This document shows, one piece after another, positions 1 to 64,000 of a stretch of 64,000 nucleotides of DNA. Under the pieces are notes generated by a model. The model ran no database searches and had not been told where the DNA came from. It was given only the letters and a program-made list of their open reading frames with translations. Source of the stretch: an uncultured bacterium (GTDB lineage: Bacteria > Verrucomicrobiota > Lentisphaeria > Victivallales > UBA1829); NCBI GenBank assembly GCA_902762495.1, contig CACWOL010000009.1, forward strand, positions 879-64,878, in the 5' to 3' direction. The first letter of the stretch is position 1, and each line of letters starts with the position of its first letter. A program made the translations under genes and the position numbers.

Positions 1-100
1 ACCTCATCGAATCCGAGGGGGGTTAAAAAGGAAGCGGGACTGAATGCCTTCACGCTCTCGCCCAGCAAATGGATTGCGGCGTCGGCTTCGTTTTCCCGCG

Positions 101-418
101 TCAGTATTCCGCGTCCTCGTCCATGGTCTCCAGCAGGAAGCTGACGGGGCGGAACCCGTCGTTGCAGGAGATCATGGCGGACTTCGGGTTCTTCATCCAG
201 CCGTCGTAGAAATTCTCTCCGCCGTGCGCGAGCGCGAGGACGAACGGGGAGACGGTGTCCCAGGCGCTGTCGCAGAACCCTTCCGGGCGCGCCCAGCCGT
301 TGCAGACGAAGACCTGCCCCAGCTTCATTTCGCAGGCGTGCTGGATCGGGTTTTCGTACTGCGCGATCAGGTCGTCGTGCCGGACGATCTTCTTGACCGT
401 GATCCGGACTTTTTTCAT
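101..418 (-). CDS. TIGR04076-family small Cys-containing protein (function unknown)
   Basis: 105-aa ORF. The pattern MKKVRITV..., PEGFCDSAW, GWMK, CNDGFRPVSF matches my recollection of the TIGR04076 family. Confidence 0.7.
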   Translation of the reverse strand: MKKVRITVKKIVRHDDLIAQYENPIQHACEMKLGQVFVCNGWARPEGFCDSAWDTVSPFVLALAHGGENFYDGWMKNPKSAMISCNDGFRPVSFLLETMDEDAEY

Positions 419-526
419 CGGTCGGCTCCTTGTGTTATTTCAGTTCAGAACGCTGTTTTTCCCGCGGAAGACTACGAAAAAGGCCGTCCCGGGGATTCCG
501 GGCACGGCCTTGCGAAAAACGGGTGC

Positions 527-1654
527 TTACTTCTTCACCGTGTCGGCGATGATGCCGCAGATGCGGTCGATGTCCTCGGCCTTGAGGTAGGGGTGCATCG
601 GCAGGGCGAAGATGTCGGCGGCGCACGCCTCGGCGACGGGCATGTCGCCCTTCTTGTATCCGAGGTATTCGGTCGCGCCGAGCAGGTGCATCGGGATCGG
701 GTAGTAACGCGCGGTCGGGACGTCGGCGGCCTTCAAGGCGGCCTGGATCTCGGCGAACTTCGGCGAACGCGGGCAGAACTGCGCGTAGACGGAGACGCAG
801 CCTTCGGGGGTGGTCTGAACGGAGACGAGGTCCTTCAGGCCGGCGCGGTAACGGTCCGCCACGACCTGGCGCATTTCGACTTCGCCGGGGAAGAGTTTGA
901 GCTTGGCGAGCAGGACGGCCGCCTGGATCGTGTCGCAGCGGGCGTTCAGGCCCAGGCGGACGTTGTTGTAACGGTCCTCGGCGCTGCGGCCGTGGACGAG
1001 GATGGAGTACATCTTGTCGAAGAGGTCGTCGTCGTCCGTGAAGACCGCGCCGCCGTCGCCGTAGCAGCCGAGCGGCTTGGCGGGGAAGAAGCTGGTGCAG
1101 CCGATGGTGCCGAGCGAGGGTGCGCGTTTGCCGCTCGGGGCGACCGCGCCGAACGCCTGGCAGGCGTCCTCGATGATGGCGAGTCCGTGCGCGTCGGCGA
1201 GCGGCTTGATCGCCTTGTAGTCGGCGGTGAGGCCGAAAAGGTCGACGGGGATGATTGCTTTCGGTTTGAGCTTGCCTTCGCGTTCGACCTTCAGGATGGC
1301 TTCCTCGAGCTTCGCCGGGTCGATGTTGTACGTGCCTTCGTCGATGTCGGCGAAGACCGGGGTCGCGCCGACGAGCGCGATCGTCTCGACCGTGGCGAAG
1401 AACGTGAACGGGGTGGTGAAGACTGCGTCGCCGGGACCGATGCCGAGCGCCATCAGCGCCATCAGCAGGGCGTCCGTGCCGCTGGAACACGCCAGGGCGT
1501 GCTTCACTCCGGCGTACTCGGCGAGCTGTTTTTCGAGCTCCGCGATCTCGGCGCCGAGGATGTAGTGTCCGCTCTCCAGCACGCGGTCGATGCCCGCGTG
1601 GATTTCGTCACGGATCAGGCTGTATTGATACTTCAGGTCAATGAACGGCAGCAT
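527..1654 (-). CDS. DegT/DnrJ/EryC1/StrS-family PLP-dependent sugar aminotransferase
   Basis: N-terminus MLPFIDLKYQYSLIRDEI and the following sequence are typical of the family. I chose the ATG at 1654, preceded by GGAGG, rather than the track start at 1741. Confidence 0.9.
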   Translation of the reverse strand: MLPFIDLKYQYSLIRDEIHAGIDRVLESGHYILGAEIAELEKQLAEYAGVKHALACSSGTDALLMALMALGIGPGDAVFTTPFTFFATVETIALVGATPVFADIDEGTYNIDPAKLEEAILKVEREGKLKPKAIIPVDLFGLTADYKAIKPLADAHGLAIIEDACQAFGAVAPSGKRAPSLGTIGCTSFFPAKPLGCYGDGGAVFTDDDDLFDKMYSILVHGRSAEDRYNNVRLGLNARCDTIQAAVLLAKLKLFPGEVEMRQVVADRYRAGLKDLVSVQTTPEGCVSVYAQFCPRSPKFAEIQAALKAADVPTARYYPIPMHLLGATEYLGYKKGDMPVAEACAADIFALPMHPYLKAEDIDRICGIIADTVKK

Positions 1655-1688
1655 AGTCGGCACCTCCGGGGTTGAATTGTTCTCTAAT

Positions 1689-1717
1689 AATATACACCCC
1701 GAAGGCGTGAAAAACAA
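1689..1717 (-). promoter_or_regulatory. sigma70-type promoter (TTGTTT-N17-TATATTAT) for the aminotransferase gene
   Basis: The minus strand reads TTGTTT ttcacgccttcggggtg TATATT ATTA, about 35 nt upstream of the start codon. Confidence 0.5.
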
Positions 1718-1792
1718 GCTCCGGCGCGAGGAAAACGACACACAAGCCGTAGAGTTTTTGTCACGAAAACCGGCCCGCGATATGCCGCGACT

Positions 1793-3049
1793 TTATTGCA
1801 GGTTCATCGCCGTGGGCTGCGTGGAGCTCGGCGGATATACGGTCGGCACGGGGATCGGGTCCTGACGGTCGATGCCGCCGACGCGGCGCGAGATCGGCCA
1901 GAAGACGAAGCAGGCGCGTCCGATGATATTCTTCACGGGGAGCGGGCCCCAGTCGCGGCTGTCCAGACTGTTCGCGGTGTTGTCGCCGAGCGCGAAACAG
2001 CAGTCGTCGGGCACGGTGAACTCCATGTTTTCCTCCAGACGGCCCATGCCGAGATGCCCCTGGTAGCCGCCGATCCCGGAATACACCTTGCAGAACGCCG
2101 GGTTGAACCATTCCGCCGGGCGGAACGTGTTTTCGTTTTTCGGGCGGATGTACAGGTGTCCGTCCTGGATGCGGAGCGTGTCGCCGGGCAGTCCGGCGAG
2201 GCGTTTGATGTAGTAGTAGCCGGTCAGCGGCGTCCCGTGCGACGAGTAAAGTCCCTCGGTGTTGAACACGAACACCTCGCCGCGTTTCAGCGGCTTGAAG
2301 TGGATGGAGAGGCGGTCGACGAAAAGATGGTCGCCGGACGACAGCCAGCCGTCGAACACGGTTTCGCCCTGCCGGTACGTGCGCGTCCGCGGGTCCTCCG
2401 GCAGATACCGGAAGATGTTGTCGCGCGGCTCGTCGCCGGGCAGCAGGAAATCCTGTCCGCCGAAGCGCAGGATGGAGCCGGTGTGGTAGAAATCACCTGG
2501 ATGCAGCAGGGACGGGATGAGTGAGAGCCACGGCCGGACGACCGGGACCGGGTCGGATTCCACCGTCGAATAATTGCGCGGCGCGACGATCTTCGCGTCG
2601 GACGCGCCGAGCGGGGTGAAGAATTTCACGAGTTTGCTCCGGTACGGATCGGACGCCTCGCGGTCGATGTAATGGATGCCGAACAGCGTCGGCTGCATGC
2701 TGCTGGTCGGGATCTGGAACGGCTGGACGAACAGCGCGCGGAGTCCGAACGCCACGCCGAACGCCACGGCGAGCACGTCCAGCACGGAGCACATCCACGC
2801 CTTGAACGTCGTCCGCCCGGAATATTCGGCATATTCGCCGGAGACGGTTTTCAGCGCTTCGGCGCACGCGGCGGGATCGGGATTCGCCTTCGCCTCATCG
2901 GCGGCTTTCTCGAACTCCCTGAGCTGCGTCTTCTCCTCGTCCGACAGGATGTCGTCGTCCTCGGCCAGCGTGTGGCGCACGGACGAAACGATGTCGCGGT
3001 GGAGCTTGCGGTTGGCGCGTTTCAGCCAGAGTGTCTGAAGGAAGTTCAC
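1793..3049 (-). CDS. lepB: signal peptidase I (S26) with long N-terminal cytoplasmic extension
   Basis: Carries the SSMQPTL catalytic Ser box and GDNTANSLDSRDWGPLP box. It lies immediately downstream of lepA, the classical lepA-lepB arrangement. Confidence 0.9.
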   Translation of the reverse strand: MNFLQTLWLKRANRKLHRDIVSSVRHTLAEDDDILSDEEKTQLREFEKAADEAKANPDPAACAEALKTVSGEYAEYSGRTTFKAWMCSVLDVLAVAFGVAFGLRALFVQPFQIPTSSMQPTLFGIHYIDREASDPYRSKLVKFFTPLGASDAKIVAPRNYSTVESDPVPVVRPWLSLIPSLLHPGDFYHTGSILRFGGQDFLLPGDEPRDNIFRYLPEDPRTRTYRQGETVFDGWLSSGDHLFVDRLSIHFKPLKRGEVFVFNTEGLYSSHGTPLTGYYYIKRLAGLPGDTLRIQDGHLYIRPKNENTFRPAEWFNPAFCKVYSGIGGYQGHLGMGRLEENMEFTVPDDCCFALGDNTANSLDSRDWGPLPVKNIIGRACFVFWPISRRVGGIDRQDPIPVPTVYPPSSTQPTAMNLQ

Positions 3050-3056
3050 GGACGCC

Positions 3057-4865
3057 TCACTGTTCGTTGTTCTTCAGGACGGCGATGAACGCCTCCTGCG
3101 GGATGTTCACGCGGCCGATCTGCTTCATGCGCTTCTTGCCTTCCTTCTGTTTCTCCAGCAGTTTGCGCTTTCGGGTGATGTCGCCGCCGTAGCACTTCGC
3201 CAGCACGTTTTTCCTCAGCTGGCGGACGGTTTCGCGGGCGATGACCTTGCCGCCGACGGCGGCCTGGATGGCGATCTGGAACATCTGCGGCGGGATGACC
3301 TCGGCGAGGCGTTCGGCGATCTCGCGGCCGCGTGCGTAGGCGTGGTCGGAGTGGACGATGCTGGCGAAGGCGTCGACCGGTTCGCCGTTCACGAGGATGT
3401 CGAGCTTCACGAGCTTTTCGGTCTGCCAGCCGGCGGGTTCGTAATCGAGGCTGCCGTAGCCGCGCGTGATGGATTTGAGGCGGTCGTGGAAGTCGATCAG
3501 GATCTCGTGCATAGGGATGCAGGCGGTGATCATCACGTGGTTGGCGTCGATGCTCTCCGTGTTCGTGCAGATGCCGCGCTTGTTCATCACCAGGTTCATG
3601 ATGTCGCCGATGTACTCGGTGGGGGACATGATGTGGGCGTTGATGAGCGGCTCCTCAATGTGGTCGATCTCGGACGGGTCGGGCAGGTGCACCGGGTTGT
3701 CGATCTTCAGCATGTCGCCGTTGCGGAGGTACACGTGGTAGATCACGCTCGGATAGGTGGCGATGATGTCCATGTTGTACTCGCGGCGGAGGCGTTCCTG
3801 CACGATCTCCATGTGGAGGAGCCCGAGGAATCCGCAGCGGAACCCGAATCCGAGCGCGGCGGACGTTTCGGACTGGTAGTGGAACGCCGGGTCGTTGAGC
3901 TGGAGCTTCGCCATGCTGAACTTGAGCTGTTCGTAGTCTGCGGTGTCGATGGGGTAGATGCCGCTGAAGACCATCGGCTTCACGTCCTGGAAACCGGGCA
4001 GGGGTTCGGCGCAGGGCGCGGCGGCGTCGGTGATCGTGTCTCCCATCTTCGCGTCGGCGGGCGACTTGAGGTTCGGGATGATGTAGCCGACGTCCCCGGC
4101 CTCGAGCGCGGGCATGGGCTTCATTTCGGGCGTGAAGACGCCGACTTCCTTGATTTCGCTTTCGAGGCCGGTGCTGAACATTTTGAGACGGTTTCCGCGT
4201 GCCAGGCTGCCGTTGAACATGCGGACGTACGTCACCACGCCGCGGTAGGCGTCGTAGATGGAGTCGAAAATCAGCGCGGCGGTCCCGGTCTCCGCGGGCG
4301 CTTTCGGCGGCGGCACGCGCTGCACGATGGCCTCGAGCAGTTCCGGCACGCCGGTGCCGTCCTTCGCGGAGACAAGCAACACTTCCTCGCGCGGGATCGC
4401 CAGGATCTCTTCGAGCTGGTTGTAGCACAACGGCAGGTCGGCGGCGGCGAGGTCGATCTTGTTGATGATCGGGATGATGAAAAGGTTGTGGCGCATGGCG
4501 AGGTTCACGTTCGCCACGGTCTGCGCCTGCACGCCCTGTGTGGCGTCGAGCACGAGGATCGCGCCCTCGCAGGCGGCGAGCGAACGGCTCACTTCGTAGG
4601 AAAAATCCACATGGCCGGGAGTGTCGATGAGGTTCAGCTCGTATTCGTTTCCGTCGGAGGCGGTGAAGAGCATGCGCACGGGATGGGACTTGATGGTAAT
4701 CCCGCGTTCCTGTTCCAGGTCCATGGCGTCCAGGAGCTGGGCATGGACGAGGTCGCGCTTTTCGACCGTGTGGGTGATCTCGAGCATGCGGTCGGCAAGC
4801 GTCGATTTCCCGTGGTCGATATGCGCGATGATGGAGAAATTGCGGATGCGGGTCAGGTCATTCAT
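3057..4865 (-). CDS. lepA: translation elongation factor 4 (LepA)
   Basis: Has the IRNFSIIAHIDHGKSTLADR G-domain and the conserved LepA C-terminus, at full length (602 aa). Confidence 0.97.
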   Translation of the reverse strand: MNDLTRIRNFSIIAHIDHGKSTLADRMLEITHTVEKRDLVHAQLLDAMDLEQERGITIKSHPVRMLFTASDGNEYELNLIDTPGHVDFSYEVSRSLAACEGAILVLDATQGVQAQTVANVNLAMRHNLFIIPIINKIDLAAADLPLCYNQLEEILAIPREEVLLVSAKDGTGVPELLEAIVQRVPPPKAPAETGTAALIFDSIYDAYRGVVTYVRMFNGSLARGNRLKMFSTGLESEIKEVGVFTPEMKPMPALEAGDVGYIIPNLKSPADAKMGDTITDAAAPCAEPLPGFQDVKPMVFSGIYPIDTADYEQLKFSMAKLQLNDPAFHYQSETSAALGFGFRCGFLGLLHMEIVQERLRREYNMDIIATYPSVIYHVYLRNGDMLKIDNPVHLPDPSEIDHIEEPLINAHIMSPTEYIGDIMNLVMNKRGICTNTESIDANHVMITACIPMHEILIDFHDRLKSITRGYGSLDYEPAGWQTEKLVKLDILVNGEPVDAFASIVHSDHAYARGREIAERLAEVIPPQMFQIAIQAAVGGKVIARETVRQLRKNVLAKCYGGDITRKRKLLEKQKEGKKRMKQIGRVNIPQEAFIAVLKNNEQ

Positions 4866-7800
4866 GGTCTTTTTCTATGGATTTTGAAGCGGGGTGAAGG
4901 AGTTTCCAGACGCGGTAATACTCGGAGAGACCCCATGCCTGGGCGTCGCAGCCGCGCGGCTTGTGGGGATAATCGCCGTCGAGGATCTCCGGCATGTGCA
5001 TGATGCAGCCGTTGTCGAGCTGGACCGACATGGAGGACAGCAGGCTGATGGCGGTGGCGCGTCCGAACGCACCGTGGGTGATGTAGTACGCCTCCGGGAA
5101 GAGCGGCATCTGCCAGGTCCAGGCGGTGCCGTTGTGGTACGCGACTTTGCGGCGGGTGTCCTCGTCGCCGCAATACTGCCCCTGATACGGGTGATTCGGA
5201 TCGTTCAGCAGCTTGCCGTCCGTGCCGTAGATGGGAAGCGGGTATTTGACCGGACGGTCCGCCAGACTGCGGATGCCGCCGGGCACGAGGAGTTCGGAGG
5301 TATTGAGGAGGATGCCCCGGCGCAGTTTCTGGTCCTCGACCAGCCCCAGCGTGATCGCGAGCAGCTGGTTCGGGCGGAGATGGTCGTCCGGTTCGGCTTT
5401 CGACGCCGGAGTGCCGGGCGTGCAGTGGAGGCAGTCGGAAAGATAGCCCTCGTCCTTCAACGGGAAGTATTTCAGGAACGATTCCCTGACCTGATCGGCG
5501 AGCTTGGACCAGCGGGCGGCCTTATTCTCCGGGAGCGAATCCGCCAGGAACCGCAGGGAGGCGTACCAGAGCGCCTGAATTTCGACCGGATAACCCTCGC
5601 GGGGCGTCCCGGCGGGGTAGTTCGTATCCATCCACGTGAAATGCGCCGGGCTGAAGATGAGGCCGCTCTCCGCGTCGCACGCGATGCCGTTCGGCGTGCC
5701 CTTGACCAGCCCTTCGGCCAGCTCGACGAGCAGATCGAGCAGCGTCCCGCGGTCCTTGACTTTCGTTTTCAGGAAATCGCGGCTGCCGAGCGCGGCGCAC
5801 ATGTCGCGCACGCCGATGAAGAGCCAGAGAGGCGCATCGGACGTGTCGCGATTTCCGGTGTCGGTCCCGGCGATCATGTTGCAGATGGTCCCGTCCTTTA
5901 CGAGCGAGGCGAACTGAAGCAGGATCTGCTTGACGTCCTCGCGGAACGCCGGTTCGGTCATCAGGCCGCGGACGAAGATGAGCGTGTCGCGGCCCCAGTC
6001 CAGGAACCACGGATACCCGGCGATCACGGTCTTCAGTTCGCCGCGTTTGACGATGAACGCCTTCAGGCTGTTCAGCATCACGGTCTGCAAATCGTCGGTC
6101 ATCGGATTATAGCACGGTTTTTCCTCCGGCACGGGCGAAATCTTCTGTTCGTCCTCGCTCGTCATGATCTGTCCGATCAGGTACAGCGTGTCGTTGCCGG
6201 TCAGGCCGCACTTGAAGTAGCCGGGACTGTAAAGGTCGCAGTTCGGATCGAGCCCGCGTTCGGCTTCGTTCTCCTGATAGTTCATGTACGACCATTCGTC
6301 GGAACGGCGGAACATGCCGCCGGAGGCGATCATGCGGAGGATGCGGTCGGGGGCGGGCTTGAACACGAATCCGAGCGCGGATTCGGTCACGGCGGCGGGG
6401 AAAGAATTCTGCGGTCCCTCGGACGCCTTGGTCAGGCAGTGGAAATTGCGGTCCTCCAGGTCGGGACTGATGATCAGCTGCACCGGTTCGGTGTCGGCGA
6501 TCGTCTCGCCGGTGCCCGAATGCGTGTACCGGTGGAACGACGCCCGGACGGCGTTCCGTTCCGGGATTATGGAAATCTTGAGCACAAGCCCGACGATGCG
6601 GGCGTTTCCGACCGGGACTTTGAAATACCACACCGCGCCGCCGTCGGACGCGATATGAAACCGGTCGATCATTTCGGTGGTGATCGACTGGCGTCTGCCG
6701 CGGCAGATCATCCAGAAACGGAGCCGCCTCCACATGATATGGCGGTCGACCGGGATTTCCGGGTGCAGGTTCGCCAGCATGACCGCGTCGTAACGGCTGA
6801 GGAGGCGTCCGCTTTCCATGCAGACATGCACCGCCGCGCCGCGTCCGTTGGTCTGAAGGAAGGTCCGTCCGCGCAGGAAGAACTCGTCGCGGGTAAGGGA
6901 TGTGACGGCCCTTTTGACGTCGGGCGGCAGGAACATCAGTACCGCGTTGTCGCGGCGGAGCGCGTCGCCTTCGGACACGAAAATGGCCACTTTCAGTTCG
7001 GTCGGCTTGTCCGGCACGGGCAGGGGCGGCACGATGGAGATGAACCGTCCGTCAGCGCAGGAGATCGAACGCGCCACGGCGATCACGCGGCCGTCGTCGC
7101 GGACGATGTGGAACCGGAACCGCACGGGAGAGGACACCAGGATCGAACGTCCCGGTGCGACGATGACTTCCCGGTGAAGGTCGTTCGGCCAATTCCAGAC
7201 GATGTACGGGATGTCGGACTGTCCTTCGAAGAGGTCCTGAAGGAAGCCTTCCGGGGATTCGCGGAGACGGCGTGCGAGCGCGGGGACGTCGGCGTCAGAG
7301 AGGACCGGCGTGCCGCTTTTCGCGACCAGCGCGCGGACCACGAGCGCGGCAGCCTGCTGGTCTTCAAGATGATTGTATTTCAGGCGGCCTCCAGCGACGG
7401 CCTCGTCGAGCTTCGGCAGCCAGTCCTGTTCCGTGCTCAGACAGACGACCCGGCCGGGGGAAAGAGGCAGGCTCCATTTGTGGCCGCGCACGGACAGGAT
7501 GTCCAGACGGCGGCCGGAGATGAGGTCGTACATTTTTTCCCGCGTGAACGTCGCATAGCTGGCGTCCCATTCCGCGGTCACGGTGCGGTCGCAGTTCAGG
7601 TTCATGGCGATGACGACGAAGTGTTCCGCTTCGCGGTTGGTGCGGATGATCACCACGGCGTCGGACGAACCGGAGTCGATGCAGCGGACGAAGGCGCCGT
7701 TGAAAAATGCCGGATGCAGGGCGAGGATCGCGTTGAGGCGGGCGATGTAGTCGATCTGGTTCGGGGTCGCGCCCCAGTTCAGCGCGCTGTCCTGGTGTAC

Positions 7801-9180
7801 GTCGACTTTTTCCTTCGCGAACCATTCCATGCCGTTCGTGAACCCGAACGCGCCGCAGGAGGACGCCAGCGCGCTCAGCGCCGTGCGGAGCATCGCGTAG
7901 CGTTCGCCGGATGCGGCCAGACGGTTGTTGTCGTGGGTCTCGGCGTAATGGATCATGAGGCCGTTCGAGTAGGATTCGTTCCAGGCATAGTTCAGGTAGC
8001 CTTCGATCTGGTCGCGGGAATAGTTCTGGAAGAGTTCGGAATACGCCCAGTCCATGTTCGCGCGGTCGAGCAGCGCCTGCGTGACCTCCGGCGCGCCTCC
8101 GAGTCCTTCCAGCAGGAAAACCGTGTCCGGGAATTCGCGGCGGACGGTAGCGATGATGTATTCCCACGCGGCCTCCGGGATCATATATCCGGCGTCGCAG
8201 CGGAATCCGTCGACGCCGCGGCGGCACCAGGTCAGGAAGACGTTCGCCAGATGGCTCCACAGGGGCGGGTTCTTGTGGTCGAGTTCGATCAGGTCGCCCC
8301 AGGTGACGCCCCACGCGCCGGGCGAAACATAGGTGCCGTCGTCCTTCCGCACGAACCAGTCGGGATGCTCCTCCTGGAGCTTCGACGCCCAGCCCGTGTG
8401 GTTGATGGCGATGTCGAGGAAGATGCAGGCGTTCTTGCGGTGGACCGCGTCGACCAGCTCGAAGAACTGTTCCAGCGGTGATGCCTTGGTGTCGAACTCG
8501 GCCAACGCGGGATCGACCGCGGTGAAGTCCTGCGAGGCGTACGGGCTGCCGAAACGCCCCATGCGGGCATAGGTCGTGGGGACCGGGTTGATCGGGAGCA
8601 GGTGGATGATGCGGCATTTGAGGCGGTCGACGATATGGTCGAGTTCGCGGATGAGGCCGCGGAACGTTCCGCTGGCGGGGATCACGGAGTATCCGGCGCC
8701 GTCGAGCGCGCCGATGCTTTCGTCCGTCACGCCGGACGGCAGCACGGAGGCCGGGCGCGTTTTGTTCGCGCCGAACTGGCGGACGAACGCGCAGTAGACG
8801 GTGTTCGAGGCGCAGTAGACGGCGGACATCACGTTCAGGTGCAGGTTGTCGCCCTTGACCCACGTTGTATTGCCTTCGTCGTCCACGATGCCGCATTTGC
8901 ACTCGAAATGGCCGACTTCGGAGAGCGCCAGGCGCACGCGAAACGAGTATTCGTCGGTCCGCTGCATCGGGATGTTGTTCCAGTCCTGCCCGATCGGGTT
9001 CAGCCTGCGTTCGGTCTGAAGGATGATCTCGTCGCGGTGGATGGATGCGTTTCCGACGTTGGTGCAGAGGAACGCGCGTCCGGTGACGGGTTCGGAGCAG
9101 GTGAGCTTGAATTCGATGGTATCCCCGCAGAACCGCTGCAGGTGTTTTCCGGCCTCGGGGTATTGCGTCAGTTCAGGCAT
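4858..9180 (-). CDS. 1440-aa fusion: GH13 alpha-amylase-family domain (GlgE-like features) + amylo-alpha-1,6-glucosidase (GDE_C) domain
   Basis: The N-terminal half has IIHLLPINP...FLDIAINHTG...GFRCDAGY...LLEGLGG GH13 signature regions. The C-terminal half has the GYPWFLDWGRDTLIFVRGL glycogen-debranching C-domain signature. It overlaps the lepA start by 8 nt. Confidence 0.8.
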   Translation of the reverse strand: MPELTQYPEAGKHLQRFCGDTIEFKLTCSEPVTGRAFLCTNVGNASIHRDEIILQTERRLNPIGQDWNNIPMQRTDEYSFRVRLALSEVGHFECKCGIVDDEGNTTWVKGDNLHLNVMSAVYCASNTVYCAFVRQFGANKTRPASVLPSGVTDESIGALDGAGYSVIPASGTFRGLIRELDHIVDRLKCRIIHLLPINPVPTTYARMGRFGSPYASQDFTAVDPALAEFDTKASPLEQFFELVDAVHRKNACIFLDIAINHTGWASKLQEEHPDWFVRKDDGTYVSPGAWGVTWGDLIELDHKNPPLWSHLANVFLTWCRRGVDGFRCDAGYMIPEAAWEYIIATVRREFPDTVFLLEGLGGAPEVTQALLDRANMDWAYSELFQNYSRDQIEGYLNYAWNESYSNGLMIHYAETHDNNRLAASGERYAMLRTALSALASSCGAFGFTNGMEWFAKEKVDVHQDSALNWGATPNQIDYIARLNAILALHPAFFNGAFVRCIDSGSSDAVVIIRTNREAEHFVVIAMNLNCDRTVTAEWDASYATFTREKMYDLISGRRLDILSVRGHKWSLPLSPGRVVCLSTEQDWLPKLDEAVAGGRLKYNHLEDQQAAALVVRALVAKSGTPVLSDADVPALARRLRESPEGFLQDLFEGQSDIPYIVWNWPNDLHREVIVAPGRSILVSSPVRFRFHIVRDDGRVIAVARSISCADGRFISIVPPLPVPDKPTELKVAIFVSEGDALRRDNAVLMFLPPDVKRAVTSLTRDEFFLRGRTFLQTNGRGAAVHVCMESGRLLSRYDAVMLANLHPEIPVDRHIMWRRLRFWMICRGRRQSITTEMIDRFHIASDGGAVWYFKVPVGNARIVGLVLKISIIPERNAVRASFHRYTHSGTGETIADTEPVQLIISPDLEDRNFHCLTKASEGPQNSFPAAVTESALGFVFKPAPDRILRMIASGGMFRRSDEWSYMNYQENEAERGLDPNCDLYSPGYFKCGLTGNDTLYLIGQIMTSEDEQKISPVPEEKPCYNPMTDDLQTVMLNSLKAFIVKRGELKTVIAGYPWFLDWGRDTLIFVRGLMTEPAFREDVKQILLQFASLVKDGTICNMIAGTDTGNRDTSDAPLWLFIGVRDMCAALGSRDFLKTKVKDRGTLLDLLVELAEGLVKGTPNGIACDAESGLIFSPAHFTWMDTNYPAGTPREGYPVEIQALWYASLRFLADSLPENKAARWSKLADQVRESFLKYFPLKDEGYLSDCLHCTPGTPASKAEPDDHLRPNQLLAITLGLVEDQKLRRGILLNTSELLVPGGIRSLADRPVKYPLPIYGTDGKLLNDPNHPYQGQYCGDEDTRRKVAYHNGTAWTWQMPLFPEAYYITHGAFGRATAISLLSSMSVQLDNGCIMHMPEILDGDYPHKPRGCDAQAWGLSEYYRVWKLLHPASKSIEKDHE

Positions 9181-9214
9181 ACTCGTTTCTTTCGTTTGCC
9201 GCCGGGCGGCGTTG

Positions 9215-9799
9215 TCATTCGATCTCGACGTCCTTCGTCTTCGGGAAGACGGAGATCTCGAACACCTCGGATTTCGTCTGGAGCGTGTTCAGGGCGATCT
9301 GGGCATAGAGGGCGACGGTGTAGCGGGCCTTGCGTTTCGGCGGCTCGGCGTGCTCCAGGAACGTCAGCGGCACGTCGATCAGGGCGCTGTTGTTCGGCTG
9401 GAGAACGAGCGCGGAGCGGCGCGGACGGGATTTCCGGGCCGTTTCGCCGGGCTTCGCATCGGGCCAGGCAAGCTGCCAGTCCTCTTCCCTGATCTCGCCG
9501 GACTTGCCCGGCTCGCAGAACGCGTAGTACAGGCGGATGTTGTCGGTCTCGTTCATGTACCACTCGTCCACGGAGACGACCGCGACGTCCTGGTTTTTGA
9601 GCAGGAAGGTCATGGTCTGGTTCGGGACGCCGAGGGTATAGTCGAGGCGCAGATAACCGTGCTCCAGCGACATTTTCGCTGTGATCTTCTGGAAATACTT
9701 CGTCTCGTCGAATTCGTACTGCACGCTCGGTTCGGCGGAGCATGCGCCGAGGACCAGAAGCGCCGCCAGGGCGAACAGGATTCGTGTCGTTTTCTTCAT
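9215..9799 (-). CDS. hypothetical lipoprotein
   Basis: Signal peptide with lipobox MKKTTRILFALAALLVLGAC. I recognise no family. Confidence 0.6.
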   Translation of the reverse strand: MKKTTRILFALAALLVLGACSAEPSVQYEFDETKYFQKITAKMSLEHGYLRLDYTLGVPNQTMTFLLKNQDVAVVSVDEWYMNETDNIRLYYAFCEPGKSGEIREEDWQLAWPDAKPGETARKSRPRRSALVLQPNNSALIDVPLTFLEHAEPPKRKARYTVALYAQIALNTLQTKSEVFEISVFPKTKDVEIE

Positions 9800-9874
9800 T
9801 TTTCCGGTCGCTTTCTCCGGTTTCCGGTCCGCAGGATTTGAGCGGGGGAAACCGGCTGGATGTTCCGGCTGGGA

Positions 9875-10717
9875 TCAGCCGCGCGGGGCCGTGGCGCCGG
9901 ATTCGAGGGCATCGCGCACGTCGTCATTCACGCCGGTATATTTCGGATTGCCGGGCATGATGCCGCGGTTCGACTGCTTGATGAAGTTCACGAACAGCTC
10001 GACTTCCGGGCAGCTCGGGATCGTCTTTTCGATCTGCTCCAACGCGTGCGGGCTGTTCAGTCCCTCGAAGAAGAACGTCTTGATCGCGCGGCGGATCGCC
10101 ATGCGGGCGTCCGGAGTGATGTTCGCGCGGCGCAGGCCGATCGTGTTCGGTCCGCAGATGAAGTTCGTTTCGCGGAGCATGCAGAACGGGGGGATGTCCT
10201 GGCCGATCAGGGCGGTCGGTCCGATCATCGCCAGCGCTCCGATGCGGCAGAACTGGTGGACGAGGACGAATCCGCTCATGACCGCGCCGTCGCCGACCTG
10301 TACATGCCCGGAAAGCGAGGTGTGGTTCGCGATGGTCGCATGGTCGCCGATCACCACGTCGTGCGCCACATGCACGAACGCCATCAGCAGCACGTGGTTG
10401 CCGACGACGGTCTTCAGCTGTTCGAACGGCGGACGGTGGATCGTGACGAACTCGCGGATGACCGTGTGGTGGCCGATCTCGCAATAGGAGACGAGGCCGC
10501 GGTAGAAACGGTGGTCCTGCGGCTCCGCGCCGACGAGGGCGTTCATGTAGATGCAGCAGTCGGAGCCGATGGTGGTATAACGGCAGATCTTGACGTGGGC
10601 GTCGATATAGCAGTTGTCGCCGATCTTCACGTTGTCTTCAATGACGGCATACGGCCCGATTTCGACGTTTTTGCCGATCTGGGCGTCGGGAGATACGATC
10701 GCGGTGGGATGAATCAT
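9875..10717 (-). CDS. lpxA: acyl-ACP--UDP-N-acetylglucosamine O-acyltransferase
   Basis: MIHPTAIVSPDAQIGKNVEIGPYAVIEDNVKIGDNC hexapeptide-repeat N-terminus typical of LpxA. I chose the ATG at 10717. Confidence 0.9.
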   Translation of the reverse strand: MIHPTAIVSPDAQIGKNVEIGPYAVIEDNVKIGDNCYIDAHVKICRYTTIGSDCCIYMNALVGAEPQDHRFYRGLVSYCEIGHHTVIREFVTIHRPPFEQLKTVVGNHVLLMAFVHVAHDVVIGDHATIANHTSLSGHVQVGDGAVMSGFVLVHQFCRIGALAMIGPTALIGQDIPPFCMLRETNFICGPNTIGLRRANITPDARMAIRRAIKTFFFEGLNSPHALEQIEKTIPSCPEVELFVNFIKQSNRGIMPGNPKYTGVNDDVRDALESGATAPRG

Positions 10718-10755
10718 GATAAATCCTTTCGGGTTCCTGAAAAAGATGCTCCCAT

Positions 10756-10784
10756 AATATACCCCGCCACGCACAGCTTATCAA
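10756..10784 (-). promoter_or_regulatory. sigma70-type promoter (TTGATA-N17-TATATTAT) for lpxA
   Basis: The minus strand reads TTGATA agctgtgcgtggcgggg TATATT AT. Confidence 0.55.
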
Positions 10785-10848
10785 GCGCGTTTCTTATATT
10801 TAAAGCAAATTTCTTTTTCCCACGGCCTGAATGCGGCCGCGGGGAGTG

Positions 10849-12642
10849 TTACATGGCGTCGGGGATGCCGATCGTGAGGGCGGCGAGGCCGTCCGCGAGG
10901 ATGTCGCGCACGGCGAAACAGAGCGCCAGACGCATCGTGCGGACCGCGGGATCGCCGGCGTTCAGCACCTGTTTTTCGCGGTAGAACCGGTTGAAAAGTT
11001 TCGCCAGGTCGAGCAGGTAGTTCACGAGGATGGAGCAGTCCATCTTGTCGGAGGAGGACCGGATGGCGTCGGCGTAGCGCAGCACAGCCACGGCGAGCGC
11101 CTTTTCCTCCGGCGAATCGGCGAGCGACCAGTCGACCGAAGCGGGATCGAACTCGATCCCGGCGTCGTTGCATTTCCGCACGATGGAGTTGATGCGGGCG
11201 CAGACGTACTGCACGTACGGGCCGGTGTCGCCCTCGAATTTCAACGAGGCCTGCGGATCGAACATGATCGTGGTCTTCGGGTTGAACTTCAGCAGCATGA
11301 ACTTCAGGGCGCCCATGCCGATGATCTCGCTGCGGGATTCGAGGTCGGCGGGCGGTTCCTCGCCTTCCTTCACGCGTTCCATCGCGGCCGCCTTCGCCAG
11401 AGAGTGCATCTCGTCGAAGAGGTCGTCCGCATCGACCACGGTGCCTTCGCGGCTCTTCATGCGGCCGGACGGCAGGTTGACCATGCCGTAGGAGAGATGG
11501 TAGAGGCTGTCTGCCCAGGCGTATCCGAGGCGGCCGAGGATGGTGAAGAGCATGCGGAAATGCAGGTTCTGTTCGTCGCCGACGACCCAAATCATGGTGT
11601 CGGGGTTGTGCTCCTCGTGCTTGAGGATCGTGGTGCCGATGTCCTGCGTGATGTAGACGCTGGTGCCGTCCTTGCGGAGGAGCACCTTCTCGCCGAGTTT
11701 GCCCAGGTCGACCGTGACCGCGCCGTCCGCGCGCTTGCCGAAGATGCCTTTCGCGAGGGCATCGGCGATGACGTCCTTACCGAGCAGATAGGTCTGGCTT
11801 TCGAGGTAGGTCTTGTCGAAATGCACGCCCATGCGGCGGTACGTCTCGTTGAATCCGTCGATGACCCATTTGTTCATGGTGGTCCAGAGGGCGCGGACTT
11901 CGGGATCGCCGGCCTCCCACTTGCGTAGCATTTCCTGCGCTTGTTTGCCGAGCTCGGTTTCGAGGAAGAGGTCGTCGGTGGACTTGTCGGCGAATTCGGG
12001 ATGCGCGGCCTTCAGCTGTTTGACTTCGTCGGACAGCATCTGGTTGAACTTGACATAATAGTTGCCGACGTAGTGGTCGCCCTTGATCCCGGCCTGCTCC
12101 GGCGTGACGCCGTTTCCGGTCAGCTTGTAGGCGAGCATGGATTTGCAGATATGGATGCCGCGGTCGTTGATGAGGTTGACCGGCACCACGTCGTGTCCGG
12201 CGCGCGCCATCACGCTGGCGAGCGTCATGCCGATGCAGTTGTTGCGGACGTGGCCGAGGTGCTGCGGCTTGTTCGTGTTCGGCGCGGAGAATTCAATGAG
12301 AATCTTGCGGCGGGAGCCCTCCGGGAACGGCACGTCGGCGAGGAGCGACTTCACGTCCGAAACGGAATCGCGGAACAGCGCGGCGGGCTTGAGCGTGATG
12401 TTCACGAACGCCTTGATCTTTTCGGCGGACACCACATCCGGGTCCTTCATCAGGAGTTCGGCGGTCTCCGTTGCCAGCGCATCCGGCGCGCTCTTCAGCG
12501 CCTTGGCGAGGCGGAAGCAGTTCACGGTCAGGTCGCCGTTCATGCCAGCGGGACACGGCTCCCACAGGATGTCGAACGAGGAATCAAGGGAACGCGAGAC
12601 GCGGAACGAGTCCGCCAGACGGGAAAGGCATTGGATTTTCAT
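10849..12642 (-). CDS. argS: arginine--tRNA ligase
   Basis: Carries the class I HIGH-type motif PNTNKPQHLGHVRN. Length and C-terminal ...IPDAM are typical of ArgS. Confidence 0.95.
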   Translation of the reverse strand: MKIQCLSRLADSFRVSRSLDSSFDILWEPCPAGMNGDLTVNCFRLAKALKSAPDALATETAELLMKDPDVVSAEKIKAFVNITLKPAALFRDSVSDVKSLLADVPFPEGSRRKILIEFSAPNTNKPQHLGHVRNNCIGMTLASVMARAGHDVVPVNLINDRGIHICKSMLAYKLTGNGVTPEQAGIKGDHYVGNYYVKFNQMLSDEVKQLKAAHPEFADKSTDDLFLETELGKQAQEMLRKWEAGDPEVRALWTTMNKWVIDGFNETYRRMGVHFDKTYLESQTYLLGKDVIADALAKGIFGKRADGAVTVDLGKLGEKVLLRKDGTSVYITQDIGTTILKHEEHNPDTMIWVVGDEQNLHFRMLFTILGRLGYAWADSLYHLSYGMVNLPSGRMKSREGTVVDADDLFDEMHSLAKAAAMERVKEGEEPPADLESRSEIIGMGALKFMLLKFNPKTTIMFDPQASLKFEGDTGPYVQYVCARINSIVRKCNDAGIEFDPASVDWSLADSPEEKALAVAVLRYADAIRSSSDKMDCSILVNYLLDLAKLFNRFYREKQVLNAGDPAVRTMRLALCFAVRDILADGLAALTIGIPDAM

Positions 12643-12675
12643 GAAGCAGGAAAGAGGTTGATATGAAAAACTGGA

Positions 12676-13677
12676 TTAATGCGTTGTGCGGATCAGCGTG
12701 ACCGGGGCGGACGGCTTCACGCGGATGACGTATTCGCCGAGCGCGGCGGGCAGCAGGGCGGTCATGCAGCGCGGGATGGTCGTCACCGTGCCGCGGACCT
12801 CCACGTCCACCGGGCCGCTGATGGCGGTCAGCAGGTGGAAACTGCGCGTGGAGCGGGTCGTGTCCGGCCAGTCTCCGGCGAGACGGAGCTCGTCGCAATG
12901 GAACTGCGGACAGCGGTTGATGATCGCGTATTTGCGGTTGCGCATCGCGTTGTCGCTGACGCCCGTGATGCGGGCGGGAGTGCGGTCGATGAAGTCGACG
13001 CAGGAGAGCCCCTCCTCGACATGGAGTTCCTGGTCGGGATCGGAAATGCCCCAGTCGTTCAGCAGGAAGTCGCTGTTGCTGTTCTGCTGGATCTCGAGGA
13101 CCAGGTTTCCGGGGTCGATGCAGTGGATGCGTCCGGCGTTGACGAAATACGCGTCGCCGTTCACCGCGTCGAAACTCTGAAGCACGCTCTCCACGTCGGA
13201 CGTGGGCAGAAGCTCCAGGAAACGATGGCGTGTGGCGGTCGGACGGATGCCGACCATGATTTTCGAGCCGGGTTCGGCGTCCAGCACATACCACATCTTC
13301 GTCTTCGGTTCCGCGCCGTTTCCGAGCCGGAGGGCGGCGTTCTCGTCGGGATTCACCGTCAGCGGGAGACGTTCGCTGGTGTCGAGGATCTTCACCATCA
13401 GCGGAAAGCGCGCGGCGCGGGTCATGTCGCCGATCAGGTAGGACGGGCCGATCATCGTGCAGAGTTCGTGGATGGTCTTCCCGGCCAGCGGGCCGTTCGA
13501 GATCACGCTCTCGACGCCCTCGCGGTCGCAGATGTCCCACGCCTCGCCGAACCGGCCTTCCTCCGCGGGGAGTTCGCGGTTCAAAACGCGCGCGAGTTTT
13601 CTGCCGCCCCATGGCGTCCGGCGGTACATCGGCGCAAACAGCAGCGGGTACAAATCGTCTTTGGAAAGAGTTGTCAT
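12676..13677 (-). CDS. type I phosphomannose isomerase (mannose-6-phosphate isomerase, cupin)
   Basis: The N-terminal YPLLFAPMYRRTPWGG and GEAWDICD motifs are typical of the small class I PMI family. Confidence 0.75.
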   Translation of the reverse strand: MTTLSKDDLYPLLFAPMYRRTPWGGRKLARVLNRELPAEEGRFGEAWDICDREGVESVISNGPLAGKTIHELCTMIGPSYLIGDMTRAARFPLMVKILDTSERLPLTVNPDENAALRLGNGAEPKTKMWYVLDAEPGSKIMVGIRPTATRHRFLELLPTSDVESVLQSFDAVNGDAYFVNAGRIHCIDPGNLVLEIQQNSNSDFLLNDWGISDPDQELHVEEGLSCVDFIDRTPARITGVSDNAMRNRKYAIINRCPQFHCDELRLAGDWPDTTRSTRSFHLLTAISGPVDVEVRGTVTTIPRCMTALLPAALGEYVIRVKPSAPVTLIRTTH

Positions 13678-13720
13678 CGGCGGATCATCCGTTCATGTTT
13701 TTTTAACATTTTGCCAATAC

Positions 13721-13748
13721 AATATACTACACGAACCGGAAATAACAA
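13721..13748 (-). promoter_or_regulatory. sigma70-type promoter (TTGTTA-N16-TATATTGT) for the PMI gene
   Basis: The minus strand reads TTGTTA tttccggttcgtgtag TATATT. Confidence 0.45.
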
Positions 13749-13848
13749 ACTGTGAGGCGCTTTTTTTCCAAAAAAAAGCATGCGCCACGCCGGATGGCCC
13801 GGGCGGAAAAACAGGAAGGAAACCGTGCCGCAGCTGTTCTTCGTCCGC

Positions 13849-15996
13849 TCAGACGTGCTTCATGCGGCCGAAGAGGTTGCCGTATTTCTTCAGGTTCAGC
13901 GACTCGACGAACGACGCGATCTTGGTCGTGGTGGAGCACGGGTCGATGGAGGCGTCCATGCAGTCGCCTTCCAGCGCCAGCATCGGCATGCCGATCTCCT
14001 CGAGCTCTTCGCGCAGGAGCTTCGTGAACGGGCGGTCGGCGAGGCTGCACCGTCCGAAACCGTGCGTGTACAGAATGCAGCCTGTGAACTTCGCCTTTGC
14101 CGAAATGTCCTTCACGTACTTCACGCGCAGTTTCGGGTCCAGGAATCCGGTCGTGAGGAGCTTCCGCGCGAGCGATTCGTACGGGTGCTTCGGGTCGAGC
14201 GGAGCCCAGCCGACGTAGTTGGTCTCTTCGAACACGATCGGGGCGTTGCAGACGGTCTCGATGTAGTCGAGGTGCTTGGAGTCGTAGAACGGCGGAAGGT
14301 GAAGCCAGAGCAGGCGGTGCGTGTCCTCGATGGAATAGCGCTTTTCCGCCCATTCCTTCTTCTGCAGCAGTTCCTCGTAGTAGGTCTTCTGGATGTCGAC
14401 GAGCTCCTGCGTACCCCAGAGCTGGCTGAAGATGACGGCGTTGTAGACCGCCTCCGAGCCGCGGATCAGCGGCGGCGAGGTCCAGCGCAGTTCATTGCAC
14501 TTGCGCGAATAGTCCGCCGCGAGGTTGGAGAGCACGCAGGCTTCCTCGAGACGCGCCGGATCGAGCTTGCGTCCGAGCGCTTCCTCCATCTGCTCGACCG
14601 ACTGGCGCAGGCCGTCCGCGATCTGACCGACCGCGTTGGTGTTCGCCAGGTTGATCGGGGTGTGCAGGGAGTAGAACCGGTCCTCGAAACCGTAGGTGCG
14701 CGCGAGGTCGGCGAAGATGCGTTCGCCCTGCTGGCACGGCTGGCTGGTGGAGACGGCGAAATCGGGCGTCTTCAGCGGCAGACCCTCCAGCATGCGCAGG
14801 AAGGAGCAGGTCTGCTGGTCGAATCCCTTACGCGCGGCGACGTCGAGCGCGGCTTTCACGCGTTTCGAGCTGCGGCCGAAGAGCGCGGCGTACGTTTCCA
14901 GCGTCAGGATGCGCGCCCCGAACGCGTTCAGGATCTCAGTCGGGAAGAAAAGGTTGCGCCAAACGGTCGGTTTGTCCTTCTCGCCGAAGAGGAACGCGCG
15001 TTTGTTGCCGACCACGCGCATGGAGACGGATTTCTGGCGGGTGGGCTCGTACTGGACGGGATCCGGGTCGAGCTTGCCGCGCAGCTTGCTGTATTCGAGC
15101 GCGAGGACTGCCGCGCCGAGCGCGCCCATGACGTTGTGGAATTCCGGGATGATGATCTCGCAGCCGGTGATCTCCTTCATGAAATATGCCACGGCATGGT
15201 TCGAGGCCACGCCGCCCTGGAACAGGATCGGATGCGCGGGATCGTGGTGCATCAGCATCTGGCCGACGCCGTTCAGGATCGTGCGCGCCTGAGCACGGCA
15301 CGCCCCGGCGAGCAGGTCGCCCATCGGGATGCGGTTTTTGAACTTGTTGATGGACGTGGCGGAGAGCACGGCGCAGACGGAGCTGAACTCGGTTTTCGCG
15401 TCGTAGTTCACCTTGTCCGCCATTTCCTCGACCGGGATGCCGAGCTTGGCGGCCACGCTGTCGAGGTAGCTTCCGGTGCCCGCGGCGCACACGCCGGACA
15501 TCATGGACACCCACATGCCCATCTTGTGGTTGAATACCATGCACTTGCTGTCCTGGCCGCCGCAGTCGATGATTGCGTCCACGTTCGGGTAATAGCGTTT
15601 CGCTCCGGCGACGTGCGCGGAGACTTCGCTGACCTGGAAATCGTACGGGATGAAGCGTTTCGTGTCCTCGACGATCTGGCTGCCAGTCACGACCGTGCAG
15701 GCGATGTCCCCGGCGTGGATGCCACTGTCAACCGCGGCCTTCGCAACCTCGGCGGTCGTCTCGCAGGTGATATTTCCGGCGTTCAGCCCAGCCTCGGAAA
15801 AGAATGTGGCGAGGGTCTTTTTCAGCGCGCCCATGTTGCAGCGGCCGCAGGACGTGCAGCGGCCCGTGCAGGAAAGCTGACCGGAATCCACCGGCTTCGT
15901 GCGCTGGTAAGTCGTATGGACCACGCGCCCCTTGTCTGTGATGACGACGGCTTTGAATGTCGTGGATCCGATATCGATCCCGAGGTAGTATTTCAT
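13849..15996 (-). CDS. fusion of BadF/BadG/BcrA/BcrD-type ATPase (2-hydroxyacyl-CoA dehydratase activase) with a 2-hydroxyacyl-CoA dehydratase (HgdB/D-component-like) domain
   Basis: N-terminal YYLGIDIGSTTFKAVV acetate/sugar-kinase fold. The C-terminal ~380 aa resemble a dehydratase subunit (GCILYTHGFGRCS, LEGDCMD). The ATG at 15996 is preferred over the GTG at 16005. Confidence 0.8.
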   Translation of the reverse strand: MKYYLGIDIGSTTFKAVVITDKGRVVHTTYQRTKPVDSGQLSCTGRCTSCGRCNMGALKKTLATFFSEAGLNAGNITCETTAEVAKAAVDSGIHAGDIACTVVTGSQIVEDTKRFIPYDFQVSEVSAHVAGAKRYYPNVDAIIDCGGQDSKCMVFNHKMGMWVSMMSGVCAAGTGSYLDSVAAKLGIPVEEMADKVNYDAKTEFSSVCAVLSATSINKFKNRIPMGDLLAGACRAQARTILNGVGQMLMHHDPAHPILFQGGVASNHAVAYFMKEITGCEIIIPEFHNVMGALGAAVLALEYSKLRGKLDPDPVQYEPTRQKSVSMRVVGNKRAFLFGEKDKPTVWRNLFFPTEILNAFGARILTLETYAALFGRSSKRVKAALDVAARKGFDQQTCSFLRMLEGLPLKTPDFAVSTSQPCQQGERIFADLARTYGFEDRFYSLHTPINLANTNAVGQIADGLRQSVEQMEEALGRKLDPARLEEACVLSNLAADYSRKCNELRWTSPPLIRGSEAVYNAVIFSQLWGTQELVDIQKTYYEELLQKKEWAEKRYSIEDTHRLLWLHLPPFYDSKHLDYIETVCNAPIVFEETNYVGWAPLDPKHPYESLARKLLTTGFLDPKLRVKYVKDISAKAKFTGCILYTHGFGRCSLADRPFTKLLREELEEIGMPMLALEGDCMDASIDPCSTTTKIASFVESLNLKKYGNLFGRMKHV

Positions 15997-16044
15997 CAAT
16001 GGCACCCGGAAAGCAATTGTGGTTGGATAAAAAAATATCTATGT

Positions 16045-16073
16045 AATATAACCCTTTTTCGCGCCTTTTCCAA
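16045..16073 (-). promoter_or_regulatory. sigma70-type promoter (TTGGAA-N17-TATATTAC)
   Basis: The minus strand reads TTGGAA aaggcgcgaaaaagggt TATATT AC, about 45 nt upstream of the start. Confidence 0.5.
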
Positions 16074-16101
16074 TCGAAAACGAAAAATAAAAGATATTTC
16101 C

Positions 16102-16236
16102 GGGAGGGGAGGGCAAGCCCTCCACGGCGGCAGTGCCGTGCCGCGCGACGGCACGATAGGGCAAATAGGGCGGATAAGACAAAATGAGGCGGACAGGGGA
16201 AATCCGTCCTGCCCGCCCTGTAAATCTTATTTTGTG
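16102..16236. repeat. structured intergenic repeat, copy A (short form, one GTGCCG..CGGCAC hairpin unit)
   Basis: GGAGGGCAAGCCCTCC hairpin, then the AGTGCCGTGccgcgcgACGGCAC hairpin, then a ~85-nt tail (ggcaaatagggcggataag...cggacaggggaaatccgtcctgcccgccct...cttatt) that recurs at 18199-18280. It lies directly 3' of the FG-GAP gene. Confidence 0.75.
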
Positions 16237-16241
16237 CGGTC

Positions 16242-17876
16242 TTATGCGAGGACGTGAATGATGCTCTGGTCGTTGATGCCGATTTCACTGTAGTTGACCC
16301 CGGCCGACCACCGGGACATGTCGCCGCCGGCATAGGCGCCCATCAACTCGGTCGAGATCTGGCGTACCAGCAGGTCGTCTTTGCCGTCGCCGTCGGAGTC
16401 GAATGCGCCCGCAATGTCCCAGTCGGAACCGTCGATCTGGCCGAGCGACGTCCACGCGTCGGCGTTTCCGTCCGCGAGCAGAACCACTGCGCCGGATTCC
16501 TTATGGAACAGCACGACGTCGTCCTTGCCGTCGCCCGCGAAATCGCCGACCGCGCCGAATTCCCAGCCGGACCAGTTCAGACCGCCCAGGCCCGTCAACG
16601 TGCCGTCCAGGTCGACCGAGTAGAAGAGCACGCCGGACAGCGACATCAGCACGGAGTCCTTTCCATCGCCGTCGAAGTCGCCGCATCCGAGCATCGTCCA
16701 GTTCGCGTCGAACCAGCCCGCGATTCCGGTCCAGTTGTCCGTGCCGTCCGTCCAGACGCCCAGCGCGCCGAGTTCCTGCGCGTGCCACACGACCGACGGT
16801 GCGCCTGAACCTGTCAGGTTTCCGGCGTTGTATTTCCAGTCGATGCCATCCGCGTTGATCAGCGTGCCGATCTTGCGCCAGCCGTCTGCCTGATAACTGA
16901 TTTCAATGCTTTTCATGATTCCTCTGGAATCCATGGTACTGATGGATTCCATCTGAACACCGCTTTCCGCGTTTCTCCAGAGCGTGGAAATCTGAATGTC
17001 GCTCTTCGGCAGGGGCAAGTGATCTCCCTGTGCCTGGAATTCCTTATATGCCGCGAAAGATTCCCCGTAGGACAGGTCGTCGATGGTCGGTTCCCTGTAT
17101 TGGGATTTCGGAATCAACCGGATAACGCCGCCGGGCAAAGTCTGGCGAAGAGCGACGATCTCGCATGAAAGGTCCAGCCAGTTTTCCCTGAGAAACGCGA
17201 GATTCTGCGAGATGGATGATTCCGGTATTTCCTCCTGAACCTTTGCTTTCGCACGATCATATAACGTACAGAACTGCCGGTACGTCATCTGGGAAATATC
17301 CGGGACAGCTTTGAACGGGGGAATGGAGACAAGGTCCTCAATCGGAACTATCAATTCCTCAGGTATCTTCAGGATAACATCTTCCTTAGAAATTATCAAA
17401 TACTCTGGTGTCTTCAGCAAATCGGGATTGATTTTCAGGACGACTCTTTCCTCCCCGTTTAGCGATACCGTAATGATTCCATCATCCATCGGCGGGATGA
17501 TCTCGGATTCAGGAATTGCTCCAATATAGTTTTTTGACCATGCCCCTCCATTCTGTTCGGTGTTGACAGTTCCGTTTTCCTCCGTGTCAGTGATACTCTC
17601 TTTCAGCATTTCAACAATCTCTGATTGTTCGTCTTCGCCGAAAGAAGACAGGAGACCGCGCAGAATATCATTGTATTCTTTTGATCCGGGTTCAACACGC
17701 CTCATTCCGTTATTGTTCATTACTTCTTCCAAGTCCAGCGATAACGTAATGATTCCATCATCCATCGGCGGGATGATCTCGGATTCAGGAATTGCTCCAA
17801 TATAGTTTTTTGACCATGCCCCTCCAACCCCTTCGGTGTTGATAATTTTGTTTTTCTCTTCGATGGTTTCGCTCAT
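16242..17876 (-). CDS. FG-GAP/VCBS-type repeat protein with internally duplicated N-terminal region; no obvious signal peptide
   Basis: The C-terminal third has three GDFDGDGKDSVL / GDFAGDGKDDVVL / FDSDGDGKDDLLV Ca-binding FG-GAP-like repeats. The N-terminal segment GGAWSKNYIGAIPESEIIPPMDDGIIT occurs twice. Confidence 0.75.
   Translation of the reverse strand: MSETIEEKNKIINTEGVGGAWSKNYIGAIPESEIIPPMDDGIITLSLDLEEVMNNNGMRRVEPGSKEYNDILRGLLSSFGEDEQSEIVEMLKESITDTEENGTVNTEQNGGAWSKNYIGAIPESEIIPPMDDGIITVSLNGEERVVLKINPDLLKTPEYLIISKEDVILKIPEELIVPIEDLVSIPPFKAVPDISQMTYRQFCTLYDRAKAKVQEEIPESSISQNLAFLRENWLDLSCEIVALRQTLPGGVIRLIPKSQYREPTIDDLSYGESFAAYKEFQAQGDHLPLPKSDIQISTLWRNAESGVQMESISTMDSRGIMKSIEISYQADGWRKIGTLINADGIDWKYNAGNLTGSGAPSVVWHAQELGALGVWTDGTDNWTGIAGWFDANWTMLGCGDFDGDGKDSVLMSLSGVLFYSVDLDGTLTGLGGLNWSGWEFGAVGDFAGDGKDDVVLFHKESGAVVLLADGNADAWTSLGQIDGSDWDIAGAFDSDGDGKDDLLVRQISTELMGAYAGGDMSRWSAGVNYSEIGINDQSIIHVLA
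17461..17550. repeat. 90-bp intragenic direct repeat, copy 1
   Basis: Identical to 17737-17826 except for one base (c/a at repeat position 8). The offset is 276 bp, so it is in frame. Confidence 0.95.
17737..17826. repeat. 90-bp intragenic direct repeat, copy 2
   Basis: See copy 1. Weaker similarity continues about 20 nt further (ttcggtgttga). Confidence 0.95.
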
Positions 17877-17956
17877 TTTCGGTCTCGCTTTCCCGCCTCG
17901 GAACGAGGTGAATTGCTAAAGTTCTGATACCGAGTCGTTCTTATATTCCAATACCC

Positions 17957-17984
17957 AATATAGCATGAAAAAACAGCATGTCAA
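17957..17984 (-). promoter_or_regulatory. sigma70-type promoter (TTGACA-N16-TATATT) for the FG-GAP gene
   Basis: The minus strand reads TTGACA tgctgttttttcatgc TATATT ggg, about 80 nt upstream of the ATG at 17876. Confidence 0.6.
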
Positions 17985-17996
17985 GGATTTATGTCA

Positions 17997-18010
17997 TTTT
18001 TTTTTTTTTT
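17997..18010. repeat. homopolymeric T14 (A14 on the coding strand of the FG-GAP gene) just upstream of its -35 box
   Basis: Direct count: 4 T ending line 17941 plus 10 T starting line 18001. Confidence 0.95.
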
Positions 18011-18055
18011 GAAAACTGGTTAAAACCTAAAATATAAAACGATTAATTTAAAAAT

Positions 18056-18305
18056 TGAGGGAGGCAAAGCCTCCATCAAGTAGTGCCGTGCTACGCGACG
18101 GCACACACGGAGTATGCCAGGTAGTGCCGGGCTAACGCTCGGACACAAGGGCAACCCCTTGACTGCGGCAGTGCGCGGCTATCGCTCGCGCACGGGAAGG
18201 CAAATAATGCCATAAGGTAAAAGAAATAGGTCGGACAGGGGAAATACGCCCTATCCGCCCTATTAGCCTTATTCTGTAGGCACTGTGGAGGGCTTGCCCT
18301 CCCTC
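18056..18305. repeat. structured intergenic repeat, copy B (long form, three hairpin units)
   Basis: GGAGGCAAAGCCTCC hairpin, then three tandem AGTGC..GCAC hairpins (18083-18104, 18124-18146, 18171-18193), then the tail homologous to copy A, then a terminal GGAGGGCTTGCCCTCC hairpin overlapping the prfB stop codon. Confidence 0.8.
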
Positions 18306-19395
18306 AGTGGCGCTCGCGGAGCCAGGCTTCGACGAACTGGTCCAGGTCGCCGTCGAGCACGGCGGCGGTGTTGCCGGTCTCGACGCCGGTGCGGAGGTCC
18401 TTCACCATCTGGTACGGCTGAAGCACGTAGGAACGGATCTGGTTGCCCCAGGAATTGTCGGTCTTCTCGCCGGAGATCTGCGCCGCCTGCTGACGGCGTT
18501 TTTCCTCCTCGAGTTCGTACAGGCGCGCCTTCAGCATCTGCATCGCCATCGCGCGGTTCTTGTGCTGGGAGCGTTCCACCTGGCAGGAGACGACCACGCC
18601 AGTCGGCAGGTGGGTGATGCGGACGGCGCTGTCGGTACGGTTCACGTACTGGCCGCCCGCGCCGGACGCGCGGTAGGTGTCGACGCGGAGGTCCTTCTCG
18701 TCGATCTCGATGTCGATCTCGTCCTCGATCTCGGGGAAGGCGTCGACGGATGCGAACGAGGTGTGGCGGCGCGCGTTGGCGTCGAACGGGGAGATTCGGA
18801 CGAGGCGGTGCACGCCGCGTTCGGCGCGCATGTAGCCGTAGACGAATTCGCCGGTGACCTTCAGGACGGCGCTCTTGATGCCGGCTTCATCGCCGGGCTG
18901 CATGTCGATGATCTCGTCCTGGAATCCGCGGCGTTCAAACCAGCGGCGGTACATGCGGAGCAGGATGCTGGCCCAGTCGCAGGACTCGGTGCCGCCCGCG
19001 CCCGCGTGGATGTACACGAAGCTGTTGCAGCGGTCGAACTTGCCGGAAAGGAAGCTCACGATCTCAAGCTTGGAAAGCCCGGCTTCGAGCTTGGTCCAGG
19101 CGTCGTCGGATTCCTCCAGGAACGACGGGTCCTCCTCGGCGAGTTCGGCGATCGCGAGGAAGTCGTCGGCTTCGCGTTTGAGCTTGTTGAAGGGCTCCAC
19201 GATGTTCTTGCAGGAGGAGAGCTTCTGCACGGTCGCCTGCGCCTTTTCCTTGTCGTCCCAGAAATCGTTCTGCGCCATGGTCTTTTCGATTTCGGCGATC
19301 TGCGCCAGCGTCTCGTCCACGTGCAGGTAGTTCGACAGCTTCGACAGGCGTTCGGTCAGGTCCGCGCCGTGAGCTTTGATCTCGTCAATGGTCAT
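18304..19395 (-). CDS. prfB: peptide chain release factor 2 (uninterrupted reading frame)
   Basis: SPF tripeptide (RISPFDANARRHTSF) and GGQ (SGAGGQYVNRTDSAVR). The N-terminus DLTERLSKLSNYLHVDE is colinear with E. coli RF2 across the usual frameshift site. Confidence 0.95.
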   Translation of the reverse strand: MTIDEIKAHGADLTERLSKLSNYLHVDETLAQIAEIEKTMAQNDFWDDKEKAQATVQKLSSCKNIVEPFNKLKREADDFLAIAELAEEDPSFLEESDDAWTKLEAGLSKLEIVSFLSGKFDRCNSFVYIHAGAGGTESCDWASILLRMYRRWFERRGFQDEIIDMQPGDEAGIKSAVLKVTGEFVYGYMRAERGVHRLVRISPFDANARRHTSFASVDAFPEIEDEIDIEIDEKDLRVDTYRASGAGGQYVNRTDSAVRITHLPTGVVVSCQVERSQHKNRAMAMQMLKARLYELEEEKRRQQAAQISGEKTDNSWGNQIRSYVLQPYQMVKDLRTGVETGNTAAVLDGDLDQFVEAWLRERH

Positions 19396-19413
19396 TCGTT
19401 GTCTCCGGAGTGA

Positions 19414-20076
19414 TTATGCCAGGCTGCGCACGAGCGCGACGGCGTCGGCGACGGCCTGTCCGATGGCGTCCCAGTTTCCGGCGCGCATGTCGGCGGTCTT
19501 GCCGAGCCAGGTTCCGCCGACGGCCGCGATCTCCGGGACCGCCAGGTATTCCGCCGCGTTCGCGCTCGTCACGCCGCCAGTGGGCATGAAGCGGACGCCG
19601 AGGTGCTTATAGGGCGCGATCAGGGATTTCAGGAACTTTACGCCGCCCGCGGCTTCCGCCGGGAAATATTTCAGGAAACGGCAGCCCAGCTCCATGGCCT
19701 GTTCCGCCTCGGACGGGGTGCACACGCCCGGCGCGAACGGGAATCCGCATTTCACGGCTTCCTTCACGACGGTCGGGTTGAAGCCCGGCGCCACGGCGAA
19801 CTTCGCGCCCGCCTCGAACGCCCGGTGCAGGTCGCGCACATTCAGCACGGTGCCCGCGCCCAGGTAGAGGCCGGGGAACTCCTTCGCGGCCGCGCGGATC
19901 ACGCTCTCGGCGGCTTCGGTGCGGAACGTGATCTCGGCCGCCGGGAGCTGTTTTTCCTGGAGGACCGAGCACATTTTGAGGCCGTCTTCGAGGTTGTCGA
20001 GGACCAGGACCGGGACGATCCGGATCGCGCTCAGACGGTCAAGCGCGGCTTTGACGTTCTGCTGAAAAAGTTCCAT
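19414..20076 (-). CDS. eda: 2-dehydro-3-deoxyphosphogluconate / 4-hydroxy-2-oxoglutarate aldolase
   Basis: Family-typical blocks VPVLV, AEITFRT, GAGTVLN, FAVAPG and MPTGGV. Confidence 0.9.
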   Translation of the reverse strand: MELFQQNVKAALDRLSAIRIVPVLVLDNLEDGLKMCSVLQEKQLPAAEITFRTEAAESVIRAAAKEFPGLYLGAGTVLNVRDLHRAFEAGAKFAVAPGFNPTVVKEAVKCGFPFAPGVCTPSEAEQAMELGCRFLKYFPAEAAGGVKFLKSLIAPYKHLGVRFMPTGGVTSANAAEYLAVPEIAAVGGTWLGKTADMRAGNWDAIGQAVADAVALVRSLA

Positions 20077-20137
20077 GGTAGTTTGCCTTTCCTGTATGTA
20101 AATTGTTCGTTGTTGCTTGTTTCGAGGTTCGGCCCGC

Positions 20138-21469
20138 TCATTTCTTCTTCAGGACGAGCTTCGCCGGAGCGCCGTTCACGGTCTCGCCCGTGATGACGCA
20201 TTCCTTCACGTCCTGGCGGGACGGCACGTCGTACATCACGTCCAGCATGATGTCCTCCATGATGGAGCGGAGGCCGCGTGCGCCCGTGCCCTTCTCGTAG
20301 GCTTTCTTCGCGAGCGCGGCGATGGCTTCGTCCGTGAAGGACAGCTTCACGCCCTCCATTTCCATGAGGGTCGTGTACTGGCGCACGATCGAGTTCTTCG
20401 GTTCGGTCAGGATGCGTTTCAGCGCCTCCTCGTCGAGCGGGGTGAGCGCGGCCGTAACGGGCATGCGGCCCATGAACTCGGGGATCATGCCGAAATGCAC
20501 GAAGTCTTCGGGTTCGACGGCGGACAGCGGCGATTCGAGCAGGAGCTTGTTCTCCGCCTCGGTGCGCTTGTCCTCCTCGCTGGCGTTCTCCGTGCCCTGT
20601 GTGAAGCCGAGCACGTGACGGCCCACGCGGCGCTGGACGATCTTGTCCAGGCCGACGAACGCGCCGCCGCAGATGAAGAGGATGTTCGAGGTGTCGACGT
20701 GCAGGTATTCCTGCTGCGGGTGCTTGCGGCCGCCCTTCGGCGGGACGTTGGAGATCGTGCCTTCGAGGATCTTCAGGAGGGCCTGCTGGACGCCTTCGCC
20801 GGAGACGTCGCGCGTGATGGAGACGTTCTGGCTCTTCTTCGCGATCTTGTCGATCTCGTCGACGTAGATGATGCCGACCTGCGCGCGGTCGAGGTCGTAG
20901 TCAGCGGCCTGCACGAGGCGAAGGATGATGTTTTCCACGTCCTCGCCCACGTACCCGGCTTCCGTCAGGGTCGTGGCGTCGGTGATGCAGAACGGCACGT
21001 CGAGCATCTTCGCGAGGGTGCGGGCGATGAGCGTCTTGCCGCTTCCGGTGGGGCCGATCAGCAGGACGTTGCTCTTGTCGAGGTCGACGTCGGAGGCGTC
21101 GTAGAGATTTTTCGATTTCAGGCGGTTGTAGTGGTTGTGTACGGCCACGGACAGGATCTTCTTCGCCTGCTCCTGGCCAATCACGTAACGGTCGAGTTCG
21201 GCTTTGATGTCGGCGGGCGTCGGCACGTTCAGGTGGTCCACGAACGACGGCAGACGGCCGGATTTCTCGGCGGAGTCCTCAAATCCGTCATCTTCCGCGG
21301 ATGGGGCGGATTTCTGGTTCGCACCGGGAAATCCGTTCCGGCTGAACAATGTGTCGCAGATGGACACGCAGTTGCGGCAGATGGAAGCGCCGCTCGGGCC
21401 GGTCAGCAGGCCGCCCTTCACTTCGCTTTCCTGACGGCCGCAGAAAGAACAGCGTTCGGGTTTCTTCAT
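20138..21469 (-). CDS. clpX: ATP-dependent Clp protease ATP-binding subunit ClpX
   Basis: N-terminal zinc-binding CSFCG...CRNC, Walker A GPTGSGKT, and the ClpX-typical remainder. Confidence 0.97.
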
Positions 21470-21472
21470 GGA

Positions 21473-22108
21473 TCAGTTCCCCTTGACTTTGAGGGCGGCG
21501 ACGTCCGCGCGGGGCGGCAGGACATGGTCAACGAGGCCGTAGGCCACGGCTTCCTCGGCGGACATGAAATAGTCGCGCTCGGTGTCGCGTTCGATCTTCT
21601 TCAGCGTCTGGCCGGAGTGCTTCGCGAGGATGGTGTTCAGCGCGGCCTTCGTGCGCAGGATTTCCTTCGTGTGGATTTCGATGTCCGTCGCCTGGCCTTC
21701 GGCGCCGCCGAGGACCTGGTGGATCATGATGCGCGCGGACGGCAGGGCGTAGCGTTTGCCCTGCGTGCCGGCGGCCAGCAGCACGGCGGCCATGGACGCG
21801 GCCTGGCCCATGCAGAACGTGCAGACGTCGCACGGGAGCGACTGGATCGTGTCGTAGATTGCGAGACCGGCGGTGACTACGCCGCCCGGAGAGTTGATGT
21901 AGATGGAGATGTCCTTCTTCGGATCCTCGCTCTTCAGAAAGAGGAGTTCTGCCACGACCAGGTTCGCGATGGCGTCGTCGATGGGGTCGCCCAGCAGGAT
22001 GATGCGGTCGCGGAGCAGCCGGGAATAGATGTCGTAGGAACGTTCGCCGCTTCCGGTCTGTTCGACGACGATGGGCACGAGGGTGTTTCGGGTTCCGGTC
22101 GGTTTCAT
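21473..22108 (-). CDS. clpP: ATP-dependent Clp protease proteolytic subunit
   Basis: [27 protein letters not shown] (Ser) and IMIHQ (His). The start at 22108 is chosen for its AAGGAG at 9-nt spacing; upstream in-frame ATGs at 22117 and 22147 remain possible. Confidence 0.93.
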
Positions 22109-22269
22109 GGTTGTCATCTCCTTGTCTTCTGTTCGATTCTCTGTCAAAAACGCACGGCCTTCGTGCTTCTTTCGACGCGCAAAGGCCGGTCATTCTGCTG
22201 GCGGGAATGGCCAGACTTTATGGTACGCGCCGGGAGGGACCTGCATCCCTCCGGCGTTCTGTTCGTTTT

Positions 22270-23598
22270 TTACTTCGCGGCGGCTTTCATGCGGCGTTCC
22301 GCGAGCACGCCGAGGGTCTTCTCGACGAGGAGCTCGATCTCAAGCTCGTTGAGACGGCCGGTGCGCTGGAGGATTTCGGCGAGGCGGGCGGGCTCCATAC
22401 GGGTCTGCTGCGCCATGTTCTGGATGGCCTGGGCAACTTCCTGTTCGGAGAGCTTGACCTCTTCCTGCTTGGCGATCTTGCGCATGATGAAATTCTTGCG
22501 GAGCTGGTCGGCGGCTTTCTTCTTCGCCTCGTCCATGTGCTGGTCCTTCTCGGCTTCGAACTTCTCAAGGGCTTCCTTGTCCTGTCCGACGGCATACTGG
22601 AGCAGCTTGTATTCGTTGTCCGTGGCGGTCTCGAGGGACTTCTTCGGCAGATCGAACTGCGGAGCCTTTTCGAGGATGGCGGCCTGGATGGATTCCATCG
22701 TCTTGGAGCGGGTCATGATCTCGGCCTGACGGGCGGCGAGGTCGTGGTAGAACTTGGTCAGCTCTTCGGCGGACTTGAATTCCATCTTCTCGGCGAGCTT
22801 CGCCATGTCTTCGATCGGTTCGCGGCGCTGGCCGTCGTGGACTTTCATCTTGTAGGTGACCTTTTTGCCGCGGAGGCCTTCCTCGCGCCAGTCGGCGGGA
22901 AATTCGGCGGTGAAAGAACGTTCTTCGCCGACGGTCGCGCCGGTCATGGCGGCGTTCACGCCGGGGATCATTTCCTGACCGATCAGGTAGATCCAGGCGG
23001 AATCGTTCTTGACCGCGCGCTTCAGGGAATCGGAGGCGTCTTCGGGGAGCGCGAAATCGCTCTCGTAGGAGACGTGGAGCATGTCGCCTTCCTTGGCGGC
23101 GTCGGTGATGGGCACGAAGCTGCTGTACTGGGCCTTGGCGCGTTCGATGAGGTCCGCCTCGATCTTGGCGGCGTCTTCGGCGGCCGCGACTTCTCCGAGA
23201 TCCTTGTAGTCCGGGAGCTCGAACTCGGGCGCGATCTCGAAATCGCACTTCATCGTGAATTCCTTGCCCTCTTCGAGCGTTCCTTCGGGTTCGAGCTTGC
23301 TGTAGGAGATGATGTCGAGCTCGTCGGCCTTCTTGGAGAGCAGATCATAGGCGGCGACCTGGATCAGGCGACCGGCTTCCTCGTCGACATAGCCTTTATA
23401 GCGGGCCTTCACCATGGCGAGCGGGGCCTTGCCGGGACGGAATCCGGGGATCTGCGCCTTGCGGGCGACGGCCTTCGCCGCATTCAGGAAGAGATCGGCG
23501 GAAGCCTCGGCGGGGAGCACGAATTTCGCGTCGCGTCCGCAGACGTCGGTGTCGGTGATGGTGAGGGTGAATTGTTCTTTCCAGCTGGGAGTGGACAT
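22270..23598 (-). CDS. tig: trigger factor
   Basis: GFRPGKAPLAMV ribosome-binding signature, 442 aa, adjacent to clpP-clpX. Confidence 0.93.
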   Translation of the reverse strand: MSTPSWKEQFTLTITDTDVCGRDAKFVLPAEASADLFLNAAKAVARKAQIPGFRPGKAPLAMVKARYKGYVDEEAGRLIQVAAYDLLSKKADELDIISYSKLEPEGTLEEGKEFTMKCDFEIAPEFELPDYKDLGEVAAAEDAAKIEADLIERAKAQYSSFVPITDAAKEGDMLHVSYESDFALPEDASDSLKRAVKNDSAWIYLIGQEMIPGVNAAMTGATVGEERSFTAEFPADWREEGLRGKKVTYKMKVHDGQRREPIEDMAKLAEKMEFKSAEELTKFYHDLAARQAEIMTRSKTMESIQAAILEKAPQFDLPKKSLETATDNEYKLLQYAVGQDKEALEKFEAEKDQHMDEAKKKAADQLRKNFIMRKIAKQEEVKLSEQEVAQAIQNMAQQTRMEPARLAEILQRTGRLNELEIELLVEKTLGVLAERRMKAAAK

Positions 23599-23701
23599 GT
23601 TTGTCTTGCCTTCGTGATTGGTTATCTGAATGTTTTGTCGGTAACGGATCCGGATTGCCCGCCGCGGAAGCGTGGGCGTTCACAGAAAGATGCGAGTATG
23701 T

Positions 23702-23730
23702 AATATACACCCTTTCTTCCTGATTTTCAA
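23702..23730 (-). promoter_or_regulatory. sigma70-type promoter (TTGAAA-N17-TATATTAC) for tig
   Basis: The minus strand reads TTGAAA atcaggaagaaagggtg TATATT AC, giving a ~100-nt 5' UTR. Confidence 0.55.
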
Positions 23731-23753
23731 TCCGCTTTCCGGCTTTTTTCTAA

Positions 23754-24617
23754 CTATTTCGACCGGAAGCGCGCGGCGACGAACGACACCGCGAACATCG
23801 CGCACGCCAGCAGGACGATCGCCGCGCCGGCGGGCACGTTCGCCCACGGCTGCGCCGAGATCAGCAGCCCGCCTGCGCAGCTGATGTAACTGAAGACCAG
23901 CGACAGGAAGAACAGCTGGCGCGAATTGCGCGCGAAATTCCGCGCGGTCGCCGCCGGGACGATCAGGATCGCCGTCACCAGCAGGACGCCCACGGCGCGC
24001 ACGCACAGGATCACCACCAGCGACAGCAGCGCCGCGAAAAGATACTGGTACACGGACACCTTGATCCGATGAACCCCGGCGATCTGTTCGTTCACGGAGA
24101 TGTGGAGCATGCGGTTCCATGCGAAGAACTGGAACGCCAGGAACGCGACGAGCAGGACGGCCAGAAGCGCGATCTCGTAGTCGTCGATCGTGAGGATGTC
24201 GCCGTACAGGAACATGTTCACGCCGCGCGACGCCTCGCGGTTCCGGCTCACGATCGCGAGTCCGAATGCCACCACGGCGGAGAAGATGATGCCGATCACC
24301 GTGTCCGTGGAAAGGCGGCTCCCGCGCCGCAGATACATGATGAAGAGTCCGATCACGAGCGCCAGACCCGGCATCGTGAATTCGACCGGGAGCGAACAGA
24401 TCAACCCGAGTGCGACGCCGGCGAACGCCGAGTGCCCGATGGCGTCGGAGAAAAACGACATGCGGGAGTTCACGACCTGCACGCCGGAGAGCGCGGCGAG
24501 CGGGGCGATCAGGAGCAGGCCGAGCATCGCGCGGCGCATGAATTCCGGTCCCATGCAGTCCAGCGGGAACAGCATGGCGGCGAGGTCGGAAAGCCGGAGG
24601 ACAAGTTCATTCAGCAT
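23754..24617 (-). CDS. metal (Zn/Mn) ABC transporter permease, ZnuB/TroCD-like
   Basis: Polytopic membrane protein with the SDAIGHSAFAGVALG block. The ATG at 24617 has a GGAGG RBS and overlaps the ATPase gene end by 11 nt. Confidence 0.88.
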   Translation of the reverse strand: MLNELVLRLSDLAAMLFPLDCMGPEFMRRAMLGLLLIAPLAALSGVQVVNSRMSFFSDAIGHSAFAGVALGLICSLPVEFTMPGLALVIGLFIMYLRRGSRLSTDTVIGIIFSAVVAFGLAIVSRNREASRGVNMFLYGDILTIDDYEIALLAVLLVAFLAFQFFAWNRMLHISVNEQIAGVHRIKVSVYQYLFAALLSLVVILCVRAVGVLLVTAILIVPAATARNFARNSRQLFFLSLVFSYISCAGGLLISAQPWANVPAGAAIVLLACAMFAVSFVAARFRSK

Positions 24618-25527
24618 GGCCGGCCTCCGTTCCGTGGTCGTGAGTATGATCGTGCGCGTGGTCGTGGCCGCAGGAACATCCGTGCGCGCCGTCGATATGG
24701 CAATGGTCGTGCAGATGCAGGTGTTCATTGCGGAGCGGACAGTTTTCGGGGCATTCGCGCACGTCCTGCGGGATGCCGTGCAGGTCGGGGAGACCGAGGT
24801 GCAGGCCGAACGTTTCGGACAGCACCTGATGGGTCAGCGCCACGCGCGGCTCGCCCTCGCCGAACACCGTATGGTTCAGGCAGATCACATGGTCGGCGTG
24901 CGCGGTCACGGTCGCCAGGTCGTGGCTGATCATGATCTGCGTGAATCCGCGTTTTTCGCGGACGCGCCGCAGGAGTTCGCAGCAAATCTGCCCGCCCTTG
25001 AAGTCGACCCCGGAGGTCGGTTCGTCCAGGATCAGGATGTCCGGTTCCTGAAGCAGCGCCTGCGCGAGCAGGACGCGCTGAATCTCGCCGCCGGAGAGCG
25101 CGCCGAACGTATGGTCGGCCAGAGCGGTGCATTCCACTTCGTCCAAATACTGCATGATGCGTTTCACATGGCGTTTGGAGTGTCCCAGGAAGAGCGGCAT
25201 GCGCTGAAGCCCGGAGAGCAGGTAGTCCATGACGGTCATCGGGATGTCGCGGTCGAACACCAGCCGCTGCGGCACGAATCCGAACCGAGGCTTCCGTCCG
25301 GCTTCGTCAAGTCCGGGAAACAGCACCTTGCCGGCATGTTTGATCTGGCCGAGAATCGCGAGCGTGAGCGTGGTCTTGCCCGCGCCGTTCGGGCCGACGA
25401 TGGCCGTGAACTTGCCGCGCGGGACGTGCGCGCAAACGTCGTCCAGGATGCGGTTTTCACCGAGGGTCAGGCCGACGTGTTCGAAACGGACCGCATCGGC
25501 AGGTGCTGTTTCCGAGGGGGAGATCAT
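24607..25527 (-). CDS. metal ABC transporter ATP-binding protein (ZnuC-like) with His/Cys-rich C-terminal tail
   Basis: Walker A GPNGAGKTT, signature LSGGEIQR and Walker B ILILDEP. A 48-aa tail follows: CPENCP...HLHLHDHCHIDGAHGCSCGHDHAHDHTHDHG. Confidence 0.9.
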   Translation of the reverse strand: MISPSETAPADAVRFEHVGLTLGENRILDDVCAHVPRGKFTAIVGPNGAGKTTLTLAILGQIKHAGKVLFPGLDEAGRKPRFGFVPQRLVFDRDIPMTVMDYLLSGLQRMPLFLGHSKRHVKRIMQYLDEVECTALADHTFGALSGGEIQRVLLAQALLQEPDILILDEPTSGVDFKGGQICCELLRRVREKRGFTQIMISHDLATVTAHADHVICLNHTVFGEGEPRVALTHQVLSETFGLHLGLPDLHGIPQDVRECPENCPLRNEHLHLHDHCHIDGAHGCSCGHDHAHDHTHDHGTEAGHAE

Positions 25528-26546
25528 TCGACAAGCGCCTTTTTCATGATTTCGAGGTTATTGTGCATCACATCGAAATAATATCCGGCGGGCGGGTCGG
25601 CGGGGCCGGACGCCACCGGGTCGATCTTCACGACGGCGGCTCCGGTCTCCTTGCCGATGAGCTTGGCGAGTTCGTCCGGGTACTGCGGCTCCGTGAAGAT
25701 GACCTTCACGCCGTGCTCCTTGAATTCTTTCGTCATGGCCGTGATCTCGGCGGGCGAGGGGGGCGTTTCGGGATCGGCGAAGATTGCGAGCGGCGTCTCG
25801 AATCCGCAGTCGCGCAGGAGGTAATCGAAGACGTTGTGCTGGGCGGCGACGTGCTTGGACGAGTACGGTTCGAGCTGCGCCTTGAACTCGTCGCCGAGGA
25901 TTTGGAGACGTTTGTCGAGCTTGGCTGCGTTTTCACGGAACTTGTTCGCGTGGAGAATGTCGGCCTTCGCGAGTTCATCGGTGATCGTCGCGACGATCTT
26001 CCGCGCCTCGTACGGGCTGGCGAAGAAATGGCCGTTCTCGCCGTCGTGATGGTGGTGATGATGGCCTTCCTCCTCGTGTTCGTCGTGGTCGTCCTCGCCT
26101 TCGTGCTCTTCGTCGTGATCGTCTTCGGCATCGTGGTCATGGTCGTCGTCATCGTCGCCGATCACTTCGATCCCTGCGCCAGTGTCGATCACCACGATGC
26201 CTTTGCCCGCACTCAAAGCCGCCTTGCAGATGTGGTCGTCGAGGCCCGCGCCGTTCTTGAACAGCATGAGCGGCTTGCGGGCGGCGGAGACCTTCATAAG
26301 GTCGTTCGGGGTCAGGACGTAGTCGTGGGGGCATCCGGCGTCCGGCGGGGTCAGAAGTTCGACCTCGATCCCGGTCCCATCTGCGACTTCCCGGGTCAGC
26401 ACCCAGATCGGGTACGTGGTCGCGGCGACGCCGTAGCCTTCCGAGGACGTGGTATGTACCGCCGATGTGATCTTTCCGGGCAGGAAGTACAGGACGGCGC
26501 ACAGCGCGATGAGCGCGAGCAGAAAACTGATGGTAAAAAATTTCAT
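25524..26546 (-). CDS. metal ABC transporter substrate-binding protein (ZnuA-like) with long His/Asp/Glu-rich loop
   Basis: Cluster-9 SBP-like sequence with the loop DDDDDHDHDAEDDHDEEHEGEDDHDEHEEEGHHHHHH (nt 26028-26159). The ATG at 26546 has an AGGAG RBS. Confidence 0.88.
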   Translation of the reverse strand: MKFFTISFLLALIALCAVLYFLPGKITSAVHTTSSEGYGVAATTYPIWVLTREVADGTGIEVELLTPPDAGCPHDYVLTPNDLMKVSAARKPLMLFKNGAGLDDHICKAALSAGKGIVVIDTGAGIEVIGDDDDDHDHDAEDDHDEEHEGEDDHDEHEEEGHHHHHHDGENGHFFASPYEARKIVATITDELAKADILHANKFRENAAKLDKRLQILGDEFKAQLEPYSSKHVAAQHNVFDYLLRDCGFETPLAIFADPETPPSPAEITAMTKEFKEHGVKVIFTEPQYPDELAKLIGKETGAAVVKIDPVASGPADPPAGYYFDVMHNNLEIMKKALVE

Positions 26547-26576
26547 AAACTCTCCTTGAAGCAAAAGCAGTCAAAT

Positions 26577-26604
26577 ACTATACACGAAAAGGGAAAAAAA
26601 GCAA
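26577..26604 (-). promoter_or_regulatory. possible promoter (TTGCTT-N16-TATAGT) for the znu-like operon
   Basis: The minus strand reads TTGCTT tttttcccttttcgtg TATAGT. The -35 overlaps the T-run of the upstream terminator. Confidence 0.4.
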
Positions 26605-26640
26605 GCGTCCCGGCCAACATTCTTTCCGATGGTCGGGACG
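26594..26640 (-). terminator. rho-independent terminator after the TPR paralog 1 gene
   Basis: The minus strand reads CGTCCCGACCA-loop-TGGCCGGGACG (11-bp stem, one mismatch), followed by cttgcTTTTTTT. Confidence 0.55.
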
Positions 26641-26662
26641 TATGTTGTGTGCAAAGATATGT

Positions 26663-29008
26663 TTAAGCGGAGGGAGCGGTCTGTTCAGAATGACCCTTGT
26701 CATTCTGCTGTTTGATGAGCTTTTGGACTTTCTCCAGGTTCTCCTTGCCGAATTCGTCGTCAGGCGCGATGGTCAGCAGATGCTTGCACTGTTCCTCCGC
26801 CTGCATGTATCTCTCGCCGGCGATGCTGTTTTCGATGACGTGGTGCATGCAGTCGGTCCAAAGATCGACGATGTCCTCGCGGTAGTTCACGGCGTGACGC
26901 GGGAACTTGAGGGCATCGACAGCTTCCTGATAACGTTCCGCCTCGGACAGGCGTTTGGCGTAGATGAACGCCGGGAGCATGGATTTCTTTTCCATGTCGA
27001 ACGCCTCCTTCGCGGCTTCGAGCGCGTGCTTTTCGTCACCTTTTGCATGATAGAGTTCGGAAAGGTTCACGAGGATCAGAGCGGGCGCCTTGTATGTCTT
27101 CAAGAGCACTTTGTATTTCGCCTCCGCCTCTTCAATCATGTCGGCTTCGGAAAGCTTGTTTGCCGCATAGAACGTAAAGTCCGGATTGTCGTTCGGGGTG
27201 GTCGCGAGCAGTTTCAGCGCCTCCTGGTTCTTCGCTTCGTCATCCTCCAGCAGCAGCGCTGCCGCGCGGAAGAAATCCGCAAAGGGCTTCAGCTTGTCAT
27301 CTGCGGCGTCCGCGAGTTTGTCCGCCAGGGACAGCAGATCGGTGCGGCGTTCATACCGCCAGCAGAAAGTGAAGTAATCGGCAAGCAGGTCCAAATCGAA
27401 TTCCGACTGTTCCACGAGACGGCGGAAAATCTCCGCCGCTTCGTCGTGGTGCCCCAGCTGGTCCAGTGCGACCATGTGCAGAAAATCCAGTCTGGAGGCA
27501 TTGCCGTCGCTATTTTCCCTGACCTGTTCGATGATGGCAAGCGCCTGTTCCGCCTTGCCGTTGAAGATCAGATATTCGGCGGCGATTTGCTGCAGGAGCA
27601 CATCGTCGGGGAACTGTTTCAGCCCATCCAGCAGCTCCGCCTCCGTCGCCAGTCCTTTTTTGTACTGGGAGGACAGAATGATCTCCGTGAGAAGCTGGTT
27701 GCCCTGCAGATTGGTCGCCAGGACTTTCGCCAGTTCGGCCATTTGCGTGGGGTCTTTTTGATTTTCCGGCTTCTGCATCTGTGCGGAAAGATAGTCCAGG
27801 CAGGCAAGGACAGCGCGGTTGCTCAGGTCATGGAACGGAGGATTGGAGAAGAGTTCATTCGCCACGATTAGAATCTCGTTGTATGACCCCTGATTCATCG
27901 CCACGCGCAGACGCATGAACCGGGAAAGCGGGGTGGAAACGAGCTTGCCGGACTTGCGAACGTTCGCCGCGAGTTTCGTTTCGTTATTCTCCATGTAGGC
28001 GATCAGGACATCGCAGTAGTCGGCGAGGAGTCGCAGCGAGTCATTTTTCCGATGCAGTTTATTTGTCGCAGCCTTGAGCTTATCCGGTTTACTGGCAAAA
28101 ACGCAGCTTTCCGCATACAGCAGGGACATGTTGAGGTCGTCGATCGTCTTCAGATACGGCTCCGCTATGGCAACCAGATCGGAGAAACGGAATTTTGAAA
28201 AATAGAAATCCGCCAGAAGCGGCGTTCCCGCGAAATAATTGGTTTCCACGATTTGCTTCAGCAGTTTTTCCACCTCAGCATCGTTATCGTCCGCAATACT
28301 TGCACGGCTCATGACCGTATAAAGTGCCTCGAAACGGATCAGGGGGTCTTCCGATTTCATCGCACTGTTCAGAAAATTGTCGCGTTCTCCCTCGGACAAC
28401 GAACCGTAGTTTGCCATGAACTCCGCCATCCGTCCCAGTTCGTTCTTGTGGAACGCCTCGGGATCGACTTCCACCGCTTTCTTGTAAGCTTCTTCGCCGT
28501 CTTTCGGGTAGCCGGAACGGTAGGAGGAGATCACATACAGATACAGCTCATGGTCGGAAAGCTTTTCATTGATTTTCACCTTTCGCCCCAGAATGTCGCG
28601 CAGAAGAGAATAACTCGCGGCTTTCTCTGCGCTGGTCAGCATCTTTTCGCGGTATTCTTCATTCAATGGGTTCAACGAACTGGCGGTCTGCCACATCTGC
28701 GCCTCGCGCCCCGTATTGCCGAATTCATGATAGATGTTCGCCAGAGCGACGAATTCCGGCTCGCTGTTCTGGTCTTTCGCGACATACTGCCGCAGAAGGC
28801 GCTCCGCCTTTTCGTAATCCCCTTTTTCGTATGCAGCCATGGCTTCACGGCGCATCTGCGACCGGTGAAACGTCTTTACCCCGAAATAGCCAAGTGCCAG
28901 CAGACATGCCAGAAGTACAATGCCCAGAACGATGATCGCGACCACTTTCCGTAGTGCAACCGGTTTCTTTTCCACTTTTGCGGCCTGGCGGTCTGCTTTC
29001 TGTTCCAT
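26663..29008 (-). CDS. N-terminally membrane-anchored TPR-repeat protein, paralog 1 (781 aa)
   Basis: One TM helix (VVAIIVLGIVLLACLLALGYFG) followed by TPR-like helical repeats throughout. It is colinear with the 30667-32988 product; for example RYMQAEEQCKHLL is identical in both. Confidence 0.8.
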   Translation of the reverse strand: MEQKADRQAAKVEKKPVALRKVVAIIVLGIVLLACLLALGYFGVKTFHRSQMRREAMAAYEKGDYEKAERLLRQYVAKDQNSEPEFVALANIYHEFGNTGREAQMWQTASSLNPLNEEYREKMLTSAEKAASYSLLRDILGRKVKINEKLSDHELYLYVISSYRSGYPKDGEEAYKKAVEVDPEAFHKNELGRMAEFMANYGSLSEGERDNFLNSAMKSEDPLIRFEALYTVMSRASIADDNDAEVEKLLKQIVETNYFAGTPLLADFYFSKFRFSDLVAIAEPYLKTIDDLNMSLLYAESCVFASKPDKLKAATNKLHRKNDSLRLLADYCDVLIAYMENNETKLAANVRKSGKLVSTPLSRFMRLRVAMNQGSYNEILIVANELFSNPPFHDLSNRAVLACLDYLSAQMQKPENQKDPTQMAELAKVLATNLQGNQLLTEIILSSQYKKGLATEAELLDGLKQFPDDVLLQQIAAEYLIFNGKAEQALAIIEQVRENSDGNASRLDFLHMVALDQLGHHDEAAEIFRRLVEQSEFDLDLLADYFTFCWRYERRTDLLSLADKLADAADDKLKPFADFFRAAALLLEDDEAKNQEALKLLATTPNDNPDFTFYAANKLSEADMIEEAEAKYKVLLKTYKAPALILVNLSELYHAKGDEKHALEAAKEAFDMEKKSMLPAFIYAKRLSEAERYQEAVDALKFPRHAVNYREDIVDLWTDCMHHVIENSIAGERYMQAEEQCKHLLTIAPDDEFGKENLEKVQKLIKQQNDKGHSEQTAPSA

Positions 29009-29100
29009 CTTGTTTCCCGTTGTTTTCTCTTCTTTGGGGTTTCGAAAATGACAAAAAACGATATTCCGCCCTGGGGCGCGGACCGATATCGCCCGGTGTT

Positions 29101-29137
29101 TTTGAAAACCGACCGTTCATCTTGGAACGGTCGGCTT
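29101..29137 (-). terminator. rho-independent terminator after cargo gene 1
   Basis: The minus strand has a perfect 10-bp stem CCGACCGTTC caagat GAACGGTCGG followed by TTTTCAAAA. Confidence 0.7.
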
Positions 29138-29200
29138 TCCATTGTTCTGAAATCTTCGCTCCGGAAAAAGCTTCCGGGGCGGAGAGATATGTTCAAATCG

Positions 29201-29851
29201 TCAGGCCTTGACCTGCTTGCGGTTGCGGTACATCACAAATGCGCCGCCGAATGCGAGGGCGATGAGGAGCGTGGTGACCGGAGCCGGGAGCGGCTGACCC
29301 TGTTGGGGCAGGGGATCGGACGGAACAGGTGCGAATGTAACGACTGCCGTAAGCTTGGGGTTTTTTTCACCGCCATAAAAATAGGTAAAGGTGTATTTGT
29401 CTGTCTGTCTCCAAAGCCCTTGGGATGAGGAAAACGACGATTCATTCGTAAAATACTTATTCTTCCCGGTTCTTGTATCGGTGATCCAAAGGCCAAGGTC
29501 CTGACTGATCGTTATTTCTCTGGAGCCCTCGTTGCCTTCCAAAACCCACCATTTACCATCAGTGTCTGCGTCCCGACTGGTCACGGATGGCAAAAACTGA
29601 TTGTCGACACCATCGGTCACGGTATAAAGGGAAAGTTTTGGTTGTACATAGTTACTGATAAAGTTATCAAGTACTGTAATCTTCCAGGAAACGTTCCACG
29701 TTTTTGTTTTGCCTGTTCCGTTGTTATCATCGTCGTAGTCATGATCAAAGGCGCTCTGTTCCGCATCCTGATCCCACCAGGTTACGCCGGCGAAAGCGCT
29801 TGCCGACAGGCAGAAGAGTGCTGCGATAATAAGAAGATTGCGAAGTTTCAT
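29201..29851 (-). CDS. secreted protein with C-terminal QPLPA + TM + basic tripartite (PEP-CTERM/VPLPA-CTERM-like) tail
   Basis: Signal peptide MKLRNLLIIAALFCLSASAFA. Tail GQPLPAPVTTLLIALAFGGAFVMYRNRKQVKA-stop. The ATG at 29851 has an AGGAA RBS, and the coding sequence is AT-richer than its neighbours. Confidence 0.75.
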   Translation of the reverse strand: MKLRNLLIIAALFCLSASAFAGVTWWDQDAEQSAFDHDYDDDNNGTGKTKTWNVSWKITVLDNFISNYVQPKLSLYTVTDGVDNQFLPSVTSRDADTDGKWWVLEGNEGSREITISQDLGLWITDTRTGKNKYFTNESSFSSSQGLWRQTDKYTFTYFYGGEKNPKLTAVVTFAPVPSDPLPQQGQPLPAPVTTLLIALAFGGAFVMYRNRKQVKA

Positions 29852-30042
29852 TGTAAATTTCCTTGCGTGTGTTTGTTTGGCGGATCGTCCGCCGTGCTTC
29901 CGGTCTTGTTTTGTGTTTTGTTGGGAGTTTCCCGGAAGCGGGTTTCGGGGCATTCGATTGTTTGGAATCCGGCCCGCGGCGCCCCGTCGGCCGCGGCCGC
30001 AGAATCCCGGCGTCAAGGAGTCAATACGCCGGGTATCCCGCC

Positions 30043-30510
30043 TCATTCCCGCTGACAGAATAAATCTGGTCCAGGGGAGATCGTGTGAATGGTGCTAGGC
30101 GGATACAAATACGAAATCTGCATGCGGAGGAGACGCGTCGTGAGAATGAGTGCATTCTCCGCTTGTTGTTCAGTTTGCGCCGAACGGCGGCCGTTCCGGA
30201 GTTTCCGGGCGAGTCCGAACGCCGCGCCGAGGAGAAGGGAGATCAGTACGCCGGGGAGCGGCTGCCCGTGAACGGTGCTGATGCCGAGTTCGCGGTGCAG
30301 GAATTCCGAAGCGGCGGACTTGATAGAGCGGGTGAAGAGGAACAGCGGAGCGGCGGCTTCATCCTGTACGGTGGATTCCGTCTCGACAGCTTCTGCGGAC
30401 ACGGCGTATTCGCCCGCCTTGGACGCGTCGAACGCATCCACGGCGAGGGTCTCGAATGAGAAACCCGCCGCGAGCAGGAAGATCGCCAGAATTGTCAGAA
30501 GCTGTTTCAT
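30043..30510 (-). CDS. small signal-peptide protein carrying the same QPLPG + TM + basic motif internally, followed by a 46-aa tail
   Basis: Signal peptide MKQLLTILAIFLLAAGFSFETLA. The motif GQPLPGVLISLLLGAAFGLARKLRNGRR is at aa 83-110 (nt 30184-30267). The ATG at 30510 has a GGAGAA RBS. Confidence 0.6.
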   Translation of the reverse strand: MKQLLTILAIFLLAAGFSFETLAVDAFDASKAGEYAVSAEAVETESTVQDEAAAPLFLFTRSIKSAASEFLHRELGISTVHGQPLPGVLISLLLGAAFGLARKLRNGRRSAQTEQQAENALILTTRLLRMQISYLYPPSTIHTISPGPDLFCQRE

Positions 30511-30547
30511 CAAGCCTTGTTCTCCGTTTCAAATGGTTATTTTAAAT

Positions 30548-30576
30548 AACATACACCCATGTATGGCATTTTTCAA
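30548..30576 (-). promoter_or_regulatory. sigma70-type promoter (TTGAAA-N17-TATGTT) for the small motif-bearing ORF
   Basis: The minus strand reads TTGAAA aatgccatacatgggtg TATGTT, within an AT-rich intergenic region. Confidence 0.45.
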
Positions 30577-30666
30577 GTTTTATTTATGAATAAATAAGTT
30601 TTTTTCTGAAAAATGCACTTCACAAGGCAGAGGGTGTTTTATGGACGGCTGCTCCTACGAAAGATT

Positions 30667-32988
30667 CTATTGTGCGGAGCCGGCAGGTTGCGGCGATTCA
30701 TTCCGCTTTTCCGAGCTTCGCGCCCCGACTCTTTTCCGGGCTTTTTCCCTGCTTTCTATGGCAAAAGCATCGTCCGGTGCGAAGATGAGCAGATGTTTGC
30801 ACTGCTCTTCCGCCTGCATGTATCTCTGGTTGGCGAGGCTGTCTTCGATGGCGTGGTGCATGATATCCGTCCAGAGATTCATGACTTCTTCCGGCAGCTC
30901 GACTTTGTGGTTCGGAATCCTGAGGACTTTTTCCGCATCCTGATATTGTCCGTTAGCCGCGAGCATTTGCGCATAGACGAACTGGGCGATCCCGTCGTCA
31001 TGATTTGTTTCCCACGCCTGTTTCGCGTAGGAAAGGGCTTCATCCTTCTTTCCTTTCGCCATCTTGAGTCCGGCAATATTGGCCAGGATCACACGCTGGT
31101 CGGGATGTCTGCCGACCAGCGCGAGGTAGCGGGAAAGCGCCTGATCCACCTTGCCGCAGGTGCTGAACTTATCTGCCGCATGAAGCTCGAAGTCCGGCTG
31201 GTCCGTCTTTGACGTTTCGAGCAGAGAAAGCGCTTCCTCCGTCTTTCCCTGAAGGAACATTTCCTCCGCCCGGAAGAACGGAGCCAGCGCCTTCAGGTCC
31301 GGTTCCTTTGATGCATCCAGTCTGTCAGCCATCTTGGTCAGTTCCTCCCCGCGTTTATGGTCAATGCAGAACATGAGATAACGATAGAGGAGCCCCCGGT
31401 TCATTTCGTTGTTCTCGACCAAGGCGGTATATTCTTTCGTCGCCTCGTCGATCTTTCCCGTAAGCTCCAGCGCGAGCATGTGCAGAAGGTCGAATGTGTT
31501 TGAACGTGGATTCTCTTCCAGCTGATAGAACCGTTCAACATAATCGAGGCACTGTTCCGGATTGCCGTTGAAAAGCTCGAATTCGGCAGCGACTTCCAAA
31601 AGATACGGATCGTTCGGAAACGCCTCCAGGTTTTCCTGAAGGTCCTGCCGGGTCAGCACATTCCGTTTGCGCATGTCGGAGATCTTGAGGCGCATCAGGA
31701 AAGGATCCTCGACGCCTGGCCCCGCAAGGAGTTGCACAAGTTTTGCCACCCGCGGGTCATCGGCGAGCGCCGGATTCTCATTGATCTTATCCCAAAGATA
31801 CTGACGGACCGCTAGCCGAGCCCGCTCCTGTATGTTGTTAAAAGGAGGCTTCTTCATGATCGTTTCGAAAGTCGTGCAAGTCTTCTCCCAGGAGTCGTTG
31901 TTGAGCGCGATCTGGAGACTGATCAGATTGGCGAGGTTCGTTTGTACGACGTCGCGCGTCTCCTGCATGTGTTTGGCGAGATCGTCGTTCTTCTCCAGCC
32001 CCTGCGTGAAATCGTACAGCGCATCGAAATAGGATGCCAGGATCCTGTGCCTCAGCCCGAGTGTATGGAACTTTTGGGCAAGCGGTTTCAGTTTCTCCGG
32101 CTGCGCGCCGTATACGCAGCTCTCAGCATAAACAAGCGCCAGCTGAATATGAGGGATGTCCGCCAGAAAGGGTTCGGCGGTCTCGATCACGGAATCGAAT
32201 TTCAGCCGGGAAAAATAAAAGCTCGCCAGAAGCGGAGTCGCGACAAAACGGTTCAGCTCGACCGCCTGTTTCAGCAGCGTTTCTTCCTGTTCATTGACGG
32301 ACTCCGTATTCCCGCCGGACAATTCCAAACTGATGAGACGCTGGAGAATGGATTCCAGACGGACGACGGGATCGTCCGACTTCATACCCTGTTCAAAAAT
32401 CTTTGAGCGTTCGTCGGCGGAGCGATTCGCGTAAGTAACAAGAAGCTCCGTAAAACGACCGAGATCGTCTTTCTGGAAAAACTTCGGATCCGCCTTGTGG
32501 ATACGTTCATAGTATTTTTCCGCTTCCCGGGCGTGGTCCGTCATGACCGCGCTGATGAGGTACAGCATTATTTCCCGCGGAGTCTGTTTCGCATTCAAGG
32601 CGGACTTGCGGTTGAAGGAAGAATAAAAATGGGAGAATTCACGGGCGTTCATGGCGCAGGTCGTGTAGCTGTCCCAGTACTCCGGCTTCAGCGGATTCAG
32701 CGTGCTTGCCTTGTACCAGCACAGCATCTCCTCCCCCGTGTTGCCGAAATGATGGCAGACCTGCGCCAGGCGGACGAAATCCTCCTCGCTGTCGGGATCC
32801 CTGGCGACATATTCATTCAATAGCCTTTCCGCTTTCTTCCAGTCTTCCGCCGCAAACGCTTTCCGCGCTTCCGAGCGCAAATGGCTCCGGCGCATCGTCT
32901 TGATCCCGAAATACCCCAGGAATCCGAGGCACGAGAGCAGAACGACCGATATCAGGACAATAACAAGAATGAGTCTGGTCTTTTTCAT
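30667..32988 (-). CDS. N-terminally membrane-anchored TPR-repeat protein, paralog 2 (773 aa)
   Basis: TM helix LILVIVLISVVLLSCLGFLGYFG plus TPR-like repeats. Colinear with paralog 1; nt 30787-30827 match 26774-26814 at 37/41 positions. Confidence 0.8.
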   Translation of the reverse strand: MKKTRLILVIVLISVVLLSCLGFLGYFGIKTMRRSHLRSEARKAFAAEDWKKAERLLNEYVARDPDSEEDFVRLAQVCHHFGNTGEEMLCWYKASTLNPLKPEYWDSYTTCAMNAREFSHFYSSFNRKSALNAKQTPREIMLYLISAVMTDHAREAEKYYERIHKADPKFFQKDDLGRFTELLVTYANRSADERSKIFEQGMKSDDPVVRLESILQRLISLELSGGNTESVNEQEETLLKQAVELNRFVATPLLASFYFSRLKFDSVIETAEPFLADIPHIQLALVYAESCVYGAQPEKLKPLAQKFHTLGLRHRILASYFDALYDFTQGLEKNDDLAKHMQETRDVVQTNLANLISLQIALNNDSWEKTCTTFETIMKKPPFNNIQERARLAVRQYLWDKINENPALADDPRVAKLVQLLAGPGVEDPFLMRLKISDMRKRNVLTRQDLQENLEAFPNDPYLLEVAAEFELFNGNPEQCLDYVERFYQLEENPRSNTFDLLHMLALELTGKIDEATKEYTALVENNEMNRGLLYRYLMFCIDHKRGEELTKMADRLDASKEPDLKALAPFFRAEEMFLQGKTEEALSLLETSKTDQPDFELHAADKFSTCGKVDQALSRYLALVGRHPDQRVILANIAGLKMAKGKKDEALSYAKQAWETNHDDGIAQFVYAQMLAANGQYQDAEKVLRIPNHKVELPEEVMNLWTDIMHHAIEDSLANQRYMQAEEQCKHLLIFAPDDAFAIESREKARKRVGARSSEKRNESPQPAGSAQ

Positions 32989-33047
32989 TTTTTTCCCGGG
33001 GCGGCATCGTGAAGGCTACTTCGCGATGCATGGTTGTATTATAGTTC

Positions 33048-33080
33048 AAAAAAAGCCCCGGTCAGTTTCCCAACCGGGGC
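33048..33080 (-). terminator. rho-independent terminator after cargo gene 2
   Basis: The minus strand reads GCCCCGGT tgggaaactg ACCGGGGC followed by TTTTTTT. A TATAAT hexamer follows immediately. Confidence 0.8.
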
Positions 33081-33127
33081 GGATTTCATGGATGACTGTT
33101 CGAAAGAACACGATCCTCGTGAATAGC

Positions 33128-33970
33128 TCAGGCAACAGCGGATTTCCTGCGGCGGATGTACCAGAACCCGAGTCCGAAGAGTCCGGCGATCAGAGCGATC
33201 TGAACTCCGCCGGGGAGCGGGGAACCGGCAGCGCCGGCCGTGACCTCTTTCAATGTGCCATATACATAAGTACCGTTACCATTGGTACCAACAATCCCGA
33301 AATTTAACTTGTTCCCAATATAAAGGGAACCGACCAGCAATTCGTTTTTAGTTGCATTGGCTCTCAATAATTCATAGTTTAAGGTATCTGTTTCGTTGAT
33401 GTTGCTGTTATGCTGTCCATTAACCTCGTACGAAGTAGTGCTCTTTTCAGTGCCGGCAATCGGTTTTCCGTCTGCGTCAACTTCCACTGCCTTCAAGTAA
33501 ACCTGGATTTCATCTCCGGCGGTGAACTCGCCAAGATAATAGCCTTTGCGGGAGAGAGGAGTCTCGCCCCACCAAGCATAGGTCTGCATATTGGGATCCG
33601 AAGAAGAAGCCCCCAGATCAACGATATGATCGCTATCGGTCATTGAGAAGCTTTGTAAACCATCTTTCGCAGACTTATACCCGAAGTCTGTGACTTTGAC
33701 GCTAACTCCAGTTTTTTTGTTCGTTATCACATCATCCAGCACTTCACTCTGAACCTGATAAGCGCTATCGAAATAATTCGTGAGATAAATCTTGCCTTTT
33801 TCATCTTCATCTCCGGTAACCTTAATCGTGAAGTATTTGCCAGCAGTACCATCAAAGACGCCAGGAGTATTTTCGTACCCTCGCCATTGAAGTTCAAAAT
33901 TGAAATCGGCAAACACGGGAGCGGCTACGCCGAGGAGGGCGGCGGTGAGGATGGGGAGAATGTGTTTCAT
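33128..33970 (-). CDS. secreted protein with C-terminal SPLPG + TM + basic tripartite tail
   Basis: Signal peptide MKHILPILTAALLGVAAPVFA. Tail GSPLPGGVQIALIAGLFGLGFWYIRRRKSAVA-stop. The ATG at 33970 has an AGGAA RBS, and the coding sequence is AT-rich. Confidence 0.75.
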   Translation of the reverse strand: MKHILPILTAALLGVAAPVFADFNFELQWRGYENTPGVFDGTAGKYFTIKVTGDEDEKGKIYLTNYFDSAYQVQSEVLDDVITNKKTGVSVKVTDFGYKSAKDGLQSFSMTDSDHIVDLGASSSDPNMQTYAWWGETPLSRKGYYLGEFTAGDEIQVYLKAVEVDADGKPIAGTEKSTTSYEVNGQHNSNINETDTLNYELLRANATKNELLVGSLYIGNKLNFGIVGTNGNGTYVYGTLKEVTAGAAGSPLPGGVQIALIAGLFGLGFWYIRRRKSAVA

Positions 33971-34065
33971 GTGTTCCTGTCTCGTTTCTGTCCGGCTGTT
34001 CAAGGCCGGACGGTTGTAAGTTATTCCGCTCTTAGAACGTCCAGGGATAATCTAATTTGTAAACA

Positions 34066-34093
34066 AATATAGCACATCGAATCGTTTTTTCAA
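34066..34093 (-). promoter_or_regulatory. sigma70-type promoter (TTGAAA-N16-TATATT) preceded by phased A-tracts
   Basis: The minus strand reads TTGAAA aaacgattcgatgtgc TATATT tg. Upstream, TTGAAAAAA recurs three times with a ~10-11 bp period (plus-strand T-tracts at 34085, 34095, 34107, 34116). Confidence 0.55.
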
Positions 34094-34291
34094 GTTTTTT
34101 CAACTATTTTTTCAATTTTTTTTGAGAAAAAAGGTTTTTTCTTAGTGGATAAATGTCTTTGTGTGAAAAGTAATTAAGCTCAAACCATGAGAGCGGTGAT
34201 GGTTTTGCAAGCTCAATTGTTTTTTTATCTTTTCCGCCGTCCGAAAGACTAACTCGGAATGCGCCGGATGCCGTCTTTTCCGGAATGACGC

Positions 34292-35752
34292 TCACTCGTG
34301 GAAGACGATCGCCTCGAACACGGTGAACGATGCGCCCTCGCGCCAGGCGTCCGGCGGAAGCCCGGCCTTCATCGCGAGGTTGGTCAGCGTCTCCTCGATG
34401 TCCCAGCCCTGTTCGGGCGCGACCTGCGGCAGGAAGACCGCGGACCGTCCGTTTTTGGTCAGGGTCATGCCGTGCCGCCCGATCACGATATCGTGCCAGG
34501 AGCCGACCGGGACGGCGGGCGTGAGGGCGGAGATTTCGATCTCGACGTCGGCGAATTCCTGCGCTGTGAGCGGGAGGAACCTCGGATCGCGGAACGCGGC
34601 GTCGACGGCGCGCCCGAGGACGGCCTTCCAGAGCGGACGGTACGGCTGGATCTCGCCGATGCAGCCGCGCAGACGATGGTTCTGTTTCATGGTGAGCGTC
34701 ACGAATGCGCCCATGTTTTTGCGGAGCGCGGGGGACAGCGCGGCCTGGTTCACGCCGAGCGCGTCCGCCGTGGGGACCATGCGCGTGTTCAGGGCGTACT
34801 GGATGGCGCGGCGGGCGAGGTCAAGCAGGAAGGACTTGTCAACGGCGGAGAGCGAGCCGGAATCAACCTCAGTACCAGCCTCCGTTCGTTCCGGCGCGGG
34901 CGGGAATTCCGCCTGGAATCCGATGGAGCAGTAGCAGACGAACCGTGAGAAGTCGCGGGATTCGTCCGAGCTGGTTGCGTAATGGAGCACGGAGCCGGTG
35001 CAGCCGTCCGGGAGCATCCTGAGGGCAGCGCGGATCGGCTCGCGTCCGCAGATGGTCGCGCCGGATTCGTCCACGATGCGCTCGAATCGGGCAACATCGC
35101 GTTTGCAGATCGCGTCCGCGGCGTCGAGGTTGAGCTTGCACGTCTTCGCCTCGGTGTCCTGCGGGAAGGGTTCGTAGTCGAAATCGCTGCCGTAGTGGAT
35201 GAAATCCGAGCTGATGACGAGGAGCACGTCGTCCACGAGGAACGGCTTCAGCGCGGCGGCGAGGGTGTCGGCGGCGCGTGAGCTCAGATTGCCGACGATG
35301 ACCGGAAGAAGTTTGAAGTCGCCGAGGCAGTGCTGAAGGAACGGATACTGGATCTGCGTGCTGTGTTCGAGCCTGTGTACGCCGTCGTCCGCGCGGAACA
35401 TCGCTTTGCCGAGCATGGCGTTGCGCATGTCCGTGTCCAGCGGGATCGTCCCGAGCGGCGTGGAGACGGCGTCGGCCATCGGCAGGACGGCGAGGTCGCG
35501 GATGCCGTAGCGGTGGCTCGGGGCGAGCAGGATCACGCGCCGGATCTTTTTGCTGTCGACTGCGGCGTAGGCGTAACCCGCGGTCGGCCCGGAGTACGGA
35601 TAACCTGCGTGGGGCACGACGATCACGTTGCACGGCTTGTCCGGAACGGGGCAGGAAGCCAGGAACGAGTCGATCGTGGCTTTGAGGCGGGCGGGGTTGC
35701 CGGGATACCAGGAACCGGCGATGGTCGATGCGAGAATCTGCGATGCGGACAT
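34292..35752 (-). CDS. fusion of Memo-like (AmmeMemoRadiSam system protein B) and AMMECR1 (protein A) domains
   Basis: N-terminal GSWYPGN...VVPHAGYPYSG Memo signature. C-terminal GAFVTLTMKQNHRLRGCIGEI AMMECR1 signature. Confidence 0.85.
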   Translation of the reverse strand: MSASQILASTIAGSWYPGNPARLKATIDSFLASCPVPDKPCNVIVVPHAGYPYSGPTAGYAYAAVDSKKIRRVILLAPSHRYGIRDLAVLPMADAVSTPLGTIPLDTDMRNAMLGKAMFRADDGVHRLEHSTQIQYPFLQHCLGDFKLLPVIVGNLSSRAADTLAAALKPFLVDDVLLVISSDFIHYGSDFDYEPFPQDTEAKTCKLNLDAADAICKRDVARFERIVDESGATICGREPIRAALRMLPDGCTGSVLHYATSSDESRDFSRFVCYCSIGFQAEFPPAPERTEAGTEVDSGSLSAVDKSFLLDLARRAIQYALNTRMVPTADALGVNQAALSPALRKNMGAFVTLTMKQNHRLRGCIGEIQPYRPLWKAVLGRAVDAAFRDPRFLPLTAQEFADVEIEISALTPAVPVGSWHDIVIGRHGMTLTKNGRSAVFLPQVAPEQGWDIEETLTNLAMKAGLPPDAWREGASFTVFEAIVFHE

Positions 35753-35948
35753 GATGTGTGCTCCTTCCGTGAAAACGTTTGAAATATGCTCACGGAAAAC
35801 ATATCATAGGTTTCGGAAAATGCAAGCCGGAAACCGCGGAAGACGCCCCGATGGCAGGAGACCCGGACACGGCTGCGTCTGAACAGAAAGTCCTCGCCGA
35901 CGTCCGCCCCGGTATCAAGTTTTTTCCGCAAAAAAAACGGTTCCGCGC

Positions 35949-35976
35949 TTGATTTTTCCGGATTACGGGGTATAGT
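35949..35976 (+). promoter_or_regulatory. sigma70-type promoter (TTGATT-N16-TATAGT) for tRNA-Cys
   Basis: Reads TTGATT tttccggattacgggg TATAGT, with the -10 box about 20 nt upstream of the tRNA 5' end. Confidence 0.55.
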
Positions 35977-35995
35977 AAAATGGTTGCTTTGCAAT

Positions 35996-36071
35996 GGCGT
36001 GATGGTCGAGCGGCTAAGGCAACGGTTTGCAAAACCGGTTCTGGTGGGTTCAACTCCCACTCACGCCTCCA
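35996..36071 (+). tRNA. tRNA-Cys (GCA), CCA encoded
   Basis: Acceptor stem GGCGTGA/TCACGCC, anticodon stem CGGT/ACCG with loop TTGCAAA, T-arm GTGGG TTCAACT CCCAC, 3' T-CCA. Confidence 0.9.
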
Positions 36072-36086
36072 ATTCGCCCCCTCCTT

Positions 36087-36133
36087 GAGGCGGCAGGGTT
36101 CCCCTCATTGTCCCTGCCGCCTCTTTTTCTTCT
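36087..36133 (+). terminator. rho-independent terminator after tRNA-Cys
   Basis: Perfect 12-bp stem GAGGCGGCAGGG ... CCCTGCCGCCTC followed by TTTTTCTTCTT. Confidence 0.85.
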
Positions 36134-36261
36134 TCGGATCGCAGAAGAAACTTTTTCGTTCAAAAAAACGCTGATTCCTCTTGTTTTTTTCGTTCTTTGG
36201 TGTTACATTAAGAAGAATTAGGAAACCTAATCACACAGCATTCGGAGTATTCAGTCTTACC

Positions 36262-37497
36262 ATGAGGACGGCACAAATCATCCGCCGCTTTGCTTTCTCG
36301 GAATGGGGCGGTACGGAAAGCGTTGTCTGGAATACTGCCCGCGCGTTGCAGGCAAAGGGCAATCCGTCCGAGATTTTTGCGACCCGTGCGCTTTCGCCGG
36401 TTCAGGACGAGGTGAAAAACGCGATTCAGATCCATCGGTTCAATTACCGATATCCGCGGTTCCCTCTGTCAAAGGATAAAATTCGTGCCCTCGACAAAAA
36501 AGGCGGAGACCCCGTCGTGCCCGGTCTTAAAAAGGCGCTGAGGAAAGGCGAATTCGATATCCTGCACTGCCATACCATGGGGCGCATGGCCGCCACGGTC
36601 CGCGCCGCGGCGAAACAACTGCATGTCCCGTACATCATGACGCTCCACGGCGGATATTTCGACGTGCCGCCTGCGGAACTCCAGCAGATGATGAAGCCGA
36701 TGAAGGGGACGATCCCATACGGCAATATCATAGACCGTATTCTCGGACGCCGCGTTGATGCGCTAAAGCTCGCCAACGGCATCGTGTGCGTCGGTGAAAA
36801 CGAACTTCAGCCTGCGAAGGAGCATTTCCCGGACAAGCCCGTCATCCATCTGCCGAACGGTGTGAACTACAACTATTTCCATGACTACGACGGCAGCGAT
36901 TTCCGGAAACAGACCGGTATTCCCCAGGACCGCAAGATTCTGCTTTGCGTTTCCCGCCTCGACTACCAGAAAAACCAGCTCATGCTTCCCGAAGTCCTGG
37001 CGCTTCTCGGTGAACCGTGGCATCTCGTGTTCATCGGCGCGCCCACAGCAGAATGGTACGTGGACAAACTCCGTGAGAAGATCCGCCTCATGAACCTCAC
37101 GGACCGTGTCACCATACTTAACGGCGTGCCGCCGGATTCCCCAATGTTGCCTGCAGCTTATCACACAGCATCGGTGTTCCTGCTGCCCTCTCTGCACGAA
37201 CCGTTCGGTATCGTGGTGCTGGAGGCCTGGAGTGCCGGGGCGCCTGTCATCGTGTCGCCGGTCGGCGGTCTGAAGACGCTTATCCGAGACGGGGAAACCG
37301 GTTTCTTCGCCCCTGCGGAGGGCGCGCCCGATGAATGGGCCGACCTGATCCGCAAACTGGACGAGGACGCCGAACTCCGCGGCAGGATCACGGAAGCCGC
37401 CGATGCCGAGGTCCGCGAGCATTATTCCTGGGACATCATCACGGACAAGCTGCTGGATTTCTATCAGGAGGTCCAGCGCATCTATCGCCGCCGCTGA
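36262..37497 (+). CDS. GT4-family glycosyltransferase
   Basis: The N-terminal MRTAQIIRRFAFSEWGGTESVVWNTARAL and C-terminal LPSLHEPFGIVVLEAWSAGAPVI (EX7E-type) blocks are typical of GT4. The ATG at 36262 is preferred over the TTG at 36181. Confidence 0.88.
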   Translation: MRTAQIIRRFAFSEWGGTESVVWNTARALQAKGNPSEIFATRALSPVQDEVKNAIQIHRFNYRYPRFPLSKDKIRALDKKGGDPVVPGLKKALRKGEFDILHCHTMGRMAATVRAAAKQLHVPYIMTLHGGYFDVPPAELQQMMKPMKGTIPYGNIIDRILGRRVDALKLANGIVCVGENELQPAKEHFPDKPVIHLPNGVNYNYFHDYDGSDFRKQTGIPQDRKILLCVSRLDYQKNQLMLPEVLALLGEPWHLVFIGAPTAEWYVDKLREKIRLMNLTDRVTILNGVPPDSPMLPAAYHTASVFLLPSLHEPFGIVVLEAWSAGAPVIVSPVGGLKTLIRDGETGFFAPAEGAPDEWADLIRKLDEDAELRGRITEAADAEVREHYSWDIITDKLLDFYQEVQRIYRRR

Positions 37498-37536
37498 CTT
37501 TTTTCCCCAAGGTTTTTAAGGGGTCGTCTGTCCCGC

Positions 37537-38316
37537 TTACATGTTGGTCGGGATGTCGATGAACGCAGTCTCGATTCCGAATTTCGATTTCACGAGGTCC
37601 ATGACGGCGAACACGCCGGGCGTTTCGGAACGGTAGTGTCCGAGCGTGAGGATGACTGTCCCGCTTTCCTTCGCGGGATGGAAGACCTCGTGTGTGGCTT
37701 CGCCCGTGATCAGGCAGTCCAGATGGTCGTCCGCGAACTCGTCGAAGAGGTCAGGCCAGGCACCGCCGCCGGAAATGATGCCGACTGATTTCACTTCCTG
37801 CGAAGGATCGCCGACGAACCCGAAGTCGCCGCTCGATGGCAGCGCCCTGTCGAGAATCTGTGCGAGCTCGGATATTGTTTTGGATTCGGGCAGGACGCCA
37901 CGGAATCCGGTCTGTTTGCCGTGGTACGTGCCGAACGTGCGGCGTTCGGTGAGCCCGATCATGTCGGCAAGGCGCGCGTTATGTCCGAACCGCGGATTTG
38001 CGTCGAGCGGCAGGTGTGCGGCGTAGAGGGAGATGCCGTTTGCGGCCAGCAGCTTGATGCGTTCCGCCAGAATGCCGTCGATGCGGCGGATCCCGGATCC
38101 CCAGGAGATGCCGTGGTGCACGAAGATGAACGAGGCATCGAGGTCGGCAGCCTTGCAGAAGAGTTCGGCGGATGCGTCGACCGCAAAGACGGCTTTCGCG
38201 ACCTCGGCGTCCCCTGCGAATTGGAGTCCGTTGTTGGACGGGTCGTCGGACCACTGGTCGAGTTCGAGGATATGGTCGAGGAAGCGGACGATGTCATTCC
38301 GGGATGCTGTTTTCAT
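37537..38316 (-). CDS. Nif3-like dinuclear metal centre protein (GTP cyclohydrolase 1 type 2 homolog)
   Basis: Family-typical DPSNNGLQF, FVHHGISWG and GHYRSE blocks. Confidence 0.88.
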   Translation of the reverse strand: MKTASRNDIVRFLDHILELDQWSDDPSNNGLQFAGDAEVAKAVFAVDASAELFCKAADLDASFIFVHHGISWGSGIRRIDGILAERIKLLAANGISLYAAHLPLDANPRFGHNARLADMIGLTERRTFGTYHGKQTGFRGVLPESKTISELAQILDRALPSSGDFGFVGDPSQEVKSVGIISGGGAWPDLFDEFADDHLDCLITGEATHEVFHPAKESGTVILTLGHYRSETPGVFAVMDLVKSKFGIETAFIDIPTNM

Positions 38317-39253
38317 GCGGAGTCTCCGTTTGCGGGTGTTGGAATCGGTGGATCAGGATCTGCCAGCGAAGTTCGGCGGCGGATTTGTTTTCGAGGTAGG
38401 TTTCGAGTTGGTCGTCCGGGGTTCGGGCGAGCGTGCGGATCTCGTCCGCGGTCATGCGGAAAAGCGCGGCGTCCGGGTTCGAGAAAACGGCCTTTTCGAG
38501 CTTCGACCGCGCGGCGAAAAACGTACGGCGTTCCGGGATGTTCCGTGCGATCAGAAATGCCGGGAACGCGAACGCGATGATCCAGAACGGCCAGATCGGG
38601 AGGTTCAGGAGGCCGGTGTATACGACGATTTGAGCAAGGAGCAGCAGGACGACCGGGATCAGGAAGATGATCGCGTCCCATTCGCGTCGGAAACAGTTCC
38701 CCGACCAGCGGCGGAACGTGCTGTCCGAGGTCATGTAGGCGAAATGCTCTTCGTACGGTTCATCCTCCAGACATCCGCGCACGGCATGGCACAGTTCGTG
38801 CGAGAGCAGTTCATCCCGGCGGTAGATGAACCATTTGGGGTTGGAGCGGAATCCACGGCGCAGGAAAAAGACGGGAAAACCGGAATCGGTGATGACGGTG
38901 CATCCGCCCCATAACAGACCGAGTCCGCGCGTCGGGAAGAACGCCGGAACCCAGTCGGCCCGGAAACCGAAGAGTTTTTCCGTTTTTTCCGCGGCTTCCG
39001 CGATGATTTCAGCCCCGATCGGCTCGATGGCCCCGACCTTGAACCCGATTTCATCTTCCAGTGATTCCGTCCCCGCCTGATCGCCCGTACAAAGATCGAA
39101 CCGTGCCCGCGTGCGAAGCAGTTCGTCGATGCGGGCGGCGAACGTTTCCAGCGTTTCTCCGGGCGCGGCGATCAGCCCGTGCGAATCCAGTTCGTACGGA
39201 GTGTCAGGATTGTCCCAGTCGACGGACCAGTTTTCTGTACCGTTGAATAACAC
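38294..39253 (-). CDS. hypothetical membrane protein with HExxH motif
   Basis: 319-aa ORF with a GTG start. It has LLSHELCHAVRG (HExxH) followed by two predicted TM helices (IIFLIPVVLLLLAQIVVYTGLL, IWPFWIIAFAFPAFLIA). It overlaps the NIF3 start by 23 nt. Confidence 0.55.
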   Translation of the reverse strand: MLFNGTENWSVDWDNPDTPYELDSHGLIAAPGETLETFAARIDELLRTRARFDLCTGDQAGTESLEDEIGFKVGAIEPIGAEIIAEAAEKTEKLFGFRADWVPAFFPTRGLGLLWGGCTVITDSGFPVFFLRRGFRSNPKWFIYRRDELLSHELCHAVRGCLEDEPYEEHFAYMTSDSTFRRWSGNCFRREWDAIIFLIPVVLLLLAQIVVYTGLLNLPIWPFWIIAFAFPAFLIARNIPERRTFFAARSKLEKAVFSNPDAALFRMTADEIRTLARTPDDQLETYLENKSAAELRWQILIHRFQHPQTETPHENSIPE

Positions 39254-39520
39254 AAAAAAACCTTTCGAGTTATGTTTTTTTCTAAAAAACGGTTGTATTC
39301 ATATCAAGCTCTGTACAGGCTATGCAAAGTGCAACCTTAATAATGTTGTACAGGAAAACCGTTTTTTCAAGCGGCGATCCTATAAAAAAGCGAAAAAAGA
39401 ATCTGGCCTGATCCGATATGGGGTTGCGATGACCTTGGAATCGACATGTTCGCCAGTCATTTTTGCCGGTATTCTATCGGCATGATATCCACTGTTTTTT
39501 TACAAAGAGGTAAGAAAAAG

Positions 39521-39549
39521 TTGACATTAACCAAAATAGAGGATATATT
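39521..39549 (+). promoter_or_regulatory. consensus sigma70 promoter (TTGACA-N17-TATATTAT) for the flippase gene
   Basis: Reads TTGACA ttaaccaaaatagagga TATATT AT, giving a ~60-nt 5' UTR. Confidence 0.65.
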
Positions 39550-39615
39550 ATATCGCCAAAACATTAACTGTTTTTTTATACATACATTCAATCGTTTTTT
39601 ACTGTTTTTTCACCC

Positions 39616-41151
39616 ATGCAGGTATCCGTCGCAAAAAATACTGCCACAAACTATCTTGTGATGCTGATCCGCTTTTTTCAAGGACTTCTGGTCACCCGGT
39701 GGCTGATCGGTTATCTCGGAGACAGCGGCTACGGATTGTGGATGCTTCTCTGGACGTTCTTCGGCTATGCGCTACTGATGGATTTCGGCGTTGGCATAGC
39801 CGGACAGAAATTCACCTCGCAGGAACTTTTTAAGCGGGATATCCGGCATTACAATGCCATCATTTCCATGATATTCACATTTCACGCGCTTATGGCGCTT
39901 CTTATTGTTGCCGGAGCGTTTGTTGCATCGTTCTTCATGGAAGATATATTCAGTGTTCATGATCCGGTGCAATTGGTCTATTGCAGAAAGTGTTTTTTAG
40001 TTTTTTCACTCGGCGCTGCGGCGTTGTTTCCTCTCGGCGTACTGAATGAAGTCCTGGTCGGTTTGCATAAGATTTACATCAATAACTATATTCTTGCCGC
40101 AGGACGTCTCTTCGAAATGTTTGGATTCCTGGTCATTCTGAAATGCAAAGGCGGGTTGTTCGGGATTGTCTGTTACGCGGTCTGTGTGATGGCTGCCGAA
40201 CGAATCGCGGCATGGATTTGCGCCGCACGTCTGATCCCCGGATTTCGGATGAGGCTTCATTTGTTCGATCGCAAAGTGTTCCATGAAGTGTTCGGTTTTT
40301 CGAGCGGTTCTTATTTTATGTCGCTGGCGAAGTTTTTGCGAGTTCAGACGCGAAACCCGATCATAAGCAAATTCCGGGGGCTGGATTCTGTCGGTATTTT
40401 CAACCTTTCCGGGCGGTTGTCCGATCTGTGCAACCAGGCGATCGGGCAGTATAACAGCAATGTCCGGCCTGTAGCGGCGCAGCTTTTTCATCGCGGACGC
40501 TTCCGGATGTTACGGGATTTTATCGTGAAATCCATGCAGTGGAACATGTTCATGTGCTGCCTGATTATCATTCCAGCTATTTTCCTCCGGGACGAGGCGA
40601 TTGTCGCTTTGTTCAAAAAGGAAGTCACGCCGCTGATTCATACGCTGAGTCTGCTTTCCCTGATTGGTTCATGCAGCTGGCTTGTCGTTACGCAAATCCC
40701 GTCGTCCGTATTGCTGATGTGTGAAAAGCATCATCTGCTTGCATGGACTTCGATGGTTGAGGCAGTCGTCGTGATTTTTCTGAACATCCTGTTTCTTCGG
40801 AGCGGAGCCAGTATCATTTGCATTGAAATCATTTCACTGGGAATGAGTACTGTTCTCTTTGCGACCGTTCGGTTCCCTGTCATGCTGAAGCTTATTCACG
40901 GCAAGGCGGTCCCGATTCTGTTTAATATTTACGTTCCCTCCCTGCTGGCATCCCTGCCGGCGGTCGCGGTCCTGCTGCTCTGCAAGAAACTACTGCTCGG
41001 ACACGTTCACAATTTCCTGCTCTGCGCGGTCTGCGGGACCGCTTATGCGGTCGTCTATGTGGTGATCGCCTGGCAGTTCCTGATCGGACGGACCAAAAAG
41101 GAACTGTGGAAACGCCGCGTGATGATCCGCGTGCGAAAATACCTGAGATAA
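39616..41151 (+). CDS. polysaccharide/oligosaccharide flippase, MOP superfamily (Wzx/PST-like)
   Basis: 511 aa, ~12-14 predicted TM helices. The N-terminal AKNTATNYLVMLIRFFQGLLVTRWLIGYLGDSGYGLW is typical of Wzx-type proteins. The gene is markedly AT-richer than the window. Confidence 0.75.
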   Translation: MQVSVAKNTATNYLVMLIRFFQGLLVTRWLIGYLGDSGYGLWMLLWTFFGYALLMDFGVGIAGQKFTSQELFKRDIRHYNAIISMIFTFHALMALLIVAGAFVASFFMEDIFSVHDPVQLVYCRKCFLVFSLGAAALFPLGVLNEVLVGLHKIYINNYILAAGRLFEMFGFLVILKCKGGLFGIVCYAVCVMAAERIAAWICAARLIPGFRMRLHLFDRKVFHEVFGFSSGSYFMSLAKFLRVQTRNPIISKFRGLDSVGIFNLSGRLSDLCNQAIGQYNSNVRPVAAQLFHRGRFRMLRDFIVKSMQWNMFMCCLIIIPAIFLRDEAIVALFKKEVTPLIHTLSLLSLIGSCSWLVVTQIPSSVLLMCEKHHLLAWTSMVEAVVVIFLNILFLRSGASIICIEIISLGMSTVLFATVRFPVMLKLIHGKAVPILFNIYVPSLLASLPAVAVLLLCKKLLLGHVHNFLLCAVCGTAYAVVYVVIAWQFLIGRTKKELWKRRVMIRVRKYLR

Positions 41152-41171
41152 GCTGAAGGGCGAAAAAGCTG

Positions 41172-41214
41172 AAAAAAACTCCGGGGAACACAAGAGGTTC
41201 ACCGGAGTTTTTTG
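41172..41214. terminator. bidirectional rho-independent terminator between convergent genes
   Basis: Reads AAAAAAA CTCCGGGGAAC acaagag GTTCACCGGAG TTTTTT (11-bp stem, one mismatch), with an A-run 5' and a T-run 3'. Confidence 0.7.
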
Positions 41215-41234
41215 ATGTTGGCGTGTTGCCGTTT

Positions 41235-41849
41235 TTAAGTGCTGTGAAGCAAATCCAGAAATTCGTTCTGGGCGTCGTGCATGGTGCGCACGAATTCGCC
41301 GATCGTGGCGTCCTCTTCGGGCGTGAGGTGCTGCTCCACGATGCCGCTGAAGAACGTCTGTTCCGCCATGTCGGCGAACCGGTCGAAGTCGTTGCGGATG
41401 CGGTCGAGCTCGTCCGGCGGGATCTCATGGATGTTTTCCCGCATCATCTCAATGCCGTTCTGCACGAACAGCGTCGTCTGGTGCATCTGGTCGTTCAGGC
41501 GGTAGCGCTCCTCCGGCGACAATGCGCGGTATTCCTCCAGACCCCGGACGAGTTCCTCCTCGAATTCTTCCGGTGTCGGCATGTGCTCGAAATTGTCATC
41601 GCGCGGCAGCAGGCGCGTCACGTCGCCGCGTCTGCCGTCGCGGAAACCACCGCCTCCGCCGCGTCTCGGACGACGGCGCTGCCGGTCCTCTTTCGGCTGT
41701 TCTTCTTCCTGTGGCTCCTCGACCGCGGTCATTTCGGCCTGCGGTTTCTGGTTGCGCGCGTTGATCGTGAGGATGACGGCGCTGGCGGCGGATATGACAC
41801 AGGCGCAAATGGCCAGGGAATACAAAGCTGTTCTGGTTTTCTGATTCAT
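41235..41849 (-). CDS. hypothetical N-anchored protein with Arg/Gly-rich linker and acidic helical C-domain
   Basis: TM helix ALYSLAICACVISAASAVILTI, then RRRPRRGGGGGFRDGRRGD. The ATG at 41849 has a GGAAGGGG RBS. I recognise no family. Confidence 0.55.
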   Translation of the reverse strand: MNQKTRTALYSLAICACVISAASAVILTINARNQKPQAEMTAVEEPQEEEQPKEDRQRRRPRRGGGGGFRDGRRGDVTRLLPRDDNFEHMPTPEEFEEELVRGLEEYRALSPEERYRLNDQMHQTTLFVQNGIEMMRENIHEIPPDELDRIRNDFDRFADMAEQTFFSGIVEQHLTPEEDATIGEFVRTMHDAQNEFLDLLHST

Positions 41850-41879
41850 TTTGACCCCTTCCAATAGACAAGCAGCTTA

Positions 41880-42686
41880 TTATTTCGGTAATCCAGTAAA
41901 TATAGCATTCTCCGCATAGATTTCAAGCGGCGATTCGCTGTTTTTGATTGTTTTTGCAGAAACATCCACACCCGGAAGCTCGTCGGCTCGGCCCTCGGAA
42001 GAGCCCGGAGAAGCCTCCTGTTCCCGGCGGTTACTGCGCTCGGCGCTGAGCAGATCAGGCGCGAAAAACATCACTTCTCTTGAGAGCGCGAAAATGTCAT
42101 CGGCGAGGAAAAACAACAGGAAGATCAGGAAGATCGTGACACCCTTGGCGAATTCGGAGTGGACGTTTCTCAGGCGCGGCACGTATTCCGTCAGGGCGTT
42201 CCAGCCGTCAAGCCCGGGAATCGGGAGCAGATTGAAGATGCACAGAAAAAGGTTATAGACGCCAAGCAGGAGGAAAAGCTCCAGAATCGTCATCCCCGCG
42301 GCTTCGTTTTCGACTAGGTTCCAGATGCGCGTCGAGAGAAATCCGAAGAAGAAAAAGCCGATCAGGAACAGTCCGAAGTTCGTCGCTGGACCCGCCAGCG
42401 CGACGATCGCCGGTGCATGCCGGCTTCTCACCCGCAGAACAGCCGGATTGACCGGCACTGCGCCCCACGCGAATCCGAGCAGCAGGAACATGATGATGGA
42501 CATCGGCCCCATCTGCCTCAGCGGATTCAGCGTCAGGTGTCCGCGGTCCGCGGCGGTCGTGTCGCCGAACTTCAGCGCGGTCCAGGCGTGGAAGAATTCG
42601 TGCAGACAGATGGAGAAGACCACGACGAGCGTGATCATGAAGAACATTTTGGTATCTTTGTATATGAAAAAAAGAAAGATGTCCAT
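41880..42686 (-). CDS. site-2 protease family (M50-like) membrane metalloprotease
   Basis: HEFFH motif in the first TM helix, LNPLRQ, and the NLLPIPGLDG second zinc-ligand region. Confidence 0.85.
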   Translation of the reverse strand: MDIFLFFIYKDTKMFFMITLVVVFSICLHEFFHAWTALKFGDTTAADRGHLTLNPLRQMGPMSIIMFLLLGFAWGAVPVNPAVLRVRSRHAPAIVALAGPATNFGLFLIGFFFFGFLSTRIWNLVENEAAGMTILELFLLLGVYNLFLCIFNLLPIPGLDGWNALTEYVPRLRNVHSEFAKGVTIFLIFLLFFLADDIFALSREVMFFAPDLLSAERSNRREQEASPGSSEGRADELPGVDVSAKTIKNSESPLEIYAENAIFTGLPK

Positions 42687-42692
42687 GGATCG

Positions 42693-43598
42693 TTACGCCT
42701 TTTTTTCCCTTACGGGGATGATCTCGATCGGTTCGCCGAGCCGGTACGAGCATTTCGGGTGTTCGTGCCCGAAGGCCAGCCCCTGAAACACCGGTTTTCC
42801 GGTCTGTGTGGCGAAATCCCGCAGCAGACGCCGGATCTGCGGCTTCGGTCCGCACTTGGTGAAATACCCGAAAACGACAGCACGCATCTGCTCAATAATC
42901 CCCGCCTGGATCAGATGCGTCAGGTGGCGGTCCAGCACGCGCGCCTCCTCGTGGACGTCCTCCAGCGCGAGGATGCAGCCGTTCAGGTCCGGCATCCACG
43001 GTGTGCCGCAGAGCGTGGTCATGACCGTGAGGTTGGAGAGTACGAGCGGACCGGCTATTCCAGTATTGGCGATGCTTCCCTCGACCGAGACGAGCCGGAG
43101 CTTGCGCGGAGAGGTGCGCTTCCGCAGGACGGTCCGGAACGTTTCTTTCGCCTCGAGGCGCTTCATCGCGTCGGGGAGGCCGTCGGCCATCGGTGCGCAG
43201 ACGGGGATCCCGGCATGTTTCGCGAGCATGGCGAGGTGCAGGGCGGAGATGTCGCTGTACCCGTAGACCGGCAGGTCGCGTTCGCGGAGCAGATCGAAGT
43301 CGAGCTTCGGCAGGATGTGCGCGCTGCCGAATCCGCCGCGCGTGCAGAGGATGAGGTCGATGCGCGGATTGTTCAGCAGGGCGTGGAAATCCGCCAGACG
43401 CGATTCCGGCGTGCCGCAGCAGTATTTCATCGGACCGCGTTTGAGCGCGCCCGGCGCGAGCACGGTCTTCACGCCGCAGACATCCTCCAGATAACGCCGC
43501 GCCTCGGCGATCCGGGCGGCGTCGGGCAGGCTCGCAGGCGAGGTCAGGCCGACGGTTCGGACGGAGGCAGGGAAGAGGCGTTCCGGTTTTGCTGGCAT
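42693..43598 (-). CDS. ldcA: LD-carboxypeptidase (S66, LdcA-like)
   Basis: Family-typical SPASLP, RLADFHALLNNPRIDLILCTRGGFGS and FGHEHP blocks. Confidence 0.85.
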   Translation of the reverse strand: MPAKPERLFPASVRTVGLTSPASLPDAARIAEARRYLEDVCGVKTVLAPGALKRGPMKYCCGTPESRLADFHALLNNPRIDLILCTRGGFGSAHILPKLDFDLLRERDLPVYGYSDISALHLAMLAKHAGIPVCAPMADGLPDAMKRLEAKETFRTVLRKRTSPRKLRLVSVEGSIANTGIAGPLVLSNLTVMTTLCGTPWMPDLNGCILALEDVHEEARVLDRHLTHLIQAGIIEQMRAVVFGYFTKCGPKPQIRRLLRDFATQTGKPVFQGLAFGHEHPKCSYRLGEPIEIIPVREKKA

Positions 43599-43637
43599 GA
43601 GGAGGTTCCTTCATTCGGGGATAAAATACATTAAAAT

Positions 43638-43666
43638 ACTATACCCCGTTCGGATACGTTTTGCAA
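43638..43666 (-). promoter_or_regulatory. sigma70-type promoter (TTGCAA-N17-TATAGT) for the ldcA operon
   Basis: The minus strand reads TTGCAA aacgtatccgaacgggg TATAGT. Confidence 0.5.
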
Positions 43667-43726
43667 CCCGGCCCGGCGCTTTTTCAGCAAAAAACAGCGC
43701 GGTTTCTGCTTCCCGCATGTCCTGCG

Positions 43727-46225
43727 TCAGAGCAGGGGCGGCGTGGTCTCCGGGAACACGATTTCGCCGTCGCGCTCCACTGCGCGTTCGAGCTTGGCGA
43801 AGAGCTGGTTTTTCCCGCGGTTCTTGAGGCAGTCCAGGTCGCCGATGATCACGAGCTCGCTCCGGCAGCGCGTGTACGCCACGTTGATTCGGTTGGCGTT
43901 GTCCGTGAAGCCGATCCCGTGCCGTTCGCTGCTCCGTACGTAGGAGATGATGACAGCCTCGCTTTCGCCGCCCTGGAAGCTGTCCACGGTCGCAATGTTT
44001 TTCAGCAGGAAGTGGTTCCAGCGGTCCGTCGCGAACCGGCTGGCGAAGAGGTCCGAGAACGTCTTCCGCAGCAGTACGATCTGCCGCCGGTACGGGCTGA
44101 TGACCGTGATGTCCTCCAGCTCGTAGCGGGTCAGCATCGAACGGAACGTCTCGGCGGCGAGCCGGACTTCGCCCGGATTCCAGATGCCTGGACGGCCGTT
44201 TTCATAGACGAACCGTTCCGAACGTTTCTTGAGCGGAAGATGCGAGGTCGAAATGAACCGGAGCGTGGACTTCGGGAACTGCTGTTCGCGTTCGCCCGGC
44301 GGCAGTTTGTAGTAGTCGGCGTCCGGGTTCGGCAGGAGCTCGGCATTGTAGAACATCGTGGAGGCGAACCGCAGGAGGCGGGGATTGCGGCAGCGGTAGG
44401 AGAGGTTCAGCACGTACACCGGGAACTTCCGGTAGCTGATGAGCCATTCCATGATGCTCTTCGTCGCGAGCGTGGCCGCCTCGCTGTCCTCCGAGGGATT
44501 GTCCTTCAGAATCTCCTCGAGTACGCTCTTGTGGCGCGGGAAGGGCGGGAGCTGCCTGTGGTCGCCCAGCAGCACGATCCGGTTCGCCAGCCTCGCCGCG
44601 AGGATTGCCTCGTCCGGCGCGGCCATGCCCGCCTCGTCGATCAGAATCACGTCGAACTCGGTTCCGGTCTTCTGGAAGTTTTCGACCGTGTAGTCGCGCA
44701 GAAGCCCGGGCAGCGTCCCGGCGAAAATGATCCCGGCGGCTTTCTCGCCGCAGCGCGACCGGATCTTCCGGTAGTTGCCGGGCGTGCCGACCCAATGGCT
44801 TTCCATCAGCACGGGGTCCACGTTGTCGCGGTTCCGGGCGCAGCGCAGGAACGGCAGATCCGTGATCCGGCGGCACAGGTTGTCGACCGCCGCATGTGAC
44901 GGCGCGCCCACGAGGATGCGAAGTCCCTGCCGCTGCATCCGCCTCACGATCTGCTCCAACAGATACGTCTTGCCCGTGCCCGGCGGTCCCTGGATCAGGA
45001 CGACCTTGTTCGCGCCCGAACATGCCGCCTCCAGCGCTGCCCGTTGCGGCGCGTTCAGACGGCTGCCCGGTGCGGGCGGAGGGCAGGGCGGCGCCGTGAA
45101 TGTCGTGGCGGATACCCCGAGCAATTCCGCGGCCGCGCCGAACGAATCGGCCGCCCCGTTTTCGAGTTCAAGCTTGAAGTCGCGGATGCTGTTCGCGTAT
45201 TGTTCCAGCGGGCTTTTCGGCATCCGTGCGGTCAGATGCGCCTTTTCCCGTTCAAAATCTATCTTGCGGTCCGCACGGATCCGACCGGCGATCATGTCGC
45301 CGTCGGCCAGGTCCACATGCAGGAATCCGATCCGTTCGCCGTCGTCGTCCCGCGTTACGGACAGCACGTCGTCCTGCCGGACCGGGGCGTCCGGCTTCGC
45401 CTGGATTTCCACGACGAGCTCACGGTCGCGCGACCGGAGCAGGCCGGCATCGGCCAGGCTCAGCGAGAAATCGCGTTCCAGCTCGGCCTGGAGTCGCGCG
45501 GACCGTTCGATGAGCTCCAGCCTCTGTTTCACGCGCCAGACCGTCTCCGACCCGATCACGTCCCGGCGGTTCTTCAGATACGATTCGCCGCCGTCATGTT
45601 CGCGGGCGTATGTGCCGTCGAGCGGCAGGACCAGCTGGTCGTCGAGCTCGTCGCCCGCCAGGTCGGCCAGGGCGCTCTGGATCAGTTCGTGCACCTGCTG
45701 GGCGCCGAGCGACTTGATGGCTTTCAGCGTGCTTTCGGGGAAATCTTCCGCGATGCGGTCGGCATATTCGTGAAGCTCCTTCAGTTTGAGCTTGGAGTCG
45801 ACCGCCGCTTTCCCGTCTTCCTTCATCATTCGCGCGATCTCGCGTATTGCGTCGATCATTTCCGCCACGCCGTCGCTCGTGAGCGAGACAGTCTCCTGTT
45901 CCTCCCAGTCGGCCGTGCCGTCCTGTTTAAGGCGGATCAGGTAGCTTTTCTCCCAGTCGGCCGTCCGGACGCGCAGACGCGGGCAGCCTTCCGCCTCGTC
46001 CCAGCAGTACACGCCCTCGGCGTCCGTGCCGCGATGCCGCGGAAACCTGAGCAGGGTCCCGTTCAGGACCAGCGTGCTTTTTGCCACAGGGAACGGCTGC
46101 GGACAGCAGAGTTTTTCCCATAATTCGTAGAATGCCCGCGAGGCCGCATGCGCGGGGTTGCGCGAAAACATGCGTGCGCGCTCCATCAAATAGCTTTCTA
46201 TAATCTGAGCTTCGGGCGAGTTCAT
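43727..46225 (-). CDS. Upf1/DNA2-like superfamily 1 helicase (AAA_11/AAA_12-type) with ~430-aa uncharacterised N-terminal region
   Basis: GPPGTGKT (Walker A), ILIDEAGMA (motif II), LLGDHRQLPP, VDSFQGGE and NVAYTRCR motifs. The ATG at 46225 is chosen because the track's upstream extension runs across the predicted promoter. Confidence 0.8.
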   Translation of the reverse strand: MNSPEAQIIESYLMERARMFSRNPAHAASRAFYELWEKLCCPQPFPVAKSTLVLNGTLLRFPRHRGTDAEGVYCWDEAEGCPRLRVRTADWEKSYLIRLKQDGTADWEEQETVSLTSDGVAEMIDAIREIARMMKEDGKAAVDSKLKLKELHEYADRIAEDFPESTLKAIKSLGAQQVHELIQSALADLAGDELDDQLVLPLDGTYAREHDGGESYLKNRRDVIGSETVWRVKQRLELIERSARLQAELERDFSLSLADAGLLRSRDRELVVEIQAKPDAPVRQDDVLSVTRDDDGERIGFLHVDLADGDMIAGRIRADRKIDFEREKAHLTARMPKSPLEQYANSIRDFKLELENGAADSFGAAAELLGVSATTFTAPPCPPPAPGSRLNAPQRAALEAACSGANKVVLIQGPPGTGKTYLLEQIVRRMQRQGLRILVGAPSHAAVDNLCRRITDLPFLRCARNRDNVDPVLMESHWVGTPGNYRKIRSRCGEKAAGIIFAGTLPGLLRDYTVENFQKTGTEFDVILIDEAGMAAPDEAILAARLANRIVLLGDHRQLPPFPRHKSVLEEILKDNPSEDSEAATLATKSIMEWLISYRKFPVYVLNLSYRCRNPRLLRFASTMFYNAELLPNPDADYYKLPPGEREQQFPKSTLRFISTSHLPLKKRSERFVYENGRPGIWNPGEVRLAAETFRSMLTRYELEDITVISPYRRQIVLLRKTFSDLFASRFATDRWNHFLLKNIATVDSFQGGESEAVIISYVRSSERHGIGFTDNANRINVAYTRCRSELVIIGDLDCLKNRGKNQLFAKLERAVERDGEIVFPETTPPLL

Positions 46226-46295
46226 CTGCTGTATCAATTTCCGTTGGGTGGTGCGGATGCCTGCATTTCTTGCGCGTCCGCATGTTCGACGGGAT

Positions 46296-46324
46296 AATAT
46301 AGGCCGCCGGAAGGAAAAAGTCAA
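46296..46324 (-). promoter_or_regulatory. sigma70-type promoter (TTGACT-N17-TATATTAT) for the helicase gene
   Basis: The minus strand reads TTGACT ttttccttccggcggcc TATATT AT. Confidence 0.6.
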
Positions 46325-46493
46325 GGCGGAGTACGGAAATGAATATGGCGAAAGACCGGAATGTCGTTTCGGCTGTCTTTTTTTCAAACTTTTTTCTGAT
46401 TTTTGAAAGACTTTTCTAAACATCTTTTGAGGTAAGATGATTTAAAACCTGAATAAAAACCTCGTTTTTTCACGGTTTTTTCGAAAAAAGTGT

Positions 46494-46522
46494 TTGACAA
46501 CGTTACAAATGCGCGTTATATT
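46494..46522 (+). promoter_or_regulatory. consensus sigma70 promoter (TTGACA-N17-TATATTAT) for the TRL-like lipoprotein gene
   Basis: Reads TTGACA acgttacaaatgcgcgt TATATT AT, preceded by alternating T6/A6 tracts. Confidence 0.65.
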
Positions 46523-46605
46523 ATTTGCCACCAGACAAAAGACTTGGACCACTCGGGTCTGAGTAACCATCTATTCAAACCACAAAAAGAAAGGTCTTTT
46601 CTCAA

Positions 46606-46995
46606 ATGAAAAAGATGATTCTTGGTCTTGGCGCCGTCGTCGCCGCCGCTATCGTCACCAGCTGCGCTGGCGTCACCACCAACAACGGTATGCCCGCCCT
46701 CATCGGCATGGGCCCGAACTTCTTCTCCAATGTCAAGTTCAACAGCTACATCGGCGATGTCACCAGCTCCTACACTGTCGTCAAGCACGGCGTCACGGCT
46801 GAAGCCACCGTCACCAGCTTCTTCACCGCTGTCAACATGGGCGATGCTTCCTTCGAAACCCTCAAGGGCAAGGCCCTCGAAGGTCTCTCCGCCGATGACC
46901 TGATCGACGTCCGCGTCGACTACGATCAGAACTGCATCTGCGGTATCAACACCGTTAAGGTCAAACTGACCGGCACCGCCATCAAGTACAAATAA
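46606..46995 (+). CDS. small lipoprotein, TRL-like family (tentative)
   Basis: Lipobox AAAIVTSC. Its 129-aa size and Gly/Thr/Val-rich beta-type sequence resemble TRL-domain lipoproteins. Confidence 0.6.
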   Translation: MKKMILGLGAVVAAAIVTSCAGVTTNNGMPALIGMGPNFFSNVKFNSYIGDVTSSYTVVKHGVTAEATVTSFFTAVNMGDASFETLKGKALEGLSADDLIDVRVDYDQNCICGINTVKVKLTGTAIKYK

Positions 46996-47022
46996 TTGAA
47001 CTGAGTTCAATTTCGTGCTTTT

Positions 47023-47058
47023 GTCCCGGGCCCCTCACCGGACTCGGGATTTTCTTTT
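47023..47058 (+). terminator. probable rho-independent terminator
   Basis: GTCCCGG gcccctca CCGGAC / TCCCG...CGGGA stem options followed by ATTTTCTTTT. Confidence 0.45.
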
Positions 47059-47270
47059 GAATCCTCCCGTTTGCCGGAGAAGGCGGCCGCCGATCACGCC
47101 CGCCGTCATGCTTCTCCCGTGACTTTCCGCTCCGGACAAACGCGAGAACTCGAAAGTCAACCTCGAAACGAGGTAAAAAAAAGCGAGACACTCCATCCAT
47201 GGATTTCCAGGTTTCTTTCGTCCGCAACCCAAAAAAACGGAAAAAACTTCGAAAAAACACGAAAAAGTGC

Positions 47271-47298
47271 TTGCATTTCCCGGAATCCATGATATATT
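47271..47298 (+). promoter_or_regulatory. sigma70-type promoter (TTGCAT-N16-TATATTAT) for tRNA-Thr/tuf, with phased A-tracts upstream
   Basis: Reads TTGCAT ttcccggaatccatga TATATT AT. A5-7 tracts start at 47231, 47241, 47252 and 47262. Confidence 0.6.
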
Positions 47299-47359
47299 AT
47301 CTTTTCATTACGCTTTGAAACGAGGCGTTCCGCTTCAGTTTTGAGTGTGATGCAGTGTT

Positions 47360-47435
<76 letters not shown>

Positions 47436-47517
47436 CTTTTCCCGAATCATACGACACCTTTTAACATAAACAAAACACTTCGGCGAAACTGCCGAAAAAC
47501 TCCTAAGGAGATCAAAA

Positions 47518-48723
<1,206 letters not shown>

Positions 48724-48827
48724 CATCAACTCCGTCCCGCTGCGGATTTCTCTGCCGCCGGTTCGCCTCGAATGGAGGGCCGGCGGCGCGAATCAATCAA
48801 CAGCGGACGAAGAAAGCAGATACCGCC

Positions 48828-48977
48828 ATGCGCGAAATCATCATTCTTGAATGCACCGAGTGCAAACGCCGGAACTACACGACGACCAAGGAGAAGAAGA
48901 ATACTCCCGGCCGTTTCGAGATCAAGAAGTTCTGCAAGTTTGAACGGAAGCACACCATTCACAAGGAATGCCGGTGA
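48828..48977 (+). CDS. rpmG: 50S ribosomal protein L33
   Basis: My own translation gives [49 protein letters not shown] (49 aa, below the track's size cut-off). It sits in the classical position between tuf and tRNA-Trp/secE. Confidence 0.9.
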
Positions 48978-49046
48978 CCGCGTCGGCGCGCCGCTTCAGG
49001 TGCGCCGCATGAGGTCCGGGTGTTCCCCGCAATCAGCACGTTACGC

Positions 49047-49122
49047 AGGAGTGTAGCTCAGTTGGTAGAGCAGCGGTCTCCAAAACCGCAGGTCGTGAGT
49101 TCGAGACTCTCCGCTCCTGCCA
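49047..49122 (+). tRNA. tRNA-Trp (CCA), CCA end encoded
   Basis: Acceptor stem AGGAGTG/CGCTCCT (one G-U pair), anticodon stem GCGGT/ACCGC with loop CTCCAAA, T-loop GTTCGAGAC. Confidence 0.9.
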
Positions 49123-49206
49123 TTTCATTTTCAGACAGAGGATTCGAGTAACGGGTTCCGGACGGAGCCCGGGCGGCGTAAAAGCCGCGGAAATCATTGA
49201 CAAACT

Positions 49207-49413
49207 ATGGACAACAACCTCAGTTTTTTCGGAAAAATACGGTCTTTCATCGAACGGACCATGGATGAGATGAGAAAGTGCACCTGGCCGACCCGGGAAC
49301 AGCTCCTGGAGTCCACGGTGCTTGTCCTCGTTGTCATGGCTGTGTCCTCCGCATACATTGCCGGAGTCGACCAGATCCTCTATCACATCATTGATTACTT
49401 AATTTCTTTCTGA
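49207..49413 (+). CDS. secE: preprotein translocase subunit SecE
   Basis: 68 aa with E(M)RKCTWPTREQL followed by a single TM helix. It lies upstream of nusG. Confidence 0.88.
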   Translation: MDNNLSFFGKIRSFIERTMDEMRKCTWPTREQLLESTVLVLVVMAVSSAYIAGVDQILYHIIDYLISF

Positions 49414-49432
49414 ACCGGGTCCGGTGAATCCT

Positions 49433-50041
49433 ATGAAGACAGACGAAGAAAAGCAGCTCGAACCTGTTGACCGCAGCAAAGGCCAGTGGTACGTTCTTCA
49501 GACCGGTACCGGCCGCGAAAACAAGGTCAAGGAAGCGATCGAAGGGAAACTTTTGCAGGATCCCGGCGCGGTTCCCGTGTACGAGGTGATCATTCCCGTT
49601 CACAAGTACATTGACCCGAAAACCCAGCGCACCGTTACCACCAAGATCCATCCGAACTACGTCTATGTGAGAATGGACCTGTACAAGGAAGACGGCGAGA
49701 TCAACGAAGTCGTCTGGTATTTCGTGCGCGGCATCGCGGGCGTGACCCGTTTCGTCGGCGATCCCGAACACCCGATGCCGATCACGGACGACGAGGTGAA
49801 GGATCTCCTTCACACGGTCGATACGCTGAAGGACGGCGCGACGCTTCCGCCTCCGCCCTCGTGGCTGGTGGTCGGCACCCGCGTCAGAGTCGAGGACCGC
49901 GACTGCGTGTTCAACGGTTCCGACGGCAAGATCATAGAGATCGATCCCGAACATGCGAAACTCAAACTGATGATTTCGATCTTTGAGCGGGATACTCCTG
50001 TTGAATTGGAGTTTGGGCAGGTCGGTCCGTGCGAAGATTGA
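49433..50041 (+). CDS. nusG: transcription termination/antitermination factor NusG
   Basis: WYVLQTGTGRENKV NGN domain and C-terminal KOW domain. The ATG at 49433 is chosen; the GTG at 49424 is also possible. Confidence 0.93.
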   Translation: MKTDEEKQLEPVDRSKGQWYVLQTGTGRENKVKEAIEGKLLQDPGAVPVYEVIIPVHKYIDPKTQRTVTTKIHPNYVYVRMDLYKEDGEINEVVWYFVRGIAGVTRFVGDPEHPMPITDDEVKDLLHTVDTLKDGATLPPPPSWLVVGTRVRVEDRDCVFNGSDGKIIEIDPEHAKLKLMISIFERDTPVELEFGQVGPCED

Positions 50042-50135
50042 CGCACGAAACCGAACAAACATACTAAACATATCGTAGTCCGCAAGGTGGAAGAATTCCT
50101 GCCGGTTCGTACCAGCTTGCGGTGTGGAGACAGAA

Positions 50136-50564
50136 ATGGCGAAAAAGGTAACTGCGGAAATCCGTTTGCAGATCCCGGCTGGCGATGCGAAACCGTCGCC
50201 CCCGGTAGGCCCCGCGCTCGGCCAGGCCGGCGTGAACATCATGGGCTTCTGCAAGCAGTTTAACGCTGCGACTCAGTCACAGGCCGGGATGATCATTCCG
50301 GTCGTGATCACCGTCTACCAGGATCGTTCTTTCACATTTGTCACGAAGTCTCCGCCGGCTGCTGAGCTCATCAAGAAGCTGGCGAACATCCCGAGCGGGT
50401 CCCACAACCCCGGCCGCGAATCGGCCGGAAAGATCACCCGCGCGCAGATCAAGCAGATCGTGGAAATGAAAAAGAAAGACATCAACGCCCGAAGCGAGGA
50501 AGCCGCGATGCGCGTCATCGAGGGTACTGCCCGCAGTATGGGTATCGAGGTGGTAGATGCCTAA
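50136..50564 (+). CDS. rplK: 50S ribosomal protein L11
   Basis: [43 protein letters not shown]. The ATG at 50136 follows a GGAG. Confidence 0.96.
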
Positions 50565-51267
50565 AAGAAGCAAACTTTACAGAGCACAGCTGGAGCGTTT
50601 CGACAAGCTCAAACGCTACTCGCTGTCCGAGGCGGCCGCACTGCTCAAGGAACTCCCGAGCGTGAAGTTCGACCAGACGGTCGAAATCGCTTTCAAGCTC
50701 GGGGTCGACCCGAAGCAGACCGACCAGACCGTCCGCGGAGCCGTCGCGCTCCCGCGCGGTACCGGCAAGGAAGTGCGTGTCGTGGTCATCGCGGACGACG
50801 ACAAGTTCCGTCAGGAGGCTGAGGCCGCCGGCGCGAACGTGGTCGGATTCGAAGATGTCATCTCCAAGATCAAAGGCGGATGGCTCGACTTCGACGTCCT
50901 CATCGCGACTCCCTCCTCCATGTCCCAGATCCGCCCCCTGGGCCGTCAGCTCGGCCCCCGCGGCCTCATGCCGAACCCGAAGACCGGCACCGTCACCGAG
51001 AAAGTCGGCGATGCCGTCCGCGAGGCGAAGGCCGGCCGTGCGGAATTCCGTGCCGACCGCGGCGCCTGCGTGCAGGTTCCCATCGGAAAGCTCTCGTTCG
51101 AGGCCGATGCCATCGTCGAGAACGCCGTTGCGGTCATCAAGGCTCTCATCAAAGCGAAACCGTCCTCCGCGAAGGGTGTCTACATCCAGTCGATCACGCT
51201 CAGTGCGACCATGACCCCCGGCGTGAAGGTTGACATTCGCGAAGCATCGGTGAAGGAGACAGCATGA
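50557..51267 (+). CDS. rplA: 50S ribosomal protein L1
   Basis: Shows L1 family sequence and overlaps the rplK end by 8 nt. Confidence 0.96.
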
Positions 51268-51791
51268 GACAGGAACGTATCCAGCTCGGACAGGACGTCG
51301 CTGCCCTCCTTACAGGCTCGGACTATCTGTTCTTTGTGACCTACAAGGGACTGAAGGTCAAAGACGTCGACTCGTTCAAAAAACAACTGGCGCCGCTTGG
51401 CGCAGAGTGCCATGTCCTGAAGAACCGCTTCATCACCAAGATGGCGGAACTCAACGGCCTGACCGCTCTCGCCGAATTCAAACTCACCGGTGATACCGCT
51501 ATGATCTCCGGAAAAGGCGATGCCGGTCCCGTTGCGAAGGCCATCAAGGCCTATTCTAACGAAACCAAAGGTGTTCTTTCCGCCAAGGGCGGCTATTTCG
51601 ACGGCGAAGTGCTGGATGCCCAGCAGGTCGTTGCGATTGCCGATCTCCCCAGCAAGGACGCGCTCCGTGCTCAGCTGCTTGGTCTCCTCGTGGCTGTCCC
51701 GACCGGCCTTGTCCGCGTGCTGAACGCCAAGGCTTCCAGCATCGTCAATGTTATCAACGCTTACAAAAACAAACTCGAAGAAAACTCTTAA
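51264..51791 (+). CDS. rplJ: 50S ribosomal protein L10
   Basis: Shows L10 family sequence. There is a 4-nt overlap with rplA, so no separate L10 leader. Confidence 0.93.
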   Translation: MRQERIQLGQDVAALLTGSDYLFFVTYKGLKVKDVDSFKKQLAPLGAECHVLKNRFITKMAELNGLTALAEFKLTGDTAMISGKGDAGPVAKAIKAYSNETKGVLSAKGGYFDGEVLDAQQVVAIADLPSKDALRAQLLGLLVAVPTGLVRVLNAKASSIVNVINAYKNKLEENS

Positions 51792-51815
51792 TTCAACTCA
51801 TATGGAGGTCATACA

Positions 51816-52220
51816 ATGACTGAACAGGCTAACGTGGAAGTAACGCAGGAAATGGAACAGTTCATCTCCTACGTTGAGAAACTCTCCGTCCTCGAGCTCT
51901 CCAAGCTCGTCAAAGCTCTCGAAGACCGTCTCGGCGTCTCCGCCGCTGCTCCGGTCGCTGTCGCCGCTGCTGCTCCGGCCGCCGCCGCTGCCGCTCCCGC
52001 CGAAGAAAAGACCGAATTCGACGTCATCCTCTCCGACGTCGGCGCGAACAAGATCGCCGTGATCAAGGTCGTCCGCGAGATCGCCGGCCTCGGCCTCAAG
52101 GAAGCCAAAGAGCTCGTCGAAGGTGCTCCGAAGGCTGTCAAGGAAGGCGCTTCCAAGGAAGAAGCTGACAAGATCAAAGAGCAGCTCACTGCCGCTGGCG
52201 CCAAGGTCGAAGTCAAGTAA
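51816..52220 (+). CDS. rplL: 50S ribosomal protein L7/L12
   Basis: Ala-rich hinge and a C-terminal [23 protein letters not shown]-type block. Confidence 0.96.
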
Positions 52221-52295
52221 TGACTTCGCTTTGAAAGAAGTACATTTGTTGACGGCGGGATTCCCTCACGGGAGTCCCCCGTCCTTTCCTCGTTT

Positions 52296-52340
52296 AAATC
52301 CGCAACGGGCTTTGCGGATTTCATGGCAGAACGTTCTGCC
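52296..52340 (+). promoter_or_regulatory. two stem-loops in the rplL-rpoB spacer (candidate attenuator / processing site)
   Basis: AAATCCGCA acgggcttt-type hairpin (52296-52321, ~9-10 bp stem) and the perfect palindrome GGCAGAACGTTCTGCC (52325-52340). Confidence 0.4.
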
Positions 52341-52378
52341 GTGAAAAATTGCCTTCTCAACTAAGCACAGGGTGGAAT

Positions 52379-56197
<3,819 letters not shown>

Positions 56198-56217
56198 CCG
56201 AAGGGGGAAGAGATACT

Positions 56218-60693
<4,476 letters not shown>

Positions 60694-60749
60694 ACCCTGC
60701 AAAAACGAACAAAAATCAAAAAAAATAACGAAAAACTGGAAAAATTGAT

Positions 60750-60778
60750 TTGATTATCCGCAGGAATGAAGGTATATT
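60750..60778 (+). promoter_or_regulatory. sigma70-type promoter (TTGATT-N17-TATATTAT) for rpsL-rpsG-fusA, with phased A-tracts upstream
   Basis: Reads TTGATT atccgcaggaatgaagg TATATT AT. A-tracts occur about every 10 bp from 60701 to 60745. Confidence 0.6.
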
Positions 60779-60836
60779 ATATGCTTGAATTTTTGCGAAT
60801 AATCAGCAATTAACCAGAATACAGGTGGAAAACAAC

Positions 60837-61223
60837 ATGCCGACAATCAACCAGTTGGTCAGAGCCGGTCGCAGCCCGAAGCCCTGCAAGAGCAAATCCA
60901 AAGCTCTTACCAAATGCCCGCAGAGACGTGGCGTTTGCCTTCAGGTCACGACGAGAACCCCGAAAAAGCCGAACTCCGCTATGCGTAAAATCGCCCGTGT
61001 CCGTCTGACCAACGGACTCGAAGTCACCGCCTACATCGGCGGCGAAGGCCACAACCTCCAGGAACACAGCGTCGTCCTCGTGAAGGGCGGCCGTGTCCGT
61101 GACCTCCCGGGCGTCCGCTACCACGTCGTGCGCGGCGCACTCGACAGCATGGGCGTCGACGGACGCCGCCAGGGCCGTTCCAAGTACGGCGCGAAGCGTG
61201 CGAAAGACGACAAGAAGAAATAA
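60837..61223 (+). CDS. rpsL: 30S ribosomal protein S12
   Basis: MPTINQLVR... N-terminus. The ATG at 60837 follows AGGTGGA. Confidence 0.97.
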
Positions 61224-61249
61224 TCCCACGATAAGGTAACGCATACACC

Positions 61250-61720
61250 ATGAGAAGACGCAGAACCACGAAACGGGAACTCATCCCGGACGTCAAATAC
61301 AACAGCGAACTCGTCGCCCGCCTCATCAACACCCTGATGAAGTGCGGCAAGAAGTCCATCGCTCAGAAAATCGTTTACGGCGCGTTCGACTACATCGCGA
61401 CCCAGAAGAAGGACATGGAACCCCTTGAAGTCTTCATCCAGGCCGTCGAGAACGTCAAGCCCAAAGTCGAAGTCAAGTCCCGTCGCGTCGGCGGCGCCAA
61501 CTACCAGGTGCCCATCGACGTCGCTCCGGAACGTCAGGTCGCCCTCGCGATCCGCTGGATCACGACCTATTCTCAGGCCAAGAAGGGCAAACCCATGATG
61601 ATCGCCCTCGCCACGGAACTCCTCGACGCCTTCGACAACACCGGCTCCTCCGTGAAGAAAAAAGATGATACCCACAAGATGGCTCAGGCCAATAAGGCAT
61701 TTGCGCACTACCGCTGGTAA
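61250..61720 (+). CDS. rpsG: 30S ribosomal protein S7
   Basis: Shows S7 family sequence, ending ...FAHYRW. Confidence 0.97.
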
Positions 61721-61747
61721 TCATTCGACGCTCCCAAGTACTACCCT

Positions 61748-63864
<2,117 letters not shown>

Positions 63865-63868
<4 letters not shown>

Positions 63869-64000
63869 GCACAAAGCCCGCTCCCCGTCAGGTCCAGAAG
63901 TTCCGCATTAAGCTTCAGGCCTACGAACACCGCATCCTCGACCAGTCGGTCGCGGAAATCCTCAACACCGCCCGCCGCACCGGATCCCGCGTTGCCGGTC
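63865..64000 (+). CDS. rpsJ: 30S ribosomal protein S10 (3'-truncated by window end)
   Basis: My own translation gives [49 protein letters not shown] overlap with the fusA stop. Confidence 0.9.

Follow-up and report, generated by a model that had tools for sequence, protein, structure and literature searches.

Organization of the locus

The window (the whole stretch of DNA analysed, 64,000 nucleotides) contains five minus-strand genes best read as a self-contained envelope module present in two copies, each with a gene for an exported ‘cargo’ followed by one for a TPR protein, together with a small accessory membrane protein. In descending coordinates the features are:

34066..34093, minus strand: promoter-like site of cargoA, TTGAAA-16-TATATT with TG
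33970->33128, minus strand: cargoA, ORF of 280 aa
33908-33970, minus strand: cargoA signal peptide, MKHILPILTAALLGVAAPVFA
about 33232-33935, minus strand: replaceable ectodomain cassette of cargoA, with a short Gly-rich linker after it
33128-33226, minus strand: constant tail of cargoA, GSPLPGG-VQIALIAGLFGLGFWYI-RRRK-SAVA
33055..33080, minus strand: cargoA-TPR2 hairpin with 11-bp stem, strong intrinsic terminator, GCCCCGGTTGGGAAACTGACCGGGGC then T7
32988->30667, minus strand: TPR2, ORF of 773 aa; N-terminal hydrophobic segment MKKTR-LILVIVLISVVLLSCLGFLGYFGI (signal-anchor or lipoprotein signal peptide), the remainder an all-α TPR solenoid
30548..30576, minus strand: promoter-like site of the small ORF, TTGAAA-17-TATGTT, kept in relatives
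30510->30043, minus strand: small ORF, 155 aa counted from ATG, a small conserved bitopic protein
29852..30042, minus strand: GC-rich conserved leader with two predicted hairpins, between the small ORF and cargoB
29851->29201, minus strand: cargoB, ORF of 216 aa, with signal peptide MKLRNLLIIAALFCLSASAFA
about 29294-29812, minus strand: replaceable ectodomain of cargoB
29201-29299, minus strand: constant tail of cargoB, GQPLPAP-VTTLLIALAFGGAFVMY-RNRK-QVKA
29109..29134, minus strand: terminator-like hairpin of cargoB, CCGACCGTTC..GAACGGTCGG then TTTT
29008->26663, minus strand: TPR1, ORF of 781 aa, partner of tail B; N-terminal segment ..IVLGIVLLACLLALGYFG

The preliminary description had placed the five genes, both promoters and both terminators correctly, the three tail strings it quoted match the translations exactly, and the start codons agree with those of orthologues in relatives. 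It was right that the module is tandemly duplicated, the duplication being ancient: TPR1 and TPR2, which it had called colinear paralogs, are colinear over their full length at 37% identity (E = 1e-178), and both are kept across the clade. They have RYMQAEEQCKHLL in common and, between their genes, a 154-nt block of 75% identity (26725-26878 vs 30738-30891). That the cargo genes are AT-richer than their surroundings, as it had said of the mature regions, is confirmed both by GC (0.48 at 33-34 kb vs about 0.62 outside the locus) and by GC3 (0.52-0.57 vs 0.85 in housekeeping genes). Its placement of the motif at the protein end holds for cargoA and cargoB, both of which stop 4 residues past the basic cluster, but not for the small ORF, where the motif is internal (residues ~84-111 of 155) with 44 conserved residues beyond.

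The small protein has a signal peptide, an acidic periplasmic part of about 60 aa, GQPLPG, a short TM helix and RKLRNGRR, followed by the 44-aa cytoplasmic extension, which ends in the near-invariant HTISPGPDLFCQRE; no other part of it is as well conserved as this cytoplasmic C-terminus. Variation lies at third codon positions, which shows the ORF to be protein-coding and the extension to be conserved as protein. It is found with class-B modules only. The leader that separates it from cargoB has no Rfam match, and no promoter of cargoB's own was detected there.

Pairing of cargo and TPR genes

The proposal that cargos are paired with dedicated TPR partners is strongly supported from both directions. 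A search ascertained by the TPR gene, which bears on whether TPR homologs elsewhere lie beside motif-bearing ORFs, finds a tail-bearing ORF directly upstream in 17 of 18 genome loci, and one ascertained by the tail finds a TPR gene 130-340 nt downstream in 27 of 27. The arrangement is not due to chance, because it recurs in every related genome examined. It is seen in at least five unrelated genomic contexts that have no further neighbour in common, and the unit also occurs single, in triplicate and at other chromosomal sites, with just 2-4 modules per genome. On sequence comparison it is a previously undescribed, conserved cargo->TPR two-gene unit found only in rumen Victivallales (Lentisphaeria); the cargoA family has more than 160 clusters, with Lentisphaeria metagenomes the source of all.

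Tail class equals TPR class in every case, tail A going with TPR2-type proteins, whose membrane segment is LLACLG[FA]LGYFG, and tail B with TPR1-type proteins, which have LLACLLACGYFG. Class-D modules, whose cargos keep the signal peptide and C-terminal TM helix and lack PLP and the basic cluster, have TPR segments LLVCG[YH]FG or LLTGWHVG. The pairing is thus shown to be obligate and class-specific; that the membrane segments of cargo and TPR protein co-vary may be due to common descent and not to contact.

The ectodomain as a swappable cassette

Within the cargo family the tail is the most uniform part (mean pairwise identity 81%), ahead of the signal peptide (66%) and the mature part (29%). 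Preceded by a Gly-rich linker, the tail has P251, L252, P253, G254 and G255 invariant in 77 members, a conserved TM sequence, and last 4-8 residues that are class-specific and conserved. The DNA alignments show the cassette boundaries: homology of cargoA to relatives breaks at 33936, within the signal peptide, and returns at about 33231, in the tail, and for cargoB the break is at about 29813, differing between relatives within 29788-29817, and homology returns at 29293. Of the signal peptide just the first 12 codons are conserved, and these are not part of the recombining cassette.

In one strain the flanks are 96-97% identical and the cargo just 39%. Two strains whose cargoA ectodomains have no DNA similarity and only 39% amino acid identity have TPR2 genes with 97% nucleotide identity, and therefore TPR function cannot depend on the ectodomain. 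In strain L023 the TPR1 gene has 68% nucleotide identity and TPR2 97%; the closest non-self allele of TPR1 is just 71% identical. An A-type ectodomain is found between B-type ends in L001, and relatives have one or two cargoB genes, with unrelated ectodomains.

The AF2 model of cargoA (pLDDT 88.6) is a β-sandwich plus a C-terminal helix (residues 255-279). The confidently modelled ectodomain has no detectable relatives, its structural matches are insignificant (TM-score <0.25, E >0.001), with chaperone-usher pilins and cohesins among the weak top PDB matches of what is an Ig-like β-sandwich, and as modelled it is shown to be an orphan fold.

With regard to expression signals, the 23-nt core of the cargoA-TPR2 hairpin occurs once in the window and once per class-A module (51 matches in 49 loci, the cargo-less L015 included). 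No compensatory changes are found among class-A modules, the sequence itself being fixed. The region at 34118-34258, upstream of cargoA, resembles that upstream of the small ORF in relatives.

Is the tail a sorting signal?

The tail has exactly the layout of an exosortase signal, in which a Gly-rich linker leads to PxP at the outer membrane boundary and RRRK follows, and this counts against the reading favoured below. A serious alternative, on balance an unlikely one, is that it is a sorting signal of the PEP-CTERM kind, which an unlinked exosortase-family or other intramembrane enzyme cleaves at or near PLP, the ectodomain being moved to lipid, glycan or a surface polymer and the TPR protein acting as a PrsT-like adaptor, specific to a substrate class, that brings the tail to the enzyme. 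Such a role would suit the tripartite plan (PxP, about 17 hydrophobic residues, RRRK at most 4 residues from the C-terminus), the linker, the invariance of the five residues noted above and the glycosyltransferase and flippase genes that adjoin the canonical locus; surface display would explain a hypervariable ectodomain. Also pertinent is that the best NCBIfam match of TPR2 is PrsT (TIGR02917, E = 1e-16, colinear over about 280 residues), and that PEP-CTERM/EpsH systems are present in Verrucomicrobia, a related PVC phylum (PMC4960237). The likeness to PEP-CTERM/exosortase (EpsH) with PrsT (PMC1569441; TIGR02595, TIGR02917) extends from signal peptide, C-terminal PxP, TM helix and Arg-rich cluster to a large associated TPR protein, possibly a lipoprotein, a PVC-superphylum host and polysaccharide genes adjoining at one site.

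However, the motif is PLP and not PEP, and PEP-CTERM, VPLPA and the other CTERM models are below cutoff on every member. No sorting-domain model reaches its cutoff on cargoA or cargoB, the best being Loki-CTERM on cargoB (11.1 bits vs a cutoff of 19.9); PEP-CTERM reaches 7.4 bits, with its cutoff at 16, on the small ORF only, and has no match at E <= 10 to the 77 family members. The PrsT match of TPR2 is 60 bits vs a cutoff of 312. Neither exosortase, rhombosortase nor sortase is encoded in the window, as had been stated, its only polytopic membrane proteins being ZnuB, a flippase-like protein and an M50 peptidase; no candidate sorting enzyme is found there or in at least five different genomic contexts, and no exosortase in 59 related loci or in about 680 kb of related sequence. 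That sequence contains 70 PxP-TM-basic tails, all of them G.PLP-type cargo genes, so that none lies outside a cargo-TPR module. Exosortase substrates are many and dispersed. The tails here, by contrast, lie only beside TPR genes with no dispersed substrate family, some modules are without the motif (class D, which lacks PLP and basic cluster alike), and the small ORF keeps it internally; conservation of the TM sequence itself is a further difference. In place of one PrsT for many substrates each cargo has an adjacent TPR gene, and the module is without PrsK or PrsR; PrsT itself belongs to a regulatory system as a single gene, sharing its phylogenetic profile with PrsK and PrsR (Haft 2006, PMC1569441), and is no per-substrate partner.

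In VPLPA-CTERM, IPTL-CTERM, PGF-CTERM and similar families, as in the module, the tripartite plan carries a variant motif particular to a lineage, and that of VPLPA includes PLP, but the module tails match none of these models at E <= 10. What defines these families is that a dedicated sortase-like enzyme co-occurs with them; none was found for the module in the window or related loci. The tail is indeed lineage-specific, as the preliminary description held, there being no curated C-terminal sorting model that recognises it; the further suggestion of a cleaved exosortase-type signal finds no support in any test run. Judged by its sequence, the cargo-TPR unit resembles known tail-sorting systems but falls outside them in the comparisons made.

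The TPR proteins and their side of the membrane

TPR2 is modelled by AF2 (pLDDT 89.6) as about 42 helices, a pure TPR solenoid with no enzymatic, barrel or other domain, and its PDB matches are generic long TPR scaffolds. In 60 of 64 members the N-terminal segment, first described as a single TM helix, fits the lipoprotein signal-peptide pattern VLL[SA]C equally well; the lipobox Cys is 97% conserved (Ser in 2 of 64), and GYFG is invariant in the family. The TPR domain is probably periplasmic, a cytoplasmic location being about half as likely.

In the latter case, a rather improbable scheme would have a cytoplasmic TPR domain on a LapB-like N-out anchor binding free C-terminal peptides in the manner of the PEX5/Hop TPR clamps, …RRRKSAVA-COOH and …RNRKQVKA-COOH of the cargos and …PGPDLFCQRE-COOH of the small protein, and so clustering a variable periplasmic receptor, e.g. 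for signalling or exclusion of incoming phage DNA. By the positive-inside count C-in is the preferred orientation in all classes (K30, R33, R34, R38 and R42 after the segment vs MKKTR before it; +5 or +6 vs +3), and the class-specific cargo ends, the conserved C-terminus of the small protein and a solenoid free of other domains are in keeping with it. Against it, an N-terminus with three positive charges is unfavourable to translocate, the lipobox fit and conserved Cys point to export, output, enzyme and DNA-binding domains are all absent, and neither PADLOC nor PHROGs has a match for the module.

LapB (YciM) and LpoA are also N-terminally membrane-attached TPR scaffolds with one defined partner; the sequence relationship is limited to TPR repeats, rubredoxin or other domains are lacking here, and the module partner is a hypervariable type-I protein. 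Slam (TPR + β-barrel), with TbpB and fHbp, parallels the module in that a TPR factor is encoded beside a hypervariable exported cargo, and the TPR proteins have a weak, sub-threshold TPR_Slam match. Unlike Slam, they are all-α without a barrel as modelled, and the cargo, with its C-terminal TM helix, is no lipoprotein.

Flagellin, type IV pilin and O-antigen loci have in common with the module that a central segment of lower GC is replaced by recombination between conserved flanks, with strain-level allele switching, but there is no homology and no linked polymerisation or secretion machinery. A decidedly improbable reading makes the cargo a surface subunit that polymerises or is shed, in the manner of pilins or S-layers, with an antigenically variable middle, constant ends that serve assembly and the TPR protein as assembly/export platform. 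Conserved ends, a variable middle and a strong own promoter and terminator recall pilin/flagellin loci, and the fold is Ig-like, but the structural matches are all insignificant, the module has no usher, secretin, ATPase or sortase linked to it, and the conserved signal-peptide codons are simply those outside the cassette.

A proposed tail-to-TPR membrane complex

The best reading, held tentatively and given not quite an even chance, is a dedicated tail-to-TPR membrane complex displaying a swappable ectodomain. The cargo would be exported through Sec by its cleavable signal peptide as a type-I membrane protein: a short Gly-rich tether would carry the β-sandwich ectodomain of roughly 220 aa, one C-terminal helix would cross the inner membrane, and about 8 residues (RRRKxxxA) would lie in the cytoplasm. 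The constant tail would stay on the mature cargo and, instead of being a general sorting tag, would dock the product of the next gene downstream. This TPR protein would be an all-α scaffold of about 740 aa attached to the membrane, with an N-terminal membrane segment that varies in step with tail class, and the two may be in physical contact. In keeping with this reading, the module has no enzymatic component, and its proteins match no sorting-domain or defence model. Expression would resemble that of a major subunit and an accessory factor: the cargo has its own strong promoter and is closed by an invariant terminator hairpin ahead of the TPR gene, and expression of the latter, dependent on read-through, would accordingly be lower.

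A periplasmic domain tethered to the inner membrane would be an odd target for diversifying selection, which speaks against this complex; hypervariability is easier to explain with the ectodomain at the cell surface, and that requires release from the inner membrane. With the complex as favoured here, recombination within signal-peptide codons and at the tail would swap the ectodomain between strains and slots while the tail remains linked to its own TPR gene, and the variability so generated may reflect diversifying selection by phages or other external agents.

Organization of the locus

The preliminary description placed five open reading frames on the minus strand, and their coordinates were borne out:

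33970->33128, minus strand, cargoA, secreted cargo with a C-terminal tail
32988->30667, minus strand, TPR2, the TPR partner of cargoA
30510->30043, minus strand, small ORF, a 155-aa bitopic protein with an internal motif
29851->29201, minus strand, cargoB, secreted cargo with a C-terminal tail
29008->26663, minus strand, TPR1, the TPR partner of cargoB

The three tail sequences originally quoted are exact, but a terminal tail applies to cargoA and cargoB and not to the small ORF, in which the segment is internal and followed by 44 residues. When all six frames of the window were scanned, only the two cargos carried motif, helix and basic cluster at the extreme C-terminus, with four residues after RRRK/RNRK. 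TPR1 and TPR2 are indeed colinear paralogs (37% identity, full length), and towards the 3′ ends of their genes they share a 154-nt block that is 75% identical. A consensus scan recovered the two TTGAAA-type promoters as well as the strong terminator 3′ of cargoA, and TTTT follows the hairpin 3′ of cargoB on the coding strand. The locus is AT-richer than the remaining window, the cargo genes most so, with GC3 of 0.52-0.57 against ~0.85 for housekeeping genes.

Adjoining TPR1 is a ZnuA-like zinc-binding protein (25524-26564, minus strand) with a long His/Asp/Glu-rich insert (DDDDDHDHDAEDDHDEEHEGEDDHDEHEEEGHHHHHH), and ZnuABC is the operon conserved next to the canonical locus on its downstream side. 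Elsewhere in the window, a low-GC island (16242-17876, minus strand; GC 0.46 versus ~0.62) codes for a protein of 544 aa that weakly matches FG-GAP repeats, and was probably acquired horizontally.

Pairing of the tail with a TPR partner

The proposal that each cargo is paired with a dedicated TPR protein is confirmed and strengthened by scans from both directions. Searching a TPR alignment against one genome per GTDB species yielded 18 loci from ~13 MAGs, several genomes having two or three, and the adjacency recommended for checking in other genomes was present at 17 of the 18, a tail-bearing ORF being immediately upstream of the TPR gene. The sole exception is L015 (L numbers denote related loci in other genomes), where the cargo ORF is lost and the intergenic hairpin kept. 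Reciprocally, when patterns derived from the tail were scanned against metagenome contigs, every tail gene with 500 nt or more of sequence beyond it had a TPR homologue starting 130-340 nt downstream (27/27). The pairing from cargo to TPR is obligate and class-specific.

Tail classes and their TPR partners
Class A: tail G.PLPGG..IALIAGLFGLGFWY.RRRKxxxA; partner segment LLACLG[FA]LGYFG (TPR2-type); gap ~135 nt
Class B: tail G.PLPAPVVTLLIALGFGAA.VMYRNRK..A; partner segment LLACLLACGYFG (TPR1-type); gap 210-340 nt

The small ORF is an addition in front of class-B modules only. Differences between its orthologues fall at third codon positions, and this pattern shows it to be a real protein, the most conserved part of which is the cytoplasmic C-terminus HTISPGPDLFCQRE; the same location of the differences led to rejection of an RNA element as the cause of the extreme conservation at its 3′ end.

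Divergent modules, class D, are as follows:

L020 5000-5860, first module of that locus
L057 7142-7909
L058 7292-7975
L059 7248-7847

In class-D cargos the signal peptide is B-like and a TM helix lies at the C-terminus, with PLP and the Arg cluster absent (e.g. ...SSPLSTPLMMLLFMFAFYIIMVLATTVGIKLKD; end ..TTVGIKLKD). Their TPR proteins are TPR1-like, 58-60% identical to TPR1, with a membrane segment that differs accordingly, GYFG being absent in L058 and L059.

Exchange of the cargo ectodomain

Pairwise identity among 77 members of the cargoA family averages 66% in the signal peptide, 29% in the mature part and 81% in the tail, and for their TPR partners the average is 66%. DNA homology of cargoA between the window and five relatives ends at 33936, ~12 codons into the signal peptide, and picks up again at ~33231, where the tail starts; the corresponding breaks for cargoB, window versus relatives, are at ~29813 and 29293. 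In the close strain represented by L023, flanks and the TPR2 gene are 96-97% identical to the window, while its cargoA ectodomain has no DNA similarity to that of the window and 39% amino-acid identity, and in L001 an A-type ectodomain is flanked by B-type ends. It follows from these two patterns that the TPR gene stays linked to the tail and that the ectodomain is freely exchanged. A diversity-generating retroelement or phase variation was rejected as the source: the whole ectodomain is replaced, and there is neither a reverse transcriptase or invertase nearby nor any silent cassette.

TPR1 of L023 has 68% nucleotide identity to that of the window, though the adjacent TPR2 has 97%. The window TPR1 (26663-29008; compared with L023 10701-12035) is unusually divergent, its nearest non-self relative having 71% amino-acid identity. 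Exchange between strains therefore extends to TPR1, either by itself or as part of a cargoB-TPR1 unit.

A possible sorting signal or docking tail

A C-terminal motif, helix and basic cluster are usually read as a tag for one genome-wide sorting enzyme. Of the original proposal of an exosortase-type sorting signal, the tripartite architecture stands: at the extreme C-terminus it is present in cargoA, cargoB and 70/70 such tails in related loci (in the small ORF 44 residues follow it, and class-D cargos lack it), matches that of PEP-CTERM as defined by Haft (PMC1569441), and includes PLPGG residues that are invariant in class A. Against this, the comparison with C-terminal sorting-domain HMMs that had been suggested was run, and no curated CTERM model reached its cutoff with any member. 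PEP-CTERM (TIGR02595, cutoff 16 bits) gave no match to cargoA or cargoB, 7.4 bits (E = 9.2) for the small ORF, and 0/77 cargoA-family members at E <= 10. None of the other NCBIfam C-terminal sorting models (VPLPA-, IPTL-, GlyGly-, MYXO-, Loki-, Heimdall-CTERM, LPXTG) scored above cutoff, the best being Loki-CTERM on cargoB (11.1 bits versus 19.9); LPXTG_anchor matched 4/77 members at E >= 1.1 and Heimdall-CTERM 1/77 at E = 0.15.

Nor is there an exosortase in the neighbourhoods of the 59 related loci or, in agreement with the preliminary description, an exosortase, rhombosortase or sortase gene in the 64-kb window, in which polytopic proteins are limited to ZnuB, a flippase-like protein and an M50 peptidase. 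The peptidase, 8 kb away, was rejected as a processing enzyme, being syntenic at the canonical locus only and absent from other module contexts. In ~680 kb of sequence centred on modules, all 70 PxP-TM-basic tails belong to G.PLP-type cargo genes, none of them apart from a TPR gene, and a canonical PEP-CTERM tail is absent elsewhere in it. PEP-CTERM/exosortase systems have many dispersed substrates, 23 in A. muciniphila (PMC4960237), whereas here the tail is confined to the position immediately upstream of a TPR gene, with 2-4 modules per genome. Literature searches turned up nothing specific on exosortase or PEP-CTERM in Lentisphaerae/Victivallales.

The best curated match of TPR2 is PrsT (TIGR02917), but its 60.1 bits, and the 30.6 bits of TPR1, are far under the cutoff of 312.2; no conserved PrsK/PrsR pair adjoins the module, and a lipobox pattern is present in 60/64 family members. 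The internal position of the segment in the small ORF and the lack of both PLP and the Arg cluster in class D argue for conservation of the C-terminal membrane helix together with its partner rather than of a cleavage motif. The main rival, against which several results weigh and which is judged less likely than the reading preferred here, is a true lineage-specific signal of the exosortase type, served by substrate-specific PrsT-like adaptors. Tentatively preferred is a dedicated two-partner membrane module, in which the constant tail would both anchor the cargo in the membrane and dock it onto its cognate TPR scaffold, and the ectodomain would be a cassette replaceable by recombination, probably under diversifying selection.

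The TPR and cargo proteins

TPR2 is modelled as an uninterrupted α-solenoid of ~42 helices, helical throughout residues 2-762 (AF2, pLDDT 89.6); the model has no enzymatic or barrel domain, and its structural likeness is to generic long TPR scaffolds only. It is thereby distinguished from the Slam translocon, in which a periplasmic TPR is joined to a C-terminal outer-membrane β-barrel, and TPR_Slam scores 22.2 bits versus a cutoff of 35.2. For all five proteins, Pfam/NCBIfam yielded generic TPR matches only, as did anti-phage defence models (PADLOC, E = 0.001-0.006), and phage families (PHROGs) yielded no match. Three topologies are possible for TPR2, namely lipoprotein or signal-anchor (both periplasmic) and N-out/C-in (cytoplasmic), because the lipoprotein signal fits the N-termini of 60/64 family members, two members that appear intact have Ser in place of the lipobox Cys, the invariant GYFG is located after the Cys, and the flank following the hydrophobic segment of TPR2 is more basic than the N-terminus. 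A cytoplasmic TPR clamp acting on free C-terminal peptides seems improbable.

The cargoA ectodomain is a confident β-sandwich in the AF2 model made with the family alignment (pLDDT 88.6, pTM 0.80); after it come a Gly-rich linker of low confidence and, at the C-terminus, a helix (residues 255-279). In Foldseek searches of PDB and BFVD no structural match fell below E = 0.001 or exceeded a TM-score of 0.25, and no Pfam, NCBIfam or (by profile search) PDB-sequence match was obtained for the 77 cargoA-family members; NCBI copies carry the PGAP name 'hypothetical protein'. As a 'choice-of-anchor' test for the same domain on other anchors, the ectodomain by itself was used as query in an exhaustive phmmer search of 1.84 billion cluster representatives; only six matches came back, all of the same family and with PLP-type tails. 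A DUF4114-like assignment of the cargo motif YYLGEFxAGDE was discarded (Pfam match in 0/77 members). A reading of the cargo as a subunit resembling pilin or S-layer proteins, with the TPR protein as its assembly platform, is very improbable.

Hairpins and expression

The terminator hairpin that separates cargoA from TPR2 (33055-33080) is fixed in sequence and not in structure alone, with no compensatory changes. Its core, CCCCGGTTGGRAAACYGACCGGG, occurs once in the window and once per class-A module (51 matches in 49 loci; e.g. L001 9913-9935, and L015 9914-9936, where the cargo gene has been lost), in modules whose proteins have diverged to 55-60% identity, their TPR proteins sharing as little as 55%. 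Invariance in diverged modules, absence of compensatory changes and retention without the cargo gene suggest that, beyond termination, the hairpin is recognized by its sequence, whether by a protein or an RNase, or acts in recombination. A TPR2 promoter inside the terminator (33065-33038) was rejected, as it is not kept in relatives. A second, semi-conserved hairpin in class-A modules, GCATCGGGAAG...CGATGC (window 32990-33040; alignment A6 columns 110-137), is just 5′ of the TPR start codon and may be a translation control or RNA processing site. The class-A order of strong promoter, cargo, terminator and TPR gene suggests that cargo would be abundant and its TPR partner, made via read-through, scarcer.

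The GC-rich leader of ~190 nt from the small ORF to cargoB (29852-30042) is conserved in eight loci, with two predicted hairpins and few compensatory changes; it could be an attenuator coupling expression of the two genes. Rfam gave nothing above threshold in 26-35 kb of the window, the leader included.

Distribution and genomic context

All TPR and cargo homologues are from rumen/gut metagenomes and MAGs labelled Lentisphaeria or Victivallales, apart from module contigs assigned to Firmicutes MAGs, L009 ('uncultured Ruminococcus sp. RUG12874') and P0262 (named Lachnospiraceae bacterium); given the otherwise exclusive Victivallales distribution, binning contamination is most likely. Public assemblies contain 100%-identical copies of the window TPR1, and each TPR class comprises >150 clusters at 90% identity, none with a functional name. 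Among the MAGs bearing the module are RUG12414 (CACYZF01), RUG11954 (CACYHQ01), RUG555 (ONQZ01), RUG14783 (CADCMR01) and ruminal_MAG_290 (JBGUKB01). The module occupies at least five mutually unrelated contexts, to which cargo and TPR, and nothing else, are common:

Between Memo/AMMECR1 and ZnuABC, as in the window
3′ of a PLP-dependent enzyme gene, beside a hybrid histidine kinase and a MacB-like ABC transporter
3′ of a tRNA-synthetase-like gene, a Sel1-repeat membrane protein being next
As a tandem pair, in L014
3′ of a PMT-type glycosyltransferase, in L057

Module copy number differs between strains: L023 (5520-8958), from a strain with 96-97% identity to the window, contains an additional, third cargo+TPR module as an insertion, class-A modules form the tandem pair in L014 (1896-8775), and in L001 (13163-14772) one TPR1 is preceded by two cargoB genes. 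Downstream of ZnuABC in L003 (19268-21622) and L058 (13484-15832) lies a protein of 780 aa and 10 TM helices that weakly matches Dpy19 (C-mannosyltransferase-like); a Dpy19-like protein is unusual in bacteria.

Implications

What sets this case apart is that a PxP-TM-basic architecture is bound without exception to a private TPR partner, and flanks a cassette that is replaced between near-identical strains. Tails of this kind are known, and there is a substantial chance that the module works in a new way. A further possibility, with a fair though less than even chance, is that the module is an undescribed, self-contained, exosortase-independent envelope system, in which the tail would dock a hypervariable, horizontally swappable β-sandwich 1:1 on its own TPR protein, the invariant RNA hairpin would set the expression ratio, and rumen Victivallales could vary an exposed envelope protein in modular fashion when pressed by phages or competitors. 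Should the tail be retained, the module would be a new construction of variable envelope protein, and a caution against calling every PxP-TM-RRRK tail an exosortase substrate. If it is cleaved, TPR adaptors can be substrate-specific, and a role open to testing would be at hand for PrsT-type proteins, which have long gone unexplained. In both cases the module gives an abundant uncultured rumen lineage two orphan families, namely the cargo ectodomain and the small bitopic protein, together with a TPR family restricted to the lineage, an RNA/DNA hairpin of invariant sequence and a clear marker of strain-level variation.
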